Of a stretch of 64,000 nucleotides of DNA, positions 1-64,000 are shown piece after piece (within the stretch, counting starts at the first letter, position 1; every line of letters begins with the position of its first letter). The notes below the pieces were generated by a model. That model was given only the letters and a program-made list of their open reading frames with translations. It did no database searches and was not told the DNA's origin. Origin of the DNA: Paramoeba atlantica. Its lineage: Eukaryota; Protista; Discosea. The stretch spans positions 1 to 64,000 of the forward strand of contig CDRNVI010000154.1 of assembly GCA_977017575.1 (NCBI GenBank), in the 5' to 3' direction. Position numbers and translations under genes: made by a program.

Positions 1-401
1 GATTGAAAGCAAAACTTTGTGCCAATGGGAGTTCATGGAAATCAAATTCAGTCAATGATGTCTATTCCTCAATTGTAAGAGGATCCACTCTGAAAATCCT
101 CCTTGCTCTTGCAGCCCAATATAGTGCACAAGTTCAAGCTGGTGATATCTCAACTGCATATTGTTATGCCAAGATGAACCCAACTGGACCTAAGATGTAT
201 ATTCAACAAGCACCTGGTTTCAAAAGTAAAGACAAACCTCACTAGCTCTGAAAACTTGAAATGAATCTGTATGAATGGCCCCCTGCTAGAAGAAATTGGT
301 ATTTTTGTCTTCAAGATGATCTGCTCAAGATGGGTTTCAAACAAAGTCCAGCTGATCCCTGTTTGGGAAGAACCAAATCATTGGATGTTGGGAACAATTG
401 T
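1..401 (+). pseudogene. Ty1/copia family D reverse transcriptase, N-terminal half (relic)
   Basis: Reads LKAKLCANG...GDISTAY...QQAPGF...NLYE...GFKQSPADPCL, then after a frameshift EEPNHWMLGTIV, cut by the Copia-A LTR just before the expected DD. Confidence 0.8.
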
Positions 402-929
402 TGTTAGAATATCAGTATTCTTGGTTTGAAGAATGTTTGACTTAATGGAGAACATCATTTGTGAATTCTATGATCACGAGTTGTGCTATCCTGAAGCGAC
501 TCATCTTCCTCTTTCGAATGGTGCTAGTTCCATCTGAATCTGATAACTACACACCGAGATATTGATCAATCATTGAATTGTGCCTTCAAGAATACCTTTG
601 CTCTATTTCAGACCCAATTTGATTGCATAGTTTATTCTCCATATTCTGATCTTTCAGCCCATGAATTTATTTGTGCTGACGTCATCTGTTGTTCCCTTCC
701 TTAAACTTGTTGTGTCTTTGTGTCTCTTATGTGTGCTTTTATTTGTGTGTGTTTCTCTGTTTTTGCACTTGGTGTCACATTGACAAATGTGTGCTTGAAA
801 CCTGTTTGTAAATAAATGTGTGAGAGACTTTGTTTTTTTTCATGTTCCTGGCTCTCACCATAGAATGAAGTTTGCACCTTTCTTTTCTTTTCTCAGCAAT
901 CTTCTTCCACCAAACCCTGCCACTTGACA
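402..929 (+). repeat. 5' LTR of Copia-A copy 1
   Basis: TGTTAG...TTGACA termini; repeated at 6944-7381, 44962-45487 and 52389-52914. Confidence 0.95.
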
Positions 930-953
930 GATTAAGAGTCTAGGCTCTCTGCC
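930..953 (+). promoter_or_regulatory. Primer-binding site complementary to the D/anticodon arm of tRNA-Lys(CUU)
   Basis: GATTAAGAGTCTAGGCTCTCTGCC abuts the LTR; its reverse complement contains AGAGC-CTAGA-CTCTTAA-TC. There is no TGG (CCA-complement) start. Confidence 0.8.
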
Positions 954-1284
954 TGATCTTGTCATCAGTAGAACTTCAGTGTTTTACACCTTTCTTTGTT
1001 TTATTTTTTGTTTTATTTTTGTTTTATTTTCTATTTTTCTGTTTTTCATTTTTTGTTTTTTTGTTTTCACTCATTCACACCCATTCTCTCATTCATTCAA
1101 CAACTTCACTTGATTTCCTTTTTATTGCTCTTGCTCTCTCATTCCTTTTGCCTGTTTTTCTGTTTGTTTTAATCATGTGTTTTCACAATTCTGTGTGGTT
1201 TTCTCAGTTTTTCTCACTCATTTCCTCCTGTTGCTGTTTCTTGCCTTTCTCTCTCGCTCTCTTACATTTGTCACATCCTCAACT

Positions 1285-4200
1285 ATGGAAGATGATTACA
1301 GAGTAGTAGATTGGCCAGAGTTTGAACCAAAGAACAAGACATGGAAGGGTGCACTTGAGATTAATGAACTCAAAGGTGAATCCACCATTGAATTCATGCT
1401 CTGGCAAAAAGAGATGCTCATTCGACTTAGCATCCAAAATCTCATTCATCATCTATTCCTCAACAAAGTTCCTACAGGTGAACCTGTTCTAATCAAGTTT
1501 GAGGAGGAGATGGAGGAGGTTACAGAAAAATGGAAGAAGCTGAGAAGAAAAGAATCTTGGCAGAAAGAAAGGAGTTGGAGGCAAGACACAAAGAGAAATT
1601 GGAGTACAAGCAGCAAATCAACCAAAGACATTTTGATGACTGTATGGACAATCAAATGAATCTTACAAACTTACTGAATAAGGCTTGTGTTGGTCAAGCG
1701 AAGGGGTATCTTAGTGATTTGAAGAGAAGAACATCAAAACTTATTTGGGACACATTGATTTTAAATCTGAGTACCATGATTGTTCACAATGTAAAGGAAG
1801 CAAAAAGTAAGTTAGAGGATTGTTGTATCAGAGAAAATGAGATGATCTCTAGTTTTGAGTTGAGACTGAAGGAGTTATTTCTTCACGTTGAAGTGTTAAA
1901 AGGGAAACCAATACCAATGAACAAGAAATTGAGTTACATTTGAGATTCCATGCTGCAACAACGTTGGGAAGCCTTTTGAGGATTGCTTAGAGTGGGAGAG
2001 TGAACTGTAGAATCTGCTTTCTTGGAATTAAAACAAATTGAAGGTAGTTGCTCAAGTGCCAATAAGAAGAAAGAAGCCTTGAAGATGAAGGAGAACACTG
2101 CTGCCTATGTTGCTTTTTGGAAGAAGAATAACCCTGCTGCCAATCCTAATCAACAAGGAAATGTTGCCCCTCCTCACCAAGAAAGACAAGGAAATGGCCC
2201 TCCTTGTTGTAGTTCTCTAATTCCTTCTCCTCAAACATGCAACCAGTTTTGAAATTACCTTGGATGGGAAGATCCTCCCACCCCTCTGGCTAAAGCCTAT
2301 TTTCGTTGTGGTGCCACCAGTCACATTGTGAAAGGTTGCAACACAAACCCAGTGAACCAAAATGCTGTGGGACAACAAGCCAAGGCGAATTTCAATGCTT
2401 TTGTTCAAAAGATCAATGCTTGGAAGATGAAAATGAATAAAATCAATATTCCTATTTACTCCTGTTGTGTTTCTGCTCTCATTTCTTCTTCTCAATCTTC
2501 GATTCAATCTGCTTTTGTTGCAAAACAATCAAATGGAGCAACTGCTCTTGTTGATTCAGCTTGTTCAAACACAATTGTGAATGATCCAAATTTCACAACA
2601 AGAAATGCTTCACCCACAATGACCATAAGCATCAAGCAAGCAAATGGTGATCTGATTCCTGTTACAATGCAAGGTGACTTGGCAATTCATCCTGATTTGC
2701 TGCCTCTTCAAGATATCTCTGTAGTCCCCAATTGTGAAATGAATCTTCTCTCTGTGGCTCACATGTGTGAAACTTGGGATGCTTCTGTTGTTTTGAATTC
2801 TGACCAAATTCGTGTGATGAAAAAGAAGATCAATTTGAGCGATTCCCAGATGATTTTAAGTGGTCCACAGAACAATGGCTTGTATTATTTGGCTTTACCC
2901 AGTCGAACCAACTATCAACAATCTTATATTGCTGAAGAAGTAACTCACCCAAAAAATGAAACCCCTGAGGATGCTTCTTCATCTCAACCTCTCTGCAAGA
3001 AAAGAATCTGTAGAACCCTCTGTCCTACCTGTGAGAAAGAATGGAAATATTGGCATAATAAATTGTGTCATTTTTCTGGTTTGAAAAGGACTATTAATGC
3101 TTGTGTGGTTGACAGTTTGCCCCTGTAATATCACAGATTGAGAATGGATCAAAATGTTTGTACTGCTTGTGAGTTGGCCAAAGTGAAAAAGAAGAGTCAT
3201 ACCCCTGGTACAAGAACAAAATGAAAACTCAGTGAAATGTTACACATTGACAACCATGAGAAAAATATACTTTCTTATTGGAAGAACAAATACTCTCTCT
3301 CAGTTGTTGAAGACTACTCCAAGATGGATTTATCTGAATTCCTCAAGAAAAAGAGTGATGCTGGTGAAGTGCTGATCAACCTGATTGCAAAGCTTCAAAG
3401 ACAATTGGATGTGAAGGTCAAAATCATTCAATGTGATGGTGCTCAAGAATTTGTTGGTCCTACAATGAAAATTGGACAATATTGTGCTGAGAAAGGAATT
3501 CATATCAGATTTTCTAGTAGAGATGATTCTGCTGAAAATGGTGTTGCTGAATGTGCAAATGAGACTTGATGGAACACTGCTCAAGCAATTCGAATCCACA
3601 CTGGATTGCCTGAACAATTTTGGGATTATGTTGAAAAACTTGCAAGTGTTGTGAGCTCCTACATTGTGAAAGAAGGTGAAGAGATTTCCCCCTTCCAGAA
3701 ACTGTATGGTTGCAAACCCAATATTGAGTTGATCCGCCCTTTTGGTTGCCATGCTTTTGCGCACATTTCCTGAAAGAACAGAACCAAACTGATGCATAAA
3801 GCGTGCCCTGTGATCTATCTTGGCCCTTCAGAAAAAATTAATGGTTATATTTTGTATGACCCTGTAAAGAAAACTATTTTTGAAAGTTCAAGTGTGGTAT
3901 TTGATGAATATGTTTTTGGTGTTTTGAACCTGTTGAAGTGTATTGATAGAGGGAATATCCCACACTATTTTGACACTTATTTGAATGAAAAATTCATTGA
4001 TTTTTCGAAATTATCAGACCGTGATGACATTCTAAGTATGAACACAAATCATGTGGATTGTGTACATGAGAATCCTGATGATTCTGCTGAAATTGTAATT
4101 GATGATGATTACCCTGTTGATGTTGAAAGGGAGAATGGAATAGGCCATTCCACTCCTGCTCCTGTAAACTTACATTCAAAACATACTGCTTTGAATGAGA

Positions 4201-6925
4201 AAACCCACAGTACAGATGTGTACAGTGATGATGATAATGATGAGATGGTGCTTCTCAGTATGCCTCCTTCTGATTTTACTCAGAGTGATGGTTCTTACAC
4301 ATCTACATCTTCCTCTTGTTCCTCTTCTAGTTCCTCTTCTTCTCCAATTGTTAATCCTGCTCAAGCTGCTGCAGCCCCTGATTCTGAAATTCTCCCTCAA
4401 ATGACAGAATTAGATATGAAGGATGAAGAAAGTGAAGGAACTGAAAATGATTCTGCTGACAAAAATGAACCTGAATTGCCAATTGACCTCGATAATTATG
4501 AAATGTTTGATTACCCATCAGATGATCATGATCCTAACTCTTATGACCCTGCAGACCAATCTGCATCTCCTTACTCTTCCTCTACATACAACTCTGAAAC
4601 TGATCCTGAAGTTGATTTCAATCTTGTTACTCAATCTCAACCTGATGATGAAATTAACATCTCTGAACCAAATGAATCTGATGATGCAGCCAAAGAAGTA
4701 AGACACTCTGCTCGCTTCCAAGACCCTGACTACCAACATAGCGCCATTGGAAAAGCGTTCAGTGCCCTGAAAATACCTTGGAATATGTTTGGTAAACCTG
4801 ACTGTGGTTACAAAGATCTTGATTTCCTTGACTATGCCTTCCATGCTGACCAAGTTGTTAATGACAAAGTTTTTTTTTTTAAGGTTCAGACACCAGGTGC
4901 CATTTATTAGAGTTAAAAAACCATCTCTGGGATGGAAAAGAGGGGGGAAAAAAGGGGGGGGAGAGGAAAGATAAATTAAGAGTTAGATCCAAAGATCTCT
5001 TCAGCATGGGATGCATTGGAGTTTCTTTACCAACTTTAGTTCTCACTAAGGGGTCTGCATTTGATTGTTTGCCTTCTAAAACCAGGGAGTGAATTCGGTT
5101 TGGAGGTTTCTATGAAGTTAATTACATTCCTTCGAAAATCTTTCTTGATAAAGCTCCTCACCAGATTGCTCTCTTGGGACTGATGGAACCATCCTTGGAT
5201 ATCTTTAGTAATTATTACAGGGAAAATTAGAGCATTCTCAAGAGCAGTTTGGGTTGGAAACAAAACATGGGGGGTTGTCACTGTGTTTCCTTGGAATTTC
5301 CTTATGTTAATGACAAAGTTACCCCTTGATCCTACAAGCAAGCCACTCATTCAAATGAAAAAAAAGAATAGAAACAAGCCTGCAAAAGAAAATATAATGC
5401 TCATATTGAAAATAAAACTTGGGAATTGGTGCCACCTCCTCTGAAGTTCCCCAAGGATGGAAAAAAACACATTATTATGCAAGGCCTGTGGCAATTTCGA
5501 ATTAAGACTGAAAATGGTGTAATATCCAAGTTCAAAGCTTGATTTTGTGCTAATGGTTCTTGTGTAAAATATAGTCTTGCGAAAGATCCCAATTTCGACC
5601 AAAAAGATAATTATGCTGGAACTGCAACCACTGAATCTCTCAATTTGACATTTGCTATTGCTGCTATGTTTGACCTTGATGTGAATTCTGGAGATGTCCC
5701 AAGTGCCTATATCCAAGCTGACATTCCTGATGGCGATATTGTTTATTATGTCACTCAACCCAAAGGTTTTGAAGATCCTGAATATTCTGAATATCTCTGT
5801 CAATTGAACAAAGCTCTCTATGATGTGCCAATTGCTGGACAATGTTGGAATCTGACTTTTCGAAAATTTCTTATTGAAGAGCTGCAATTCTATTGTCTGA
5901 CTGCTGATCCCAATCTCTACATTTGTGTTGAACCTGACAGAAACTTCTGTTTATTTCCAACTGTTGTTGATGATAATTTGGATGTTTGTACTTGTCCAAA
6001 GCTTTGTGAAGAGATTTACTCCAAACTGATTGAAAGATTCAAGTGGAAGCCCAGCGGAAAATGCTCCTGGTTCCTTGGTTGTGGTGTGAAACAAAATCAC
6101 AAAGAAATTTCTCTCAATCAGCATGCCTTCCTCAACAATTTATTGGAGAGTTTTGACTGCCACAAAATAAGAAAGAGTGATACTCCTGCCATGAGTAAAG
6201 TTCTGCCTATGCCTAAGCCTAATGAACCCCCTACTGATTTTTCCTATGCAAGTCTTGTTGGTTCTCTAATTTGGTTGATGAAAACTCATCCTGATATTTC
6301 ATATGCTGTTTCCCAATGCTCTCACTTCTTGAATACCCACACTGAAGATTATGACAAAGCTGCTCTGCAAATTCTAGGTTATCTTGCCAAATATTCTGAT
6401 TATGAATTGATATTTCCTAAATCCAAATCTGAGACTAAAGAACTTGTGATTTCTGCCCAAGCTGACTCAAGCCATCAAGATGTTACAGAAAACAGATCCT
6501 CATTTTACGGTTTTGCTATTTTTGCAAATGGTTCCCCCATTTCCTGGTGTTCCAAGAAATCTCCTCAAGTTTGTTGGTCCAGTTGTGAATCTGAATACCA
6601 TGCCCTTGCTGAAGCATCCCGTGAATTGAAATTTGTTGATAACATTCTCTCTGAGTTGTGCATCCTGTACAAAAGACCTTTCTTGCTCCAATCTGATTCT
6701 GAACCTGCAATGGCTATTGCAAAGATTCCCCATGTAAACCAAAGAACTAAGCAAATTGAAGCCTTTGATCATTACACAAGAAAAGCATTGCAAGATGGCT
6801 TGATTGAATTGGATTATGTGCCCACTAAAGATAACCTTGCCGATATTTTTACAAAACCCCTTGGACTCAATGTGTTTACACCTCACCGGAATAATCTTAT
6901 TCATCCCCGTTGCTCTGCGAATTAA
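1285..6925 (+). pseudogene. Copia-A gag-pol (stops, frameshifts, LINE insertion)
   Basis: Zinc knuckle (Y/C)FRCGATSHIVKGC, protease LVDSAC, integrase WHNKLCH...CTAC, CDGAQEF, ENGVAE; RT GDVPSAY, TVVDD; RNase H SSCESEY, ADIFTK. Confidence 0.93.
4872..5304 (-). mobile_element. 5'-truncated LINE family 1 insertion (3' end) in Copia-A pol
   Basis: Matches 23620-24048 in reverse with a poly(T); 16-bp TSD TGTTAATGACAAAGTT at 4856-4871 and 5305-5320; the empty site is seen in Copia-A copy 2 near 48000-48016. Confidence 0.95.
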
Positions 6926-6931
6926 CTTCAT

Positions 6932-6943
6932 GATGAAAGGGAG
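6932..6943 (+). promoter_or_regulatory. Polypurine tract of Copia-A copy 1
   Basis: GATGAAAGGGAG immediately before the 3' LTR TG. Confidence 0.85.
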
Positions 6944-7381
6944 TGTTAGAATATCAGTATTCTTGGTTTGAAGAATGTTTGACTTAATGGAGAACATCAT
7001 TTGTGAATTCTATGATCACGAGTTGTGCTATCCTGAAGCGACTCATCTTCTTCTTTCGAATGGTGCTAGTTCCATCTGAATCTGACAACTACACACCGAG
7101 ATATTGATCAATCATTGAATTGTACCTTCAAGAATACCTTTGCCCTATTTCAGACCCAATTTGATTGCATAGTTTATTCTCCATATTCTGATCTTTCAGC
7201 TTGTGAATTTATTTGTGCTGACATCATCTGTTGTTCCCTTCCTTAAACTTGTTATGTCTTTGTGTCTCTTATGTGTGCTTTTATTTGTGTGTGTTTCTCT
7301 GCTTTTGCACTTGGTGTTACATTAACAAATGTGTGCTTGAAACCTGTTCGTAAATAAACACATGAGAGACTTTGTTTTTTT
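6944..7381 (+). repeat. 3' LTR of Copia-A copy 1, lacking its last ~90 bp
   Basis: Matches 402-~840, then joins the Copia-D sequence abruptly. Confidence 0.92.
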
Positions 7382-8305
7382 ATTGAGCAAAAAGTTGTGG
7401 CCCACCTCCAAAAACACTTCAAAATAAAATACTTCAGAGATATTGATTGGTTGATTGGAATGGGAATTCAACAACTGTTGAACCATGAGATTCACATTGA
7501 GCAACACAATTATATTCAATCAATTTTGGACAAATATGAACATTTGATTGAACAAAAAGTTAGCACACTTGGTGAACCTGGAACCCACATTCAACCTGGC
7601 CCTAAAGACTATGAATTTGCTTTGCCAATTTGTTCAATTTTAGGAAGTTTGATCTATACTTGCAACACCTGTATTGATTTAACTTATGCAGTCAGCTATG
7701 CTTGCAAGTACCAATCATGTCCATCCCTTGAACTTGAACATATTCTTTGCTGGATTTTATTGTACCTCAAATTTGCTCCCCACCTTGAAATAAAATACAC
7801 TCAATTGCTTGGTTGGAAACAAGGTGAACCACTTCAACTCATTGAATACTGTGACACAAGCTTTGCTGACTTGCATGATTGCAAATGCTCCTATGGTTAT
7901 TTCATTCTTCTGAATGGTTGTTTGATCTTCTGGGTTGCAAAAGTCATGAAGACTGTCCTCTTTTCAACTGCTAAAGCTGAATACTTTGCACTCACTGAAG
8001 TAAAAAAAGAAATACTTAGAGTAAAGAATGTCCTCAAAACTGTTGGACTCAAAGTCAAAACACCAGTTTCAGTCTATTGTGACAATCTTTCAGTGATTCA
8101 CCTCACCAACAATCCAATGATAAAAACAAAAATTCAACACATCAACATCAAATTCCATTGGATTTGTGAACATATTGAGAATGAAACTATAATTGTATAC
8201 CACACCCCCACAGAAGAGCAAGCTACAAACCTTTTTACAAAAGCTTTGCTCAGACCCACACATCAGAAACACATTTTAAAACTTCTTCACTCAATCCCAC
8301 TTTAG
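7382..8305 (+). pseudogene. Ty1/copia family D RT C-half and RNase H
   Basis: IDWLIGM, ILGSLIY, IDLTYAVS, YCDTSFA, STAKAEY, YCDNLS, QATNLFTKAL; continues the RT fragment at 1-401. Confidence 0.85.
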
Positions 8306-8313
8306 AAGTCTTA

Positions 8314-8560
8314 GAATGAAAGGGAGTGCTAAATATTATATTTGGTGATCTATTTTTAGTGCTTCAAACATCATCCCCACTTTTCAGTGAACCAATTGTT
8401 TTTCTTGAACTATTTAATTTTGTAACTTTTCTTTTCTTGTTCTTGAGAATAAAGCATTTCTTCTTTTCTTAATTCATTTTTCCTTTTCCTCTTTTTCTTT
8501 CTTTGTGAGTACTTTTGAAGTCTTGTCTTCAACCATTCCCACATTTTCCAACAACAGCTA
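8314..8560 (+). repeat. Copia-D polypurine tract and start of 3' LTR (end uncertain)
   Basis: GAATGAAAGGGAG then TGCTAAA, closely resembling the family A PPT/LTR junction. Confidence 0.55.
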
Positions 8561-8896
8561 GTTCCTCCATTGTTTGAGTTATCCTGTGAATTTTATACTT
8601 CAAAAAGCTTAATTGAAGCATATGACTTAGAGGAAATTTGATTTGTTCTTTCAAGACTCACCATCATGAACTTGCTAGTATTTCCAAGGAAGGTATAGGA
8701 TAGAGGGACTTCTTTAAGAGGAACAAAGTTAAATTGTACACCATCTCTGGTAGCTTGTATTCTAATCTTAACTCCTTTAGAGTTACAAGTGTTGATCAAG
8801 TATATTTTTGTTTGCATCAATTTGCTAACATTACTTAAATATCTTTTTGTAAAATTTCAAATAAACAATCTAAACAAGCAGGATGATTGATTTGGC

Positions 8897-9208
8897 AAGT
8901 AGGACATTTATTAAGTGATAATCTAACCCAAAGCTACTAATTTTTTAAGGTTAAAAATAATAAAGATAGAATTTTACCTCTTTAAGTTCAAATGATCCAA
9001 AGACCTTTAATTCACTCAAACTCCTTCTTAAAGAATTTATTTTCTGCTTTTTAGCAGACAGAGCAGAGAATAATCTGTTCTGTTTTTCACATTCAAGTGA
9101 GTAAGAAGAGAAAATAATATTTTTAATATTTTTCTCTTTGGGATTTGAACCTGCAACCCTAAATTGAAGCAATAGCTATTTTATCAACTAAGCCATCATG
9201 CCACAATT
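8897..9208 (-). mobile_element. SINE-B (tRNA-like head, poly(A) tail)
   Basis: Reverse match to 11037-11360. Confidence 0.85.
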
Positions 9209-9258
9209 CAAGTTGGTTCCTTCTCCTCAATTGTCTTCCAACACTACTCTCTTCTTTA

Positions 9259-9871
9259 GTTTTTTCTTTTTAACACTGGACTTTATTAGGTGATAGCCTA
9301 ATCCAAAGCCACTAATTTTTTAAGGTTAAAAATAATGAGGATAGAGTTTCACCTCTTTAGATTCAAATGATTCAAAGACCTTTAATTCACTTAAACTCCT
9401 TCTCAGGGAATTTATTCTCTGCTTTTTAGTAGACAGGGCAGAGAATAACCTGTTTCATTTTTCATATTTTTAATATTTTCCTCTTTGGGATTTAAACCTG
9501 CAACTCTAAATTGAAGCAATAGCTGTTTTATCAACTAAACCATCATTTTTTTCTTTTTAACACTAGACTTTATTAGGTGATGGCCTAACCCAAAGCCACT
9601 AATTTTTTAAGATTAAAAATAATGAGGATAGAGTTTCATTCTTTATTTAATTCACTTAAACTCCTTCTTAAAGAATTTATTCTCTGCTTTTTAGCAGACA
9701 GGGCAGAAAATAACCTGTTTTGTTTTTCACATTCAAGTGAGCAAGAAGAGAAAATAATATTTTTAATATTTTCCTTTTTGGGATTTGAACCTGCAACCCT
9801 AAATTGAAGCAATAGCTGTTTTACCAACTAAGCTATTATGCTACAATTAATTAAGCTATCATACCACAATT
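9259..9871 (-). mobile_element. Two tandem SINE-B copies (9259-9545, 9546-9848) plus a head fragment
   Basis: Reverse matches to 11037-11360, each starting with a T-rich tail. Confidence 0.85.
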
Positions 9872-11036
9872 AAGTAGAGCATCTCACTACTATATCAAAA
9901 GAGCCTTGCTGGGGTTCAAACAGAGACTTGAACTTGGATAGTACTAATTCCCAACCATTCCTTGATGTGAACAATAAAACAAACTAAGTTAATGGAAATT
10001 TGGGAAAAAACAAAACAATACAATTTTAAATTATTTGTACAACTTTCTTCAAGTTGTATCTTAGAAGAGAATTTGAATCAGCAAAAAGATTCTAGATCCA
10101 CTTCACACCCTTGGCTTTGAAAGGGATCCTAATTTTAAGTTTTCACAATTTTGCATTCTTGTTATTCCTTCAAATAAAGGATTCACCACATTTGATTTTT
10201 AAGAAAATACAAATTTTAAAAATAAAATTCAGGTTCATTTTTTTTAGTAGCAATTTAGTGTTTAAAGGTATTATAAACAACTTTTTGATGATTGTTAAGG
10301 TGGTAATTTTATGTTTTTTTTTTCAAATATCAAATGTACAAACCCAGCACCTATAATTCAAAATCCATTTTCATTTTTCAAAAACTGTGTTTTCAAATGT
10401 AACCCAACTTGGTTAATTCAAAACTTGGTGTATTTTTCCATCTTAAATAAAAAAGAAGAGAAAGCCCAATATCTTTTTTGTTATGATAAAGAACTGTCCC
10501 ACAAGCAATTAAGAGCTAAAATTCTTCAATTAAGCAAAAATCTTTGTTGAAAGAGTTTTTGAGAAGGAGTTCAGATCTGAACAAAGTGAGCAGTTTGTTT
10601 AGACATTTGAGAGAAAAACAAAAAACAAAAAGAAAAAAAAAAAAAAAAAACAAAAAACTTGAACTAAATCATTTTGGTTATATTTTTCAAATAAAAAAAA
10701 GAAAAAAAGTAATCTGAAAAGACTCTAAGATGAAAATTGCTAATTTTTTTGCTTTTCAAATTTTTGATTCTTTTTTCAAAATGTTTGTTAGATTCAATCT
10801 CAAAAGAAAAAAATAAATTCAATCACAAAAAAAGAAAAGAAAGAGATTAAAAATGGAATTATTGCTCTATCAACCAATTTTCCATGATTCTTTGTTTTCT
10901 TTTTTATGAACATTATCACCAAAAAACCCTTTTCCTCTTTCAATGTTATTGTTTCCTCTTATTTGTTTTTCAAAGCCATCTAAGGATAGTTATTCTACTC
11001 TCTCTCTCCTCTTTCACTTTTATTATTTGATTGTTT

Positions 11037-11360
11037 AATTGTGGCATGATGGTTTAGTTGGTAAAACAGCTATTACTTCAATTTAGGGTTGCAGGTTCAA
11101 ATCTCAAAGAGGAAAATATTAAAAATATTATTTTTTCTTCCTGTTCACTTGAATATGAAAAATGGAACAGGTTATTCTTTGCTCTGTCTGCTAAAAAGCA
11201 GAGAATAAATTCTCTGAGAAGGAGTTTAAGTGAATTAAAGGTTTTTGAACTATTTAAACCTAAAGAAGTAAAACTCTATCTTCATTATTTTTAACCTTAA
11301 AAAATTAGTGGCTTTAGGTTAGACCATCACCTAATAAAATCCAGTGTTAAAAAGAAAAAA
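11037..11360 (+). mobile_element. SINE-B, full length (~325 bp)
   Basis: Box A TGGTTTAGTTGG, box B GGTTCAAATC, A-rich tail; 16-bp TSD TATTATTTGATTGTTT at 11021-11036 and 11361-11376. Confidence 0.9.
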
Positions 11361-12037
11361 TATTATTTGATTGTTTTTGTTTTTCAATTGTATGAGAACT
11401 TGTAAAAACAAATAAGAGTTTAGTGTTTTGGAAAGTGCTTGAAAAGAAGGTTGTGTTTCCATTTAATCATCTTGTTTTTCTTTTTCTTTCTTTTTTTTCT
11501 TTTGTTTTTCTTCCCTTTTTTTCTTTCTTTTGTTTTTCTTCCCTTTTTTTCTCCTTTTTTTTCCTTTTTTTTTTTTCTTTTTTTTTTTTTTATTATTCTT
11601 ATCATTTTTAAAAATATCTTTTTTGAATCCACACAATACAGGTTTCTAAAATTGTTGGAAAAATGAATTGAAAAAAAACAAGTGGTTCACATGGACTCTT
11701 AAAATCAATGGATTATTTAAAACTGGAACAACTACATTATTTTAATAAGAAAACCAGGAAAAAGCACTATTGTTGTTGAAAACTTATTTTGAAACTAAAT
11801 CAACAACAGTTTTTCTCTAAATCTATCACCAACTTTGGAGCAGGAAGTTTTGGAAATGGAATTTCAAACTCTAGTGATTTCAAGTGTATTGGCTTTCCAG
11901 ACAAAGGATCTAAGACTTATTGAAATATTATTACATTATTTGGATTTTTTAATAATCCATATTATTTATCATCATATTCACAAACTGTACTTGTTTCAAA
12001 TTATTAGATTTCTCAAGGTTTTGCAAGTCTATTTATT

Positions 12038-12463
12038 TTTTTTTTTTTTTTTTTTTGAGGCAGACTTTATTCAATTAGTAGTTCTTAATCTAAGTCATTT
12101 GAATTACATTAAATTATGTTTGTTTTTAACCTCTAACAAGAGGTGAAGTTTTAAACTTCAGCTTAGTTCAGTCGGTCTTTATGCTGAACTTTAGAACTTC
12201 TGCAAGTTCAGGCTGGAGGATGTACATCAGAAGGGAGAATAATCCAAAGCTCCTTCCAAGGGAATTTATTCTCAACTTTTTAGCAGACAGGGCTGAGATG
12301 TAACCTGTTTCGATTTTCACACTTCTTCAAGAGCTCCTCACTCCAATCAAATCACTCTACAACACCAGAAAAATTTTCTATAATATCGAAAAACTGGGAT
12401 TTAAACTCACCCCCCCGAGGTTGGACATAGTCGAATTTACAACTAAACTACAGGCACCAACCC
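12038..12463 (-). mobile_element. SINE-A, full length (~425 bp)
   Basis: Poly(T)...GGCACCAACCC; 18-bp TSD TTTGCAAGTCTATTTATT at 12020-12037 and 12464-12481. Confidence 0.93.
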
Positions 12464-12726
12464 TTTGCAAGTCTATTTATTAAATTTTAAGAAATTATAA
12501 TCCTTCAAAATACACAAAAAAAAAATGAATTAACTTTTTTGAATTGCTTTCTTCACAACTCACTTTCCAATGAGCAAATAATAAATGAGTTCTTAAATTA
12601 GTCTTTTTGAAATGTTAGACTTGAACTTTTCAAAAGTTCAAGTTCAGTGTTTCAAAAGGTTTATCTTTTTTAATCCATGTTCTTTCATCTTCATTACAAA
12701 GAATCTTCAAAGAGATAAACCACTTT

Positions 12727-12881
12727 AAAGAGCTTGTGGGGCTTAGAAATCTTATAAGTTTCCTATTAAGATATCCGATAAGATTCTCAATCTGATTTTT
12801 CATCTTATTAGACTCTAATAAGAATCTTATTGAAATCTTATTAAGTAATCTTAAAAGATTTTTAAGCCCCACAAGCTCTTT
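12727..12881. mobile_element. ~150-bp MITE-like palindromic insertion
   Basis: 27-bp inverted repeats AAAGAGCTTGTGGGGCTTA(G/A)AAATCTT; absent from the duplicate unit (empty site CACTTTAAAG/TTTGTAAT at ~13311-13328). Confidence 0.8.
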
Positions 12882-13735
12882 GTAATTTTTTCTATTTTCC
12901 TCTTTGGTGATTTCAAGTATATTGATTCACCAAACAAAGGATTTAAAACTTACTGAAATATCATCACATCATTTGGATTTTTTAGTAACCTATATCATTC
13001 ATTATCATATTCACAAACTATACTTGTTTCAAATCATCAGATTTTTCAAGGTTTTAAAAGTCTATTTATTAAATTTTAAGAAATTATAATCCTTCAAAAC
13101 ACATAAAAAAAAAAATGAATTAACCTTTTTGAATCATTTTCTTCACAACTCACTTTCCAATGGGCAGACAATGAATGAGTTCTTAAATCAGTCTTTTTGA
13201 AATGCTAAATTTGAACTTTTCAAAAGTTCAAGTTCAGTGTTTCAAAAGGTTTATCTTCTTTAATCCATGTTCCTTCATCTTCATTATAAAGAACCTTCAA
13301 AGAGATAAACCACTTTAAAGTTTGTAATTTCTTCTGTTTTCCTCTTTATTTGAGATGTAAAAGCTCTTTTTTTCCATTGTTTTTTATGAATAACAGAAGT
13401 GTTGATGATTGAAAGTTGTTCTATTTTTGTTTGAAAGAAAAATTGAAAAATTGTCATTTAAAAAGAAAGTTAAACCAGGTTGTTTTGTCTTTTTGACTTT
13501 TTTAATCTTTTTAATCTCTTTCCAAAAATCTTTTTAATGTTTTTATAAGATTTGAGTGTGTTCATTTTCAAAAAATTGTCTAATTTATTTATTTTTAGAC
13601 TTTAGAATATGGAAAAAAAAGTAAAACCAAAATAGAAAAGGACATCTTCTCTTTCAAGGGGAGATATTAGCAGTTTGACCAACACTTTTTAACACTTTTC
13701 AACATCTCTCCTATAAAAGTTGTTTTTTTGGTTTT

Positions 13736-14305
13736 TTAAAAATACATTATTTCAAAAAACATCAAAAAACAAATCAAAATCAAAAAAACAAACCTTGAAA
13801 AAACTTCAAACAAAGACCAAAAAAGTGAATGGCAGAAGTGAAAAGAAGTATGAAAGAAAAATACAAGAAAATACAAAAACACAAACACTATCCAAAATAG
13901 AGACTCAAAAAAAGTGCACAATTTTTGAAAAATCAAATGTGGTGATTTTTTAAGTTTTTTAGTCAATTTATTATCTTTATTTAAAAACTCTTTTTCTACA
14001 CTTGCAGCATCCATGTTCTTGAGTGTTGAGATCATAAAATGGCCTTACTTAACATTCATAAAAATTTTCTTTTTAAAAGAAGTCACATGTTTAATTGCTT
14101 TAATAATCTTATTGAAGTTGGAGAGTTTTGGTCTAAAATCTAGTGATTTCACTAACTTTATTAATCTTGATTTAACTCCAACAATAGTTTTTGGGTTCAA
14201 ATGCATGACTAAACCTTAGTATAATCTAATATTATTCCAATCAATTTTATGCAACACATCACTGAGATTTTTGGAAGCTGGGAGGCCTTCCTTGATCTTA
14301 AAAGG
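13736..14305 (-). pseudogene. Degraded ORF of unknown identity
   Basis: About 190 codons in one frame with two stops (PFKIKEGLPASKNLSDVLHKIDW...); part of it is repeated at ~24960-25085. Confidence 0.3.
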
Positions 14306-14412
14306 TTTTTTCTTTCTTTTGTTCTTTTTAATAACTTAAATAAATGATTTACTATCTATTTGTTTTGATCAAGTATTCCTACTAAATGTTTGAACACCAA
14401 AAAAGATTTCAA

Positions 14413-14835
14413 TTTTTTTTTTCTTTTTGAGGTAAACTTGATTTAATTAGTAGTTTTTAATTTAAATTATTTGAATTATATTAAATTATGTTTGTTTTTA
14501 ACCTTTAATAAGAGGTGAAGTTTGAAACTTCAGCTTAGTTCAGTTGGTTTTTGTGTTGAACTTTAGAACTTCTACAAGTTCAAGCTAAAGAATATACATC
14601 AAAAGGAAGAATAATCCAAAGTTTCTTTCAAAAGAATTTATTCTTAACTTTTTAGTAGATAGGGTTGAGATGTAACTTGTTTTGATTTTCACACTTCTTC
14701 AAAAGCTCCTCACTCTAATTAAATCACTTAACAATACTAGAAAAATTTTCTAAAATATTAAAAAACTAAGATTTGAATTCACCTCTTTAAGATTGAATAT
14801 AATTGAATTTATAACTCAACTATAAGTACCAACTC
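14413..14835 (-). mobile_element. SINE-A, old CpG-depleted copy
   Basis: Full-length match to 12038-12463 with many transitions. Confidence 0.88.
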
Positions 14836-15368
14836 AATCATAGTAAATTTAAGAGATTTAAACTAAATTGTTTTTTTGTTCCCTTTGTATTAGTAGTAGA
14901 GATGTGCTACTTTGTATTTTTTTTTGAAAGTTCACTTCACTTCTGTGTTTTAGTTCTTTTTTTATTTATTTTCAATTATACATTAGCTACAAGTAATGAT
15001 ATTTCTACATCACTCTATTTTTAAAAGGGAATATTTTAATTATGTCTTCTTACAAGGATGTAAGAAAATGTAAGAGAGAGAAATTTTAATTATATTCTTC
15101 TTTAAGTAATGTTTTTTTTATTATTTTTTTTGAATTTGTGTAAAAGTATTTTTTGTTTTTAGAAAAAAATAGAAAATAGTTGTTGTTAAATAAATTTTTT
15201 ATTTGATGTAAATATTGAAAAACCTTATTTAAAAAATAGTGGTGTTAGTAAATTACAATAAATAAGCAGTTTAATAGTTCTATATAATAGAAATGTAGTT
15301 ATATAATCAGTTTCTGCTTAGAATATAGGTGGAGAAAAGAGTTATTTTCAAACTAATCAAAAAAAAAA

Positions 15369-16155
15369 ATCAGGTTGGTTCAAGGAAACTTTCCTTGCCC
15401 AATCTGATTTTCTTTCCTTCACCCACCATGTTGGTGAAACCCCGCCTAGTTGAGCACTTCAGAGAAATCTGTTATGTTCAGTGGAAAGAGTACGTCCTCT
15501 TCCCCTAAGGGCTCCCAGAATGGGTCCCACTCTCCCTTGTATTTGAAGAATGAAAAAAAAAATGCAAACCCAAGTAGGAATTCTGAAGAAATTCCAATCA
15601 AATCGACCTTGAAGAGAGTGCCTGAGGAAGGATGGTGGTCATGAGTCAAGAAAGAAATACCGAAGACCTTGTCCCATATTGGAACTGAGGTTAACCCTGT
15701 GAAGAACAACACAATAATCCGCCCCATCTTTGTAATGGGTTCCTTTTGTTTCTATGAAGGAATGCCAAACTATCAAAGAGCAATGGCCACACTCAACAAA
15801 GTCCCTAAGCTGAGAGGGAACTTCCTCTTGTGTGTTATGAAAGGCCACCTCAACGTGGCCACCTTTAACAAAGAAACATGCGAACCCCTGGAGAAAGTCA
15901 TTCTGGAAAATGGTTCCTTCCTCACAACTGGTTTTGGGAAGTCCTTTGTCTGGAAGAACAACCAGGATTGGAATTTATGGGGCTTTAAACTCCGTGTCCC
16001 CTTTTTAATCAAAGGGGAAGAGTGGATCTAAAGATTGTTTATTGGCGAATTTGCTCTTCCTCACCATGGATTAAGAGAGGTGGCTCAGATTAGTGATGAC
16101 TGTATTGTCATCTTCTATGATGTAATCCCTCTTATTCTGACACGTATTATTGCCA
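15369..16155 (+). pseudogene. LINE family 1 5' UTR and ORF1 N-terminal part
   Basis: Reverse-complement match to ~19876-20662; premature TGA at 15642. Confidence 0.9.
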
Positions 16156-18287
16156 GGACAAAGCACTTATGAAAATTCAGGTTAGCTCCAGTCGCTTCTT
16201 CATATTTCTTGAAGGTTGGAGTGAGAGAATTGATGGTTTCAGCTTTCTGAATCACCATCCCCAAGTCATCCATAAAGCCTGATAGGTCTTGGGGGTTGTA
16301 TTCCTTCTTCAAGCTCACCAGGAGGATGTCAAACACAATTACAAACAGAAGGGGGGAGATCGGGCATCCTTGTCTGACACCAGTTCGACTTTGGATTGAT
16401 TCATTGTTGCCTCTCCTCTTGGATCCACCAATATTCGGCAGCCAGGTTACAGATTCTTGAAGCACCTTCTCAACAATATAGATCGCTTGAGGGGGGGCAT
16501 TCAAACCTTTGAGAATATGAAGAAGTGCATCACGATTCACATAATCATATGTCTTGCAAAAGTCTGTTTGGAGGAGGGTCACATCTTTCCCTTCTGCCAG
16601 AGCTTCGTAAAAAGAGTCATACACTGATTTCACTGCTTCGTCAATTGACCTCCCCTTAAACATTGCATGCTGTTCTTTAGAAATTACTCCACTTGCAATC
16701 TCCATCAGCCATTTTGCCCAATATCTCATCACAATCTGATAATCTGAATTGGTAACACTGATTGATCGAAATTGGTCAGAGTGGGGGATATTCTCAACTT
16801 TGGGAATCAAACAGAGTTGGCTCTCACCAAAAGAGGGGGGGAACTCCATAATCTCACCTGCTTGTTGAATTAATTCCACCCACATGTCAAAATACTTTTT
16901 TTGTGTCACCTTATATAAAGAGAAAGGGATACCATCAGGTCCTGTGCTGGTGTTATTGGTTTTTTGAAGAAGTTTATCAACTTTCTTCTTGTCAACATCA
17001 TGTCTCTCAACTGGGGGAAAGTGAGGATGATGGTCAGCAATCAGTTCGTTGAGAGAATCCTTGTTATATGGTCTTTCTGTATTAAGAAGGCTCTCCCAAA
17101 AGTCCTTAATTGCTTTTTTAACCACATGATCATCACGAGAGATCACTCCATCTACAATTACACCTTTAACATGGGGAGAAGATTTATGACCAGGGCGCGA
17201 GGGGTGTTCATCCACAAAAATTCCGAGTTGTTGTTCGAGAACTGCAGTTTGATCCATCCCAGCTTTGATCATTCTAGGAATAGCTTTGATTCTCCATTTC
17301 TTGTCATCTTGAGAACCATTCCATCCTATCACAGCTGTATGAAGAAGTTTGAGTTCCAACAAAGAGAAAGAGTGTATGGCTGAAGTTTTCCTTAAAATCC
17401 TGGTTTTTGCAAGACATTTGATGATTTTCTGGAGTTTCCATAGTTCTTTGAAAAGGTGCTTCTTTCCCTTTGTCTTTCCATAGAGGGACTAATTCCCATG
17501 CCTTCTCCTTGAGTTTATTAAAACAACTGACAGGATCACCTTCCACATAGTCCCCAACTTCATTAATGAGGGCATTAATAAATTTAGGATCTTTAATGAG
17601 GTATTCAGGGATTCTCTTCTTGTTAGATTTCAACTCCCATTCTTTGATACTAGTTCCACCTACGATCATCACATGGTCTTTAAAGCCTGAGGGGATCGCA
17701 TTAACAAAAATTCTTTTGCTAGGAGCGTTCAAGGGAATAAAGACATGATCGATACATTGTCCTTGGAAATGGGTTGGTTCTGACCACCCCAGTCTTGATA
17801 GATTCCAAGATTCAGAGGATTCTGCAAGCTCTTTAAAAGAGGGTTCATTAAGATCCCAGTTGAAGTCACCTCCCAGAACGTTCAGTCCATCTTTGGAGAA
17901 GAATTTTCCAATTTGGTCTTGCATAAAGGGAAGTTTCAGATCGCAATGATGGTAGACATTCATCACAGCATATTCAGTATTGAAGATCTTAGTTCTCAGT
18001 CCAAACAAACCACTCTCAGAGCTTTCAATTGGGTATAGTTCTATATCATGAAGGCCTTCCATTCTTCTGACTCCAAGGGCAAGGCCCCGCTTCCATTCCG
18101 AGAAGGGGTCTCTGAACCACAAATATTTCCTCAAACAATTCTTGAGATGATCGAGATCTTTTTCAGATGCGGCATGGGTTTCTTGAAGCAAAATAAACAG
18201 AGGATGGCAACTTGCAGCCATTCTACAGCAAAGGTTGAGTTTTTCATCATTGTGAACACCATTGATGTTCCATGATAAAATCCTCAT
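16156..18287 (-). pseudogene. LINE family 1 ORF2: APE endonuclease and RT to domain 5-6 (frameshift near 17458, 3' truncated)
   Basis: MRILSWNING, LLQETH, GGDFN, CIDHVF, KDH; TGPDG, LIPK, DFCKTYD, GVRQGCPISP, FMDD. Confidence 0.93.
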
Positions 18288-18574
18288 GTCTGGGAATTTG
18301 TTATACTGATACAGATTTGGAAGCAGCGGCGCAGGGAAGGGAGGAAGGAAAGAAGATGAAGGGGGTTGGGACACCAAGACAAGTGCTTGAGGGGTTGGGG
18401 AGGCAAGGTTTGTTTTTTGATGAAGATCAATAACAGGAGAGTCAGAGGAAGCACAAGGGTCCTTCAGTGGAGGAAAGAAAGATTTTAAATTGTTGTTGTT
18501 TTTCTTTCCTTTCATTCTTTCCTTTATGAAGGGGGGGAAGATGAGGAGGATGAAACATTGCTTGACTCAGGGAA

Positions 18575-20581
18575 TCAAGCACTATCCATCGTCAACACTG
18601 TCTCACCCCATTCTATTTGATGCAAATCTCCAAGAACTGCGAAACTGTTTGAGGCGGGGATCTCTGAAAAAGGAAAAGTCGCTTTTTCCTTCTTGGGGAC
18701 ACTAGTGGGGACACTCTTATCATGATCATTTTCCTTTGTTTTTTCCTCTTCATCTTTCTCTTCTTCTATCTCCTCTTTCCCTTTCTCCTCTTCCCTACTT
18801 TTCTTTTTCTTCTTCTTTGCTGGCTTCTTGGTTACAGGTAGTGGTTTGGTCCCAGTAGAAGTTGGTTCCTTCTCCTCAACTGTTTCTTCCGACACCACCC
18901 TCTTCCTCAGTCTGGATTTCAGCTTTAATTTCAGTTTCTCAACCACCCTATCAATAATGTGGCCAAGGAAGTCTGCATCAAAACTCGATTCCCATTTAAG
19001 CTGTCCTTTTTCCAACTCACTCTTCAACTTCTCAAGGCTATCTTCAGTCCTCTCCCACTCACACTGGAAATTCGCCCCATCTAGTATTTTCCAAGCCCCT
19101 TCAGTGTCATGGATAGTCATTGACCATTTGCTCCCAGAAATTGGATCAGATGAGAATTGAGGTCTGCTCATGTCTGGGGAAATCTCATCCTCATCCTCAA
19201 TTAAAATAACCCCCCTCTCAGCATCAGTTTCAGCAACAATGTCTTCAAGGAAATCCATCATATCTTTTTGAGGGATTGTTAGGGTTTCTGATGTACTGCC
19301 CGAGCGAGATGATGTGGCCAGAGTTTGTGAGGGTGATTCCTTACGAGGTTTAGTAGTCTTGAGTGAAGATTTGGGTTGGTTACTTCTTGAAGGGGCTGAT
19401 TTTTCCTTGGAGGAACCTTCTTGAAGAGCAGTTTCCCTCACGTTTGTGCTTTGATTGACCTCCATCGGGGTTGTAGATGAGGGACGAGGGTCAGCAGACT
19501 TCATTGAGGGTAGTGCCCTCTGATTGGGATTTGGTAATATGGGAAATTGGGACAGAGAGAGATTCGTACCTTGGTTCTCTTGATTAGTTGAGGACTCTGT
19601 AGGAATAATAAATCTTTTATGAGACTGTTCCCTCAATTTCGTGATTGTCACAGGAAGGGAAGGAAATTTCCTCCAAGAGTCTGTCTCATTATTTAACTTT
19701 TTGATGATTCCTCCCTCTCCCTCCTTGTCCACAATCTCCTTTGCACATTTTAAATGCCTTGAGTGTGAAATCTCACACACTTGACAATTTACTTTCTTGT
19801 GAAAGGGACTCATAGGGGTCCACAGAGAGATCCTACCTTGGAACTCATTGTTAATAATAAAAGAACCTCTGTGCTTGGCAATAATATGTGTTAGAATAAG
19901 AGGAATTACATCATAGAAGATGACAATACAATCGTCGCTGATCTGAACCACCTCTCTTAATCCATGGTGAGGAAGAGCAGATTCGCCAATAAACAACCTT
20001 TGGATCCACTCTTCCCCTTTGATTAAAAAGGGGACACAGAGTTTAAAGCCCCATAAATTCCAATCCTGGTTGTTCTTCCAAACAAAGGGCTTCCCAAAAC
20101 TGGTTGCGAGGAAGGAACCATTTTCCAGAATGATTTTCTCCAGGGGTTCACGTGTTTCTTCATCGAAGGTGGCCACGTTGAGGTGGCCTTTCATAACACA
20201 CAAGAGGAAGTTCCCTCTCAGCTTAGGGACTTTATTAAGTGTGGCCATTGCTCTCTGATAGTTTGGCATTCCTTCATAGAAACAAAAGGAACCCATTACA
20301 AAGATGGGGCGGATTATTGCATTGTTCTTCACAGGGTTAACCTCAGTTTCAATATGAGACAAGGTATTCAGTATTTCTTTCTTGACTTGTGACCACCATC
20401 CTTCCTCAGGCACTCTCTTCGAGGTTGATTTGATTGGAATTTCTTCAGAATTCCCACTTGGGTTTGTGTTTTTTTTTTCGTTCTTCGAATACAAAGGGGA
20501 GTGGAACCCATTCTGGGAGCCCTTAGGGGAAGAGGACATACTCTTTCCACTGGACATAACAGATTTCTCTGAAGTGCTCAA
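18575..20581 (-). CDS. LINE family 1 ORF1 (open frame of 668 codons; first ATG ~20557)
   Basis: Lies upstream of the APE; contains CQVCEISHSRHLKC (CCHC-like) and a Lys/Glu-rich C-terminus. Confidence 0.8.
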   Translation of the reverse strand: MSTSEKSVMSSGKSMSSSPKGSQNGFHSPLYSKNEKKNTNPSGNSEEIPIKSTSKRVPEEGWWSQVKKEILNTLSHIETEVNPVKNNAIIRPIFVMGSFCFYEGMPNYQRAMATLNKVPKLRGNFLLCVMKGHLNVATFDEETREPLEKIILENGSFLATSFGKPFVWKNNQDWNLWGFKLCVPFLIKGEEWIQRLFIGESALPHHGLREVVQISDDCIVIFYDVIPLILTHIIAKHRGSFIINNEFQGRISLWTPMSPFHKKVNCQVCEISHSRHLKCAKEIVDKEGEGGIIKKLNNETDSWRKFPSLPVTITKLREQSHKRFIIPTESSTNQENQGTNLSLSQFPILPNPNQRALPSMKSADPRPSSTTPMEVNQSTNVRETALQEGSSKEKSAPSRSNQPKSSLKTTKPRKESPSQTLATSSRSGSTSETLTIPQKDMMDFLEDIVAETDAERGVILIEDEDEISPDMSRPQFSSDPISGSKWSMTIHDTEGAWKILDGANFQCEWERTEDSLEKLKSELEKGQLKWESSFDADFLGHIIDRVVEKLKLKLKSRLRKRVVSEETVEEKEPTSTGTKPLPVTKKPAKKKKKKSREEEKGKEEIEEEKDEEEKTKENDHDKSVPTSVPKKEKATFPFSEIPASNSFAVLGDLHQIEWGETVLTMDSA

Positions 20582-20666
20582 CTAGATGGGGTTTCACCAA
20601 CATGGTGGGTGAAGGAAAGAAAATCAGATTGGGCAAGGAAAGTTTCCTTGAACCAACTTGATTTTT

Positions 20667-23600
20667 AGCTCACCTTTTCAAAGAACTATGGAAACTCCAG
20701 ACAATCATCAAATGCCTTGCAAAAACTAGGATTTTAAGGAAAACTTCAGCCATACACTCTTTCTCTTCGTTGGAACTCGAACTTCTTTATACAACTGTGA
20801 TAGAATGGAATGGTTTTTGAGATGACAAGAAATGGAGAATCAAAGCTATTCCTAGAATGATCAAAGCTGGGATGGATCGAACTGCAGTTCTTGAACAACA
20901 ACTCGGAATTTTTGTGAATAAACACCCCTCGCGCCTTGGTCGTAAATCTTCTCCCCATGTTAAAGGTGTAATTGTAGATGGAGTGATCTCTCATGATGAT
21001 AATGTGGTAAAAAAAGCAATTAAGGACTTTTGGGAGAGCCTTCTTAATACAGAAAGACCATATAACAAGGATTCTCTCGACAAACTGATTGCTGACCATT
21101 ATTCTCACTTTCCCCCAGTTGAGAGACATGATGTTGACAGGAAGAAAGTTGATAAACTTCTTCAGAGAACCAATAACACCAGTGTAGGACCTGATGGTAT
21201 TCCTTTCTCTTTATATAAGGCGATACAAGAAAAGTATTTTGACATGTGGGTGGAATTAATTTAACAAGTGGGTGAGATTATGGAGTTCCCCCCCTCTTTT
21301 GGTGAGAGCCAACTCTGTTTGATTCCCAAAGTCGAGAATATCCCCTGCCCTAACCAATTTCGACCAATCAGTGTTACCAATTCAGATTATTGGATTGTGA
21401 TGAGATATTGAGCAAAATGGCTGATGGAGATTGCAAGTGGAGTAATTTCTAAAAAACAGCATGCAATGTTTAAGGGGAGGTCAATTGACAAAGCAGTGGA
21501 ATCAGTGTATGACTCTTTCTATGAAGCTTTGGCAGAAGGGAAAGACATGACCCTCCTCCAAATAGACTTTTGCAAGGCATATGATTATGTGAATCGTGAT
21601 GCACTTTTTCATATTCTCAAAGGTTTGAACACCCCCCCTCAAGCAATCTATGTTGTTGAGAAGGTGCTTTGAGAATCTGTAACCTGGCTGCTGAATATTG
21701 GTGGATCCAAGAGGGGAGGCAATAATGAATCAATCCAAAGTTGAACTGGTGTCAGACAAGGATGCCCGATCTCCCCCCTTCTGTTTGTAATTGTGTTTGA
21801 CATCCTCCTGGTGAGCTTGAAGAAGGAATACAACCCCCAAGACCTATCAGGCTTTATGGATGACTTGGGGATGGTGATTTAGAAAGCTGAAACCATCAAT
21901 TTTCTCACTTCAACCTTCAAGAAATATGAAGAAGTGACTGAAGCTAAACTGAATTTTAATAAGTGCTTTGTCCTCTCAACTGAGTCTTTCAAACCTGTAG
22001 GCCCCTGGGCTGAGATGGCAAGATCCAATTACTGTGGTGATGAAACTGTATATCTGGGAGTGAGGTTGAGTAAACGGTTATCTCCTCTTAAGGATTGGGA
22101 GAAAGTGATCCTAAAGATGAAGAAAGTTGGAGCAACAATCAAAAAAAGAGGTGGCAATTTTTGCTCGAGAGTAAGGATGGTCAATACCTATCTAACTCCA
22201 TGCATGGGATATTTAGTGAGATTCAAACTGATTCCAAAATCTGTCACCTCCTTGATATGGAAATCCATCTGCTCAACTCTGGGTGCCTATGCCAACACAA
22301 AAACCTCCATTCTTACCTCATGCTATCCTCCCTTGGACTCAAACCCCCAACTGCGCCATCCAATTGTTTTTAACTGGGCCCTCCTCACTTCTCATCCACC
22401 AATGAGGAGCGATTATCAGAGTTCTCTTTCCATTGGAGCCATGCAAAAGGATGCCCTTTTTGCAGCCCAAAGCCTCTCTGCCAAAGTTGTGTTTGGTCAG
22501 GCCACTCAAGTTGCTTATTCCAATATGTCTCGAGTGATCCCCATTGAAATCAAAGATCTGTATGTGGGTGAAGGAAGAGCTAAGTGTGTGGTGTACAACT
22601 TGGCACATGCAATTAGGCTCTAACTTAAGAGGAATTTGATTAAGTTCCTAATAAGAGGGCTGCCTACAAGAGACAAGTTGGCTCACTTCACAAACCAAAA
22701 CTCAAGTTGTTGACTCTGCCACCATGAAAAGGAGTTACGATCTCATCTTCTGGAAGAATGTTCTGTGGCTGAGAGCCTTCTCCAAGCAATGGGAAGGAAA
22801 TGTATTTTGTTGAATGTACCCAGCTGGCAAGAAACTAAGAATGTGTGTGGCCTTGTCTCAAATTTTCTCACCAGACAAGAAACCTCTGTGGTGAGTGTTG
22901 CCCTGTTGAGTTTGTGGCTCACAGTGTGTGCAGAAGGATCGAAATCACCCCAGTATGCTACTGAAATTTTCAAAAAAATCTTGAAAAAGAACAAAATCCT
23001 CCCTTGGCCCCAAGAACCCAAACAAAGAAAGGAACCAAAGAGAAGGAAAGTTTTAAATTTAAAGACTTTCAAGTGTTTTATGATGGTTCAGGCTGTACAG
23101 ACCCTCATCTGGGGGGTGCAGGCTTTGCAGTTTTCAGGGAAGGGAAAGAGATTTGTGGTGGGTTTGAAACCATTCCTCTTGGATCCAACAATATTGGTGA
23201 ATTTACAGGCTGTTTGAAAGGAATGCAATGTGCCAGATCAATGACAAATGAGATTGAAGTTGTCAGGGATTGTATAATTCTCACCAAGGCTGCACCCAAA
23301 ACCCATGCCATCAAAAACTATGTCTTGAATGAACTACTTTGTGAAATCTGTAAGTTAGTAATATGCTTTGATGAGATAGAATTCATCCATGTACCCCGAG
23401 AACTTAACAAGTGAGCTGATGCAATTGCAACTGCTGCAAGTTGATCTAAAGAGGATGGAACATGTGCTATGAATAACCATCATTAGGATTCAAGATCACA
23501 ACATATTGCAGAAACCAGTGAAGAGTGGATTATTTTGAATTCAACCCTGTGGAATTGGATCAATTCCCCCCTCATCTGTGACTGGACTTTCTCCATCCCC

Positions 23601-23882
23601 CCAGGGAATTTTATAAGGAAATTCCAAGGAAACATGGTGACAACCCTCCATGTTTTGTTTCTGGCCCAAACTGCTTTTGAGAATGCTCTAATTTTCCCTG
23701 TAATAATTACTAAAGATATCCAAGAATGGTTTCATCAGTCCCAAGAGAGCAATCTGGTGAGGAGCTTTATTGAGAAAGATTTTCGAAGGAATGTAATTAA
23801 CTTCATAGAAACCTCCAAACCAAATTCACTCCCTGGTTTTAGAAGACGAACAATCAAACGCAGACCCCTTAGTGAGAACTAA
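20667..23882 (+). pseudogene. LINE family 1 ORF2 3' part: RT, CCHC finger, RNase H, C-terminal extension
   Basis: GVRQGCP, FMDD; C*LCHHEKELRSHLLEEC; VFYDGS...SNNIGEF...HVPRELNK*ADAIA; ends ...PLSEN-TAA. Confidence 0.92.
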
Positions 23883-24239
23883 AGTTGATAAAGAAACTCC
23901 AATGCATCCCATGCTGAAGAGATCTTTGGATTTAACTCTTAATTTATCTTCCCTCCCCCTCCCCTTTCTTCCCCCCTCTTTTCCATCCTAGAAATGGTTT
24001 TTTAACTCTAATAAATGGCACCTGGTGTCTGAACCTTAAAAAAAAAAATATTTTCAAACTAATAAGCAAAAAATATCCAATTTCTAAGATGTAACATTAA
24101 AAAAAACTTTATTTCAAATGATATAAGAGATAGAAGATTATAGTTAAACTTTTAAAATTATAAAAGATTTTTTAAAGTTAAATATATTATATAAAAAAAA
24201 AAATTTTAAAATAATATAATTTCAATTTTAAGGTATTTT

Positions 24240-24480
24240 CTTTTTTTTGAAGAATAAAGTTTTGAAAAAATAATTTTAAAAAATAAAGTTTTGAAAAAAA
24301 AATTTTAAAAAAAATTTTTTTAAAAAAAAAATTTTGAAAAATTAAGTTTTAAAAAAAAAATTTCAAAAAATAAAGTTTTAAAAAAAAAATTTTGAAAAAT
24401 GAAAAAAAATTTTAAAAAATAATTCTTTGAAAAAAAAAATTTCAAAAAATTAAATTTCAAAAAATAAAGCTTTAAAAAAG
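24240..24480. repeat. Degenerate A/T minisatellite (AAATAAAGTTTTGAAAAAA-like units)
   Basis: Direct reading of the sequence. Confidence 0.6.
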
Positions 24481-24689
24481 AGAACACTAGAGAATTGAAA
24501 TCACACTATTTTAAAAAAATTTATTTTATACAATAATATTGAAAAACTTTTGTTTTTTCAAAGTGATTTCCACTGGAAAATGAGAAATAATATTGAAAAC
24601 ATGAGTTTTTAGCATTATTACTTATTTAAAACAATTTTTGGAAATTTGAAGTTAAGTCTTTAAAGAATAGATTACTTTACTATAGGTGT

Positions 24690-24928
24690 TTTTTTCTTTT
24701 TAATATTGAACTTTATTAAGTGATGGTTTAATCTAAAGCTACTAATTTTTTAAGATTAAAAATAATAAAAATAGAATTTCACCTCTTTAGGTTCAAATAG
24801 TTCAAAAACCTTTAATTTACTTAAATTCCTTCTCAAAAAATTTATTTTCTGCTTTTTAGCAGATAAAACAAAGAATAATCTATTTTGTTTTTCACATTCA
24901 AGTGAGCAAGAAGAGAAAATAATATTTT
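24690..24928 (-). mobile_element. SINE-B, 5'-truncated old copy
   Basis: Matches the 3' two-thirds of 11037-11360. Confidence 0.75.
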
Positions 24929-25289
24929 TGCTTTTTGTGTTTTCTTCAAATAAAGATCAAAAAAGTGGATGGTAGAAGTAAAGAAAAGTATAAAAGAAAA
25001 ACATAAGAAAACACAAAAAGCAAACACCATCCAAAATAGTAACTAAAAAAAAGTGTACAATTTTTGAAAAATCAAATGTGATATATTATAATATTTTTGA
25101 AAGTAAGTTTAAAAATTTTAATTTTAATAAAACATTTTAGCATTCTTTAAAAAAATATAGCTTTCAAGCAAAATTGTTTCACAGTTTTGCAAATGTAGAT
25201 TTTAGAACTAAAAGCTATAAGAAGTGTTATTATTATGAAAAACATAAGCATGTTCAAAGCAATTGTCCATCTTGAAGATTGAAGAGTCT

Positions 25290-27517
25290 ATTTGAAACAA
25301 TTCCATTTGAAAGAGTTCTATTTGAGCTGTTAGAAAACTAGACATATGATAAAAGATTGTTCTGAAAAGAAGTCAATAATTGATTTGGGGGGTGGAAACT
25401 CTCCAGAAGCAGCTGTTGAGAACTGGAATAACCCTTCAAAAGGGTAGAAATGGAGATTAAAAATTATTCCTCAAATGATTAAAGTTGGTCTCTCTCATAT
25501 TTCAAGTCTTGAACAACAACTTAGAGTCTTCCTCAACAACCATCCAGCTCATCTCAACAAGAAGTCCTCCCCTAAGGTGAGAGGAGTGATTGTTGATGGC
25601 ATCTTGTTTCATAATTCAACTACTATGAGAGAAGCTCTTAAAGGTTTTTGGGGTAATCTCCTAGGAACTAAATGTTCTTATGATCTAAAAGCCCTGAATG
25701 AATTCCTTGATAACCACCCCTTTTGCTTTTCAGACTTTGAAAAATCTTCTAAGAGTTGAGAAGCTGCTCCTTCAAGCCAACAACACTAGTGCAAACTCTA
25801 ATGGAATTTTTTTCTCCCTCTATCAAAAAACTTATAAAAAATATTAAAAGATGTGAGTTGAATTAATCCAACAAACAGGAGAAAGTATGAAATTTCCTAA
25901 CTCCTTTGGAGAAAACCAATTGTATTTGATTCCCAAGATTGAAACATTTCTCACCCTGACCAGTTCAGACCTATAAGTGTAACAAACTCTAATTATCAAA
26001 TTATAATATATTGGACTCTTTGGTTTTCTGAAATTGCAAGTGGAGTAATCTTTGATACTCAACATGCAATGTTCAAGGGAAAATCAATTGATGCAACTGT
26101 GGAAACAATTTATAATATCTTCTATAAAGTCTTGGCTGATGAATAAGATATTATTCTCCTTCAAATTGACTTTTGCAAAGCTTATAACTATGTAAACTGT
26201 GATGCTTTGATTCACATCTTGAAGAGATTGAAGGCTCCTCAAGCCATCTTTGTGATTGAGAAAGTACTTCACCCCTCCAAAACTTGGTTACCCTCAATTG
26301 GAGGAAAACCTGATTCCTCTCTAGTTGATTCTATTACCAGTAGAACTAAAGTCCAACAAGGCTGCCTAATCTTCCCTCTTCTCTTCTTAATTGTTTTTAA
26401 TTTATTGCTGGTGAGCTTCAACAAGAACCACCCTCTTGAAAAGCTCTCTAGTTTTATGGATAACTTTGAACTACTTTTGAAAAAAGTTAATACCATTAAT
26501 CTCTTGACTCTCACTTTTCAGAAGTATGAAAAGGCAACTGATGCTCTCTTGAATTACTCAAAGTGCTTTGTTTTAACAACTCAAATGTATAAACCTTCTG
26601 GCCCTTGGTCTATAATATCCAAAACCAACTTTCAAAGCAATAAAACAACCTATTTGGGTGTTTGAATAAGTTGTAAGATGGACTCAAAGAAGGATTGGCT
26701 TAAAGTATGTGAAAAGATAAAAGGAGTAAGTAAGGTCATTAAGAATTAAGGAAAGCTCTTTGTAGTGAAAGTAAGAATGATCAACACTTACTTAATTTCC
26801 TGTATGAGCTACTTGGCCTGCTTTAAGCTTATTCTCCAATCTATATCTGTGATAGTATGAAAACTCATTCAAGCTGTCTTGGGAGCTTATATCAATCTGA
26901 AAAGCACCATTTTAACTGCTTGCCATCCTTTAATGAGTAGTAAATGTTAAGTTCACCATTTCATTCTCTTCAACCAAAACTAATTATAGTTTCCTTTCTT
27001 ATCAAGTACCTATTGTGCTTGAAGATATCTCTTAAAAGAAATTGTGGTATAATGGTTTAGTTGATAAAACAGCTATTACTTCAATTTAGGGTTGCAGGTT
27101 CAAATCTCAAAGAAGAAAATATTAAAAACATTATTTTTTCTTCTTGCTCACTTGAATGTGAAAAATAGAATAAGTTATTCTCTACTCTGTCTGCTAAAAA
27201 GCAAAGAATAAATTCTTTGAAAAGGAGTTTAAGTGAATTAAAGGTCTTTGAACCATTTGAATTTAAAGAGGTGAAACTCTATCCTTATTATCTTTAACCT
27301 TAAAAAATTAGTGGCTTTGGGTTAAATTATTACCTAATAAAGTTCAGTGTTAAAAAGAAAGATATCTACCAAGAAGGTGGAAAGATCAAATGCATTGTTT
27401 ACAACTTAGTATATACTCTTAAACCTCAGCTTCAACAAAACCTTACCAAATTTCTAATTCATAGCTTCTCTATAATGGATAAGATTTCCCACTTTACTTT
27501 GAAACCTCCTATCAATT
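25290..27517 (+). pseudogene. LINE family 2 ORF2 (RT region), interrupted by SINE-B
   Basis: Homologous to family 1: WRLKIIPQMIK, LIPKIE, QIDFCKAY, VQQGCLIFP, FMDN. Confidence 0.85.
27040..27360 (+). mobile_element. SINE-B
   Basis: Full-length match; AGATATCT is repeated on both sides. Confidence 0.88.
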
Positions 27518-29922
27518 AATTATATAACACTGCCTCCAAAATATTATGGAAAACAGTATGTTTTTTTAAGCCCTATTGTGGTCTTTTTTTTTTTTTTTTA
27601 CATTTGTTCATTTGGTGGTGTTGTGTTGCTTGCTGCTATGAGATAAAGCTCTCACTCTTGTGAAAGGAAATGATTTTGTTGGAACTTTCTTTTTCAATCA
27701 ATTGATAGGTTTTGTTTCATTCTTTAGTTTGTGTTAAACAAAAGAAGTCCTTTTTTTTTTTAAAACTAATTTTTGATGAAGAGATGGTTGACAAATTTAT
27801 CACAAGTGCTATTTGTCTTTCACTTTTTCTTGTTCAGAGAGAAGATGGCTAGTGTTTTGTGTTGATTTTTCAATTCTTCAAAGTCTAATTTTTATACAAG
27901 CAGTTTGTCAGAGAATTATCAATAAGTTTTCATGGCCAAACAAAAGGACAAACAAAGTTATAACAAAACTCAGAGGTTAGACTTTTTGGAGAGAGTACAA
28001 GGATCAAAGAAGATGAAAGGTTTTTTTTTTTTTTTCTTTGCTTTCTTTAGTTGTTTTTTTTTAAGATTTTTTTTCTTTTATAAAATTTTCACTTTCTTTT
28101 CTTTTTTTTTCTCACTTTTTTTTTCATAAGTTAACCCTAGAACAAATTCTAGTAACTCTTTATCTGACAAGAAAATTTTAGTCAAAAAGACAGATCAATC
28201 TTTTTAATTTGTGAATGATTTACCCTCAATGAACTGTTCCATATAAAGTGTTCTGCAACTCTCACTTTTTTTACAACTCTTTTTGATTTTTTAAGTTCAA
28301 ATAAGAACTATGGAAAACAAGTTCTAATGATGATTATTAAAAAGTTGGAAAATGAACTGCAGTTGAGGTTTTTTGCAAAGACAATTTATAAGTTCTATGT
28401 TGCTATAAAAAAGAAAGAAGAAAAAAAAAACATTTCTAATTGATTGATGAACAATTTTTTTTTTTTTTTTTAAGATAAACTTTATTCAATTAGTAGTTTT
28501 TAATCTAAGCCATTTAAATTACATCAAATTATGTTTGTTTTTAACCTCTAATGAGAGGTGAAGTTTTAAACTTCAGTTTAGTTCAGTTGGTTTTTATACT
28601 GAACTTTAGAACTTCTGCAAGTTCAGGCTGGAGGATGCACATTAGAAGGGAGAATAATCTAAAACTCCTTCCAAGAGAATTTATCCTCAACTTTTTAACA
28701 GATAGGGCTGAGATGTAACCTGTTCCAATTTTCACACTTCTTCAAAAGCTCCTCACTCCAATCAAATCACTCTACAGCACCAGAAAAATTTTCTATAATA
28801 TCAAAAAACTGGGATTTGAACTTGCCCCCCCAGGGTTGAATATAGTCAAATTTACAACTAAACTACAGGTGCCAACTCATTGATTGATGAACAAGCAAAT
28901 TGAATATTATAAAAGTATCACTGATTAATTATCTCCCCTCTTTTATTATTTGAAAAGAAGTTAAAAAAAGAATTTACTTCTTTTTGTTTAGATTCCCCTT
29001 TTTTTATAAAGAAGGTTTATCATAAATTAGGTTCCTTTAATTTCTTTCTCCTTTTTATTCTCTTGTTAAAGAATAAAAACTCAAAACAAAAAAATAGAAA
29101 TTGAATCAAGAGTTTTGAGTTGCCAGTTTGGTGAAGCAATAAATAAGAGACAAAAAGAACAAATTAAAAAGAGTGAATATTAAAGAACAAAGTATGAACA
29201 AATTGCTGAAAATGTCAATCTAACCTTTCTAGCTTACCTTTATTGTTCAACAAAGTTGTTGATTTATGAACACAATATTTGTGATTGAGTTGGTTATTGT
29301 AAAGATAGACAATGTTTTTTTTCAGAGTTTCTTGGAGTGAAGAGGTTCTCTTGGTTGTTTTCAACTTTTTTTCTTCAAATTTCTTTTCAAAATAGCTTTC
29401 ATCAGCCTCAAGAAGCTAAAGAAAAGGAGTTTGAGTGTGTTTTATCATAGCCATTATTTTCTCAAACTTTTTAAGCTTAGCTTTTTTCACCTTTTTTGGA
29501 AAATAGAGTCACAGAGAATTTTTTGACTTAAAACACAACCTAAAAAAGGAATAAAAAATCATTCAAATTTTTTGTTTTATTTTTTTTTGCTTTTTTTTTG
29601 TTTTTTTTCAAGTCCAAAAGCAAAATAGTAAAGGAAAAAGAAAAAGATACAATACAAGGAATGTGTGGTGTTTGGTGAAAACCTCAAAAACTTTGAAAAC
29701 TATTGTAAAGTTGTGTTGGAAAACTTTGTGGATGAATATATTTCAGCCATCTTTTTAAACAATCTTATGGCCTCTGCAAGTAATAATTTGAATTCTCTTT
29801 GATTCTCATTCTTTTTCTTAAAAAATGTTCTCAAAAAGTTGTTTACAACACCTTAAAAGTATTGGATTGTAACAAAAAAAATAGATCTGAATTTTGTGTT
29901 TTAAACCTGAGATTTTTCATGA
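27518..29922. mobile_element. Unclassified ~2-kb insertion (element X, copy 1)
   Basis: Splits the LINE-2 zinc finger (PPIN | WRWCKKEKEFQTHLFETC); AATT on both sides; inverted copy at 31320-33030. Confidence 0.65.
28455..28878 (-). mobile_element. SINE-A
   Basis: 16-bp TSD ATTGATTGATGAACAA at 28439-28454 and 28879-28894; absent from the inverted copy of element X. Confidence 0.92.
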
Positions 29923-30970
29923 AATTGGAGGTGGTGTAAGAAAGAAAAAGAATTTCAAACCCACCTCTTTGAAACTTGTATTTATATTAAAAGTTATTTT
30001 GAGAAAATGGAATATAACTGCATCAAGTTGAAACTTCCTTCTTGGAAATCTTCTACCTTTGTGTGTGGACTTACTGTTCAATATTGCTCCAACTTCTTCA
30101 CTTCAATAGTGAGTGTTGCTTTACTAACACTGTGGATAACTGTTTGTGCTGAAGGATCTCAATCAGCTGAGTATGCTATTGATATCTTTCACAAAGTTTT
30201 AAAGAAAAACAAGCTTCTTCCCAAACCTCCTTGTAAAGACTCAACCTCTGCAAAGAAAAAGAGAGAGATTGAAAAGTTCAAGTTTAAAGGTTTACAAGTT
30301 TTCTATGATGGCTCAAGCCATACTAATTCTCACCTCAGTGGTGCTGGCTATGCTATTTTCAGAGATGGGAAGGAAATCCTGGCTGGTGTTAAAACTATTT
30401 CTTTTGGTACAAATAATGTTGGTGAATTCAAAGGCTGTCTCCTAGGATTAAAGAGTGCAAGAGGTTTGGATTTCCACATCCAAATTGTTGGTGATTGTAT
30501 AATATTAACCAAAGCAGCTCCTAAGAACTACAATATTAGTAATTATGAACTTAACTTCCTGTTGATAGAGATTAAAGCAACTGCTGTTAAATTTGAAGAT
30601 ATTAAATTTATCCATGTTTTCTATGAACTTAACAAACATATTGATGCTATTGCCACTGCTGCTAGTTGATCAATTATGGATGGAATAGCTGCTGTTAATG
30701 ATTCCCAATAGAACCTTCATGCTAGACAAGTGGGAAAAACTAAAGAAGAATGAATTGTTAACAACTCTCTCTTATGGACTAAACTGAACAACCTCCTCAA
30801 ACACAATTGAAGTTATCCCATCTCTTCTCCCTCCTTCTTGAGAAAATTTCAAGGTTTAGTGATTACAACTCAAGTGGTATACTTCTCTAAACCTTTCTCT
30901 CCTGATGGAACCTTGATAACACCTGTAGCCCTCTCTAAAGACCTCCATGATGTATATTCTACTTCAATCC
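29923..30970 (+). pseudogene. LINE family 2 ORF2 3' part: CCHC, RNase H, C-terminal extension
   Basis: VFYDGSS...TNNVGEFKG...HVFYELNKHIDAIATAAS, then FLRKFQG...PVALSKD. Confidence 0.85.
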
Positions 30971-31319
30971 TAAGTAACAAGTTATGTGAAAGTATGTTGA
31001 ATAATGAAAAGAACAAAAAGAAAAGGAAAAGAAAGAAAAAAAGAGATGTAATCTTTAAAAAAGATAGACTTCCTCCAAGTAATGATGAAGATTAACTAAC
31101 TATTTTAATAATTAATTAATTTAAATGTAATTAATCATGTTTATGGTACCAATTGATAAAACCTAAACTATCTTTTCCATCTATATGATGGTTTTTTATC
31201 TTAATAAATTAATGGCATTTGCTGATGTTGAGTGAAAAAAAAAAAAAGAGTGGAAACGCTCCAATAGATTTATTAAATTATTTGAAAGAAAAATTTGATT
31301 ATGATTATTGCTTTCAATT

Positions 31320-33030
31320 TCATGAAAAATCTTAAGTTTAAGACACAAAGTTCAGACCTATTTTTTTTGCTACAATCCAGTGCTTTTAAGGTGTTGTAAG
31401 CAACTTTTTGAGACCATTTTTTATGAAAAAGAATGAGAATTAAAGAGAATTCAAATTATTACTTGCAGAGGTTACAAGATCATTTAAAAAGATGACTGAA
31501 ATATGTTTACCCACAAAGTTTTCCAACACAACTTTACAGTGGTTTTCAAAGTTTTTGAGGTTTTCACCAAACACCACACATTCCTTGTATTGTATCTTTT
31601 TCTTTTTCTTTCACCATTTTGCTTTTGGACTTAAAAAAAACAAAAAAAAAACAAAAAAAAACAAAACAAAAAATTTGAATGATTTTTTATTCTTTTTTCA
31701 GGCTGTACTTTAAGTCAAAAAATTCCCTGTGATTCTATTTTCCAAAAAAGGTGAAAAAAGCTAAACCTAAAAAGTTTGGAAAAATAATGGCCATAATAAA
31801 ACATACTCAAACTCCTTCTTTTTGGCTTCTTGAGGCTGATGAAAGCTATTTTGAAGAGAAATTTAAAGGAAAAAAGTTAAAAACAACCAAGAGAACCTTT
31901 CCACTCCAAGAAACCCTAAAAAAAAACATTATCTGTTTTTATAATAACCAACTCAATCATGAATATTGTGTCCACAAATTGACAACTTTATTAGACAATA
32001 AAGGTAAGCTAGAAAGATTAGATTGACATTTTCAGTTTGTTCATACTTTGTTCTTTAATATTCACTCTTTTTAATTTGTTCTTTTTGTTTCTTATTTATT
32101 GCTTCACTAAATTAGCAACTCAAAACTCTTGGTTCAATTTCTATTTTTTTGTTTTGAGTTTTTATTCTTTAACAAGAGAATAAAAAGGAAAAAGAAATTA
32201 AAGGAACTTAATTCATGATAAATCTTCTTTGCAAAAAAAGGGGAATTCAAACAAAAAGAAGTAAATCCTTTTTTTAGCTTCTTTTCAAATAGTAAGAGAG
32301 GGGAAATAATCAATTGATGATACTCTTGTAATTTAATTTGCTTGTTCACCAATCAATCAGAAATGTTTTTTCTTTTCTCTTTTTTTCTTTATAACAACAT
32401 AGAGTTTGTAAATTGTTTTTGCAAAAGATCTCAACTGCAGTTCATTTTCCAACTTTTTAACAATTACCATTAGAATTTGTTTTCTATAGTTCTCATTTGA
32501 ACTCAAAAAATCAAAAAAAGTTGTAAAAAGAGTGAAAGTTGCAGAACACTTTGTATGGAACAGCCCATTGAGGGTAAATCATTTGCAAATTGAAAGGATT
32601 GGTTTGCCTTTTTAACTAAAATTTTCTTGTCAGATAAAGAGTTACTAGAATTTGTTCTGGGGTTAACTTATGAAAAAAAAAATGAGAAAAAAAGAGAAAA
32701 AAAAGTGAAAATTTTATAAAAGAAAAAAAATCTTAAAAAAGAACAACTGGAAAAAGCAAAGAAGAAAAAAAAAGAAACCTTTCATCTTCTTTGGTTCTTG
32801 TACTCTCTCCAAAAAGTCTAACTTCTGAGTTTTGTTATAACTTTGTTTGTCCTTTTGTTTGGCTATAAAAACTTATTGATAATTCTCTGACAAACTGCTT
32901 GTATAAAAATTAGACTTTGGAAAATTGAAAAATCAACACAAAACACTGGCCATCTTCTCTCTGAACAAGAAAAAGTGAGAGATAAATATCACTTGTGATA
33001 AATTTATTAATCACCTCTTCATCAAAAATT
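31320..33030. repeat. Element X copy 2 (inverted relative to ~27766-29922)
   Basis: Continuous reverse-complement similarity over ~1.7 kb; shared terminus CAATTTCATGAAAAATC. Confidence 0.85.
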
Positions 33031-33099
33031 AATCTAGAAAAATGTTATATTGGGCAGAAATCAAATTGTATTTAATTAAAATGATGTTAAAGAATTAGA

Positions 33100-33696
33100 A
33101 GTCTTAGTTGAAGATGTTCATTCAGTTTTTTCCTCTCAAAAAATAAGTTCCTTTAAGAATAATCATGTTTGGTATGAAGAAAAGGAAGTTTCTATAGATG
33201 AAACCCAATGGGAGAAAGAGAAGGTTAATATACTTCTTTAAAGTGTTGAAAGTGTTTTAGATGTGAATGCTAAGCTCTCAACAAGCAGTTTTTGTAATTT
33301 GATTAATTCAGAATTTCAAGTTATTCTTAAAGATTTTAATTCTATGTAAACTTAACAGTATTTGATTTCCTGGAATATTCAACCTGCAGTAAAGAATCAA
33401 GGAATGGATGAACAATGGTTGAGTTAAGAAGTGAGATAAGAATTCAAAAAATGTTTGGAATTTTCCTCTTCTAACAGTACCAAAACAATTTGGTGGTGTA
33501 AATAAAGCTGATGATATAAGATTGTGTATTGATTTGTGAAAAGTTAATTTGAAGTTAAAGGAACTAATTTATACTTTATTAACACATGTTGAAATGTTTA
33601 AAACAGTTGGTGGTGTGAAATTTTTTACTGAAATTGATTTGTCTAGTGCTTACCACCATATTAAAGTGGAGAAAGATAGTCAACCTCTACTTGGTG
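33100..33696 (+). pseudogene. Ty3/Gypsy pol relic, RT N-half
   Basis: WNFPLLTVPK...IRLCIDL*KVN...FFTEIDLSSAYHHI. Confidence 0.8.
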
Positions 33697-33950
33697 GGGT
33701 TGGTGCATATAGTTTTGTTGTAAATTTAACTATATCCAACCTTAGAGGGGTAAGTTCAAATTCCAGTTTTTTGATATTTTAAAAAATTTTTCTAGTGTTG
33801 TAAAGTGATTTGATTGGAGTGAGGAGCTTTTGAAGAAGTGTGAAAATCAAAATAAATTATATTTCAACCTTGTTTACTAAAAAGTTGAGGATAAATTCCC
33901 TTGAAAGAAGCTTTGAATTATTCTCTCTTCTGATGTGTATTCTCCAACCT
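33697..33950 (+). mobile_element. SINE-A, 5' part only
   Basis: Head GGGTTGGTGC...; interrupted by SINE-B. Confidence 0.82.
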
Positions 33951-34270
33951 AATTGTGGCATAATGGCTTAGTTGGTAAAACAGCTATTACTTCAATTCAA
34001 GGTTGCAGGTTCAAATCTCAAAAAAGAAAATATTAAAAACATTATTTTCTTTTCCTGCTCACTTGAATGTGAAAAACAAAACAAATTATTCTCTGCCCTG
34101 TTTGCTAAAAAGCAAAGAATAAATTTCCTAAGAAGGAGTTTAAGTGAATTAAAAGTCTTTGGACCATTTGAACCTAAAGAGGTGAAACTCTATCCTCATT
34201 ATCTTTAACCTTAAAAAATGAGTGGCTTTGGGTTAGATTATTACCTAATAAAGTCCAGTATTAAAAAGAG
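33951..34270 (+). mobile_element. SINE-B
   Basis: Full-length match to 11037-11360. Confidence 0.88.
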
Positions 34271-34284
34271 AAAGAGAAGAGAAG

Positions 34285-35407
34285 CTTACAGTGTGTGTAA
34301 AAGGATTGAAATTACACTAGTATACTACTGAAATTTTCGAAAAAATCCTAAGAAAGAACAAAATCCTTCCTTAACCCCTAAGGACTCAAACCAAGAAAGG
34401 AATCAAAGAGAAGGAAAGTTGTAAATTTAAAGGTTTTCAAGTGTTTTATAATGGTTCAAGATGTACAAACTTTCATCTGGAGGGTGCAGGCTTTGCAGTT
34501 TTTAGAAAAGGGAAAGAAATATGTGGTGGGTTTGAAACCATCCCTTTTGGGTCTCAACAATATTGATGAATTTACAAGCTATCTGAAAGGAATGCAATGT
34601 GTCAGATTAAAGACAAATGAGATTGAAGTTGTTGGGAATTGTATGATTTTTATTAAAGCTGCACTTAAAATTCATGCCATCAAAAACTATGCTTTGAATG
34701 AATTACTTTGTGAAATCTGTAAGTTAGCAATATGCTTTGATGAGATAGAATTCACTTATGTACCACAAGAACTTAACAAGCAAGCTGATGCAATTGCAAT
34801 TGCTGCAAGTTGGTCTAAAGAGGATGGAACATGTGCTGTGATTGACCATCATTGGGATCCAAGATCATAACATGTTGTAGAAATTAGTGAAGAGTGAATT
34901 ATTTTTAATTCAACCCTGTGGAACTGAATCATTTCCCCTCTCACCCATGATTGGACTTTCCCCATCTCCCCAGGAAATTTTATAAGGAAATTCCAAGGAA
35001 ACATAGTGACAACCCCCCATGTTTTGTTTCTGGCCCAAACTGCTCTTGAGAATGCTTTAATCCTCCCTGTAATAATTATTAGAAATATCCAAGGATGGTT
35101 TCATCAGTTCCTAGTAAGGAACTTTATTGAGGAAGATTTTTGAAGAAATATAATTAACTTTATTGAAAACTTCAAATTGAATTTATTCCTTGCTTTTAGA
35201 AAGCAGATAATCAAGCACAGACCTCTTAATGAGAACTAAAGTTGGTGAAGAAACTTCAATGCATTCCATGTTGAAAAGATCATTGAATCTGACTTTTAAT
35301 TTATCTCTCTCTTCCTTCTCTTTTTTTCTCCCCTCTTTTCTATTCTAGAGATGGTTTTTTTAACTTCAATAAATGGCACCTGGTGTTTGAACTTTAAAAA
35401 AAAAAAA
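34285..35407 (+). mobile_element. LINE family 1, 5'-truncated (RNase H, C-terminal extension, 3' UTR, poly(A))
   Basis: Matches ~22915-24048. Confidence 0.9.
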
Positions 35408-35409
35408 GA

Positions 35410-35510
35410 ATTACTTTGAGAAGATGGAATATAGCTACATTAAGTTGAAACTTCCATTTTGGAAATCTTCTAACTCTATGTGTAGACTTACTGCTCAATA
35501 TTTACTTAAT
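35410..35510 (+). pseudogene. LINE family 2 fragment
   Basis: Matches ~29997-30090. Confidence 0.65.
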
Positions 35511-35514
35511 ATCC

Positions 35515-36115
35515 AAAGGTGCAATTACCCATTTTCAAGCTTAAGGTGAGAAAATGATTTTAGAAATTAAAAATGTGATTTCTTATTTGGATAATTTTTT
35601 AGTTGCCTCTTGATTGTTTGATTCTCACTGCAAAAGTGTAAGAAAAGTAATTGAAGCATTGATAGAAGTGGGTTTTTGGATCAATTGTAAGAAATGTAAA
35701 TTTTTGATGAAAAAATTGAAATTTATGGATCATTTAATTGATGATAAATCTTGCTCAATTAACAATTACAAAATTAAAATGGCTGCCAAGATTGCTCATC
35801 CAGTTATTGGGAAACAAGTAGAACAAATGTTGGGTTTTTTCAATTTTTTGAGAGACTTTATTTTAAATTTTGCTTCAATAGCAGCCCTATTGGAGAAGTT
35901 AAAAAAATTGAAAAAAATTACTTCTACTTGGGGGGAAGCTTTCCAGGATTTGAAATATGTGATAGAACATGTGCTTGTTCTATCTCAACTTAATTGGGAG
36001 TTGGAATTTTAGATGGCTTGTGATGCTTTACAAGAGGTTGTTGGTGTGGTTTTATACTAAGTGACTGAGGATGGTTCAAAGAAATATGTTATGCTATACT
36101 TAAAGACTTTAAAAA
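35515..36115 (+). pseudogene. Ty3/Gypsy pol relic, RT C-half and RNase H
   Basis: SYLDN, CKKCKF, LGFFNFLRDFI, MACDALQEVVGVVL; continues 33100-33696. Confidence 0.8.
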
Positions 36116-36548
36116 AAAAAACCCTTATAAGTTATTTGAAGGGTTTTTTTTTGTTGTTATCTTCCTTTTCTCAAGTTTGCTGTGGTAGAAGACCACCCCA
36201 TGGGGAGCTGAGCATATTTGCTGATAGCTCTCAGTTAACTCTATTTAATTATATTTTCTAGAAGCTCTGACTTGTCTTTCAGCAAAGTTGCTGGAGGAAA
36301 CACTAATTCAACACTCTTATTTTTGAAAAAAGCAGTCCCAAGTATAAACCAAATGATTGCTAAGCTTTGGAAGTTGATTGATATAAAGAATACCTCTCTT
36401 TCCACCTGTCTTGCTACCAAACTTAATCTGTCTCTCATCAAAGGAGTCAGAGTATACCCCCCTCTTCCCAGTAGGAGCCTTTACCTTCTTCAATGAGATC
36501 CCTACCTTTCCCAACTTTCTGAGAGCTATTGAAAGTCAAACCAATCTC

Positions 36549-36869
36549 TTTCTTTTTAACACTGGACTTTATTAGATGATGGTCTAACCCAAAGCCACTA
36601 ATTTTTTAAGGTTAAAAATAACAAGGATAAAGTTTTATTTCTTTAGATTTAAATGGTCCAAAGACCTTTAATTCACTCAAACTTCTTCTCAAGGAATTTA
36701 TTCTCTACTTTTTAGCAGATAGAGTAGAGAATAACCTATTCTGTTTTTCATATTCAAGTGAGCAGGAAGAGAAAATAATATTTTTAATATTTTCCTTTTT
36801 GGGATTTGAATCTGCAACCCCAAATTGAAGCAATAGCTGTTTTACCAACTAAGCCATCATACCACAATT
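36549..36869 (-). mobile_element. SINE-B
   Basis: Full-length reverse match. Confidence 0.88.
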
Positions 36870-36905
36870 AAGTTAAACCAACCTCAAGGAAGATATTCTT
36901 ATAAT

Positions 36906-38220
36906 GGATTGGTGTCTGTAGTTTAGTTGTAAATTCAACTATGTCCAACCTTAGAGGGGTGAGTTCAAATCCTAGTTTTTCAATATTTTAGAAAATTTTT
37001 CTGGTGCTGTAGAGTGATTGAATTGGAGTGAGGAGCTTTTGAAGAAGTGTGAAAATCAGAACAAGTTACATCTCAGCCCTGTCTGCTAAAAAGTTGAGGA
37101 TAAATTCCCTTGGAAAGAGCTTTGGATTATTCTCCCTTTTGATGTGCATTCTCCAGCCTGAACTTGCAGAAGTTCTAAAGTTCAGTATAAAGATTGACTG
37201 AACTAAACTAAAGTTTAAAACTTCATCTTTTGTTAGAGGTTAAAAACAAACATAATTTAATGTAATTCAAATAGCTTAGATTCACATAGGGGTGGGCTCC
37301 TGCACTTGCAGTTGGGGCAATTTGTGGGTTTGAATTGGGCTGCTGGAGAGGTTTCAATACCCTGAAAGTTAGCTGATGTTATTGCCACCTCAGCTCACAA
37401 ACAGCCTCAACTTGACTTTCTTCCATTATCCAAACTTTCAACCATTGAAAAAAAACCAAGAAAAACATCAACTGTTGAAAAAATAACTTTGATGGTCAAA
37501 AAAAACATCAAAAATTTCGATTATTGAAAGAAAAAAGTCAATCAAAATTTTGACCATCAAAAAAATAATTTCAACAGTCAAAAATCAACCATCAAAAAAA
37601 AATCAATCATTAAAAAAAAAGCACTTTTTTTTTGTGTTTTTTTTTCAACCATTGAAAAACAAAGCTGCTACTGGTTTTTTGTTTTGTTTTTCCTCTCTGG
37701 AACTGAAAGAAAGGTTGAAAAGAGTGTTTGAGAGTGAGTTTTGAGGTGTTTTTTAAAGAAAAAAAAAAGAATTTGTTTCTCTTTTCACTTTTTTATTATC
37801 AAATGAATTTACAGTAAGAAATCTCTTTCTGTTTGGATCAATCAACAAAACAGGTTCTTTTTTTTCCTTCCATAACATCATCATCTTCAACTTCAACACA
37901 CAACCTTTTCTTTCAAATTAAACAATCCAATCATCAAAAGAATAATAAATATACACTTTTTTTCCTTTTTCCTTTTCTTTTTTGTTTTATTTCTTTAACT
38001 TTCACCATTTTCATTCAACCAAAAAACAAACAAATCAAAAGAGAGACCACAAAAGTGAACACATGAATATGATGTTAGATTTTTTTTTTGAAGATTCAAA
38101 AGGAATATCTGAAGTCACTTCAACCCCAAAAAATGCCATGATTGCAAGTGCAACTTGAGCTCACCCCCATGTGTAAGAACTACTAATTGAATAAAGTTTG
38201 TTTTAAAAAGAAAAAAAAAA
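36906..38220 (+). mobile_element. SINE-A split by a TIR element (36906-37282 and 38174-38220)
   Basis: ...GCTTAGATT | TAAGAACTACTAATTG... rejoins to the SINE-A tail. Confidence 0.88.
37283..38173. mobile_element. 891-bp non-autonomous DNA transposon with CAC...GTG termini
   Basis: Imperfect ~55-bp TIRs CACAT(A/G)GGGGTG(G/A)GCTC...TGCACTTGCA; subterminal repeats; precise insertion in SINE-A. Confidence 0.85.
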
Positions 38221-38873
38221 GATATTCTTATAATTTAAACTATTATTGAAGAGAAGGGGAACTTGATTGCCAACCAGCTTGAGAGTTTCTGTATCTGGAG
38301 AGTCAATCATAATGCCCATTTGTGGGGAATCAAAATTAAACTCCTCTTTCAAGTCTTAGAGAATGAGTGGATTTACAATTTATTCAATGGAAAGAACCAC
38401 CTTCCCTCTCTCAATTTCAAAGAAGTGGTACAAGTCTCTGATGATTGTATTATCATCTTTTACAAGTCCATTCCTCTTTCTCTAGTCCACCTTATTGCCA
38501 AGACCAAAGAATTCATCTGAATCAACTTCTCTATTAAAGTCAAATATTCTATTTGGATACCAACCAAACCATACCACCTCTTCATTGAGTGCCCCCTCTG
38601 TGGGGTGAACTATCTTACAAGCCTTACTTGCATTGTGGAGATCATTTGGAAACAAGGAAAATTTGAGAAAGACCAAATCATAATCACAAACACAAAAAAG
38701 TATAAAGGAATGAAATTTATTTACATAAAAGAAACACCAACTGAAGAACATGTCCTTAAGAAAAAAGATAAAATTGCTGAAACAGAGAGGGAGGAGGAAG
38801 GAATGAGCAATGGCTCTGAAATACAAGGTAAGAATGAATGAGAAAAGAGAAAAGTGAATGAACAAAAAAGAAG
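38221..38873 (+). pseudogene. LINE family 2 ORF1-like relic, continuing at 53172-~54480
   Basis: HLWGIKIK...VVQVSDDCIIIFY...CPLCGVNYLTSLTC aligns with family 1 ORF1 (NLWGFKL...VVQISDDCIVIFY...CQVC). Confidence 0.75.
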
Positions 38874-39407
38874 TGTGTAGCCAAGGGGAAGAGGGAGAAG
38901 GACAAGAAAACACAACAGAAAGGAACTGAAGAGAATGATTTATTTGTATCAACAAACAGAAAAGGGGGAACAAATGATTTGTGACAGCAGAGAAAAAGGG
39001 GGGAAAACAACACAAAGCAAAAGAGAGAAAGACAGTGAAAATGGCATGAAAAGAGCGTTTTAGTGGCAGATAACTGCAATAGAATGTAGGTGGATCATTC
39101 ATAAATCAACATCCTGAAAAGCACAGAGAAAAGGAAAAAGACAGGAGAAAAGAGAGGGGAGGAAAAGTGAGAAAAGAGAAAAAGAAAAGGGAAAGGAAGG
39201 AAAGAGGAAAGAAAGAGAAGGAGGGAGGAAGGATGAGAGAAGAGGAAGGGAAAGAAGAGAGAGAGAGAGAAAAGAGAAGAAGAAAAAGAGAGGGAAGAGA
39301 GAGAGTGTCAATCGGGGAGAACAGGGAGAGAGAGATCAGTTGTTTGGCAAAAGAGGGAGTGAGAATGGCTCCAAATGGAAAACACAAGAGCTGACAGGAT
39401 CGTAACA
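38874..39407 (-). repeat. 3' LTR of Copia-B
   Basis: TGTTAC...CACA termini on the minus strand; 534 bp. Confidence 0.92.
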
Positions 39408-39493
39408 CACCCTCCCCAATTTGGAGCCATTTGAACAACAAGCAGCACTGTTCAAATGAGAACAAAATGCAAAAGCAAGGAACAAAACAGATC

Positions 39494-42400
39494 AAGGAGC
39501 AGAAGTGGGAATGGGGGCCACAAAGCTTTCTCTAAAGGGGATAAATTTTGCTGGAGGCAAAGGTTTTGTGAATATATCAGCAATATTTTCAGCAGATGGG
39601 GTTCGGTCAATTTTATGGACTTTATCATCAATGGCATCATGAATGAAATGGTCATGAACATCAAAATGTTTGTTGTCTTGGGTTACTCTAGGAATTTCAG
39701 CAATGGCAGTTGCAGGTTTGGAATCAACTCACATAGGGATAACATCATTGGATGGTAATTCAAGGTCTTTCAATAGGTTTCTTGCAAATTTGATTTCCCA
39801 GGCACATTCACTCATAGCATGGTATTCAGCTTCGCAACTTGATAAGCAAACTTGTGGGGATTTCTTGGAGTGCCAAGAGAGGGGTCTTCCATTGGCTCTA
39901 AGAGTGTATCCATAGGAGGATTTTCGATCATCAAGGCAATCAGCATTGCTCAAGTCAGCATAGGCATCTACAAATAATTTTTCTTTGTTGAAATGAGATT
40001 TAGGGAAACACAGACCAAGATTTGGATTTTTCTTCAAATATCCAAAGACTTTCAAAGCAGCTTTATCATGACACTGAGCATGGTTGTGAAGGTAGCGAGA
40101 GCATTGTGAGACAGCAAAGGATATTTCAGGTCTAGTTTTTGTCAGCCAATTTAAAGATCCAACAAGGCTTGAGTAAGGAAAATCAGTAATTGGTTCATCT
40201 TCAGTCAGGACAGATAGGAGCTTAGTATTTGCAGGCACATTGGAGAGCTTGACATCATATTTCTCAAAGGATTTCAGCACAGTTTCGAGGTAGGCACATT
40301 GATCAACAGTTATTTCATTAGCATTTTGTTTCACAGTGCATCCAAGGAACCAAGAGCATTTACCATCATTTTTCCACTTGAAACAATCATACAATTTTGT
40401 GTGGATTTCTTCTCTTAATGCATCAGAGGAGCATACATCAAGGGTATCATCAACAACAGTCAGAAATAGGCAGAAATTACCATCATCATCATGTTGGATG
40501 TAGAGATTGGGGTTTGGTTTACTGCATTTGAATCCTAATTCTTCCACAAGGAATTTTCGAAAGGTCAAATTCCATCTTTGTCCAGCAATTGGCACTCCAT
40601 ACAAGGCTTTGTTCAACATGCAAACCCAGTCAGGATGAGCAGGGTCTTTAAATCCTTCTGGTTGCTCCACATAATAAACAATATTTCCTTTTGGCATTTC
40701 TGATTGAAGATAGGCACCAGGGACATCACCAGAGTCAACTTCAAGGCCATACATTGCAGCAACTGCATAGGTTAGATTAAGAGAGGTGGATGTTGCAGAT
40801 CCAGAGTAATTGTCTTCAAAGCCAAGTTCAGGGTTAGAATTCAATTTCTTTGTCACACCACTTCCATCAGCACAATAACGAGCCTTGTAACTTTTGATTT
40901 TTCCATCCTCAGTTTTAATTCAAAAGCGCCAAATACCTCTCATAATTATGTGTTTCTTTCCATCTTGGTTTGGTTTTGGGTGGGGGACAAGCATTCAAGT
41001 CTTATTTTCATGGTGAGCAGCAATTTCACAGCAACAGGCTTCAATCCATTCATTTCTTTGTTCACTTCTTTGTGCTTGGTAGAACGAGTGAGGTGTTTTC
41101 TTGTTCAAGATAACAGTGTTAGCAAACATTGCATGGTGAAGATGAGAGAGGAAATTGTGTCCATGTAGATGGTCAGGAGTGAGATTTGGATCCATCAAAG
41201 GGTGATGTGTGGGTGGAGCAGCAATTTTACCAGATTGACAGGGTTGTGGTTCTTCTTTTACAGATTCATGTTCATTCTCAGAATTAGAATTTGAGTTATC
41301 TTTTGAATCAGATTCAATATCAGGTTCAGATTCAGGTTCAGGGTCATTAAAAAGAGTTCTACAAGCAGTGCTAGAGCGAGCACTTGATTGGGACAGAGGA
41401 TCAAGGCATTTGTTTGCTCGTAGAGGCGCTCTTTGAGTCTTCAAAGGGGTGCTCAGAGAGTTTGGGTCAGTTCTATATGGAGAAAGATTGATAACTACAT
41501 CATCAGTTTCTTCAACATTGGAGGATTCAATTAATTCTTCTTTTTCCTTTTCAATTGGTTCAAGGTTAATATTCATTAACTTTAGAATTTCTTCATCCTC
41601 AGGAATAGGTTTTTCATTTTCAATATCATCAGATAAATGCACATTGGAATGTCTTCTCAGAGATTCAGATATTGGCAAGATATCCTGCGAGCCAGCTTCA
41701 ATTTGCTCTCCATTTGGACTAATAGTTTCCACAAATTCATCATCAGATATAGTGAGTTCTTCCCAGGAGTTTGGGACAGATTCAGGGGGTTCAATAAAAT
41801 TTTCTTCATCATAAAAATCAAAATCATTCACTTTGTGACTTGTGACATCATCACTATCATCTAAACTTGTTTTGTTTTCGCCTTCCACATAATATCTTGG
41901 CAATCTTCCCAGGGCACTTCTCTTCTTCAATTCAGGGATCCCAAAAGCATATTCATCAAATAAGATGCTCGAGCTTTGGACAGTTTTCTGTTGGATTGGG
42001 TCAAATAGCAAAAATCCATGCATATTGTCAGCAGGTCCCAAATTAATTCCAGCTCTTGAAACAGGATCAGTTTTGGAGCGGATTTCTTGAGGAATATGAG
42101 CAAAAGCGTGGCAGCCAAAGGTTCTAATTAAATCCATTGAGGGTTTTCTCTCATACAATTTTTCAAGAGGAGTAATCTTCTCACCTTCTTTCACAGTCAT
42201 AGAGATTAATTTTGCAGCCATTCTTTCAGAAAATTTCCAAAAATTAGCAGGTAATCCAGCAGCCAGACGAATCACTTGAGCAGTACTCCATCGGATATAA
42301 TTTCCTCTTTCAGCAACACCATTTTCTTGAGGGCAGCAAGGGCTGGAATGGCGGATTTCTATTCCTTTCTTGCGACAGTATATATTGAGAGAGGTTTCTT

Positions 42401-44546
42401 GTTCAATAAATTCAGAGGCTCCATCACATTGTAAAATCTTCACTTTCACACCAGCTTGTCTCTCCAATTTTTGAATTACATCAATTATCTTATTGCCAGC
42501 ATCAGATTTTCTTTTAATAAATTGAGATAAATCACAGCCAGAGTAGTCTTCAATAATCGAGATCAAGTATTTGTTGTTATGGTAAGAGAGAGTAGATTTT
42601 TCATGCAAATCAATGTGTAACATCTCACCACAGCATCGAAAAGTGCAGCAACCACTATGATGAGGTCTCATCTTGTTCTTCACAAAAATACAGGCATCAC
42701 AAACTTGGTCAGGATCAGCAATTAGGTCTTTGTAGTTGGGAGGCAGCCCATGAATGGCTTTTGCACCAATTGTTCTACACAAACCGGAAAGATGGCCATG
42801 TCTTTGATGCCATAACTTCAATTCTTTTTCACGTTCAGGATTCAAGGTTTGATGAACTCTCTTCTTTGATCCAGTTTCATCAGGAGCAATGTATTCATCT
42901 GCATCAGCTTCTTTGATTACTTTTTGAGTACAATAAACATGGTTCATATTAGAGAGTGGCAAGTGATAAAGTCCATTTCTTTGGCTTCCAGATAAAATTG
43001 TTTCAGCTTCAGAAAGTGGAATTTTCTTTCTTGTCACTTTGACACCATTCTTGTCAAAAATAATCAAGGCATTCCAAGTCTCACACATTTGAGATACAGA
43101 GAGCAAGTTCAGGGTACAATCTGGCACAACAGAAATATTCTTGAGAAGTTTCATATCTTTTGCTAAATTTAAATCACTTTGAAGGACAACTTGGATCAAA
43201 TCACTGTTGGCTTGCAAGATTTCGAGAATTTCATCAGGTTTACAGGTGTTCACAAGGTATTCTCTTGATTTCAGAATAGAGGTTGTGCATTCAGAATCAA
43301 TAATTGCTTCATTATCTGAGAAGAGTTGAAGTCTTTTTGTTTCAGGGGCAGAGAAAGATTTTAAAACAAACAAAAAGCACACAGAAAACCCTTTATTGGT
43401 CATTTTAACTTTCCATTCTTCAAACTGTTGTTGGAATTCAAGGAACTCATGAAAAGCAATTTCACCAGCTGGTGCCTTAGAAAGAAAGCATTTTCGCACT
43501 GTATGATATCCAAGACCACAATTAAAACATTTGTATGGTCTCTTTGGCAGTTCTTCCCAACCAGGTCGAGTTCAAAGAGCAGAGTATGGATTTTGACGAT
43601 ACTGAGGAGCATAGGATTGTTGATTTCACTGATAAAGTGTATTTTGATTGTATTGTGGAGGAATATTAGGTGGGGCTGGGGATTGAGTAGGGGGTTGGAT
43701 AGGCAATTGGAACAGGACAGGGGAAGGAGAGGGAACAGGAGTGGGAGAGGGAGAAGGAGAGAATGGAGGTGCTGGAGAAGGAAAAGATGCAGGAACTTGA
43801 ATAGATGGAGAATAAGAGGATGAGGAAACAGGTGCTGGGCTGGCAAATGCTTGATGAGCAACATTAGCCAAGTGGCTTTTGTTCATTATTTCTTTCATCA
43901 CTTTTTTTTTCTCAACTAGATCTTTTTTCGTCCATTTGAAATCCCAATTCTTCCCTTCTGCAGTTTGTCAGATTGTCAGAATGGTTTGGGCCCATGTTTG
44001 ACTTTCAATTCTGTGTAGAAGAGTGGTTACTTTTTCTTCATTTGAGATTTCAACACCACTGTTTTCACACATCAATATTATTAATGATATGTGGGTGGTC
44101 ATCTGCTTAAAGGATTCGCCTTGCAATCTTTGAAAAGCATCAAATTCTTTCCTCAGCACCTTCTTCTTCTCATCCTCATCCACCAAATACATTTCTCTTA
44201 AGAACTTGATTAAAGTATATGGTTTTCCAAGAAATCTCATATTTTGTGTCACCTGCTTCAGGTTCAGTTGTAAGCAGTTTCGGATGAGTTGTGCAACTTG
44301 GAGGTGATTGGTTTTCTGATTCTCAACTCTTATCAATGATTTCTCAGGGATTACTCCTTCATTAGCTTGTGCAGTGGGTACTTCAGCAACATCATCAATA
44401 GTCAAATGATGATCAAGTTTTAACACGTAAAGGTGACTGTTGAGTGAATTGAACCAAGATTTAAAATCTGTTGCATTAAACTTCTTCTTAAATTGCCCAA
44501 ACTGGATGTTCTGGGAAATGTCAGGTTCGTAATCAGGGAAGGCCAT
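39494..44546 (-). pseudogene. Copia-B gag-pol (few stops and frameshifts)
   Basis: CFNCGLGYHTVRKC, IIDSEC, WHQRHGH...CDAC, CDGASEF, ENGVAERGN, TVVDD, SSCEAEY, ADIFTK. Confidence 0.92.
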
Positions 44547-44652
44547 TTGATATTGTGGATCAAGGGATACAAATAAAACAAAAACAAAAACAAAATAAGA
44601 AAGGGGTACAATGGGAGAGTAGACCTCTTCCTTGCTAACAACTTCACCCAGG

Positions 44653-44674
44653 GCAGAGCCCTAGACTCTTAATT
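44653..44674 (-). promoter_or_regulatory. Copia-B primer-binding site, complementary to the tRNA-Lys(CUU) 5' half
   Basis: Plus strand reads GCAGAGC-C-CTAGA-CTCTTAA-T next to the LTR. Confidence 0.8.
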
Positions 44675-46096
44675 TGTGTGGCCAAGGGGAAGAGGGAGAA
44701 GGACAAGAAAACACAACAGAAAGGAACTGAAGAAAATGATTTATTTGTATCAACAAACAGAAAAGGGGGAACAAATGATTTGTGACAGCAGAGAAAAAGG
44801 GGGGAAAACAACACAAAACAAAGGAGAGAAAGACAGTGAAAACAGTGTGAAAAGAGCATTTTAGTGGGAGATAACTGCAATAGAATGCAGGTGGATCATT
44901 CATGAATCAACATCCCAAAAAGCACAGAGAAAAGGAAAAAGACAGGAGAAAAGAGAGGGGATGTCAAGTGGTGGGGTTTGGTGGAAGAAGATTGCTGAGA
45001 AAAGAAAAGAAAGGTGCAAACTTCATTCCATGGCGAGAGCCAGGAACGTGAAAAAACAAAGTCTCTCACGTGTTTATTTACGAACAGGTTTCAAGCACAT
45101 ATTTAACAATGTGACACCAAGTGCAAAAACAGAGAAACACACACAAATAAAAGCACACGTAAGAGACACAAAGACACAACAAGTTTAAGGAAGGGAACAA
45201 CAGATGACGTCAGCACAAATAAATTCATGGGCTGAAAGATCAGAATATGGAGAATAAACTATGCAATCAAATTGGGTCTGAAATAGGGCAAAGGTATTCT
45301 TGAAGGCACAATTCAATGATTGATCAATATCTCGGTGTGTAGTTGTCAGATTCAGATGGGACTAGCACCATTCGAAAGAGGAAGATGAGGCGCTTCAGGA
45401 TAGCACAACTCGTGATCATAGAATTCACAAATGATGTTCTCCATTAAGTCAAACATTCTTCAAACCAAGAATACTGATATTCTAACACTCCCTTTCATCA
45501 TGAAGTTAATTTGCAGAGCAATGGGGACGAATAAGATTATTCCGGTGAGGTGTAAACACATTGGGTCCAAGGGGTTTTGTAAAAATATCAGCAAGGTTAT
45601 CTTTAGTGGGCACATAATCCAATTCAATCAAGCCATCTTGCAACACTTTTCTTGTGTAGTGATCAAAGGCTTCAATTTGCTTAGTTCTTTGGTTTACATG
45701 GGGAATCTTTGCAATAGCCATCGCAGGTTCAGAATCGGATTGGAGCAAGAAAGGTCTTTTGTACGGGATGCACAACTCAGAGAGAATGTTATCAACAAAT
45801 TTCAATTCACGGGATGCTTCAGCAAGGGCATGGTATTCAGATTCACAACTGGACCAACAAACTTGAGGAGATTTCTTGGAATGCCAGGAAATGGGGGAAC
45901 CATTTGCAAAGATAGCAAAACCGTAAGATGAGGATCTGTCTTCTGTAACATCTTGATGGCTTGAGTCAGCTTGGGCAGAAATCACAAGTTCTTTAGTCTC
46001 AGATTTGGATTTGGGGAACACCAATTCATAATCAGGATATTTGGCAAGATAACCGAGAATTCACAGAGCAGCTTTGTCATGATCTTCAGTGTGGGT

Positions 46097-46525
46097 GGGT
46101 TGGTGCCCGTAGTTTAGTCGTAAATTCGACTATGTCCAACCCCGGGGGGGTGAGTTCAAATCCCAGTTTTTCGATATTATAGAAAATTTTTTTGGTGCTG
46201 TAGAGTGATTTGATTGGAGTGAGGAGCTCTTGAAGAAGTGTGAAAATCGGAACAGATTACATCTCAGCCCTGTCTGCTAAAAAGTTGAGGATAAATTCCC
46301 TTGGAAGGAGCTTTGGATTATTCTCCCTTCTGATGTGCATCCTCCAGCCTGAACTTGCAGAAGTTCTAAAGTTCAGCATAAAGACCAACTGAACTAAGCT
46401 GAAGTTTAAAACTTCACCTCTCGTTAGAGGTTAAAAACAAACATAATTTAATGTAATTCAAATGGCTTAGATTAAGAACTACTAATTGAATAAAATCTGC
46501 CTCAAAAAAAAAAAAAAAAAAAAAA
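46097..46525 (+). mobile_element. SINE-A (young)
   Basis: 18-bp TSD ATGATCTTCAGTGTGGGT at 46079-46096 and 46526-46543. Confidence 0.95.
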
Positions 46526-47060
46526 ATGATCTTCAGTGTGGGTATTCAAGAAGCGAGAGCATTGGGAAACAGCATATGAAATATCAGGGCGAGTTTTCGT
46601 CAACCAAATTAGAGAACCAACAAGACTTGCATAGGGAAAATCAGTAGGAGGTTCGTCAGGCTTAGGCATAGGCAGAACTTTACTCACAGCAGGAGTATCA
46701 CTCTTTCTTATTTTGTGGCAGTCAAAACTCTCCAATAAATTGTTGAGGAAGGCACGCTGATTGAAAGAAATTTCTTTGTGATTTTGTTTCACACCACAAC
46801 CAAGGAACCAGGAGCATTTTCCACTAGGCTTCCACTTGAATCTTTCAATCAGTTTGGAGTAAATCTCTTCACGGAGCTTTGGACAAGTACAAACATCCAA
46901 ATTGTCATCAACAACAGTTGGGAATAAACAGAAGTTTCTGTCAGGTTCAACACGAATGTAGAGATTGGGATCAGCAGTCAGACAATGGAATTGCAGCTCT
47001 TCAATAAGAAATTTTCAAAAAGTCAGATTCCAACATTGTCCAGCAATTGGCACACCATAG

Positions 47061-47486
47061 TTTTTTTTTTTTTTCTTTTTGAGGCAGACTTTATTCAATT
47101 AGTAGTTCTTAATCTAAGCCATTTGAATTACATTAAATTATGTTTGTTTTTAACCTCTAACGAGAGGTGAAGCTTTAAACTTCAGCTTAGTTCAGTCAGT
47201 CTTTATGTTGAACTTTAGAACTTCTGCAAGTTCAGGCTGGAGGATGCACATCAGAAGGGAGAATAATCCAAAGCTCCTTCCAAGGGAATTTATCCTCAAC
47301 TTTTTAGCAGACAGGGCTGAGATGTAACCTGTTCTGATTTTCACACTTCTTCAAGAGCTCCTCACTCCAATCAAATCACTCTACAGCACCAGAAAAATTT
47401 TCCATAATATCGAAAAACTGGGATTTGAACTTGCCCCCCAGGGTTGGACATAGTCGAATTTACGACTAAACTACGGGCGCCAACCC
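47061..47486 (-). mobile_element. SINE-A (young)
   Basis: 16-bp TSD AATTGGCACACCATAG at 47045-47060 and 47488-47503. Confidence 0.95.
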
Positions 47487-50446
47487 TAATTGGCACACCA
47501 TAGAGAGCTTTGTTCAATCAACAGAGATATTCGGGATGTTCAGGATCTTCAAAACCTTCAGGTTGAGTGACATAATAAACAATATCGCCATCAGGAATGT
47601 CAGCTTGGATATAGGCACTTGGGACATCTCCAGAATTCACATCAAGGTCAAACATAGCAGCAATAGCAAATGTCAAATTGAGAGATTCAGTGGTTGCAGT
47701 TCCAGCATAATTATCTTCTTGGTCAAAATTGGGATCTTTCGCAAGACTATGTTTTACACGAGAACCGTTTGCACAAAATCGAGCTTTGAACTTGGATATT
47801 ACACCATTTTTAGTCTTAATTCAAAATCGCCACAGGCCTTGCATAATAATGTGTTTCTTTCCATCCTTGGGGAACTTCGGGGGAGGAGGCACCAATTCCC
47901 AAGTCTTATTTTCAATATGAGCATCATATTCTCTTTTGCAGGCTTGTTTCCATTCTTCTTTTTCATTTGAACGGGCGGCTTGCTTGTAGGATTGAGGGGT
48001 AACTTTGTCATTAACAACTTGGTCAGCATGAAAGGCATAGTCAAGGAAATCAAGATCTTTGTAACCATGGCCAGGTTCACCAAACATATTCCAAGGTATT
48101 TTCAAGGCACTGAACGCTTTTCCAATGGCACTATGTTGGTAGTCAGGGTCTTGGAAGTGAGCAGAGTGTCTTACTTCTTCAGCTGCATCATCAGATTCAT
48201 TTGGTTCAGAGATGTTAATTTCATCATCAGGTTGAGATTGAGTAACAAGATTAAAATCAACTTCAGGATCAGTTTCAGAGTTGTATGTAGAGGAAGAGTA
48301 AGGAGATGCAGATTGGTCTGCAGGGTCATAAGGGTCAGGATCATGATCATCTGGTGGGTAATTGAACATTTCATAATTATCGAGGTCAATCGGCAATTCA
48401 GGTTCATTTTCATCAGCAGAGTCATAATCAGTTCCTTCACTTTCTTCATCCTTCATATCTAATTCTGTCATTTGAGGGAGAATTTCAGAATCAGGGGCTG
48501 CAGCAGCTTGAGCAGGATCAACAATTGGAGAAGAAGAGGAACTAGAAGAGGAGCAAGAGGAGCAAGAGGAAGATGTAGGTGTGTAAGAACCATCGCTCTG
48601 AGTAAAATTGGGAGGAGGCATACTGAGAAGCACCATCTCATCATCATCATCATCACTGTACACATCTGTACTGTGGGTTTTCTCATTCAAAGCAGTATGT
48701 TTTGAATGTAAGTTTACAGGAGCAGGAGTGGAATGGCCTATTCTGTTCTCCCTTTCAACATCAACAGGGTAATCATCATCAATTACAATTTCAGCAGAAT
48801 CATCAGGATTCTCATGTACACAATCCACAGGATTTGTGTTTGTACTCAGAACGTCGTCACGGTCTGATAATTTCGAAAAATCAATGAATTTTTCATTCAA
48901 ATAAGTGTCAAAATAGTGTGGGATATTCCCTCTATCAATACGCTTCAACAGGTTCGAAACACCAAAAACATATTCATCAAATACCACACTTGAACTTTCA
49001 AAAATAGTTTTCTTTACAGGGTCATACAAAATATAACTATTAATTTTCTCTGAGGGGCCAAGATAGATCGCAGGGCGTGCTTTAGGCATCAGTTTGGTTC
49101 TGTTCTTTCGGGGAATGTGCGCAAAAGCATGGCAACCAAAAGGGCGAATCAACTCAATATTGGGTTTGCGACCATACAGCTTCTGGAAGGGGGAAATCTC
49201 TTCACCTTCTTTCACAATGTAGGAGCTTACAACACTTGCAAGTTTTTCAGCATAATCCCAAAATTGTTCAGGCAATCCAGCATGGATTCGAATCGCTTGA
49301 GCAGTGTTCCATCAAGTCTCATTTGCATGTTCAGCAACACCATTTTCAGCAGAATCATCTCTACTAGAAAATCTAATATGAATTCCTTTTTCAGCACAAT
49401 ATTGTCCAATTTTCATTGCAGGACCGACAAATTCTCGAGCACCATCACATTGAATGATTTTGACCTTCACATCCAATTGTCTTTGAAGCTTTGCAATCAG
49501 ATTGATTAGCACTTCGCCAGCATCACTCTTTTTCTTGAGGAATTCAGATAAATCCATCTTGGAGTAGTCTTCAACAACTGAGAGAGAGTATTTGTTCTTC
49601 TGATAAGAAAGTATATTTTTCTCATGGTTGTCAATGTGCAACATTTCACCGAGTTTTCGTTTTGTTCTCGTACCAGGGGTATGACTTTTCTTTTTCGCTT
49701 TGGCCAACTCACAAGCAGTACAAACATTTTAATCCATTCTCAATCTGTGATATTGCAGGGGCAAACCGTCAACCGCACGAGCATTAATAGTCCTCTTCAA
49801 ACCAGAAAAATGACACAGTCTATTATGCCAATATTTCCATTCTTTCTCATGGGTCAGACAGAGGGTTCTACGGATTCTTTTCTTGCGGAGAGGTTGAGAT
49901 GAAGAAGCATCCTCAGGGGTTTCATTTTTTGGGTGAGTAACTTCTTCAGCAATATAAGATTGTTGATGGTTGGTTCGACTGGGTAAAGCCAAATAATACA
50001 AGCCATTGTTCTGTGAACCACTCAAAATCATCTGGGAATCACTCAAATTGATCTTCTTTTTCGTCACACGAATTTGGTCAGAATCCAAAACAACAGAAGC
50101 ATCCCAAGTTTCACACATGTGAGCCACAGAGAGAAGATTCATTTCACAATTGGGGACTACAGAGACATCTTGAAGAGGCAGCAAATCAGGATGAATTGCC
50201 AAGTCACCTTGCATTGTAACAGGAATTAGATCGCCATTCACTTGCTTGATGCTTATGGTCATTGCAGGTGGAGCATTTCTTGTTGTGAGATTTGGATCAT
50301 TCACAATTGTGTTTGAACAAGCTGAATCAGCAAGAGCAATTGCTCTGTTTGATTGTTTTGCAACAAAAGCAGATTGAATCGAAGATTGAGAAGAAGAAAC
50401 GAGAGCAGAAACGCAACAAGAGTTAACAGGAATATTGATTTTATTC

Positions 50447-50869
50447 GGGTTGGTGCCTGTAGTTTAGTCGTAAATTCGACTATGTCCAACCCCGGGGGGG
50501 CGAGTTCAAATCCCAGTTTTTCGATATTATAGAAAATTTTTCTGGTGCTGTAGAGTGATTTGATTGGAGTGAGGAGCTCTTGAAGAAGTGTGAAAATCGG
50601 AACAGATTACATCTCAGCCCTGTCTGCTAAAAAGTTGAGGATAAATTCCCTTGGAAGGAGCTTTGGATTATTCTCCCTTCTGATGTGCATCCTCCAGCCT
50701 GAACTTGTAGAAGTTCTAAAGTTCAGCATAAAGACCGACTGAACTAAGCTGAAGTTTAAAACTTCACCTCTCGTTAGAGGTTAAAAAAACAAACATAATT
50801 TAATGTAATTCAAATGGCTTAGATTAAGAACTACTAATTGAATAAAGTCTGCCTCAAAAAAAAAAAAAA
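50447..50869 (+). mobile_element. SINE-A (young)
   Basis: 16-bp TSD AATATTGATTTTATTC at 50431-50446 and 50870-50885. Confidence 0.95.
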
Positions 50870-53171
50870 AATATTGATTTTATTCATTTTCATCTTCCAA
50901 GCATTGATCTTTTGAACAAAAGCATCGAAATTCACCTTGGCTTGTTGTCCCACAGCACTTTGGTTCACCAGGTTTGTGTTGCAACCTTTCACAATGTGAC
51001 TGGTGGCACCACAACGAAAACAGGCTTTAGCCGGAGGGGTGGGAGGATCTTCCCATCCAGGGTAATTTTGAAACTGGTTGCACGTTTGAGGAGAAGGAAT
51101 TAGAGGACTATGGCGAGGAGGGCCATTTCCTTGTCTTCCTTGGCGAGGAGGGGCAACATTCCCTTGTTGATTAGGATTGGCAGCAGGGTTATTCTTCTTC
51201 TGAAAAGCAACATAAGCAGCGGCATTCTCCTTGGTCTTCAAGGCTTGTTTCTTCTTGTTGGCGCTGGAGCGACTACCTTCGATTTCTTTTAACTCCAAGA
51301 AAGCACTCTCCACTGTCCACTCTCCCACTCTAAGCAATCCTCGAAAGGTTTCCCAATGTTGTTGCGGCATGGAATCTTGAATGTAACCCAATTTCTTGTT
51401 CATTGGTATTGGTTTCCCTTTCAATGCTTCAACGTGAAGAAATAACTCCTTCAGTCTCAACTCAAAACTAGAGATCGTCTCATTTTCTCCGATACAACAA
51501 TCCTCTAACTTACTTTTCACTTCTTTTACGTTGTGAACAATCACAGTACTCAGATTTAAGATCAATGTGTCCCAAATAATTTTTGGTGTTCTTCTCTTCA
51601 AATCACTAAGATACCCCTTCGCTCGACCAACACAAGCCTTATTCAGTAAGTTCATAAGATTCATTTGATTGTCCATACGGTCATCGAAACGTCTTTGGTT
51701 AACTTGCTGCTTGTACTCCAATTTCTCTTTGTGTCTCGCCTCCAACTCCTTTCTTTCTGCCAAGAATCTTTTCTTCTCAGCTTCTTCCATTTTTTCTGTA
51801 ATCTTCTCCAGCTCCTCCTCAAACTTAATTAGAACAGGTTCACCTGTAGGAACTTTGTCGAGGAATAGATGGTGAACGAGATTTTGAGTGCTGAGCCGAA
51901 TGAGTGTCTCTTTTCACCAGAGCATGAATTCAATGGTGGATTCACCTTTGAGTTCATTAATCTCGAGTGCACCCTTCCATGTCTTGTTCTTTGGTTCAAA
52001 CTCTGGCCAATCTACTACTCTGTAATCATCTTCCATAGTTGAGGATGTGGCGAACGTAAGAGAGCAAGAGAGAAAGGCAAGAAACAGTGATGGGAGGAAA
52101 CGAGCAAGAAAAACTGAGAAAACCACACAGAATCGTGAAAACACACAATTAAAACAAATAGAAAAACAGGTAAAAGGAACGAGAGAGCAAGAGCAATAAA
52201 AAGAAATCGAGTGAAGTTGTTGAATGAACGAGAGAACAGGTGTGAACGAGCGAAAACAAAAACAAAAATGAAAAACAAAAAAACAGAAAATAAAACAAAA
52301 ATAAAACAAAAAAATAAAACAAAGAAAGGTGTAGAACACTGAAGTTCTACTGATGACAAGATCAGGCAGAGAGCCTAGACTCTTAATCTGTTAAGTGGCA
52401 GGGTTTGGTAGAAGAAGATTGCTGAGAAAAGAAAAGAAAGGTGCAAACTTCATTCCATGGTGAGAGCTGGGAACGTGAAAAAACAAAGTCTCTCACGCAT
52501 TTATTTATGAACAGGTTTCAAGCACATATTTAACAATGTGACACCAAGTGCAAAAACAGAGAAACACACACAAATAAAAGCACACGTAAGAGACACAAAG
52601 ACACAACAAGTTTAAGGAAGGGAACAACAGATGACGTCAGCACAAATAAATTCATGGGCTGAAAGATCAGAATATGGAGAATAAACTATGCAATCAAATT
52701 GGGTCTGAAATAGGGCAAAGGTATTCTTGAAGGCACAATTCAATGATTGATCAATATCTCGGTGTGTAGTTGTCAGATTCAGATGGGACTAGCACCATTC
52801 GAAAGAGGAAGATGAGGCGCTTCAGGATAGCACAACTCGTGATCATAGAATTCACAAATGATGTTCTCCATTAAGTCAAACATTCTTCAAACCAAGAATA
52901 CTGATATTCTAACAGGGGAGGAAAAGTGAGAAAAGGGAAAAAGAAAAGGGAAAGGAAGGAAAGAGGAAAGAAAGAGAAGGAGGGAGGAAGGATGAGAGAA
53001 GAGGAAGGGAAAGAAGAGAGAGAGAGAGAAAAGAGAAGAAGGAAAAGAGAGGGAAGAGAGAGAGTGTCAATCAGGGAGAAGAGGGAGAGAGAGATCAGTT
53101 GTTTGGCAGAAGAGGGAGTGAGAATGGCTCCAAATGGAAAACACAAGAGCTGACAGGATTGTAACAAGAAG

Positions 53172-54480
53172 GGAAAAGAATAATGATGGAGATATAATTA
53201 TGATTAGAGGGGGTGAGGCAGACAGTGAGAAAGAAAGTGAGGAGGAAGGGAAAAGTGATGGGTCAGTCACAGTGAAAATCCCTTTGGAAGGAGGAATGAT
53301 TAAGGAAATGAGTTTTGGTATAAGTGAGAAAGCTTGAGCATAGCTGGGTGATCTTCCAACCCAATTTAGGTGGAAGCAGGGAATGAAAGAACTCAAAAAA
53401 CAATTACAAATCTTGAAAAAAGGGAATATAAATTACCAAATGAAAAGCTTTAACAAGTTTTGATTGAAACAATCAAATTTATTGGTTCAAACACAGCTAA
53501 ATTCAAGAAAAGATAGAGACAATTATCAACTGAAGAAACAGTAAAAATAATTAATAAAGATAAGGAGAAAGTGAGGCAAAGCAAAAAGAAATTAAAAGGC
53601 AACACAGATAAAATGTTGAAAGCTAAAAATTCAAATGCAATTTCCAAAACCATTCTTATGAAGAAGGAAAAAAGTGGTGGGGTGAGAAATTTTAGAGGTG
53701 TCCCTTTCTCTTCTGTTTCCACTGATGTTTCTTTTCCTTTCTCTTCTACTGGTGTTCCTTCCCCTTTTTTCTCCACTAATGTCCCTTCCCCTTCCTCTTC
53801 CACTGGTGTCTAGAGTATTTCTCCCTCTGAAGGTGTTTCCAACAGAGTCTCTGGATTACAAGTTAAAAAAGTGATCCAGAAAAAAACATTATAATTAGCC
53901 TGCAAAACCAAGAAAACACTACCTCTTTTAGTAATTTAGATGAATGTGAATTTTCATCTTTTTTGTTTGGTTCTTATTCTGGCAATGGTCAAAAAATTGC
54001 AGATTCCCCCTTTCCCTCTTGTTTTCAGGATGCTGACCTTGATGGAAGCCCAAAATTGTCTCCAGATGACCCTCAGGGAAGCCTCTCTATTGTTTAAAAG
54101 AAAAAAGAGGAAAAGTTTAAAGAAAAAAAAAAAAACCAAAAAAAAAGGAAAAAAGTTGAAAAAAAGTTCTAAGTTGGAAGTTAATTAAAAAAAGGAAAAG
54201 AAATATCAGAAGATAGAGTAGAATATGGTGAATAAAAGAAAAAAAAAAGAAAAAAAGAATAATCAAAATATCAGAAAGTATAGCCTTCTTCAACCCCTCT
54301 CCTTTGAGATCTGATGATCAACTTCAACCCTCCTCCTCAACAGTTATCAAACAAGTTTCAACTAATCTCTCAACTCCCCACTCCCTCCACCCCCTTCAAC
54401 TCCCTTTTTCCCCAAGAGAGACCTTGTGATGTTCAAATCCCCTCTTTGAAATCCAATCCCCCTGATTTACCACAAATTCA
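53172..54480 (+). pseudogene. Probable continuation of the LINE family 2 ORF1 relic, with ~30-bp coding repeats at ~53700-53810
   Basis: Resumes after the Copia-B TSD with Lys/Glu-rich reading; PFSSTGVPS-like repeats. Confidence 0.5.
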
Positions 54481-54483
54481 GTG

Positions 54484-54523
54484 TTTTTCTTTTTTCTTTT
54501 TGAAGCAGACTTTATTCAATTAG
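54484..54523 (-). mobile_element. SINE-A 3' stub
   Basis: T-rich tail plus GAAGCAGACTTTATTCAATTAG. Confidence 0.7.
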
Positions 54524-55144
54524 TTTTTTTTTTTTTTAAAGTTTAGACACTAGGTGCCATTTATTGGAGTTAAAAAACCATCTCTAAGATGGAAAAGAGG
54601 GGGGAAGAAAAAGGGAGGGAAGGGGAAGATAAATTAAAAGTTAGATCCAATGATCTTTTCAGCATGGAATACATTGGAGTTACTTTACCAACTTTAGTTC
54701 TCACTAAGAGGTCTGCATTTGATTGTCTGCCTTCTAAAAGCAGGGAGTGAATTTGGTTTGGAGTTTTCAATAAAGTTAATTACATTCCTTCGAAAATCTT
54801 CTTCAATAAAGTTCCTCACCAAATTGCTCTCTTGGAACTGATGGAACCATCCTTGGATATCTTTAGTAATTATTATAGGGAGGATTAGAGCATTCTCAAA
54901 AGTGGTTTGGGTCAGAAACAAGACATGGGGGGTTGTCACTATGTTTCCTTGGAATTTCCTTACAAAATTCTCTAAGGGGATGGGGAAAGTCCAGTCATGG
55001 GTGAGAGGAGAATTGATCCAGTTCCACAGGGTTGAATTAAGAATAATCCACTCTTCACTGGTTTCTGCAACATGTTGTGATCTTGGATCCTAATGATGGT
55101 CATTCACAGCACATGTTCCATCCTCTTTGGACCAACTTGCAGCA
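54524..55144 (-). mobile_element. LINE family 1, 5'-truncated
   Basis: Poly(T), then a reverse match to ~23432-24037. Confidence 0.92.
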
Positions 55145-56608
55145 TGTAAATGAGGCTCACAAAACCACCTCTGAAAAAACGAAGTCAAGAACTCAATCCG
55201 AATCAAAAAGCATGAACACATCCAAATCATCACATGTTGAAGAAACAGAGAGAAGATCATGGGAGAGGTTTGGAACAAACAAAACTTGACTTAAACTTAA
55301 GTCTCTTCCATCCATGAGGATTGAACCAGTTCTGTGTTTCTCAACAGGTAAAGCAGAGCCATTTGCTTGGGTTATTGATTCACCAGGGCCAGCAGCATTA
55401 TGTTGGATCATGTCAGGGTTGTTTGTGAGGGTAGGAAAAGCACTAGAATCAACAATCATGTGGCGAAAACCATCAGCAGTGTGAAGAGCAACAGAGTCAT
55501 CAGTGACATCCAAAAAACAAAAACCATCTGTGAGTTCATCATAGTGCTCATCAGTTTGTTGCTTATCAAGAAGAAGATCTTGGACAAGCTTGAGGAACTC
55601 CTCAGTAGAAGGTTTGGTGTAGAAGGCCATTTTGCAGATGCCAGTTATTGCAAATTGTGTGAGAAATGCTTCACCAACAGAGGTCTGGGGCTTTCCTTGC
55701 TTCTTTCTTCGACATTCATCCTTCCAGTGACCAGTCACCCCACACCAGTGGCAATGACCTTGATGAACAGTTGAACCATCAGGATGTTGATCACCAGGTT
55801 TGAATTTCTTTCCAGTTCTCTGATGTTTCTCCTCCTTTGCTTCAACCAACAAACCAACATGTGGTGGGAATCCAAAACTGGATTCTTTGCCATATTTAGA
55901 CAGAACTTTTTCTTCAAAGTGTGCCAAACTATTGACCAAATCCTCGAAAGATAAATCTTTCTGATATTTGAGTGTCTTTATGGGTTGGAACTCAGGACCA
56001 AGACCTCAAAGAAGAAGAGCCATCATACAGTGTTCTGAAACAGATTCATCATTCTCAGTAGATTCTATGGTGAGGGTCATACTTTGGGATACATAATCAT
56101 TGACAATTTTATTCTCCTTCTTTTTCAAAGTCATCAACTCATTTGTGAGATCCAGCAAAGATGCCATTGTTTTTTTGTTTTTTTTTTGGAAGTAGACTTT
56201 ATTCAATTAGTAGTTCTTAATCTAAACCATTTGAATTACATTAAATTATGTTTGTTTTTAACCTCTAACAAGAGGTGAAGTTTTAAACTTCAGCTCAGTT
56301 TAGTCAGTCTTTATGCTGAACTTTAGAACTTCTGCAAGTTCAGGCTGGAGAATGCACATCAGAAGGGAAAATAATCCAAAGCTCCTTCCAAGGGAATTTA
56401 TCTTCAACTTTTTAGCAGACAAGGCTGAGATGTAACCTGTTCTGATTTTCACACTTCTTCAAAAGCTCCTCACTCCAATCAAATCACTCTACAGCACCAG
56501 AAAAATTTTCTATAATATTGAAAAACTGGGATTTGAACTCACCCCCTGGGGTTGGACATAGTTGAATTTACGACTCATTACAGAATTTTTGTATGGTGCC
56601 AACGTGTC
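55145..56608 (-). pseudogene. Ty1/copia family C gag-protease fragment (split by SINE-A)
   Basis: TLAPYKNSVMASLLDLTNELMTLK...GLGPEFQPI; CHWCGVTGHWKDEC; IVDSSA; VLFVPNLSHDLLSVS. Confidence 0.85.
56170..56575 (-). mobile_element. SINE-A, slightly 5'-truncated
   Basis: Matches consensus up to TTTACGACT; short CATT duplication. Confidence 0.9.
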
Positions 56609-56684
56609 AATATTTGATTGGTTAAAAAATAAATTGAACTTTTTTTCGTTTTGTTCTCCATTTTTGATTCTAGCAACGAAAGGG

Positions 56685-57795
56685 AATGAGAAACTGCCAA
56701 AATGAACACCAAAAAAACCTCCAATCTCATTAGATGAAATCATGGAGATTGATTTCATTACTGAGAAAATTCAACAAACGAAAAAGAGGAAACAAAAAAC
56801 CATTGAGAAGCAAAAAAAACGCCGAAAAAGAGGAGTGGAAAAAACACAGCAGCCGCTGCTGATGGAGACCATTCCTGTTGATGAAGAGAGTTTCAATTTG
56901 AATGAGACAAAGTGATGGATGAACTCCATGATTCTTCCTGAATTTGAAAAGCGACTTGATTTTGCCTTGAAGAAACGAATTCGATCTTTTCGGATTCAGC
57001 TACCATTGCCAAAACAAATTTTCTGCTATGTCCAACCCCAGAGGGGTGAGTTCAAATCCCAGTTTTTCAATATTATGGAAAATTTTTCTGGTGCTGTAGA
57101 GTGATTTGATTGGAGTGAGGAGCTCTTGAAGAAGTGTGAAAATCGGAACAGGTTATATCTCAGCCCTGTCTGCTAAAAAGTTGAGGATAAATTCCCTTGG
57201 AAGGAGCTTTGGATTATTCTCCCTTCTGATGTGCATCCTCCAGCCTGAACTTGCAGAAGTTCTAAAGTTCAGCATAAAGACTGACTGAACTAAACTGAAG
57301 TTTAAAACTTCACCTCTCGTTAGAGGTTAAAAACAAACATAATTTAATGTAATTCAAATGGCTTAGATTAAGAACTACTAATTGAATAAAGTCTGCCTCA
57401 AAAAGAAAAAAAAAACAAAACAAATTTTCTGTAAGATTTTTTGTGAACCATTGAAAAAATTTGAAAAAGTGAAGTTTCAAGTCAATGAATCAGGACAATG
57501 TGCTCGAATCTGTTCTCAAGACAATTTAAAAAAACTGGATTCTTGCTTTTTGAACCGTTCTGAATGGCAAACCAAAAAGATTCTCTTGCAAAGTTCTCGC
57601 GGCAATATTTTTTTAAATGAAGAGGTAAATATCGTTCTTCATCATTGGATTGAATTTGATGTTATTCAAACTGATGAAAATTGAATAATCAAGTGTGAAT
57701 CTGAGTTGATTTTAAAATTTACGAAAAAAAAAAGTCAATTTGAATGCTGTGGAATCATTGAAGTTACAAATGCATCTGGCTTTCATTGCACTTAA
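56685..57795 (+). pseudogene. ORF-X: unknown protein of ~235 aa after SINE removal, basic N-terminus, TGA interruptions
   Basis: One frame ATG56685...TAA57795 once the SINE and one TSD copy are removed; internal TGA at 56703, 56913, 57682. Confidence 0.6.
57026..57415 (+). mobile_element. SINE-A, 5'-truncated
   Basis: 16-bp TSD CAAAACAAATTTTCTG at 57010-57025 and 57416-57431. Confidence 0.93.
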
Positions 57796-58056
57796 AGGAA
57801 ATTATTTGTTGAATTATTTTGAAACAAAATTAAATTTATTTTACAAAAAAATCTTGAAAAAAATGAAACTATTTTTTCCATTGTTAGTAAAATGTTGAAA
57901 AAAAAAGGGGAAAAAATTTAATTAGTAAATGAAAAAACTAACTTTTTCAGTTCGTCAAGTTCTTGCTGCATCTACCTTTGATGTAAAAGAATTTGATTCA
58001 TCTGAATTTTGAAAAAAATGAATTAATAAAAAATATTAATTGAAAAAGAGAAATGT

Positions 58057-60470
58057 TCAAATCCAAAAAAAAAATACTTGAGTTTGTGAGGATGTGTTAT
58101 TGCCACACACTGTTGATAGTTGGGGATTTTGAAGTGGTTGTGGGTTTGCCACCACTGTTGATTGATACATTGGTTGTTGAGCCAATCCATAAATTTGTGA
58201 ATTGCCATTTTGTTGAAATCGGATTTGGGGTGAAGGATTGAAATTTTGTTGGAATTGTTGGGGTGATTGAATAGAAAGTATTTGATAGGAAGTTTGGTTT
58301 TGTGGAACTGGTTGGAAATTGTAATTTGGTTGGGTTTGAGAAGATTGAGGAAGTGGGAGTTGAATTATTGTTTGTGGAGTTGAAAATGTTTCATAAGAAG
58401 TTTGTTGGGTTGTCATAGTTGGTTTTGTTGACTTTGTCGTTTTGTTGGTGAGTGGAAACACTGAACTGTTTTGTGTGTGTTTTCTGATTGTGAATAATTG
58501 TAAATTATTTGTTGCCCTTTTTTGTACAAAAGAGGTTTTGTTCTTTGGATCCATTTGTGGGCAAAAGAGTATAAACTTTCTTTTGTTCTTTTTGGCTTTT
58601 GGAACACATTTGATAAAAGACATTGAACCAAGCTTGTTCTTTCTTTGTTCTTTGTTCTTGTTCTCTGTTCTTGTCTCTATCTCCATACTATTCTGTAGAG
58701 GACTCAACTAAGTTGGTTCTTGTCGAGGAAAAAATGGGTTGGATTGAATTTGAATGACTTGAGGTATTGGTGGTGGTTGATTTTGAATAAAAAGATAGGG
58801 GTTTGTTGCTCCTTCTTTGAATGGAATGGGGGTGGAATTTGATTGAAAAGACTGAAGTGGCAGTTGTTGAATTATAGATTTGTTTCGATCTATTGGATCA
58901 GAGGAAGTGGAATTAGAGTGGAATTGTTGAATATGGTCAAGTGTTGGTACATTTGAAATCATTGGCTCAAAAGTTAGTGGATTGGTGTTTAATTGTGATT
59001 GTTTCATTTTTGTTGAAGAAGAGTGGAGTATTAATTGACTGGAGACAGGTTTTTCAGGTTGTAAGGATTGGTTAGTTTCAGTTGGTGAAGGAGATTGTTG
59101 AAGTTCTGGTGATTGGGGAAGTGGGGAACCCTGTGGAGATGAGGTCACTGGTAATGAGTGATCAGTTTCCTTATTCGTGTTGGCTTTCTTTTGCTTTTTT
59201 TCATTTGGGAGGGAATCGAAAATGTAATCTTCTGAATGGTTGTGTCGTGTGGGACGCAGGGAGGGTTTTGGAGTTTGTTTCTTATTATTTTGAGGATGTG
59301 CAGTCTGAGGTCGCTTGGGGATCATCAAGGGAAGAGGAGAGGTTTCTCGGGCTGATTTTTCCTTCCTCTTGTGCTTTGGCATTTCCTTTCCTTGCTGAAA
59401 CTCCTTTGAGGCTTTTTGGTTGGTTGATTTTTGCCAAGGGAGATGACAGTCAGTGTTCAAGGTCTTAATGAAGAGGTAATCAGAACTTGGAAAAAGAGAA
59501 TCCACTCTGTTCAATTGAATCTTTTCTTTAATCAACAGCATTGAGTGAACGAGTTCAAAAACATCCCTTGGATTGAGTAGTTTGGAGGGGTTCAACTTCT
59601 CTAAAATCGCTTGGTTGGTTGCGGGGAAATCGTCTTCTCGAATAAAAATGAAAACTTCATTCAGCAATGAATCAAGGAGTTCTTTCTTACTCAGAACCAG
59701 CAAATAATCCTTTAGAAGTAAAAGTGTGCACGGAGTTAGTGATGTTGATGAATCTCATGGTTCACCACAAGAATTACTTCTAACGAAAAGGTCCCCTTGA
59801 TTTGGAAAGGGTAAGCAGAGTTGGAGCAAGCAGGAATATCCCTGTTTCCCCTGACTACAGAGGGTTTCAACTTGACTGACAAGTGGTTTCTTTTCGTCGA
59901 AGATAAGAGGCCTCAAAAGGGGAGGGAAAGTTTTGTTGCTTTGCAAATTCTGTAATTTTCCAGGATCCAAATACCAAAAGGAATCTTCTTCAAAGACCTC
60001 TTCTCAAATCCAGAACTGAGGGTAAGTTGAAGACTCACCAATTCCTGAGCTGATTTTCCAGCAAACTGATGAAAAAAAAGTAACTTCCTTTTTTGTTTGT
60101 TCACTAAGGTTGAAATATTTTTTTTTCTCGTGGTCAATTTGAGGTGAGTTTGTGTCCACTTTTATTGTGGTTTCAAAGGTGGGGGAGACTCATGCCAACC
60201 ACGATGTTCGCTTCAAAAAATCCACATAGGAACCACCACAATAATTTGAGTATCTGACGTAATCTGGGCAAAATGCTGTGTTGCAATCGAAATAATTGAA
60301 CCCCTTGGAAATATCAGAGACTCCAACGAGATAATTGGTGACGAGTTTGGTGTTTTTTTCAATTTTCGATTTTGTAATTAAACTGAAAAACTAACCAGAG
60401 CAACAATCAAGAAACCCCAATAATGAACTGAACCATTTTGAATCTCAGAATTGCAATATAAACACTTCAT
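58057..60470 (-). pseudogene. ORF-Y: ~770-aa unknown protein, Cys-rich N-terminus, Q/P/S/T-rich C-terminus, probable intron 60395-60304
   Basis: MKCLYC...HYWGFLIVAL, GTTAGT...TTCCAAG 92-nt intron, then one frame broken only by TGA at 60192, 60006, 59757 and TAG at 58710. Confidence 0.6.
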
Positions 60471-60528
60471 TGTGGAAAGGAAAAGAAAATAGAAGTGGAA
60501 AACTGAGGGAAGAAAGGGTCGAAAGATC

Positions 60529-61073
60529 TTTTTCACAAAAAAACTTTTTTTTTTGTGGGGAAGCAAAAATACTCTTTTTTCATTTCAACACTTCAAAAAG
60601 TTCAATTTGAGGAACTTTTTGAATTTTTTTATTGTTGAAAAATTTTAAAAAGGAGTGGTGGCTAAATATTTCAAATGAATTAAACTCTCTCTGAAAAGGA
60701 TTTTTTAGTTTTATTGAAGGTTTAAAACTTTTTCCACAAAAACTTTTTTTTTTGTGGGGAAGTAAAAATACTCTTTTTTCATTTCAATACCTCAAAAAGT
60801 TCAATTTAAGGAACTTTTTGAATTTTTTTATTGTTGAAAAATTTTAGAAAGAAGTGGTGGCTAAATATTTCAAATAAATTAAATTCCCTCTGAAAAGGAT
60901 TTTTTAGTTTTATTGAAGGTTTAAAACTTTTTCTACAAAAACTTTTTTTTTTGTAGGGAAGCAAAAATACTCTTTTTTTATTTCAACACTTCAAAAAGTT
61001 CAATTTGAAGAACTTTTTGAATTTTTTTGTTGTTGAAAAATTTTAGAAAGGAGTGGTGGCTAAATATCTCAAA
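60529..61073. repeat. ~200-bp tandem repeat x2.7 with internal hairpins
   Basis: Units start at about 60534, 60735, 60934; units carry TTCAAAAAGTTC-N8-GAACTTTTTGAA (one mismatch in unit 2) and CACAAAAA...TTTTTGTG-type stems. Confidence 0.9.
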
Positions 61074-61126
61074 CACAATTTGTGGGGCAGGCAGGAAAGG
61101 CAAAAAACTTGAGGAGTTTGAGAAAA

Positions 61127-62397
61127 ATGGGCCGCTTTCAAAACGCTCGTGAGATTTTACAAGAATTGAACATTTCTTGGGAAAACTTATCAAAGCAAAT
61201 CCAATTGAAAATTTGAGATTTAAAAATTGAGGGAAGTGAAGGGAACCATGGTGTTCTTGAGTTTGAAGGAAGTGGGGTTCGTTTTCGAGGCCATCCTCTT
61301 GCACCTGATCACATGATTGCATGTTGAATGCATCCTACTTGGATCATTACTTTCAGGAGATTCCCTCCGAAGCTCAAAGAAAGGCCTTCATCTCCTTTGA
61401 TTTTGCTTTTTTAACAAAAGGATTGAAAATCCTTCGGTTCGATGATGAGTCAGAAGGGGGGTTAAATAATGAATGGGATCGGAAAGGTTGGCTTCGAATC
61501 TATTCAGAATTGAATGACAGACCCAAAATTTTGGAACAACTTTCAGATCAATCAGGTGGGTTTTTAAAGCACTTGGATTTATTGGTTGAGGAAAACCTTT
61601 TAAATGTTGTTTCTGGGGATTTATACATTTCATCTCAGAGTGGTCATAATGACATGTTTTTTTGCTCCCAGGTAGCTTCAGAAGAGGAGGTTTACAAAAT
61701 GTCAATTCTTCAATCTTTGCTTCTCTCTTTGAACCTCCTCCTGCCAAAATGTAAGCAGAATGCTCAGGGGTGGAACCTCATAGCTCTTGGGCTTCACAAA
61801 ATTCAAAACTCTTTAATGAAATGGGCTCAAACTCAACATCTAACGGACAACATGAAGAAAATTCTTTCATCCCTTTTAATTGCATATGAGATAAGAGAGT
61901 ATTGCTTGATGAAGTGGATAACTGGATTAAAAAAGAATTCAAACTTTTTTGTGGAACAGATTGGGATGTGCAAGAAATTTCAAACAGCTTGGAAGGAAAC
62001 AGGAAAAGATATGAGAGTTCAACTTCCAATGAAATGTACTCAACAAATTTGGATTGGAGGAGGCTGTGGAACCCTCCTCCACAAAGATGCTTCAAACTTC
62101 GGTTTGTCATTTTGCCAATATTTGGGTTTCAATTGGAGGGAAAGTGATTGTGGTGTTGGTCTCCCCGAACTTCGAATCCTTTGAAAAAATTCACCAGAAT
62201 CTGCAATGGCCATTCGTGCTTGTCATTACTTTCACATGAGTTTGCCACTTGATTTAGGGTTGAAAATGATGGGTGCGTCTTTTGTTAATCTTAAAAAAAA
62301 AATCAAATCCTCTGAAAAACTAAATAAAAGGAAAGCAACACACAAACCAAAGCCCTCAAAAAAATTGGTTGAAGTGAAATTGATAAAAAACTTATAA
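61127..62397 (+). pseudogene. TET/JBP-family 2OG-Fe(II) dioxygenase (decayed)
   Basis: HKDASN at 62080-62097, GVGLPEL, HMS at 62233-62241, KMMGASF at 62263-62283, basic tail, TAA 62395-62397; TGA at 61214, 61325, 62182 and one frameshift near 61320-61415. Confidence 0.75.
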
Positions 62398-62400
62398 ATT

Positions 62401-64000
62401 TTATTTCTCATCACCATCTTCTTTCAAAGAAATTTCAGTTTTGAGATCATACATTCATGTGAGGAAAAGGTCTTCCTGAGCAGCTCAAATCAATTTTGGG
62501 TCTGTCACCACTTCACTTCTTCAATTTAAATTCATTTGAGTTGCTCGAATTTCTTGTGGGATATTCAAAGAGGTTTGATATTGATTTGCTAAAGAATGGC
62601 TGTATCAAAAACAAAGTCCAGTTGTGAGGACTTTAGCGTTCAGATTTGCAGAACCTCGTTGGCTACTCTGATAGAAGTGCATATGATCCAAGTAGTGGAC
62701 CTGCTCCTCAGCTTCTGCTGCCCAAGGTCACAAATTCCCAAACTGACAATATGTATCCACTGCGTGAGCTTCCAGAATGTGGAAATAAATTCACCAGGTG
62801 GAACCCATCTCCCCTCCCCAATCCGTGAAGCTTTCCTTCCAAGAACCAATTTTTTTTTCAAAATTAATGGTGACTGCTTCACAATTTGACCCTTTTGGGG
62901 GGTCACTTGTCAGCATTTGAAAACATTCTCAAAAGGTAACCTACAATGATGTTGTGGATGGTCGATTTGGATTGCAATAAAAGATTCTTTCGACATTCTC
63001 CAATACTTGCCACATTTGAGTGCCTGTGTATCGCCCCAATTTCCAATTTCCATCATCACCAACTCGGAATCGAAAAGGAATTTTACATTTAGAAAACACA
63101 AAGACCAGCAACTTCTTTTTTTTTTTTTGAGGCAGACTTTATTCAATTAGTAGTTCTTAATCTAAGCCATTTGAATTACATTAAATTATGTTTGTTTTTA
63201 ACCTCTAACGAGAGGTGAAGTTTTAAACTTCAGCTTAGTTCAGTCGGTCTTTATGCTGAACTTTAGAACTTCTGCAAGTTCAGGCTGGAGGATGCACATC
63301 AGAAGGGAGAATAATCCAAAGCTCCTTCCAAGGGAATTTATCCTCAACTTTTTAGCAGACAGGGCTGAGATGTAACCTGTTCCGATTTTCACACTTCTTC
63401 AAGAGCTCCTCACTCCAATCAAATCACTCTACAGCACCAGAAAAATTTTTCCATAATATCGAAAAACTGGGATTTGAACTCGCCCCCCCGGGGTTGGACA
63501 TAGTCGAATTTACGACTAAACTACGGGCGCCAACCCAAAAAAAGACCAGCAACTTCAATGATTTGGTCTTCAATGAGTGATTCTTCTCAAATCGTTCTTT
63601 TGTGGAGCTTTTCTCATATTCTTCCTCCAGATGAGATTTCAACAAAAGGAAAGAGGAAGGTGAAGAAGAAGAAGATGAAGAGGAAGAGGAAGAGGAAGAG
63701 GAAGAAGATGAAGATGAGGAGGGTAAGGAAGATGAAGGTGAGTTCAATGATGAGGATGAACATGAAGAGAAATCTTGAAAGTCAGCCCACCACTTTGCTA
63801 TTAAATCAATTCTCAAAATTAAATGAGCTGAGTTCTTCGGTATCTTTTACTTACAAAAGTTTGATTTCCATTCGTCCTGCAATGACTCACTGTTCAATCC
63901 AACCATTTTTCCTCTTCTCAAAATTGTGTATTCTCGTTAGAATATCAATAGAAAAGCAAGAGATTAAGTTCATCATGGCATTTCTGTTGAGACCTCCCCC
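62401..64000 (-). pseudogene. RAG1/Transib/Chapaev-like DDE transposase, C-terminal part (runs off the window)
   Basis: CKIPFRFRVGDDGNWKLGRYTG...IYFHILEAHAVDTYCQFGNL*PWAAEAEEQVH...FYQSSQRG; 7 TGA and 1 TAG in 62401-63115; SINE insertion; Ser-rich insert at ~63650-63770. Confidence 0.75.
63116..63536 (-). mobile_element. SINE-A (young, CpG-rich)
   Basis: 16-bp TSD AAAGACCAGCAACTTC at 63100-63115 and 63541-63556. Confidence 0.95.

Follow-up and report, generated by a model that had tools for sequence, protein, structure and literature searches.

A probable DNA transposon family with inverted-repeat ends and a TET-fold dioxygenase in Paramoeba atlantica

The window analysed here is a 64,000-nucleotide stretch of Paramoeba atlantica DNA (contig CDRNVI010000154.1, positions 1 to 64,000 of the forward strand), in which positions 56576-64000 are occupied by a single copy of a four-gene element. 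This copy is truncated on the right because the window ends there, the right end of the element lying approximately 1.2 kb further on; full-length members of the family, located elsewhere in the assembly, measure 7.26-7.46 kb. A sequence-only reading of the locus had rightly set the right end beyond position 64000 but began the block at 56685, whereas the left end is at 56576. The four open reading frames it described are present: X (+) comes first, followed by Y (-), the dioxygenase (+) and T (-). Genes X and T point inward from the ends of the element, while Y and the dioxygenase gene point outward from a central block of three tandem 199-bp repeats (60528-61126), which separates these two divergent genes. 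The number of repeats in this block varies between copies, with three in L001 and the window copy and two in L010 (L001, L002, L003, L005, L008, L010 and L011 are the labels of the contigs carrying the comparison loci).

The ends of the element are 48-bp inverted repeats in perfect register, of the form 5'-CATTACGG...CCGTAATG-3'. The left repeat lies at 56576-56623 (+), where the window copy starts CATTACAG in place of the family form CATTACGG, and the inverted 48 nt recur at the right ends of the copies in L001 (5165-5212), L002, L003, L008, L010 and L011. All nine ends available for comparison, three left and six right, begin CATTA and have their 48-bp repeats in register; in the L010 copy the left and right ends are identical at 46 of 48 positions. 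Immediately outside the left end, and abutting it, is a SINE-like repeat of about 400 nt on the reverse strand (56170-56575; repeat families D2/D7/D8, inverted pair I1), many copies of which are found within the window. Its tail is marked by a run of T at 56171-56188, and no tRNA was called in it by ARAGORN.

Gene X (56577-57684, +) consists of two frames of approximately 112 and 120 codons separated by a fixed TGA, with counterparts at 5497-5835 and 5839-6198 of L001; the window copy carries a SINE at 57026-57415 and one premature stop (CGA>TGA), and a Pfam search with this gene gave no match. Gene Y (58057-60444, -), of approximately 690 codons, combines a structured N-terminal third with a long P/Q/S-rich tail and likewise has no match in Pfam or the PDB. 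It is broken in the window by four premature stops and a 303-bp foreign insertion at 58407-58709, and exists as an intact 683-aa frame at 6581-8632 of L001 and as 691 codons in the family consensus. Gene T (62410-64000, -), the putative transposase, is clipped by the end of the window, such that only its C-terminal 56% or so is represented (residues ~294-677 of ~650-677 codons). The window copy of T contains nine premature stops (eight CGA>TGA and one TGG>TAG) and a SINE-like insertion on the reverse strand at 63113-63541; the insertion is missing from L001, L008 and L010, in each of which T runs as a single frame.

The element is repeated: beyond the window contig, the assembly contains at least ten copies of it, at 1-7% divergence from a CpG-aware consensus. 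Homology between copies breaks at the identical nucleotide at nine ends, beyond which the flanks are unrelated. The informative locus is L010, where a full copy sits inside a retroelement gene whose paralogues in L005 and L008 carry no such insertion: when joined, the flanks of this insertion match the empty paralogues except for one extra A. This single informative empty site implies a target site duplication of 0 or 1 bp, the left flank of L003, the other full copy, being rearranged. Comparison of the copies, as had been proposed for defining the termini, yields 48-bp inverted repeats and a duplication of 0-1 bp. In every copy that spans both genes, the dioxygenase gene and T are convergent neighbours in the same arrangement, so that the linkage noted in the window recurs across the family.

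Multiple copies might also arise if a cluster of host genes had been dispersed by segmental or tandem duplications and had then turned into pseudogenes. Such an origin would account for the two head-to-tail units in L001, which are 99.5% identical and 283 bp apart on a contig flagged as circular, and for the lack of a clear target duplication. It is difficult to reconcile with nine ends that stop at the same nucleotide between unrelated flanks and consist of 48-bp inverted repeats, with the interruption in L010 of a retroelement gene that is unbroken at two other loci, or with the nesting of copies among Copia and LINE debris; it is thus largely refuted, and is considered very improbable. The precise ends, differing flanks and empty site instead show that the unit is mobile, bearing out the earlier view of the block as mobile DNA rather than host genes, and the element is probably a DNA transposon with inverted-repeat ends and a TET-fold dioxygenase. 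The family has been recently active, and the window copy is dead.

All copies decay almost only through cytosine deamination. Relative to the CpG-aware consensus, which was built from ten copies, 179 of the 186 differences in the window copy (96%) are C>T or G>A, and 65% fall at CpG; across the family, the same two changes make up 1563 of 1704 differences. The rate reaches 0.32 at CpG, against 0.035-0.054 at other positions, so that decay is approximately seven times faster at CpG. Comparison with the consensus identifies 15 premature stops in the window copy, resulting from ten CGA>TGA, three TGG>TGA and two TGG>TAG changes, and the observation that its frames are broken mainly by TGA is therefore borne out, TGA being responsible for 13 of the 15. 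The consensus itself contains open frames of 691, 337, 316 and 253 codons, compared with a longest frame of 210 codons (median 106) in 500 shuffled versions of it.

If TGA were a sense codon in the host, these genes would be intact and their TGA codons no sign of damage. For two copies (P0002 and P0005), public gene calls do render TGA as W, and among the stop codons TGA is the most frequent in each of the six frames. However, the positions of TGA vary among copies, the same sites being CGA or TGG elsewhere and some of them CAA, the product of CGA deamination on the opposite strand. This variation shows that TGA does not serve as a sense codon; furthermore, long frames are open in young copies when the standard code is applied, and the surplus of TGA is accounted for by an excess of TG/CA and the depletion of CpG. 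The probability left to this explanation is negligible, and the TGA codons are best regarded as products of deamination.

The dioxygenase gene (61321-62397, +, with a possible N-terminal extension from ~61127) is broken in the window by a TGA at 62182-62184, derived from TGG, and is 93% identical to an intact 332-aa frame in L001 (9540-10538). The window copy retains the H/D/H iron ligand residues, as HKD at ~62080-62088 and a second histidine (HMS) at ~62233, but the TGA falls between them. An exhaustive phmmer search recovered 27 relatives, the distant ones at 31-44% identity; in two alignments H253, D255 and H304 show little or no variation, and the distant homologues conserve them. The motif G[LF][RK][MI]M that follows the second histidine holds a K/R position, occupied by K in the dioxygenase of this element. 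No T-like gene adjoins the dioxygenase in those distant relatives that lie on short metagenome contigs.

Neither the frame in the window, nor the intact protein of L001, nor any of ten distant homologues matched a Pfam model, PF12851 (Tet_JBP) and PF20515 included, and a profile search of PDB sequences with the dioxygenase was also negative. By contrast, structural comparison is consistent in its assignment. The AlphaFold model (pLDDT 81, pTM 0.83) was searched against the PDB with Foldseek, and the first 21 matches were all TET/JBP enzymes (NgTET1, CcTet or CMD1; E 5e-9 to 1e-5). The VIA comparison gave Z scores of 19.5 for NgTET1, 19.2 for CcTet, 16.2 for TET2 and 15.6 for CMD1, with 16 TET/JBP entries spanning 19.5-15.0, while FTO and AlkB reached at most 12.1. 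Language-model neighbours were Tet_JBP, at a score of 0.96, and AFDB clusters and the ESM Atlas concurred. The same double-stranded beta-helix is seen in NgTET1 (4lt5), CcTet (7vpn/8jkk), TET2 (4nm6) and CMD1 (7cy4), the Z scores of 15-19.5 extending over 225-276 residues. These solved enzymes share the HxD...H triad and the basic residue approximately 10 positions past the second histidine, at a sequence identity of only 9-15%. The protein is accordingly a TET/JBP-fold Fe(II)/2-oxoglutarate enzyme whose HxD...H triad is intact in young copies, in agreement with the original annotation, and it represents a divergent TET/JBP subfamily invisible to Pfam models.

The identity of T is far less certain. 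Pieces of T had no match to Pfam, including the RAG1, Transposase_21, KDZ and Plavaka models, nor did phmmer find one among PDB sequences, which include RAG1 and Transib structures. Pieces of T, X and Y had no hit to the Pfam KDZ/Plavaka transposase models or CxC domains at E values up to 5-10, no Ulp1 match was found in the element family, and the fold model of T was unusable (pLDDT 37). Profile searches of the open reading frames, proposed as a test of both family assignments, recognise neither gene, and it is the fold that places the dioxygenase among TET/JBP enzymes. Among the 100 ESM Atlas clusters nearest to T, the only named families are DUF4218, which corresponds to the tail region of CACTA transposases, and RAG1_ZnH2, both at 0.81-0.82, below the score that the tool requires for anything stronger than a lead. 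The tail of T contains a YFH-x4-H...W-x2-E-x2-E motif at ~62700-62800; by inspection of L001, L010 and the consensus, the glutamates of E-x2-E lie 17 and 20 residues beyond HILEAH. The spacing, YFH-x4-H-x13-W-A-x-E-x2-E, presumably matches the ZnH2/E962 region of RAG1. In the same three sequences the catalytic D, D pair could not be placed and the frame has no CxxC, only adjacent CC, though the frame could miss part of the protein if T has introns.

Transib elements are characterised by a CAC-initial heptamer, an A-rich nonamer and a 5-bp target duplication (PMC1131882). None of these hallmarks is seen in the present family: all nine ends begin CAT, none has a nonamer at positions 30-38, and the one informative locus has a duplication of 0-1 bp. 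Furthermore, Transib is a 3-4 kb element with one gene, while the present element is 7.3-7.5 kb with four. A likeness lies in the size of the putative T transposase, approximately 650-700 aa. The proposal that T is RAG1/Transib-like is not supported: neither profiles nor sequences match and the fold model is uninformative, which leaves the short C-terminal motif and the sub-threshold language-model neighbours. The features of the wider EnSpm/Transib/RAG1 (CMCT) group, namely CA...TG termini, H(3-4)H before the last catalytic E, C(2)C and a 2-5 bp duplication (PMC12730594), provide another comparison. The family has 5'-CA...TG-3' termini (CATTACGG...CCGTAATG), and T has H(4)H, 17-20 residues ahead of two glutamates; it differs in the 0-1 bp duplication, seen at one site, and in the absence from T of a C(2)C motif or identifiable DDE triad. 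That T is a transposase distantly related to the CMCT group is given slightly less than an even chance.

The family could alternatively be non-autonomous, with T, X and Y acting as cargo or regulatory genes, or T a relic, and with the transposase supplied in trans from elsewhere. Two in-frame stops, at residues 246 and 345 of T, occur in all copies that cover them, and T could therefore already have been defective when the family began to spread. The same stops may mark introns rather than decay, because both are located in donor-like strings (GTGAGG and GTAAGT), and introns are an equal explanation for them. The non-autonomous arrangement is also favoured by searches that recognise no transposase in T, X or Y, by the D, D and C(2)C of T that could not be placed, and by a paralogous dioxygenase, at 41% identity, that has different surroundings elsewhere in the assembly. 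On the other hand, T extends over some 650 codons in one frame with just 1-2 further stops at ~1-1.5% divergence in L001, L008 and L010, its tail has the H(4)H...E motif, its sole named neighbours are DUF4218 and RAG1_ZnH2, and no element sharing these ends but encoding another transposase has been seen. Supply in trans is regarded as unlikely, and in what follows T is again treated as the putative transposase of the element.

An association of TET with KDZ/Plavaka was reportedly made earlier by Iyer et al. in 2014. The statement that no link was known between TET/JBP and a RAG1-type transposase is now outdated, as TET-encoding transposons have been described in 11 fungal lineages, including ESTA in addition to EnSpm and Plavaka, and ESTA transposases resemble RAG1 by HHpred (Kojima 2025, PMC12730594). 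The RAG1/Transib connection, which would have been the most striking claim for this locus, is not established and is no longer unprecedented. The present family resembles the fungal TET transposons in its inverted-repeat ends, CA...TG termini, TET/JBP gene beside a putative transposase and H(4)H shortly ahead of a glutamate in the tail of the latter, as well as in the methylation-type decay of host repeats and the proposed role in escape from methylation silencing. It differs in the additional genes X and Y, in a divergent dioxygenase subfamily in a T protein not recognisably similar to the described transposases and in its 0-1 bp target duplication, that of ESTA being TA (PMC12730594). That it constitutes a protist TET/JBP transposon family outside the fungi, combining a new profile-invisible subfamily with a divergent CMCT-type transposase and a 0-1 bp duplication, is a possible but, taken as a whole, doubtful reading.

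The dioxygenase cargo probably serves resistance to silencing by DNA methylation. The host would methylate the element repeats at CpG, and the element-borne enzyme would oxidise 5-methylcytosine on or near the element, such that silencing is delayed, as proposed for fungal TET transposons. No case of a mobile element countering methylation silencing is clearer than that of transposons with their own demethylation-type enzyme, which have so far been documented only in fungal lineages. The dioxygenase adds a TET/JBP branch missed by current sequence models. With its near-intact copies in L001, L008 and L010, a mutation record dominated by deamination and a paralogous dioxygenase in another setting, the family is a natural system in which to ask if the enzyme acts in cis to protect its element.

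The four frames occupying the window from 56.6 kb to its end, X (+), Y (-), dioxygenase (+) and T (-), all broken by stop codons that are mostly TGA, belong to a repeated unit with sharply defined limits; the order and orientation given in the sequence-only reading are confirmed. Searched against proteins, the dioxygenase frame returned nine close relatives (79-95% identity), all in one ENA assembly, and the contigs encoding these supplied the loci L001-L005 and L008-L011. The copy at L001 matches the window at 96-97% identity over 56591-64000, except where two SINEs and, within Y, a 303-bp segment are inserted. Homology between copies stops at the identical nucleotide at every end, and the flanks of three left and six right ends are mutually unrelated. 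The 48-nt end beginning CATTACGG, at 56576-56623 of the window, is found inverted at the opposite end in L001, L002, L003, L008, L010 and L011. The full copy at L010 is 7260 bp long, and its two 48-nt ends agree at 46 of 48 positions; the L001-based reference measures 7462 bp and is longer by one 199-bp repeat. This repeat (60528-61126 in the window) separates Y from the divergently oriented dioxygenase gene and varies in number, with three units in the window and L001 and two in L010. The block may constitute a shared promoter region of the two genes.

An empty site is available for the L010 copy, which splits a retroelement gene left uninterrupted in the paralogous loci L005 and L008. Once the L010 flanks are joined, the sole difference from these paralogues is one extra A within an A-run; this match implies that the element ends are true insertion boundaries. 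Judged from the alignment at this single informative locus, the target duplication appears to be 0 or 1 bp. L003 holds the other complete copy, rejected as a source of target-site information since loci paralogous to its right flank are not collinear with its left flank. The right flanks of these two independent insertions start AGTTGAG (L003, from 13608 onward) and TGGTTGAG (L010, low side, just below 8174), a similarity that may reflect either a target preference or chance. The earlier claim that this block is mobile DNA is thus supported by inverted ends, unrelated flanks and an empty site, and the proposed alignment of copies has defined both the termini and, at one locus, the extent of any duplication.

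The element was active recently, as shown by copies diverging 1-1.5% from the consensus and by the 99.5% identity of two tandem units in L001. These units are arranged head-to-tail over positions 1-12792 of L001 (ENA contig ctg3419c, 17.6 kb, the name of which is flagged 'c'), separated by a 283-bp spacer that is higher in G+C, and the left end of the second is without its first 15 nt. Such an arrangement could represent a tandem array, circular DNA or an assembly artefact.

A CpG-aware consensus built from ten copies contains frames of 691 codons (Y), 337 codons (dioxygenase) and 316 and 253 codons (T). The longest frame in 500 shuffles of this consensus is 210 codons, with a median of 106, and the consensus frames are genes. 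Divergence of the window copy from the consensus amounts to 3.0% of sites; among its 186 changes, C>T and G>A make up 179, and 65% fall at CpG. It carries 15 premature stops, derived from CGA (10) or TGG (5), and is dead. This origin of the stops bears out the TGA-type decay originally described, and TGA is not a sense codon. The tryptophan residues in the public protein records P0002 and P0005 result from a caller reading TGA as Trp; the source's gene caller applied this code on some contigs, giving rise to W-rich artificial N-termini. When all copies are pooled, C>T or G>A accounts for 1563 of 1704 differences, with a rate of change per site of 0.32 at CpG against 0.035-0.054 in other contexts. 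The window, L001-L005 and L008-L010 together have 644 C>T and G>A changes at sites other than CpG, more than all other substitution types combined (141), which implies that deamination, or methylation, extends beyond CpG.

No Pfam model matches the dioxygenase, either in the window copy and the intact L001 and L010 copies or in its relatives, and a profile search against PDB sequences gave chance matches only. When 1.84 billion representatives were searched exhaustively with phmmer, 27 proteins matched, among them distant proteins on short JGI metagenome contigs (31-44% identity) and paralogues from ENA assemblies, of which one, P0018, is confirmed as coming from the element's own assembly. 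The relatives retain the motif G-R-G-T-x2-H-x-D-x2-N-x-G-L-S, a second histidine in H-M-S and a K/R approximately ten residues further on. In the ESM Atlas the protein groups with Tet_JBP clusters at a score of 0.96, these accounting for 70 of the 100 nearest matches. An AlphaFold model made from the alignment (pLDDT 81, pTM 0.83) was compared with the PDB using Foldseek, for which the top 21 matches are all NgTET1, CcTet or CMD1 (E values of 5e-9 to 1e-5). VIA-align Z scores are 19.5 (NgTET1), 19.2 (CcTet), 16.2 (TET2) and 15.6 (CMD1), and FTO and AlkB, which form the next class, reach at most 12.1; AFDB clusters and an Atlas shape search concur. The protein is accordingly assigned to a divergent subfamily of TET/JBP-fold enzymes, and the TET/JBP label first given to it is borne out by structure comparison and the Atlas without any Pfam match.

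The dioxygenase may also be approximately 65 residues longer at its N-terminus than the frame suggests. An extra T in four of nine copies brings an upstream frame into phase with the gene, and the codon parting the two in those copies is either TGA or CAA; an ancestral CGA is expected to yield both.

A metagenome scan with A2, an alignment of dioxygenase homologues, matched 61 patterns, of which none was confirmed as a dioxygenase locus. Two JGI metagenome contigs, L006 (2003-2785) and L007 (2190-3032), encode distant relatives in sequence of 41% G+C with a CpG observed/expected ratio of 0.4-0.6. Both have a convergent gene downstream of the dioxygenase, as in the element, and no similarity was detected between these genes and T. 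A paralogous dioxygenase with 41% identity lies in a different setting in the same assembly, at L012 (6623-7941), and no relative of T, X or Y was found beside it. Frames lie upstream at 4847-6081, and one on the same strand includes the strings FFDNGSNFH ... EPGEGKTALD, which recall the tail of a DDE transposase, and has no Pfam match. This locus is probably another TET-carrying family.

The putative transposase gene T occupies one minus-strand frame of about 650-677 codons in L001, L008 and L010, and it begins some 300 bp in from the right end. All copies covering the positions share two stops, TGA at residue 246 and TAA at residue 345, both lying within donor-like strings (AA/GTGAGG and T/GTAAGT) followed by AT-rich sequence. 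A reasonable reading of these fixed stops is that they mark putative introns; several donor-acceptor pairs preserve the frame, none with a convincing acceptor. The T tail contains YFH-ILEA-H, then 13 residues, then W-A-A-E-A-G-E, a spacing we take to be that of the RAG1 zinc ligands H937/H942 and E962. The nearest ESM Atlas clusters to a 140-residue tail are unnamed and eukaryotic (0.93; Mucoromycota, diatoms), and the only named families among the top 100 are DUF4218 (0.82) and RAG1_ZnH2 (0.81), scores of around 0.81-0.82 being leads only by the tool's own statement. Pfam matched no piece of T at E values up to 5-10, and phmmer of these pieces against the PDB gave chance matches and no RAG1 or Transib chain, even when the query was cut down to 56 residues around the motif. 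For the N-terminal 249 residues no family was found (best Atlas score 0.59); word-based protein searches were swamped by a serine run for the first piece and returned copies from the same genome only for the second. There is no CxxC anywhere in T, a D, D pair is not assignable, and the AlphaFold model of the longest uninterrupted stretch (L010 9698-10309) is unusable at pLDDT 37. Nor does the element have the CAC-initial heptamer plus nonamer and 5-bp duplication that are hallmarks of Transib (Kapitonov and Jurka, PMC1131882). The Pfam and phmmer searches with T therefore give no RAG1/Transib assignment, leaving that label unproven: membership of Transib/RAG1 proper is not supported, and the wider assignment to CMCT, the EnSpm/Transib/RAG1 transposase group, is tentative, falling slightly short of an even chance. 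No relative or domain was detected for X or Y with Pfam on all frames of the window, L001 and L010 copies, and pieces of Y gave chance matches only against the PDB; the N-terminal third of Y is structured, followed by a long P/Q/S-rich tail.

The element is a mobile unit with inverted ends encoding a TET/JBP-fold enzyme, and its copies decay through deamination of cytosines, most strongly at CpG. The host would methylate element copies, and the element's enzyme might oxidise 5mC on the element or nearby, so delaying silencing, while a transposase, either T or another provided in trans, would bind the 48-bp ends. In fungi, TET/JBP genes have been described within complete DNA transposons of 11 lineages in rusts, mushrooms and Pezizomycetes, including ESTA, whose transposases are RAG1-like by HHpred, TET+ EnSpm and Plavaka; protists and Mucoromycota are not mentioned (PMC12730594). 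This outdates the earlier remark that no described link between TET/JBP and a RAG1-type transposase was known. The interpretation as a transposon carrying a TET-like gene is supported; such elements are already known, and this one may extend them to a non-fungal host, to a TET subfamily invisible to profiles and to a target duplication that is unusual at 0-1 bp.

The window as a whole is AT-rich (G+C about 35%) and strongly depleted in CpG (observed/expected 0.0-0.44), with TG and CA in excess. Window positions 1-56000 contain nested Copia-type (RVT_2, Pol_BBD, SH3_retrovirus) and LINE-type (RVT_1, Exo_endo_phos) elements and fragments; no cut-and-paste transposase was recognised there, and an Rfam scan of the entire window gave no match. 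The 303-bp insertion in Y (58407-58709), present only in the window copy, is 97% identical to L004 13945-14247, which adjoins a chromovirus-type retroelement. Three SINE-like repeats, each roughly 400 nt long, are found at 56170-56575, 57021-57418 and 63113-63541, and ARAGORN called no tRNA in two copies (56100-57500). The repeat is abundant, occurring at about eight further places in the window (e.g. 12043-12281 and 46279-46517), with a tail formed by a T/A run and 5' ends that vary. One copy adjoins the left end of the element, where a 4-nt duplication, CATT, is possible.

Follow-up and report, generated by a model that had tools for sequence, protein, structure and literature searches.

A dead copy of a probable, highly divergent TET/JBP-type dioxygenase gene in a DNA transposon of Paramoeba atlantica

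The window analysed here, the first 64,000 nucleotides of contig CDRNVI010000154.1 of Paramoeba atlantica, had been predicted from its letters to conceal the catalytic core of a TET/JBP enzyme behind a stop codon, which raises the question of whether such a gene is present, whether it still functions, and what it is doing in this DNA. The main open reading frame (61321-62184, + strand) closes at TGA 62182-62184, and the same frame runs onward (KNSPESAMAIRACHYFHMS...) to TAA 62395-62397. The single split frame of the original prediction is exact, and the continuation contains the residues that it quoted. Chance can be excluded for this interrupted frame, because relatives of just 30-41% identity align across the stop in one frame (tblastn; P0010 versus 61570-62298, E 8e-50).

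We found that the N-termini of distant relatives are homologous to an upstream ORF starting at ATG 61127, and that the alignment is gapless across the junction of the two ORFs (hhalign 91.7%, E 8e-7). The gene start is ATG 61127, as the original prediction had it, the ancestral ORF had about 399 codons, and the stop of the family corresponds to TAA 62321-62323. In the copies L003 and L007 one additional base makes the frame continuous. We also considered an 80-nt GT..AG intron (61277-61356) joining the upstream and main ORFs, and rejected it: the N-termini of relatives are continuous there with the right spacing, the extra base of L003 and L007 restores the frame, and the 54 bp absent from L005 were lost in a random deletion and do not correspond to the intron. 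The gene and its catalytic motifs are laid out as follows.

61127-62323, + strand: probable TET/JBP-fold Fe(II)/2OG dioxygenase pseudogene, delimited by the eight-copy DNA alignment, paralogues P0001-P0003, N-terminal homology and fold
62080-62088, + strand: HKD of the motif HKDASN, the HxD iron ligands
62095-62097, + strand: Asn at Asp+3, at the position of TET2 Asn1387 and NgTet1 Asp234
62233-62235, + strand: distal His, the second His of HYFH
62263-62265, + strand: Lys at +10 from the distal His
62281-62283, + strand: Phe at Lys+6
62287-62289, + strand: Asn at +8

All three codons of the Fe(II) triad (HxD...H) are intact in the window and lie on opposite sides of the TGA. The predicted spacings of 51 residues from His to His, 10 from His to Lys and 6 from Lys to Phe are correct.

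Comparison with other copies overturned the idea that one stop alone hides the gene. Aligned with seven of these, the window copy has five disabling lesions, together with the loss of an Arg codon that is kept in relatives.

61214-61216, + strand: in-frame TGA, private, from TGG; the column at 61216 reads AGGGGGGG, and about 97% of the contig depth reads G
61325-61327, + strand: in-frame TGA, common to most copies; L003 has CAA, and CGA is the likely ancestral codon
after about 61332, + strand: loss of one base, missing in six of the eight sampled copies
62182-62184, + strand: TGA of the original finding, private, derived from TGG (Trp)
62293, + strand: extra A in an A-run, private, shifting the frame of the last 11 codons; possibly a homopolymer sequencing error
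62065-62067, + strand: TGT (Cys), five residues ahead of the HxD His; columns TCCCTCTC / GAAAGAGA

The stop that defined the original finding had been read as a former Arg codon. The eight-copy column at 62184 is AGGGGGGG, with G in the seven other sampled copies; both L001 copies, L002 and L003 have TGG under the standard code at 62182-62184; and contigs from three DNA runs have G in every one. Because the other copies and the contigs have G, the stop is a private TGG>TGA change and not a former CGA, and the relatives in the 15-sequence protein alignment A2 conserve Trp at this position. Concerning the single-base loss after about 61332, the spacing to the LDxYF motif agrees with that of relatives only when the missing base is present.

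At His-5 distant relatives have Arg, with the consensus xGRGTxxHxD. The other copies have CAT at 62065-62067, or TAT in P0037, and none has CGT. An ancestral CGT lost via CpG transitions on either strand would explain all three states. In NgTet1, Arg224 binds 2OG and stacks on 5mC (PMC7854593), and the family Arg, at the same spacing before the first His, may be its equivalent.

With three in-frame TGAs, two frameshifts and a conserved Arg codon lost, the window copy is dead. Assembly error may account for some of the private changes but for none of the shared lesions. Measured against the family frame, the window copy lacks the uninterrupted frame of a functional gene, and the seven other copies fare no better, each having disabling lesions in the ancestral frame. 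A search for RNA evidence of the gene, which covered one candidate run, came up empty.

We give hardly any credence to the opposite reading, in which the gene is functional: its TGA would be read as Trp or selenocysteine or passed by read-through, or else would be an assembly error, and a complete catalytic domain would be made starting from ATG 61321. It could appeal to the window's A at 62184, found in no contig, to the position of the extra A at 62293 within a homopolymer, and to the model of P0001, a protein that likewise lacks the N-terminal 70 residues and yet keeps the whole fold. However, recoding is unnecessary when other copies have TGG at 62182-62184, and the missing A proves nothing, since contigs drop rare variants. 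Moreover, the private changes share the C>T/G>A spectrum of every other copy, Cys stands in place of Arg at His-5, the upstream TGA and frameshift are common to copies from another assembly, and ATG 61321 itself resembles a CpG-decay product of ACG.

A genetic code with TGA as Trp was likewise rejected. P0002 and P0005 have W at many TGAs as a result of the gene caller's alternative code on those contigs, and other copies have a genuine TGG at 62182. The contigs in question, L002 and L007 of ENA ERZ24900291, were gene-called with TGA as Trp, and the predicted proteins P0002 and P0005 consequently cross real stops, a trap when ancestral residues are inferred.

The death of the window copy is part of a wider pattern of decay. 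Over the window segment 61100-62420 and the copies L001-L003 and L005-L007 (eight copies), about 97% of the differences are transitions, and C>T/G>A changes exceed the reverse about 9-fold, 40% of C/G sites being affected in at least one copy versus 4.4% of A/T sites. CpG is saturated, with 39 of 42 sites changed, and non-CpG cytosines are changed at 24-45%. The contigs from the DNA runs have the same spectrum. This excess suggests that repeats are subject to a RIP-like process or to deamination of their methylated cytosines, and the same process probably gave both private TGG>TGA stops and, in all sampled copies, removed the conserved CGT (Arg) codon.

What did the gene encode when it was alive? 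A word-indexed search found nothing beyond close paralogues at 79-95% identity, spread over many contigs of a single ENA assembly, and an exhaustive HMMER search added JGI metagenome proteins at 34-44% identity. The ORF adjoining one of these relatives, P0012, on its metagenome contig has nothing in common with the element that carries the window gene. Invariant in A2 are just the His and Asp of HxD, one Tyr and one Gly. Over 90% of family members retain the distal His (HMS), and the K/R position and the F/Y six residues on are also conserved. Asp+3 is N or D, and the +8 residue is mostly Asn, with His only in P0019. The family pattern can be written HxDxx[N/D] ... [K/R]-x5-[F/Y]-x-N, with the distal His at +51 and K/R at +10.

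These relatives decide how the Lys of the window is to be understood. In NgTet1 (R289), TET2 (R1896) and CcTet (R385) an Arg ten residues past the distal His holds the distal 2OG carboxylate. The Lys of the window had been taken for a G>A lesion of AGA, an Arg codon. Every close copy turned out to have Lys at this 2OG site; of 13 family members covering it, 7 have K, 5 have R and 1 has D. In the sequences compared, Lys is a conserved K/R alternative within the family and not damage; the charge is kept, and K is not the canonical residue. The Asn that replaces the His expected two residues after the aromatic is real, as had been noted, and family-wide.

Fold was tested on the intact paralogue P0001, which is 93% identical to the window copy. 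Its AF2 model, built on A2, has a pLDDT of 81.7 and a pTM of 0.84, and the predicted fold is a double-stranded beta-helix. CcTet, NgTet1 and CMD1 account for every one of the top 21 Foldseek matches in the PDB (E 8e-10 to 5e-6, the best being CcTet at 8e-10). Realignment of the Foldseek list with VIA-align gave:

CcTet: Z 19.7, 276 residues, rmsd 4.4 A
NgTet1: Z 19.4, 224 residues, rmsd 3.3 A
TET2: Z 16.4, 242 residues, rmsd 3.8 A
CMD1: Z 15.7, 255 residues, rmsd 4.0 A
FTO / ALKBH3, the next: Z 12.5, 172-191 residues, rmsd 3.2-3.6 A

A second scan, made without Foldseek on 48,161 representative chains, put the four solved TET/JBP representatives at ranks 1-4 in the same order (Z 19.4, 19.3, 16.2 and 15.2), followed by FTO at 12.2. 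In the ESM Atlas, a search by shape led to PF12851 clusters (TM 0.60), and one by language-model features found PF12851 on 25 of the 30 nearest clusters. The outcome named in advance as fatal to the prediction, a fold other than a double-stranded beta-helix or best matches in a family not acting on nucleic acids, is the reverse of what the model gives.

At the level of sequence, PF12851 (Tet_JBP) is matched by none of 15 family members at E up to 1, and the window pieces and paralogues are also without a Pfam match. Searches of PHROGs, and of PDB sequences with a single sequence, returned nothing. The sole PDB match to a whole-length profile was adiponectin, which we rejected as spurious. With a profile of the core only (A4, 93 positions) against 177,635 PDB sequences, the best match is NgTet1, below threshold (E 0.27). 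In that alignment the family HkD..N pairs with HKDNLD, the family Lys with the Arg of GWRI, and the HMS His with the His ten residues ahead of that Arg. This weak profile alignment reproduces the proposed mapping onto NgTet1 H229, H279 and R289 (and D231); the His numbers were derived from the aligned sequence together with D234 and R289 in PMC7854593. Equivalence to individual residues of the solved TETs is thus suggested by spacing and by one weak alignment. No sequence method attains significance for TET/JBP membership, whereas the predicted structure is clear.

An HxD...H arrangement with a basic residue at +10 is generic among 2OG dioxygenases, and prolyl 4-hydroxylases typically have Lys there. 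The gene might therefore belong to another family, such as AlkB/FTO-like repair enzymes or RNA demethylases, or prolyl/lysyl hydroxylases, with its TET-like spacing reflecting only the generic HxD...H...R/K pattern. AlkB, FTO and PHD chains do reach Z 11-12.5, in line with that reading, as is the silence of Pfam Tet_JBP for every member. We nevertheless judge it quite improbable: the four solved TET/JBP enzymes rank first, ahead by 3-7 Z units and 30-90 aligned residues; the best PDB sequence match, weak as it is (E 0.27), is again NgTet1; the TET-specific N/D at Asp+3 and F/Y at +6 are conserved; and the Pfam-annotated embedding and Atlas neighbours are Tet_JBP clusters. The original prediction of a TET/JBP core thus stands in its fold and motif geometry, and falls in the Arg assigned to the stop, in the Lys read as a lesion and in the single stop.

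The solved enzymes share the pattern HxDxx[N/D/G] ... R-x5-[F/Y]-x-[H/R] (PMC7854593, PMC11040006), with which the family of the Paramoeba element compares as follows.

TET2: Asp+3 N1387, 2OG Arg R1896, +6 Y1902, +8 H1904 (PMC7854593, PMC11040006)
NgTet1: Asp+3 D234, 2OG Arg R289, +6 F295, +8 H297 (PMC7854593, PMC11040006)
CcTet: Asp+3 G331, 2OG Arg R385, +6 F391, +8 R393 (PMC7854593, PMC11040006)
CMD1: Asp+3 D350, Arg R410, +6 F416, +8 R418 (PMC7854593, PMC11040006)
Paramoeba element family: Asp+3 N/D, 2OG site K/R, +6 F/Y, +8 mostly N

NgTet1 (PDB 4lt5, 5cg8) is like the modelled protein a compact TET core, lacking a Cys-rich domain or large insert; alignment of the two over 224-226 residues gives Z 19.3-19.4 and an rmsd of 3.3 A. 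HKD of the one falls on HKD of the other, spacing is 51/10/6 in the window and 50/10/6 in NgTet1, and at Asp+3 NgTet1 has Asp where the element family has either Asn or Asp. However, identity is only 11-12%, NgTet1 has R289 and H297 where the window subfamily has Lys and Asn, and the NgTet1 gene belongs to its host. The best structural match is CcTet of Coprinopsis cinerea (PDB 7vpn, 7w5p, 8jkk; Z 19.4-19.7), a TET that acts on both 5mC and 6mA and comes from a basidiomycete whose TET/JBP genes have expanded; its 263-276 aligned residues include the N-terminal helices. CcTet differs in its Gly331 at Asp+3, by which 6mA is admitted (PMC11040006), and in its Arg393 at +8, while the family has Asn/Asp at Asp+3. 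CMD1 of Chlamydomonas (PDB 7cy4-7cy8) also has the TET fold (Z 15-16) and demonstrates that the distal basic residue of TET/JBP enzymes can be re-purposed, but it takes vitamin C and not 2OG, with its Arg pointing away from the site, and we see no sign of that here.

The predicted match of HxDxxN to the Asn of mammalian TETs is borne out by position, the window Asn lying at Asp+3 like TET2 Asn1387. N/D at this place in TET2, NgTet1 and CMD1 hydrogen-bonds cytosine N4 and excludes 6mA (PMC11040006). Because of these contacts in conventional TETs, the N/D of the family would favour 5mC as its substrate. The +8 position varies among solved TETs, being Arg in CcTet and CMD1 (PMC11040006, PMC7854593).

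The surroundings of the gene indicate how it came to be present in so many copies.

56576 to 64000, strand not assigned: multi-copy transposon of about 7.5 kb, extending past the window end, defined by blastn to L001-L003, inverted repeat and alignment of ends
about 56576-56625: left terminal inverted repeat
57026-57423, 58403-58710 and 63113-63541: nested insertions in the element
58057-59703, - strand: second ORF of the element, Ser/Pro/Gln-rich and of low complexity, split by an insertion; intact at 683 aa in L001 (6581-8632, -)
60528-61073, strand not assigned: tandem repeats of about 200 bp upstream of the dioxygenase gene, conserved in all copies
62401 to 64000, - strand: decayed 3' part of a transposase gene, convergent with the dioxygenase gene; its core lies beyond the window end

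Blastn located matching blocks on other contigs (92-98% identity); they share their ends with the window element and have inverted termini of about 50 bp, and the order of parts is identical in L001 (two copies), L002, L003 and L005-L007. The 683-aa ORF has no match in Pfam, and the tandem repeats between it and the dioxygenase gene may be the promoter region of the element. None of the transposase-zone ORFs has a Pfam match, and a search of PDB sequences with them was also empty. The best-preserved one (L003 5900-6877, -) has embedding look-alikes in Transposase_21 (EnSpm) and the RAG1 RNase-H (0.92-0.94), and the transposase looks like a member of the CACTA/EnSpm-Transib/RAG1 (CMCT) group. 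A dioxygenase gene and a transposase gene, the latter classed by its look-alikes, are hence found together within a repeat unit bounded by terminal inverted repeats, as in a TET+ transposon.

Two of the nested insertions (57026-57423 and 63113-63541) belong to one family of about 400 bp with an internal inverted structure (MITE-like), which matches L003 7286-8113 in both orientations. L001 holds two head-to-tail copies of the element (3-5212 and 5496-12792), 283 bp apart.

A host multigene family lying in repeat-rich DNA, with no transposon involved, could also be multi-copy, and the weak support for transposase identity and the lack of an established target-site duplication leave some room for it. 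This seems very improbable to us, as the gene always occupies the same position in a repeated block several kb long, which is 92-98% identical from copy to copy, has inverted repeats of about 50 bp at its ends and is found on different contigs, and as every sampled copy has disabling lesions in the ancestral frame. We consider it likely that 61127-62323 is a dead gene copy of a highly divergent TET/JBP Fe(II)/2-oxoglutarate base dioxygenase, carried as cargo by a TIR DNA transposon of about 7.5 kb.

TET/JBP genes are carried in fungi by DNA transposons of the KDZ, EnSpm, ESTA, Plavaka, hAT, Harbinger, IS3EU and Helitron types (Kojima 2025, PMC12730594), and earlier reports of TET+ transposons in Basidiomycota are cited there. 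Like these, the Paramoeba element is of the cut-and-paste kind, has a separate TET/JBP-type gene beside the transposase, and is multi-copy with many copies decayed; an EnSpm/CMCT-type carrier is among the published cases, and their proposed role is escape from methylation silencing (PMC12730594). Unlike these, its host is an amoeba, its dioxygenase is too divergent for Pfam PF12851, and the window subfamily has Lys and not Arg at the 2OG site and Asn at the position of the base-contacting His/Arg. To the TET-carrying transposons known from fungi, the element adds a TET clade that is clear in structure and invisible in sequence, in EnSpm-like transposons of a protist.

To judge from the N/D after HxD, an active master copy would oxidise 5-methylcytosine in the element's own DNA, and this oxidation would work against silencing by methylation, the part suggested for TET+ transposons in fungi. 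The C>T-causing methylation/deamination of repeats would be the very pressure that a TET cargo is expected to counter. The near-exclusive C>T decay points to cytosine methylation/deamination on repeats in this organism, and the window copy would be a mere fossil of the conflict between element and host. The protist case would extend the use of demethylation-type enzymes by transposons to another eukaryotic supergroup, and it implies that Pfam-based surveys undercount TET/JBP genes.

A bolder reading starts from the Lys/Asn-type clade, which we have seen only in the transposons of this organism and in environmental contigs. It would be a functionally distinct TET/JBP branch with a different base or co-substrate preference, engaged in an arms race with a repeat-directed, RIP-like C-to-T system that acts in all dinucleotide contexts. 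We regard this as unlikely, if somewhat less so than the alternatives weighed above.

The window as a whole is eukaryotic DNA, AT-rich (24-43% GC) and full of repeats, and it includes copia and LINE ORFs. It also contains, in a block of 26% GC, a second and much older relic of the dioxygenase family (about 10307-10545, - strand; ...CGTVLYHNKKDIGLSLLFYL...), with internal stops, in which changes of the C>T kind have turned HxD into YxN.

Follow-up and report, generated by a model that had tools for sequence, protein, structure and literature searches.

The window analysed here, a stretch of 64,000 nucleotides from Paramoeba atlantica (contig CDRNVI010000154.1, positions 1 to 64,000), ends within a long minus-strand reading frame that is interrupted by stops and carries two histidines and a downstream glutamate at the spacing they have in mouse RAG1. 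A first-pass annotation took this frame for the catalytic region of a cryptic RAG1-like transposase, with a bearing on the origin of RAG. The question is what the frame encodes, and how close it stands to RAG1 as opposed to the other transposases that share such a motif. We conclude that minus strand 62485-64000 is, in all likelihood, the decayed 3' part of the DDE transposase gene of a cut-and-paste DNA transposon of the CMCT clade, which comprises EnSpm/CACTA, Mirage, Chapaev, Transib, Plavaka, ESTA, Lanisha and RAG1 (Kojima, 2025; PMC12730594). The element is of an ordinary kind, a decayed copy whose family is new but whose clade is known. Its bearing on RAG origins is small and leaves the existing picture unchanged, because the motifs are clade-wide, no specific affinity to Transib or RAG1 emerged, the window copy is a pseudogene, and most copies of the family are without the catalytic core as well.

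The motif itself is as first described. Over 62790-62704, minus frame 1 reads I-Y-F-H-I-L-E-A-H, with His codons at 62781-62779 and 62766-62764, and after a TGA at 62730-62728 it continues as P-W-A-A-E-A-E-E (62704-62727), whose three Glu codons are 62715-62713, 62709-62707 and 62706-62704. The third of them lies 20 residues beyond the second His, and both the H-x4-H and the H-to-E distance of 20 that had been reported are thus confirmed. The H-x4-H within F-H-I-L-E-A-H (62764-62781, minus strand) is invariant in all relatives and is the counterpart of the RAG1 zinc ligands H937 and H942, while the last Glu is the counterpart of the catalytic E962; relatives read P-W-(A/G/S)-x-E-A-G-E here, the window Glu at 62709-62707 standing where they have Gly. 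The frame as a whole, termed ORF-C (62485-64000, minus strand; 96-97% DNA identity to the two copies on contig L001), reaches its natural stop at 62487-62485 and at its other end runs past the window, so that it represents the C-terminal two-thirds or so of a transposase pseudogene of about 653 codons. A Ser-rich low-complexity linker (63652-63768, minus strand) occupies the place at which relatives have an acidic or Ser-rich linker. The string NSAHLILRI (63808-63834, minus strand) had been likened to the D-x-x-H motif that follows the CxxC insert, but it aligns instead with L-x-x-R-x-F-x-x-W-W, a segment that in the relatives immediately precedes the acidic or Ser-rich linker and lies about 190 residues downstream of the true C-x-L-H.

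The frame is also broken by a SINE of 425 bp (63116-63540, minus strand), whose head is tRNA-like and whose tail is an A-run. This insertion, which the first-pass annotation had removed before reading the frame, is real: L001 and L002 run straight through the site, the SINE is absent there in L003, L004 and L005 too, and it is bounded by a 16-bp direct duplication (63100-63115 and 63541-63556). About 30 further copies of it occur in the window and related loci. The copies in the window, of about 425 bp and 91-98% alike, lie at 12044-12463, 28459-28879, 46096-46516, 47068-47489, 50444-50868, 56178-56575, 57026-57412 and 63116-63540; the 16-bp duplication was checked at one site. Neither ARAGORN nor Rfam made a call within the SINE. 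The transposon itself had inserted into the SINE copy at 56178-56575 and was later struck by two more SINEs.

ORF-C belongs to a multi-copy transposon of about 7.5 kb with 48-bp inverted ends (5'-CA..TG-3'). Copies were found by a word search with the neighbouring plus-strand ORF, which returned proteins 79-95% identical from one ENA assembly, and contigs L001-L005, L008 and L009 match window positions 56576-64000 at 91-97% DNA identity. The left terminal inverted repeat, which starts CATTAC, lies at 56576-56623 on the plus strand and recurs inverted at the other end of the element in L001, L002, L003, L004 and L008; by comparison with L001, the right repeat would lie about 1.18 kb past the end of the window. 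All copies end at the identical 48-bp sequence, and all ends start CATTA(C/T). A scan of metagenomes for the inverted-repeat sequence returned nothing. The termini are fixed by a paralogous empty site in L002 for the L008 insertion, from which it follows that the element has moved. This filled and empty pair sits in a T-run and allows a target duplication of 0-2 bp, not 5. The two flanks of the L003 copy lie in different contexts and are not contiguous in a paralogue, and none of the flanking dinucleotides at nine ends is TA.

Two further ORFs are present in every copy, and neither has a match in Pfam. The first (61321-62301, plus strand) is convergent with the transposase gene and is a TET/JBP-like passenger by its H-K-D...H motif only. 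A TET/JBP-like ORF of the same motif lies at L004 1899-2510; L004 also has a second TET/JBP-like relative, 30% identical and outside the element, and there is therefore more than one family of such genes. The other, ORF-A (58060-60420, minus strand), spans 683 codons in L001 (6581-8632); its N-terminal 340 residues or so are Cys-rich and are followed by a long Gln/Pro/Ser-rich tail; in the window it is split, relative to L001, by an insert of about 300 bp (58407-58709). Tandem repeats of about 200 bp lie between ORF-A and the TET-like ORF in all copies (60528-61073 in the window). On L001 (1-12792 of the 17.6-kb contig ctg3419c) two element copies, 99.4% identical and 7745 bp apart, come with a 284-bp spacer, the second copy being without the first 16 bp of the left end. 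The pair has the look of a tandem duplication more than of two separate insertions, and the final 'c' of the contig name may mark a circular assembly path.

Compared codon by codon with L001, ORF-C shows nine premature stops, a deletion of 4 bp and the inserted SINE; the window copy is thus a pseudogene. Of the ten in-frame stops in ORF-C, five are CGA to TGA changes: the codons at 63947, 63920, 62931, 62730 and 62607 read CGA in L001 copy 2. At 62943 a TGG has become TAG, the TGA at 62523 is CAA in L001 copy 2, the stops at 63849 and 62793 are also present in that copy, and it is against the same copy that the 4-bp deletion is placed near 63900. Across 4.8 kb, 118 of the 141 differences from L001 are C to T or G to A towards the window, and over 58710-64000 the rate of C to T change reaches 28% at CpG but only 1-5% elsewhere. 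The observed/expected ratio of CpG is 0.35 for the element and 0.21 for the window as a whole, and the pattern of decay is consistent with methylation of repeats at CpG in this genome. A variant genetic code in which TGA is sense was considered and rejected, as better copies carry CGA at those codons; CpG-biased decay accounts for the stops, and the standard code therefore holds.

The homology of the tail module was established from a better copy. A stop-free query of 135 residues (L001:2957-3361), searched against 1.84 billion protein representatives, found eight meaningful relatives, six of them 41-46% identical at E values of 1e-20 to 1e-30. All come from this assembly or from environmental metagenomes, and none is named. 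Both His and the E-x-x-E are invariant in the seven relatives compared, and W-R-I-Y-x-H-I-x-x-x-H, G-x-L-x-P-W and E-A-G-E are conserved throughout the alignment. The relatives P0024 and P0025 begin with M-C-G-D-L, followed about 20 residues on by C-P-x-C and then by C-x-L-H-C-L-L-R-I-G; in P0025 the cysteine and histidine motifs read C-P-Y-C and C-L-L-H-C. On contig L006, P0025 is preceded by a 790-codon ORF with W-K-L-H-A-D-G. That locus (L006 1725-6130) represents a second family with this type of transposase from the same assembly, its tail being 44% identical, and is split into ORFs of 790 and 645 codons by a pyrimidine-rich gap, perhaps an intron; the contig has no TET-like gene. In a word-index protein search the N-terminal piece returned only copies of the same repeat, and P0025 only itself.

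The catalytic core that should accompany such a tail is found in other members of the family. A tblastn search with the two proteins of the L006 locus showed that L005, itself a copy of the window family, has 1.53 kb more than L001; L009 has this segment too, and in DNA the two are 93-95% identical to the window family. In L005 this additional segment reads, in a single frame, W-K-L-H-L-D, F-V-F-P-F-L-I-F-Q-G-K-E-D, V-M-C-G-D-L...C-P-C-C and M-C-T-L-H-S-L-L-R-I, so encoding the first and second Asp, the CxxC and the C-x-L-H, and it aligns with the second family at L006 with E values of 3.5e-51 and 3.6e-23. The two catalytic Asp are accordingly seen in L005 (W-K-L-H-L-D and M-C-G-D-L), in L006 and in P0024 and P0025, but not within the window, and the C(2)C with the further conserved His (C-P-C-C and M-C-T-L-H in L005) is lost from the shorter copies. 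The Asp pair and CxxC that had been expected upstream of the tail do exist, together with the C-x-L-H, in these full-length members of the family.

A link to RAG1 in particular is less easily found. Searches with hmmscan that covered every stop-free piece of the window, L001 and the L005 core gave no Pfam match, Transposase_21, DUF4218 and the RAG1 domains included, and searches of PDB sequences (phmmer with three pieces, hmmsearch with the family profile) matched no chain, RAG1 and Transib included, at E values up to 10. The full model of P0025 has a pLDDT of 45; ranks 2-10 of its Foldseek matches are RAG1 or HzTransib, and this low-confidence model realigned to RAG1 with Z 7.2 over 129 residues. 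The tail-domain model of P0020 (pLDDT 61, pTM 0.51) has RAG1, BbRAGL or HzTransib at Foldseek ranks 1-16, with probabilities of 0.57-0.89 and E values of 0.3-1; over the two models the top Foldseek ranks, nearly all of them RAG1, BbRAGL or HzTransib, have probabilities of 0.7-0.89. A search of 48,161 chains with an aligner that does not depend on Foldseek placed BbRAGL first (Z 7.3, rmsd 3.4, 125 residues, 16% identity), HzTransib second (Z 6.8) and RAG1 at Z 6.2 and 5.8, values of a kind (Z 6-7) that helical models reach by chance, obtained from mediocre models and for the tail module only. The RAG1 structural matches have about twice the aligned length of the unrelated helical matches around them, and the end points of the alignment to mouse RAG1 (model residues 34-168 on 826-955) put H150, H155 and E175 of P0020 on 937, 942 and 962, the register to be expected from the motif and the known RAG1 residues. 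Taken together, the models point to a weak but consistent structural link of the tail to RAG1, BbRAGL and HzTransib. A shape search of the Atlas gave only a weak Plavaka/DUF6830 match (TM 0.35). In language-model features the tail is nearest to DUF4218 (0.83) and then to RAG1_ZnH2 (0.80), and the L005 core to Transposase_21 (0.94, 11 hits) and to RAG1_RNase_H/ZnC2 (0.92, 5 hits), so that the features of the core lean to EnSpm at least as much as to RAG1.

The most far-reaching alternative is that the family is the specific sister of Transib and RAG1, nearer to them than to EnSpm, Chapaev or Plavaka, and hence an early-branching RAG1-like transposon of an amoeba that would inform RAG origins. 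Such a placement would agree with the H-x4-H and W-A-x-E-x-x-E at exact RAG1 spacing and with RAG1, BbRAGL and HzTransib as the top structural matches. We nevertheless regard it as improbable. The core is nearest to Transposase_21, with 11 hits at or above 0.9, ahead of RAG1 with five, the tail is nearer to DUF4218 than to RAG1_ZnH2, and sequence searches matched no RAG1 entry in Pfam or the PDB. The structural ranking, too, may reflect what there is to match: the PDB is not known to contain an EnSpm, Chapaev or Plavaka structure, and if there is none, RAG and Transib would be the sole members of the clade that a structure search could return. Termini starting CATTAC(A/G)G are not the RSS-like CAC..GTG ends that the first-pass annotation had suggested seeking, the empty site points to a target duplication of 0-2 bp and not 5, and the RAG2-like kelch gene also proposed did not appear, the other two ORFs of the element having no Pfam kelch match. 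Nor does H-x4-H set RAG1 apart from EnSpm, as had been supposed, since the signature of the clade as a whole is H(3-4)H (PMC12730594) and the spacing falls within it. What stands of the original proposal of a RAG1/Transib/Chapaev relative is that the tail belongs to the clade that contains RAG1, Transib, Chapaev and EnSpm; what does not is a sequence link to RAG1 particularly. A looser form of the idea, in which the family and its metagenomic relatives make up a new deep CMCT lineage branching beside Transib/RAG1 rather than EnSpm, is only slightly less doubtful; were it true, RAG1-like transposons, here with a TET/JBP passenger, would extend to Amoebozoa.

A second alternative concerns the copies that, like both copies on L001 and those on L002, L003, L004 and L008, are without the 1.53-kb segment. 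These six of the eight copies share one common junction, which corresponds to a point about 75 bp beyond base 64000 and hence outside the window. The deletion, of 1527 bp net, is in frame and leaves the 653-codon ORF, in which the N-terminal 245 residues are joined almost directly to the linker and tail (for one local BLAST the three stops of this ORF were given as X). A tree of nine copies is star-like, with deletion and full types intermixed. It could be supposed that the truncated product is itself functional, as a repressor or a DNA-binding helper comparable to the truncated products of the P element and Ac: the reading frame is preserved across the deletion, the derivative is the commoner form, and the best copy has only three stops in 653 codons. 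We consider this very unlikely, as stops or frameshifts occur in each of the copies examined, the substitutions resemble CpG decay free of constraint, and it is ordinary among DNA transposons for non-autonomous derivatives to outnumber their parents. We return to the reading that most copies derive from a single in-frame internal deletion of 1.53 kb, which we hold highly probable as part of the same explanation as the decayed transposase gene, and the window copy is probably non-autonomous.

The last alternative, that non-coding or unrelated sequence resembles the motif by chance, might draw on the want of a Pfam or PDB sequence match for any piece, but is refuted by relatives that keep the motif invariant at E 1e-20 to 1e-30, by better copies that restore the open frame with CGA in place of the window TGA, and by the single ORF of L005 that joins the motif to both Asp and the CxxC. 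The tail module of the window is a genuine homologue of the H-x4-H...E module of the clade, in which a ZnH2 site accompanies the catalytic Glu.

A model for the family can be drawn from these observations. According to the model, the full-length enzyme would be of about 1160 residues, with an RNase-H-like core that carries the two Asp, an insert opening with the CxxC and C-x-L-H, and a helical tail in which the third catalytic residue, Glu, stands 20 residues beyond the H-x4-H. Of this enzyme the window retains the tail module and a linker only. If RAG1 is a guide, a zinc ion would be bound by the two Cys and two His, and this C2H2 site would tie the Glu-bearing helix of the tail to the RNase-H core and its active site. 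The DDE enzyme made by full-length copies is expected to bind the 48-bp ends, cut them and rejoin them. Deletion-type copies keep these ends and could be moved only in trans, with enzyme from full-length copies. The window copy is further inactivated by CpG deamination (CGA to TGA), by the 4-bp deletion and by the SINE insertion.

Our analysis adds a divergent and unannotated family to the EnSpm-Transib-RAG1 transposase clade. It also offers an example outside fungi of a transposon with a TET/JBP-like gene, a combination published for fungi only, where ESTA is among the members that carry one (PMC12730594). ESTA are EnSpm-like transposons of rust fungi with TA duplications, and their transposases match RAG1 by HHpred (PMC12730594). 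The two are likened here by description: each unites, in one element bounded by inverted repeats, a TET/JBP-like passenger with a transposase of RAG1-like or EnSpm-like kind, whereas the flanks of the present family at nine ends are not TA and its host is not a rust fungus.

Against RAG1, BbRAGL and HzTransib, the helices modelled for the tail superpose over 119-130 residues, the H-x4-H and W-A-x-E-x-x-E have identical spacing, and the CxxC comes about 20 residues after the second Asp in both. Unlike these proteins, however, with which identity is 15-19% and no sequence match is significant, the family has no RAG2-like partner and, by Pfam, no Chapa or RING domain. Its termini differ as well: Transib has heptamer-like ends and a 5-bp duplication (PMC4411706), whereas the family has CATTAC(A/G)G in place of CAC..GTG, and no 5-bp duplication. 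For core and tail alike, the named feature clusters that come nearest are those of EnSpm/CACTA, the termini CATTA and CACTA are one base apart, and D-x(19-20)-C-P-x-C is common to both. Set against this, hmmscan finds neither Transposase_21 nor DUF4218 in the family, and H-x4-H is present where plant CACTA elements usually have H-x3-H.

The clade as a whole is the better comparison. Its hallmarks are D, D, E, C(2)C and H(3-4)H, with mostly 5'-CA..TG-3' termini and duplications of 2-5 bp (PMC12730594). The family departs from the named lineages in that none of their Pfam models detects it and in its long low-complexity linker and the distance of about 265 residues between the two Asp. It resembles them in the order of its key residues (D, D, C(2)C, one conserved His, H(3-4)H, E), in the long stretch inserted between the second Asp and the Glu, and in its 5'-CA..TG-3' termini; judged on its predicted protein and its ends, the repeat family carries every sequence hallmark of the CMCT clade.
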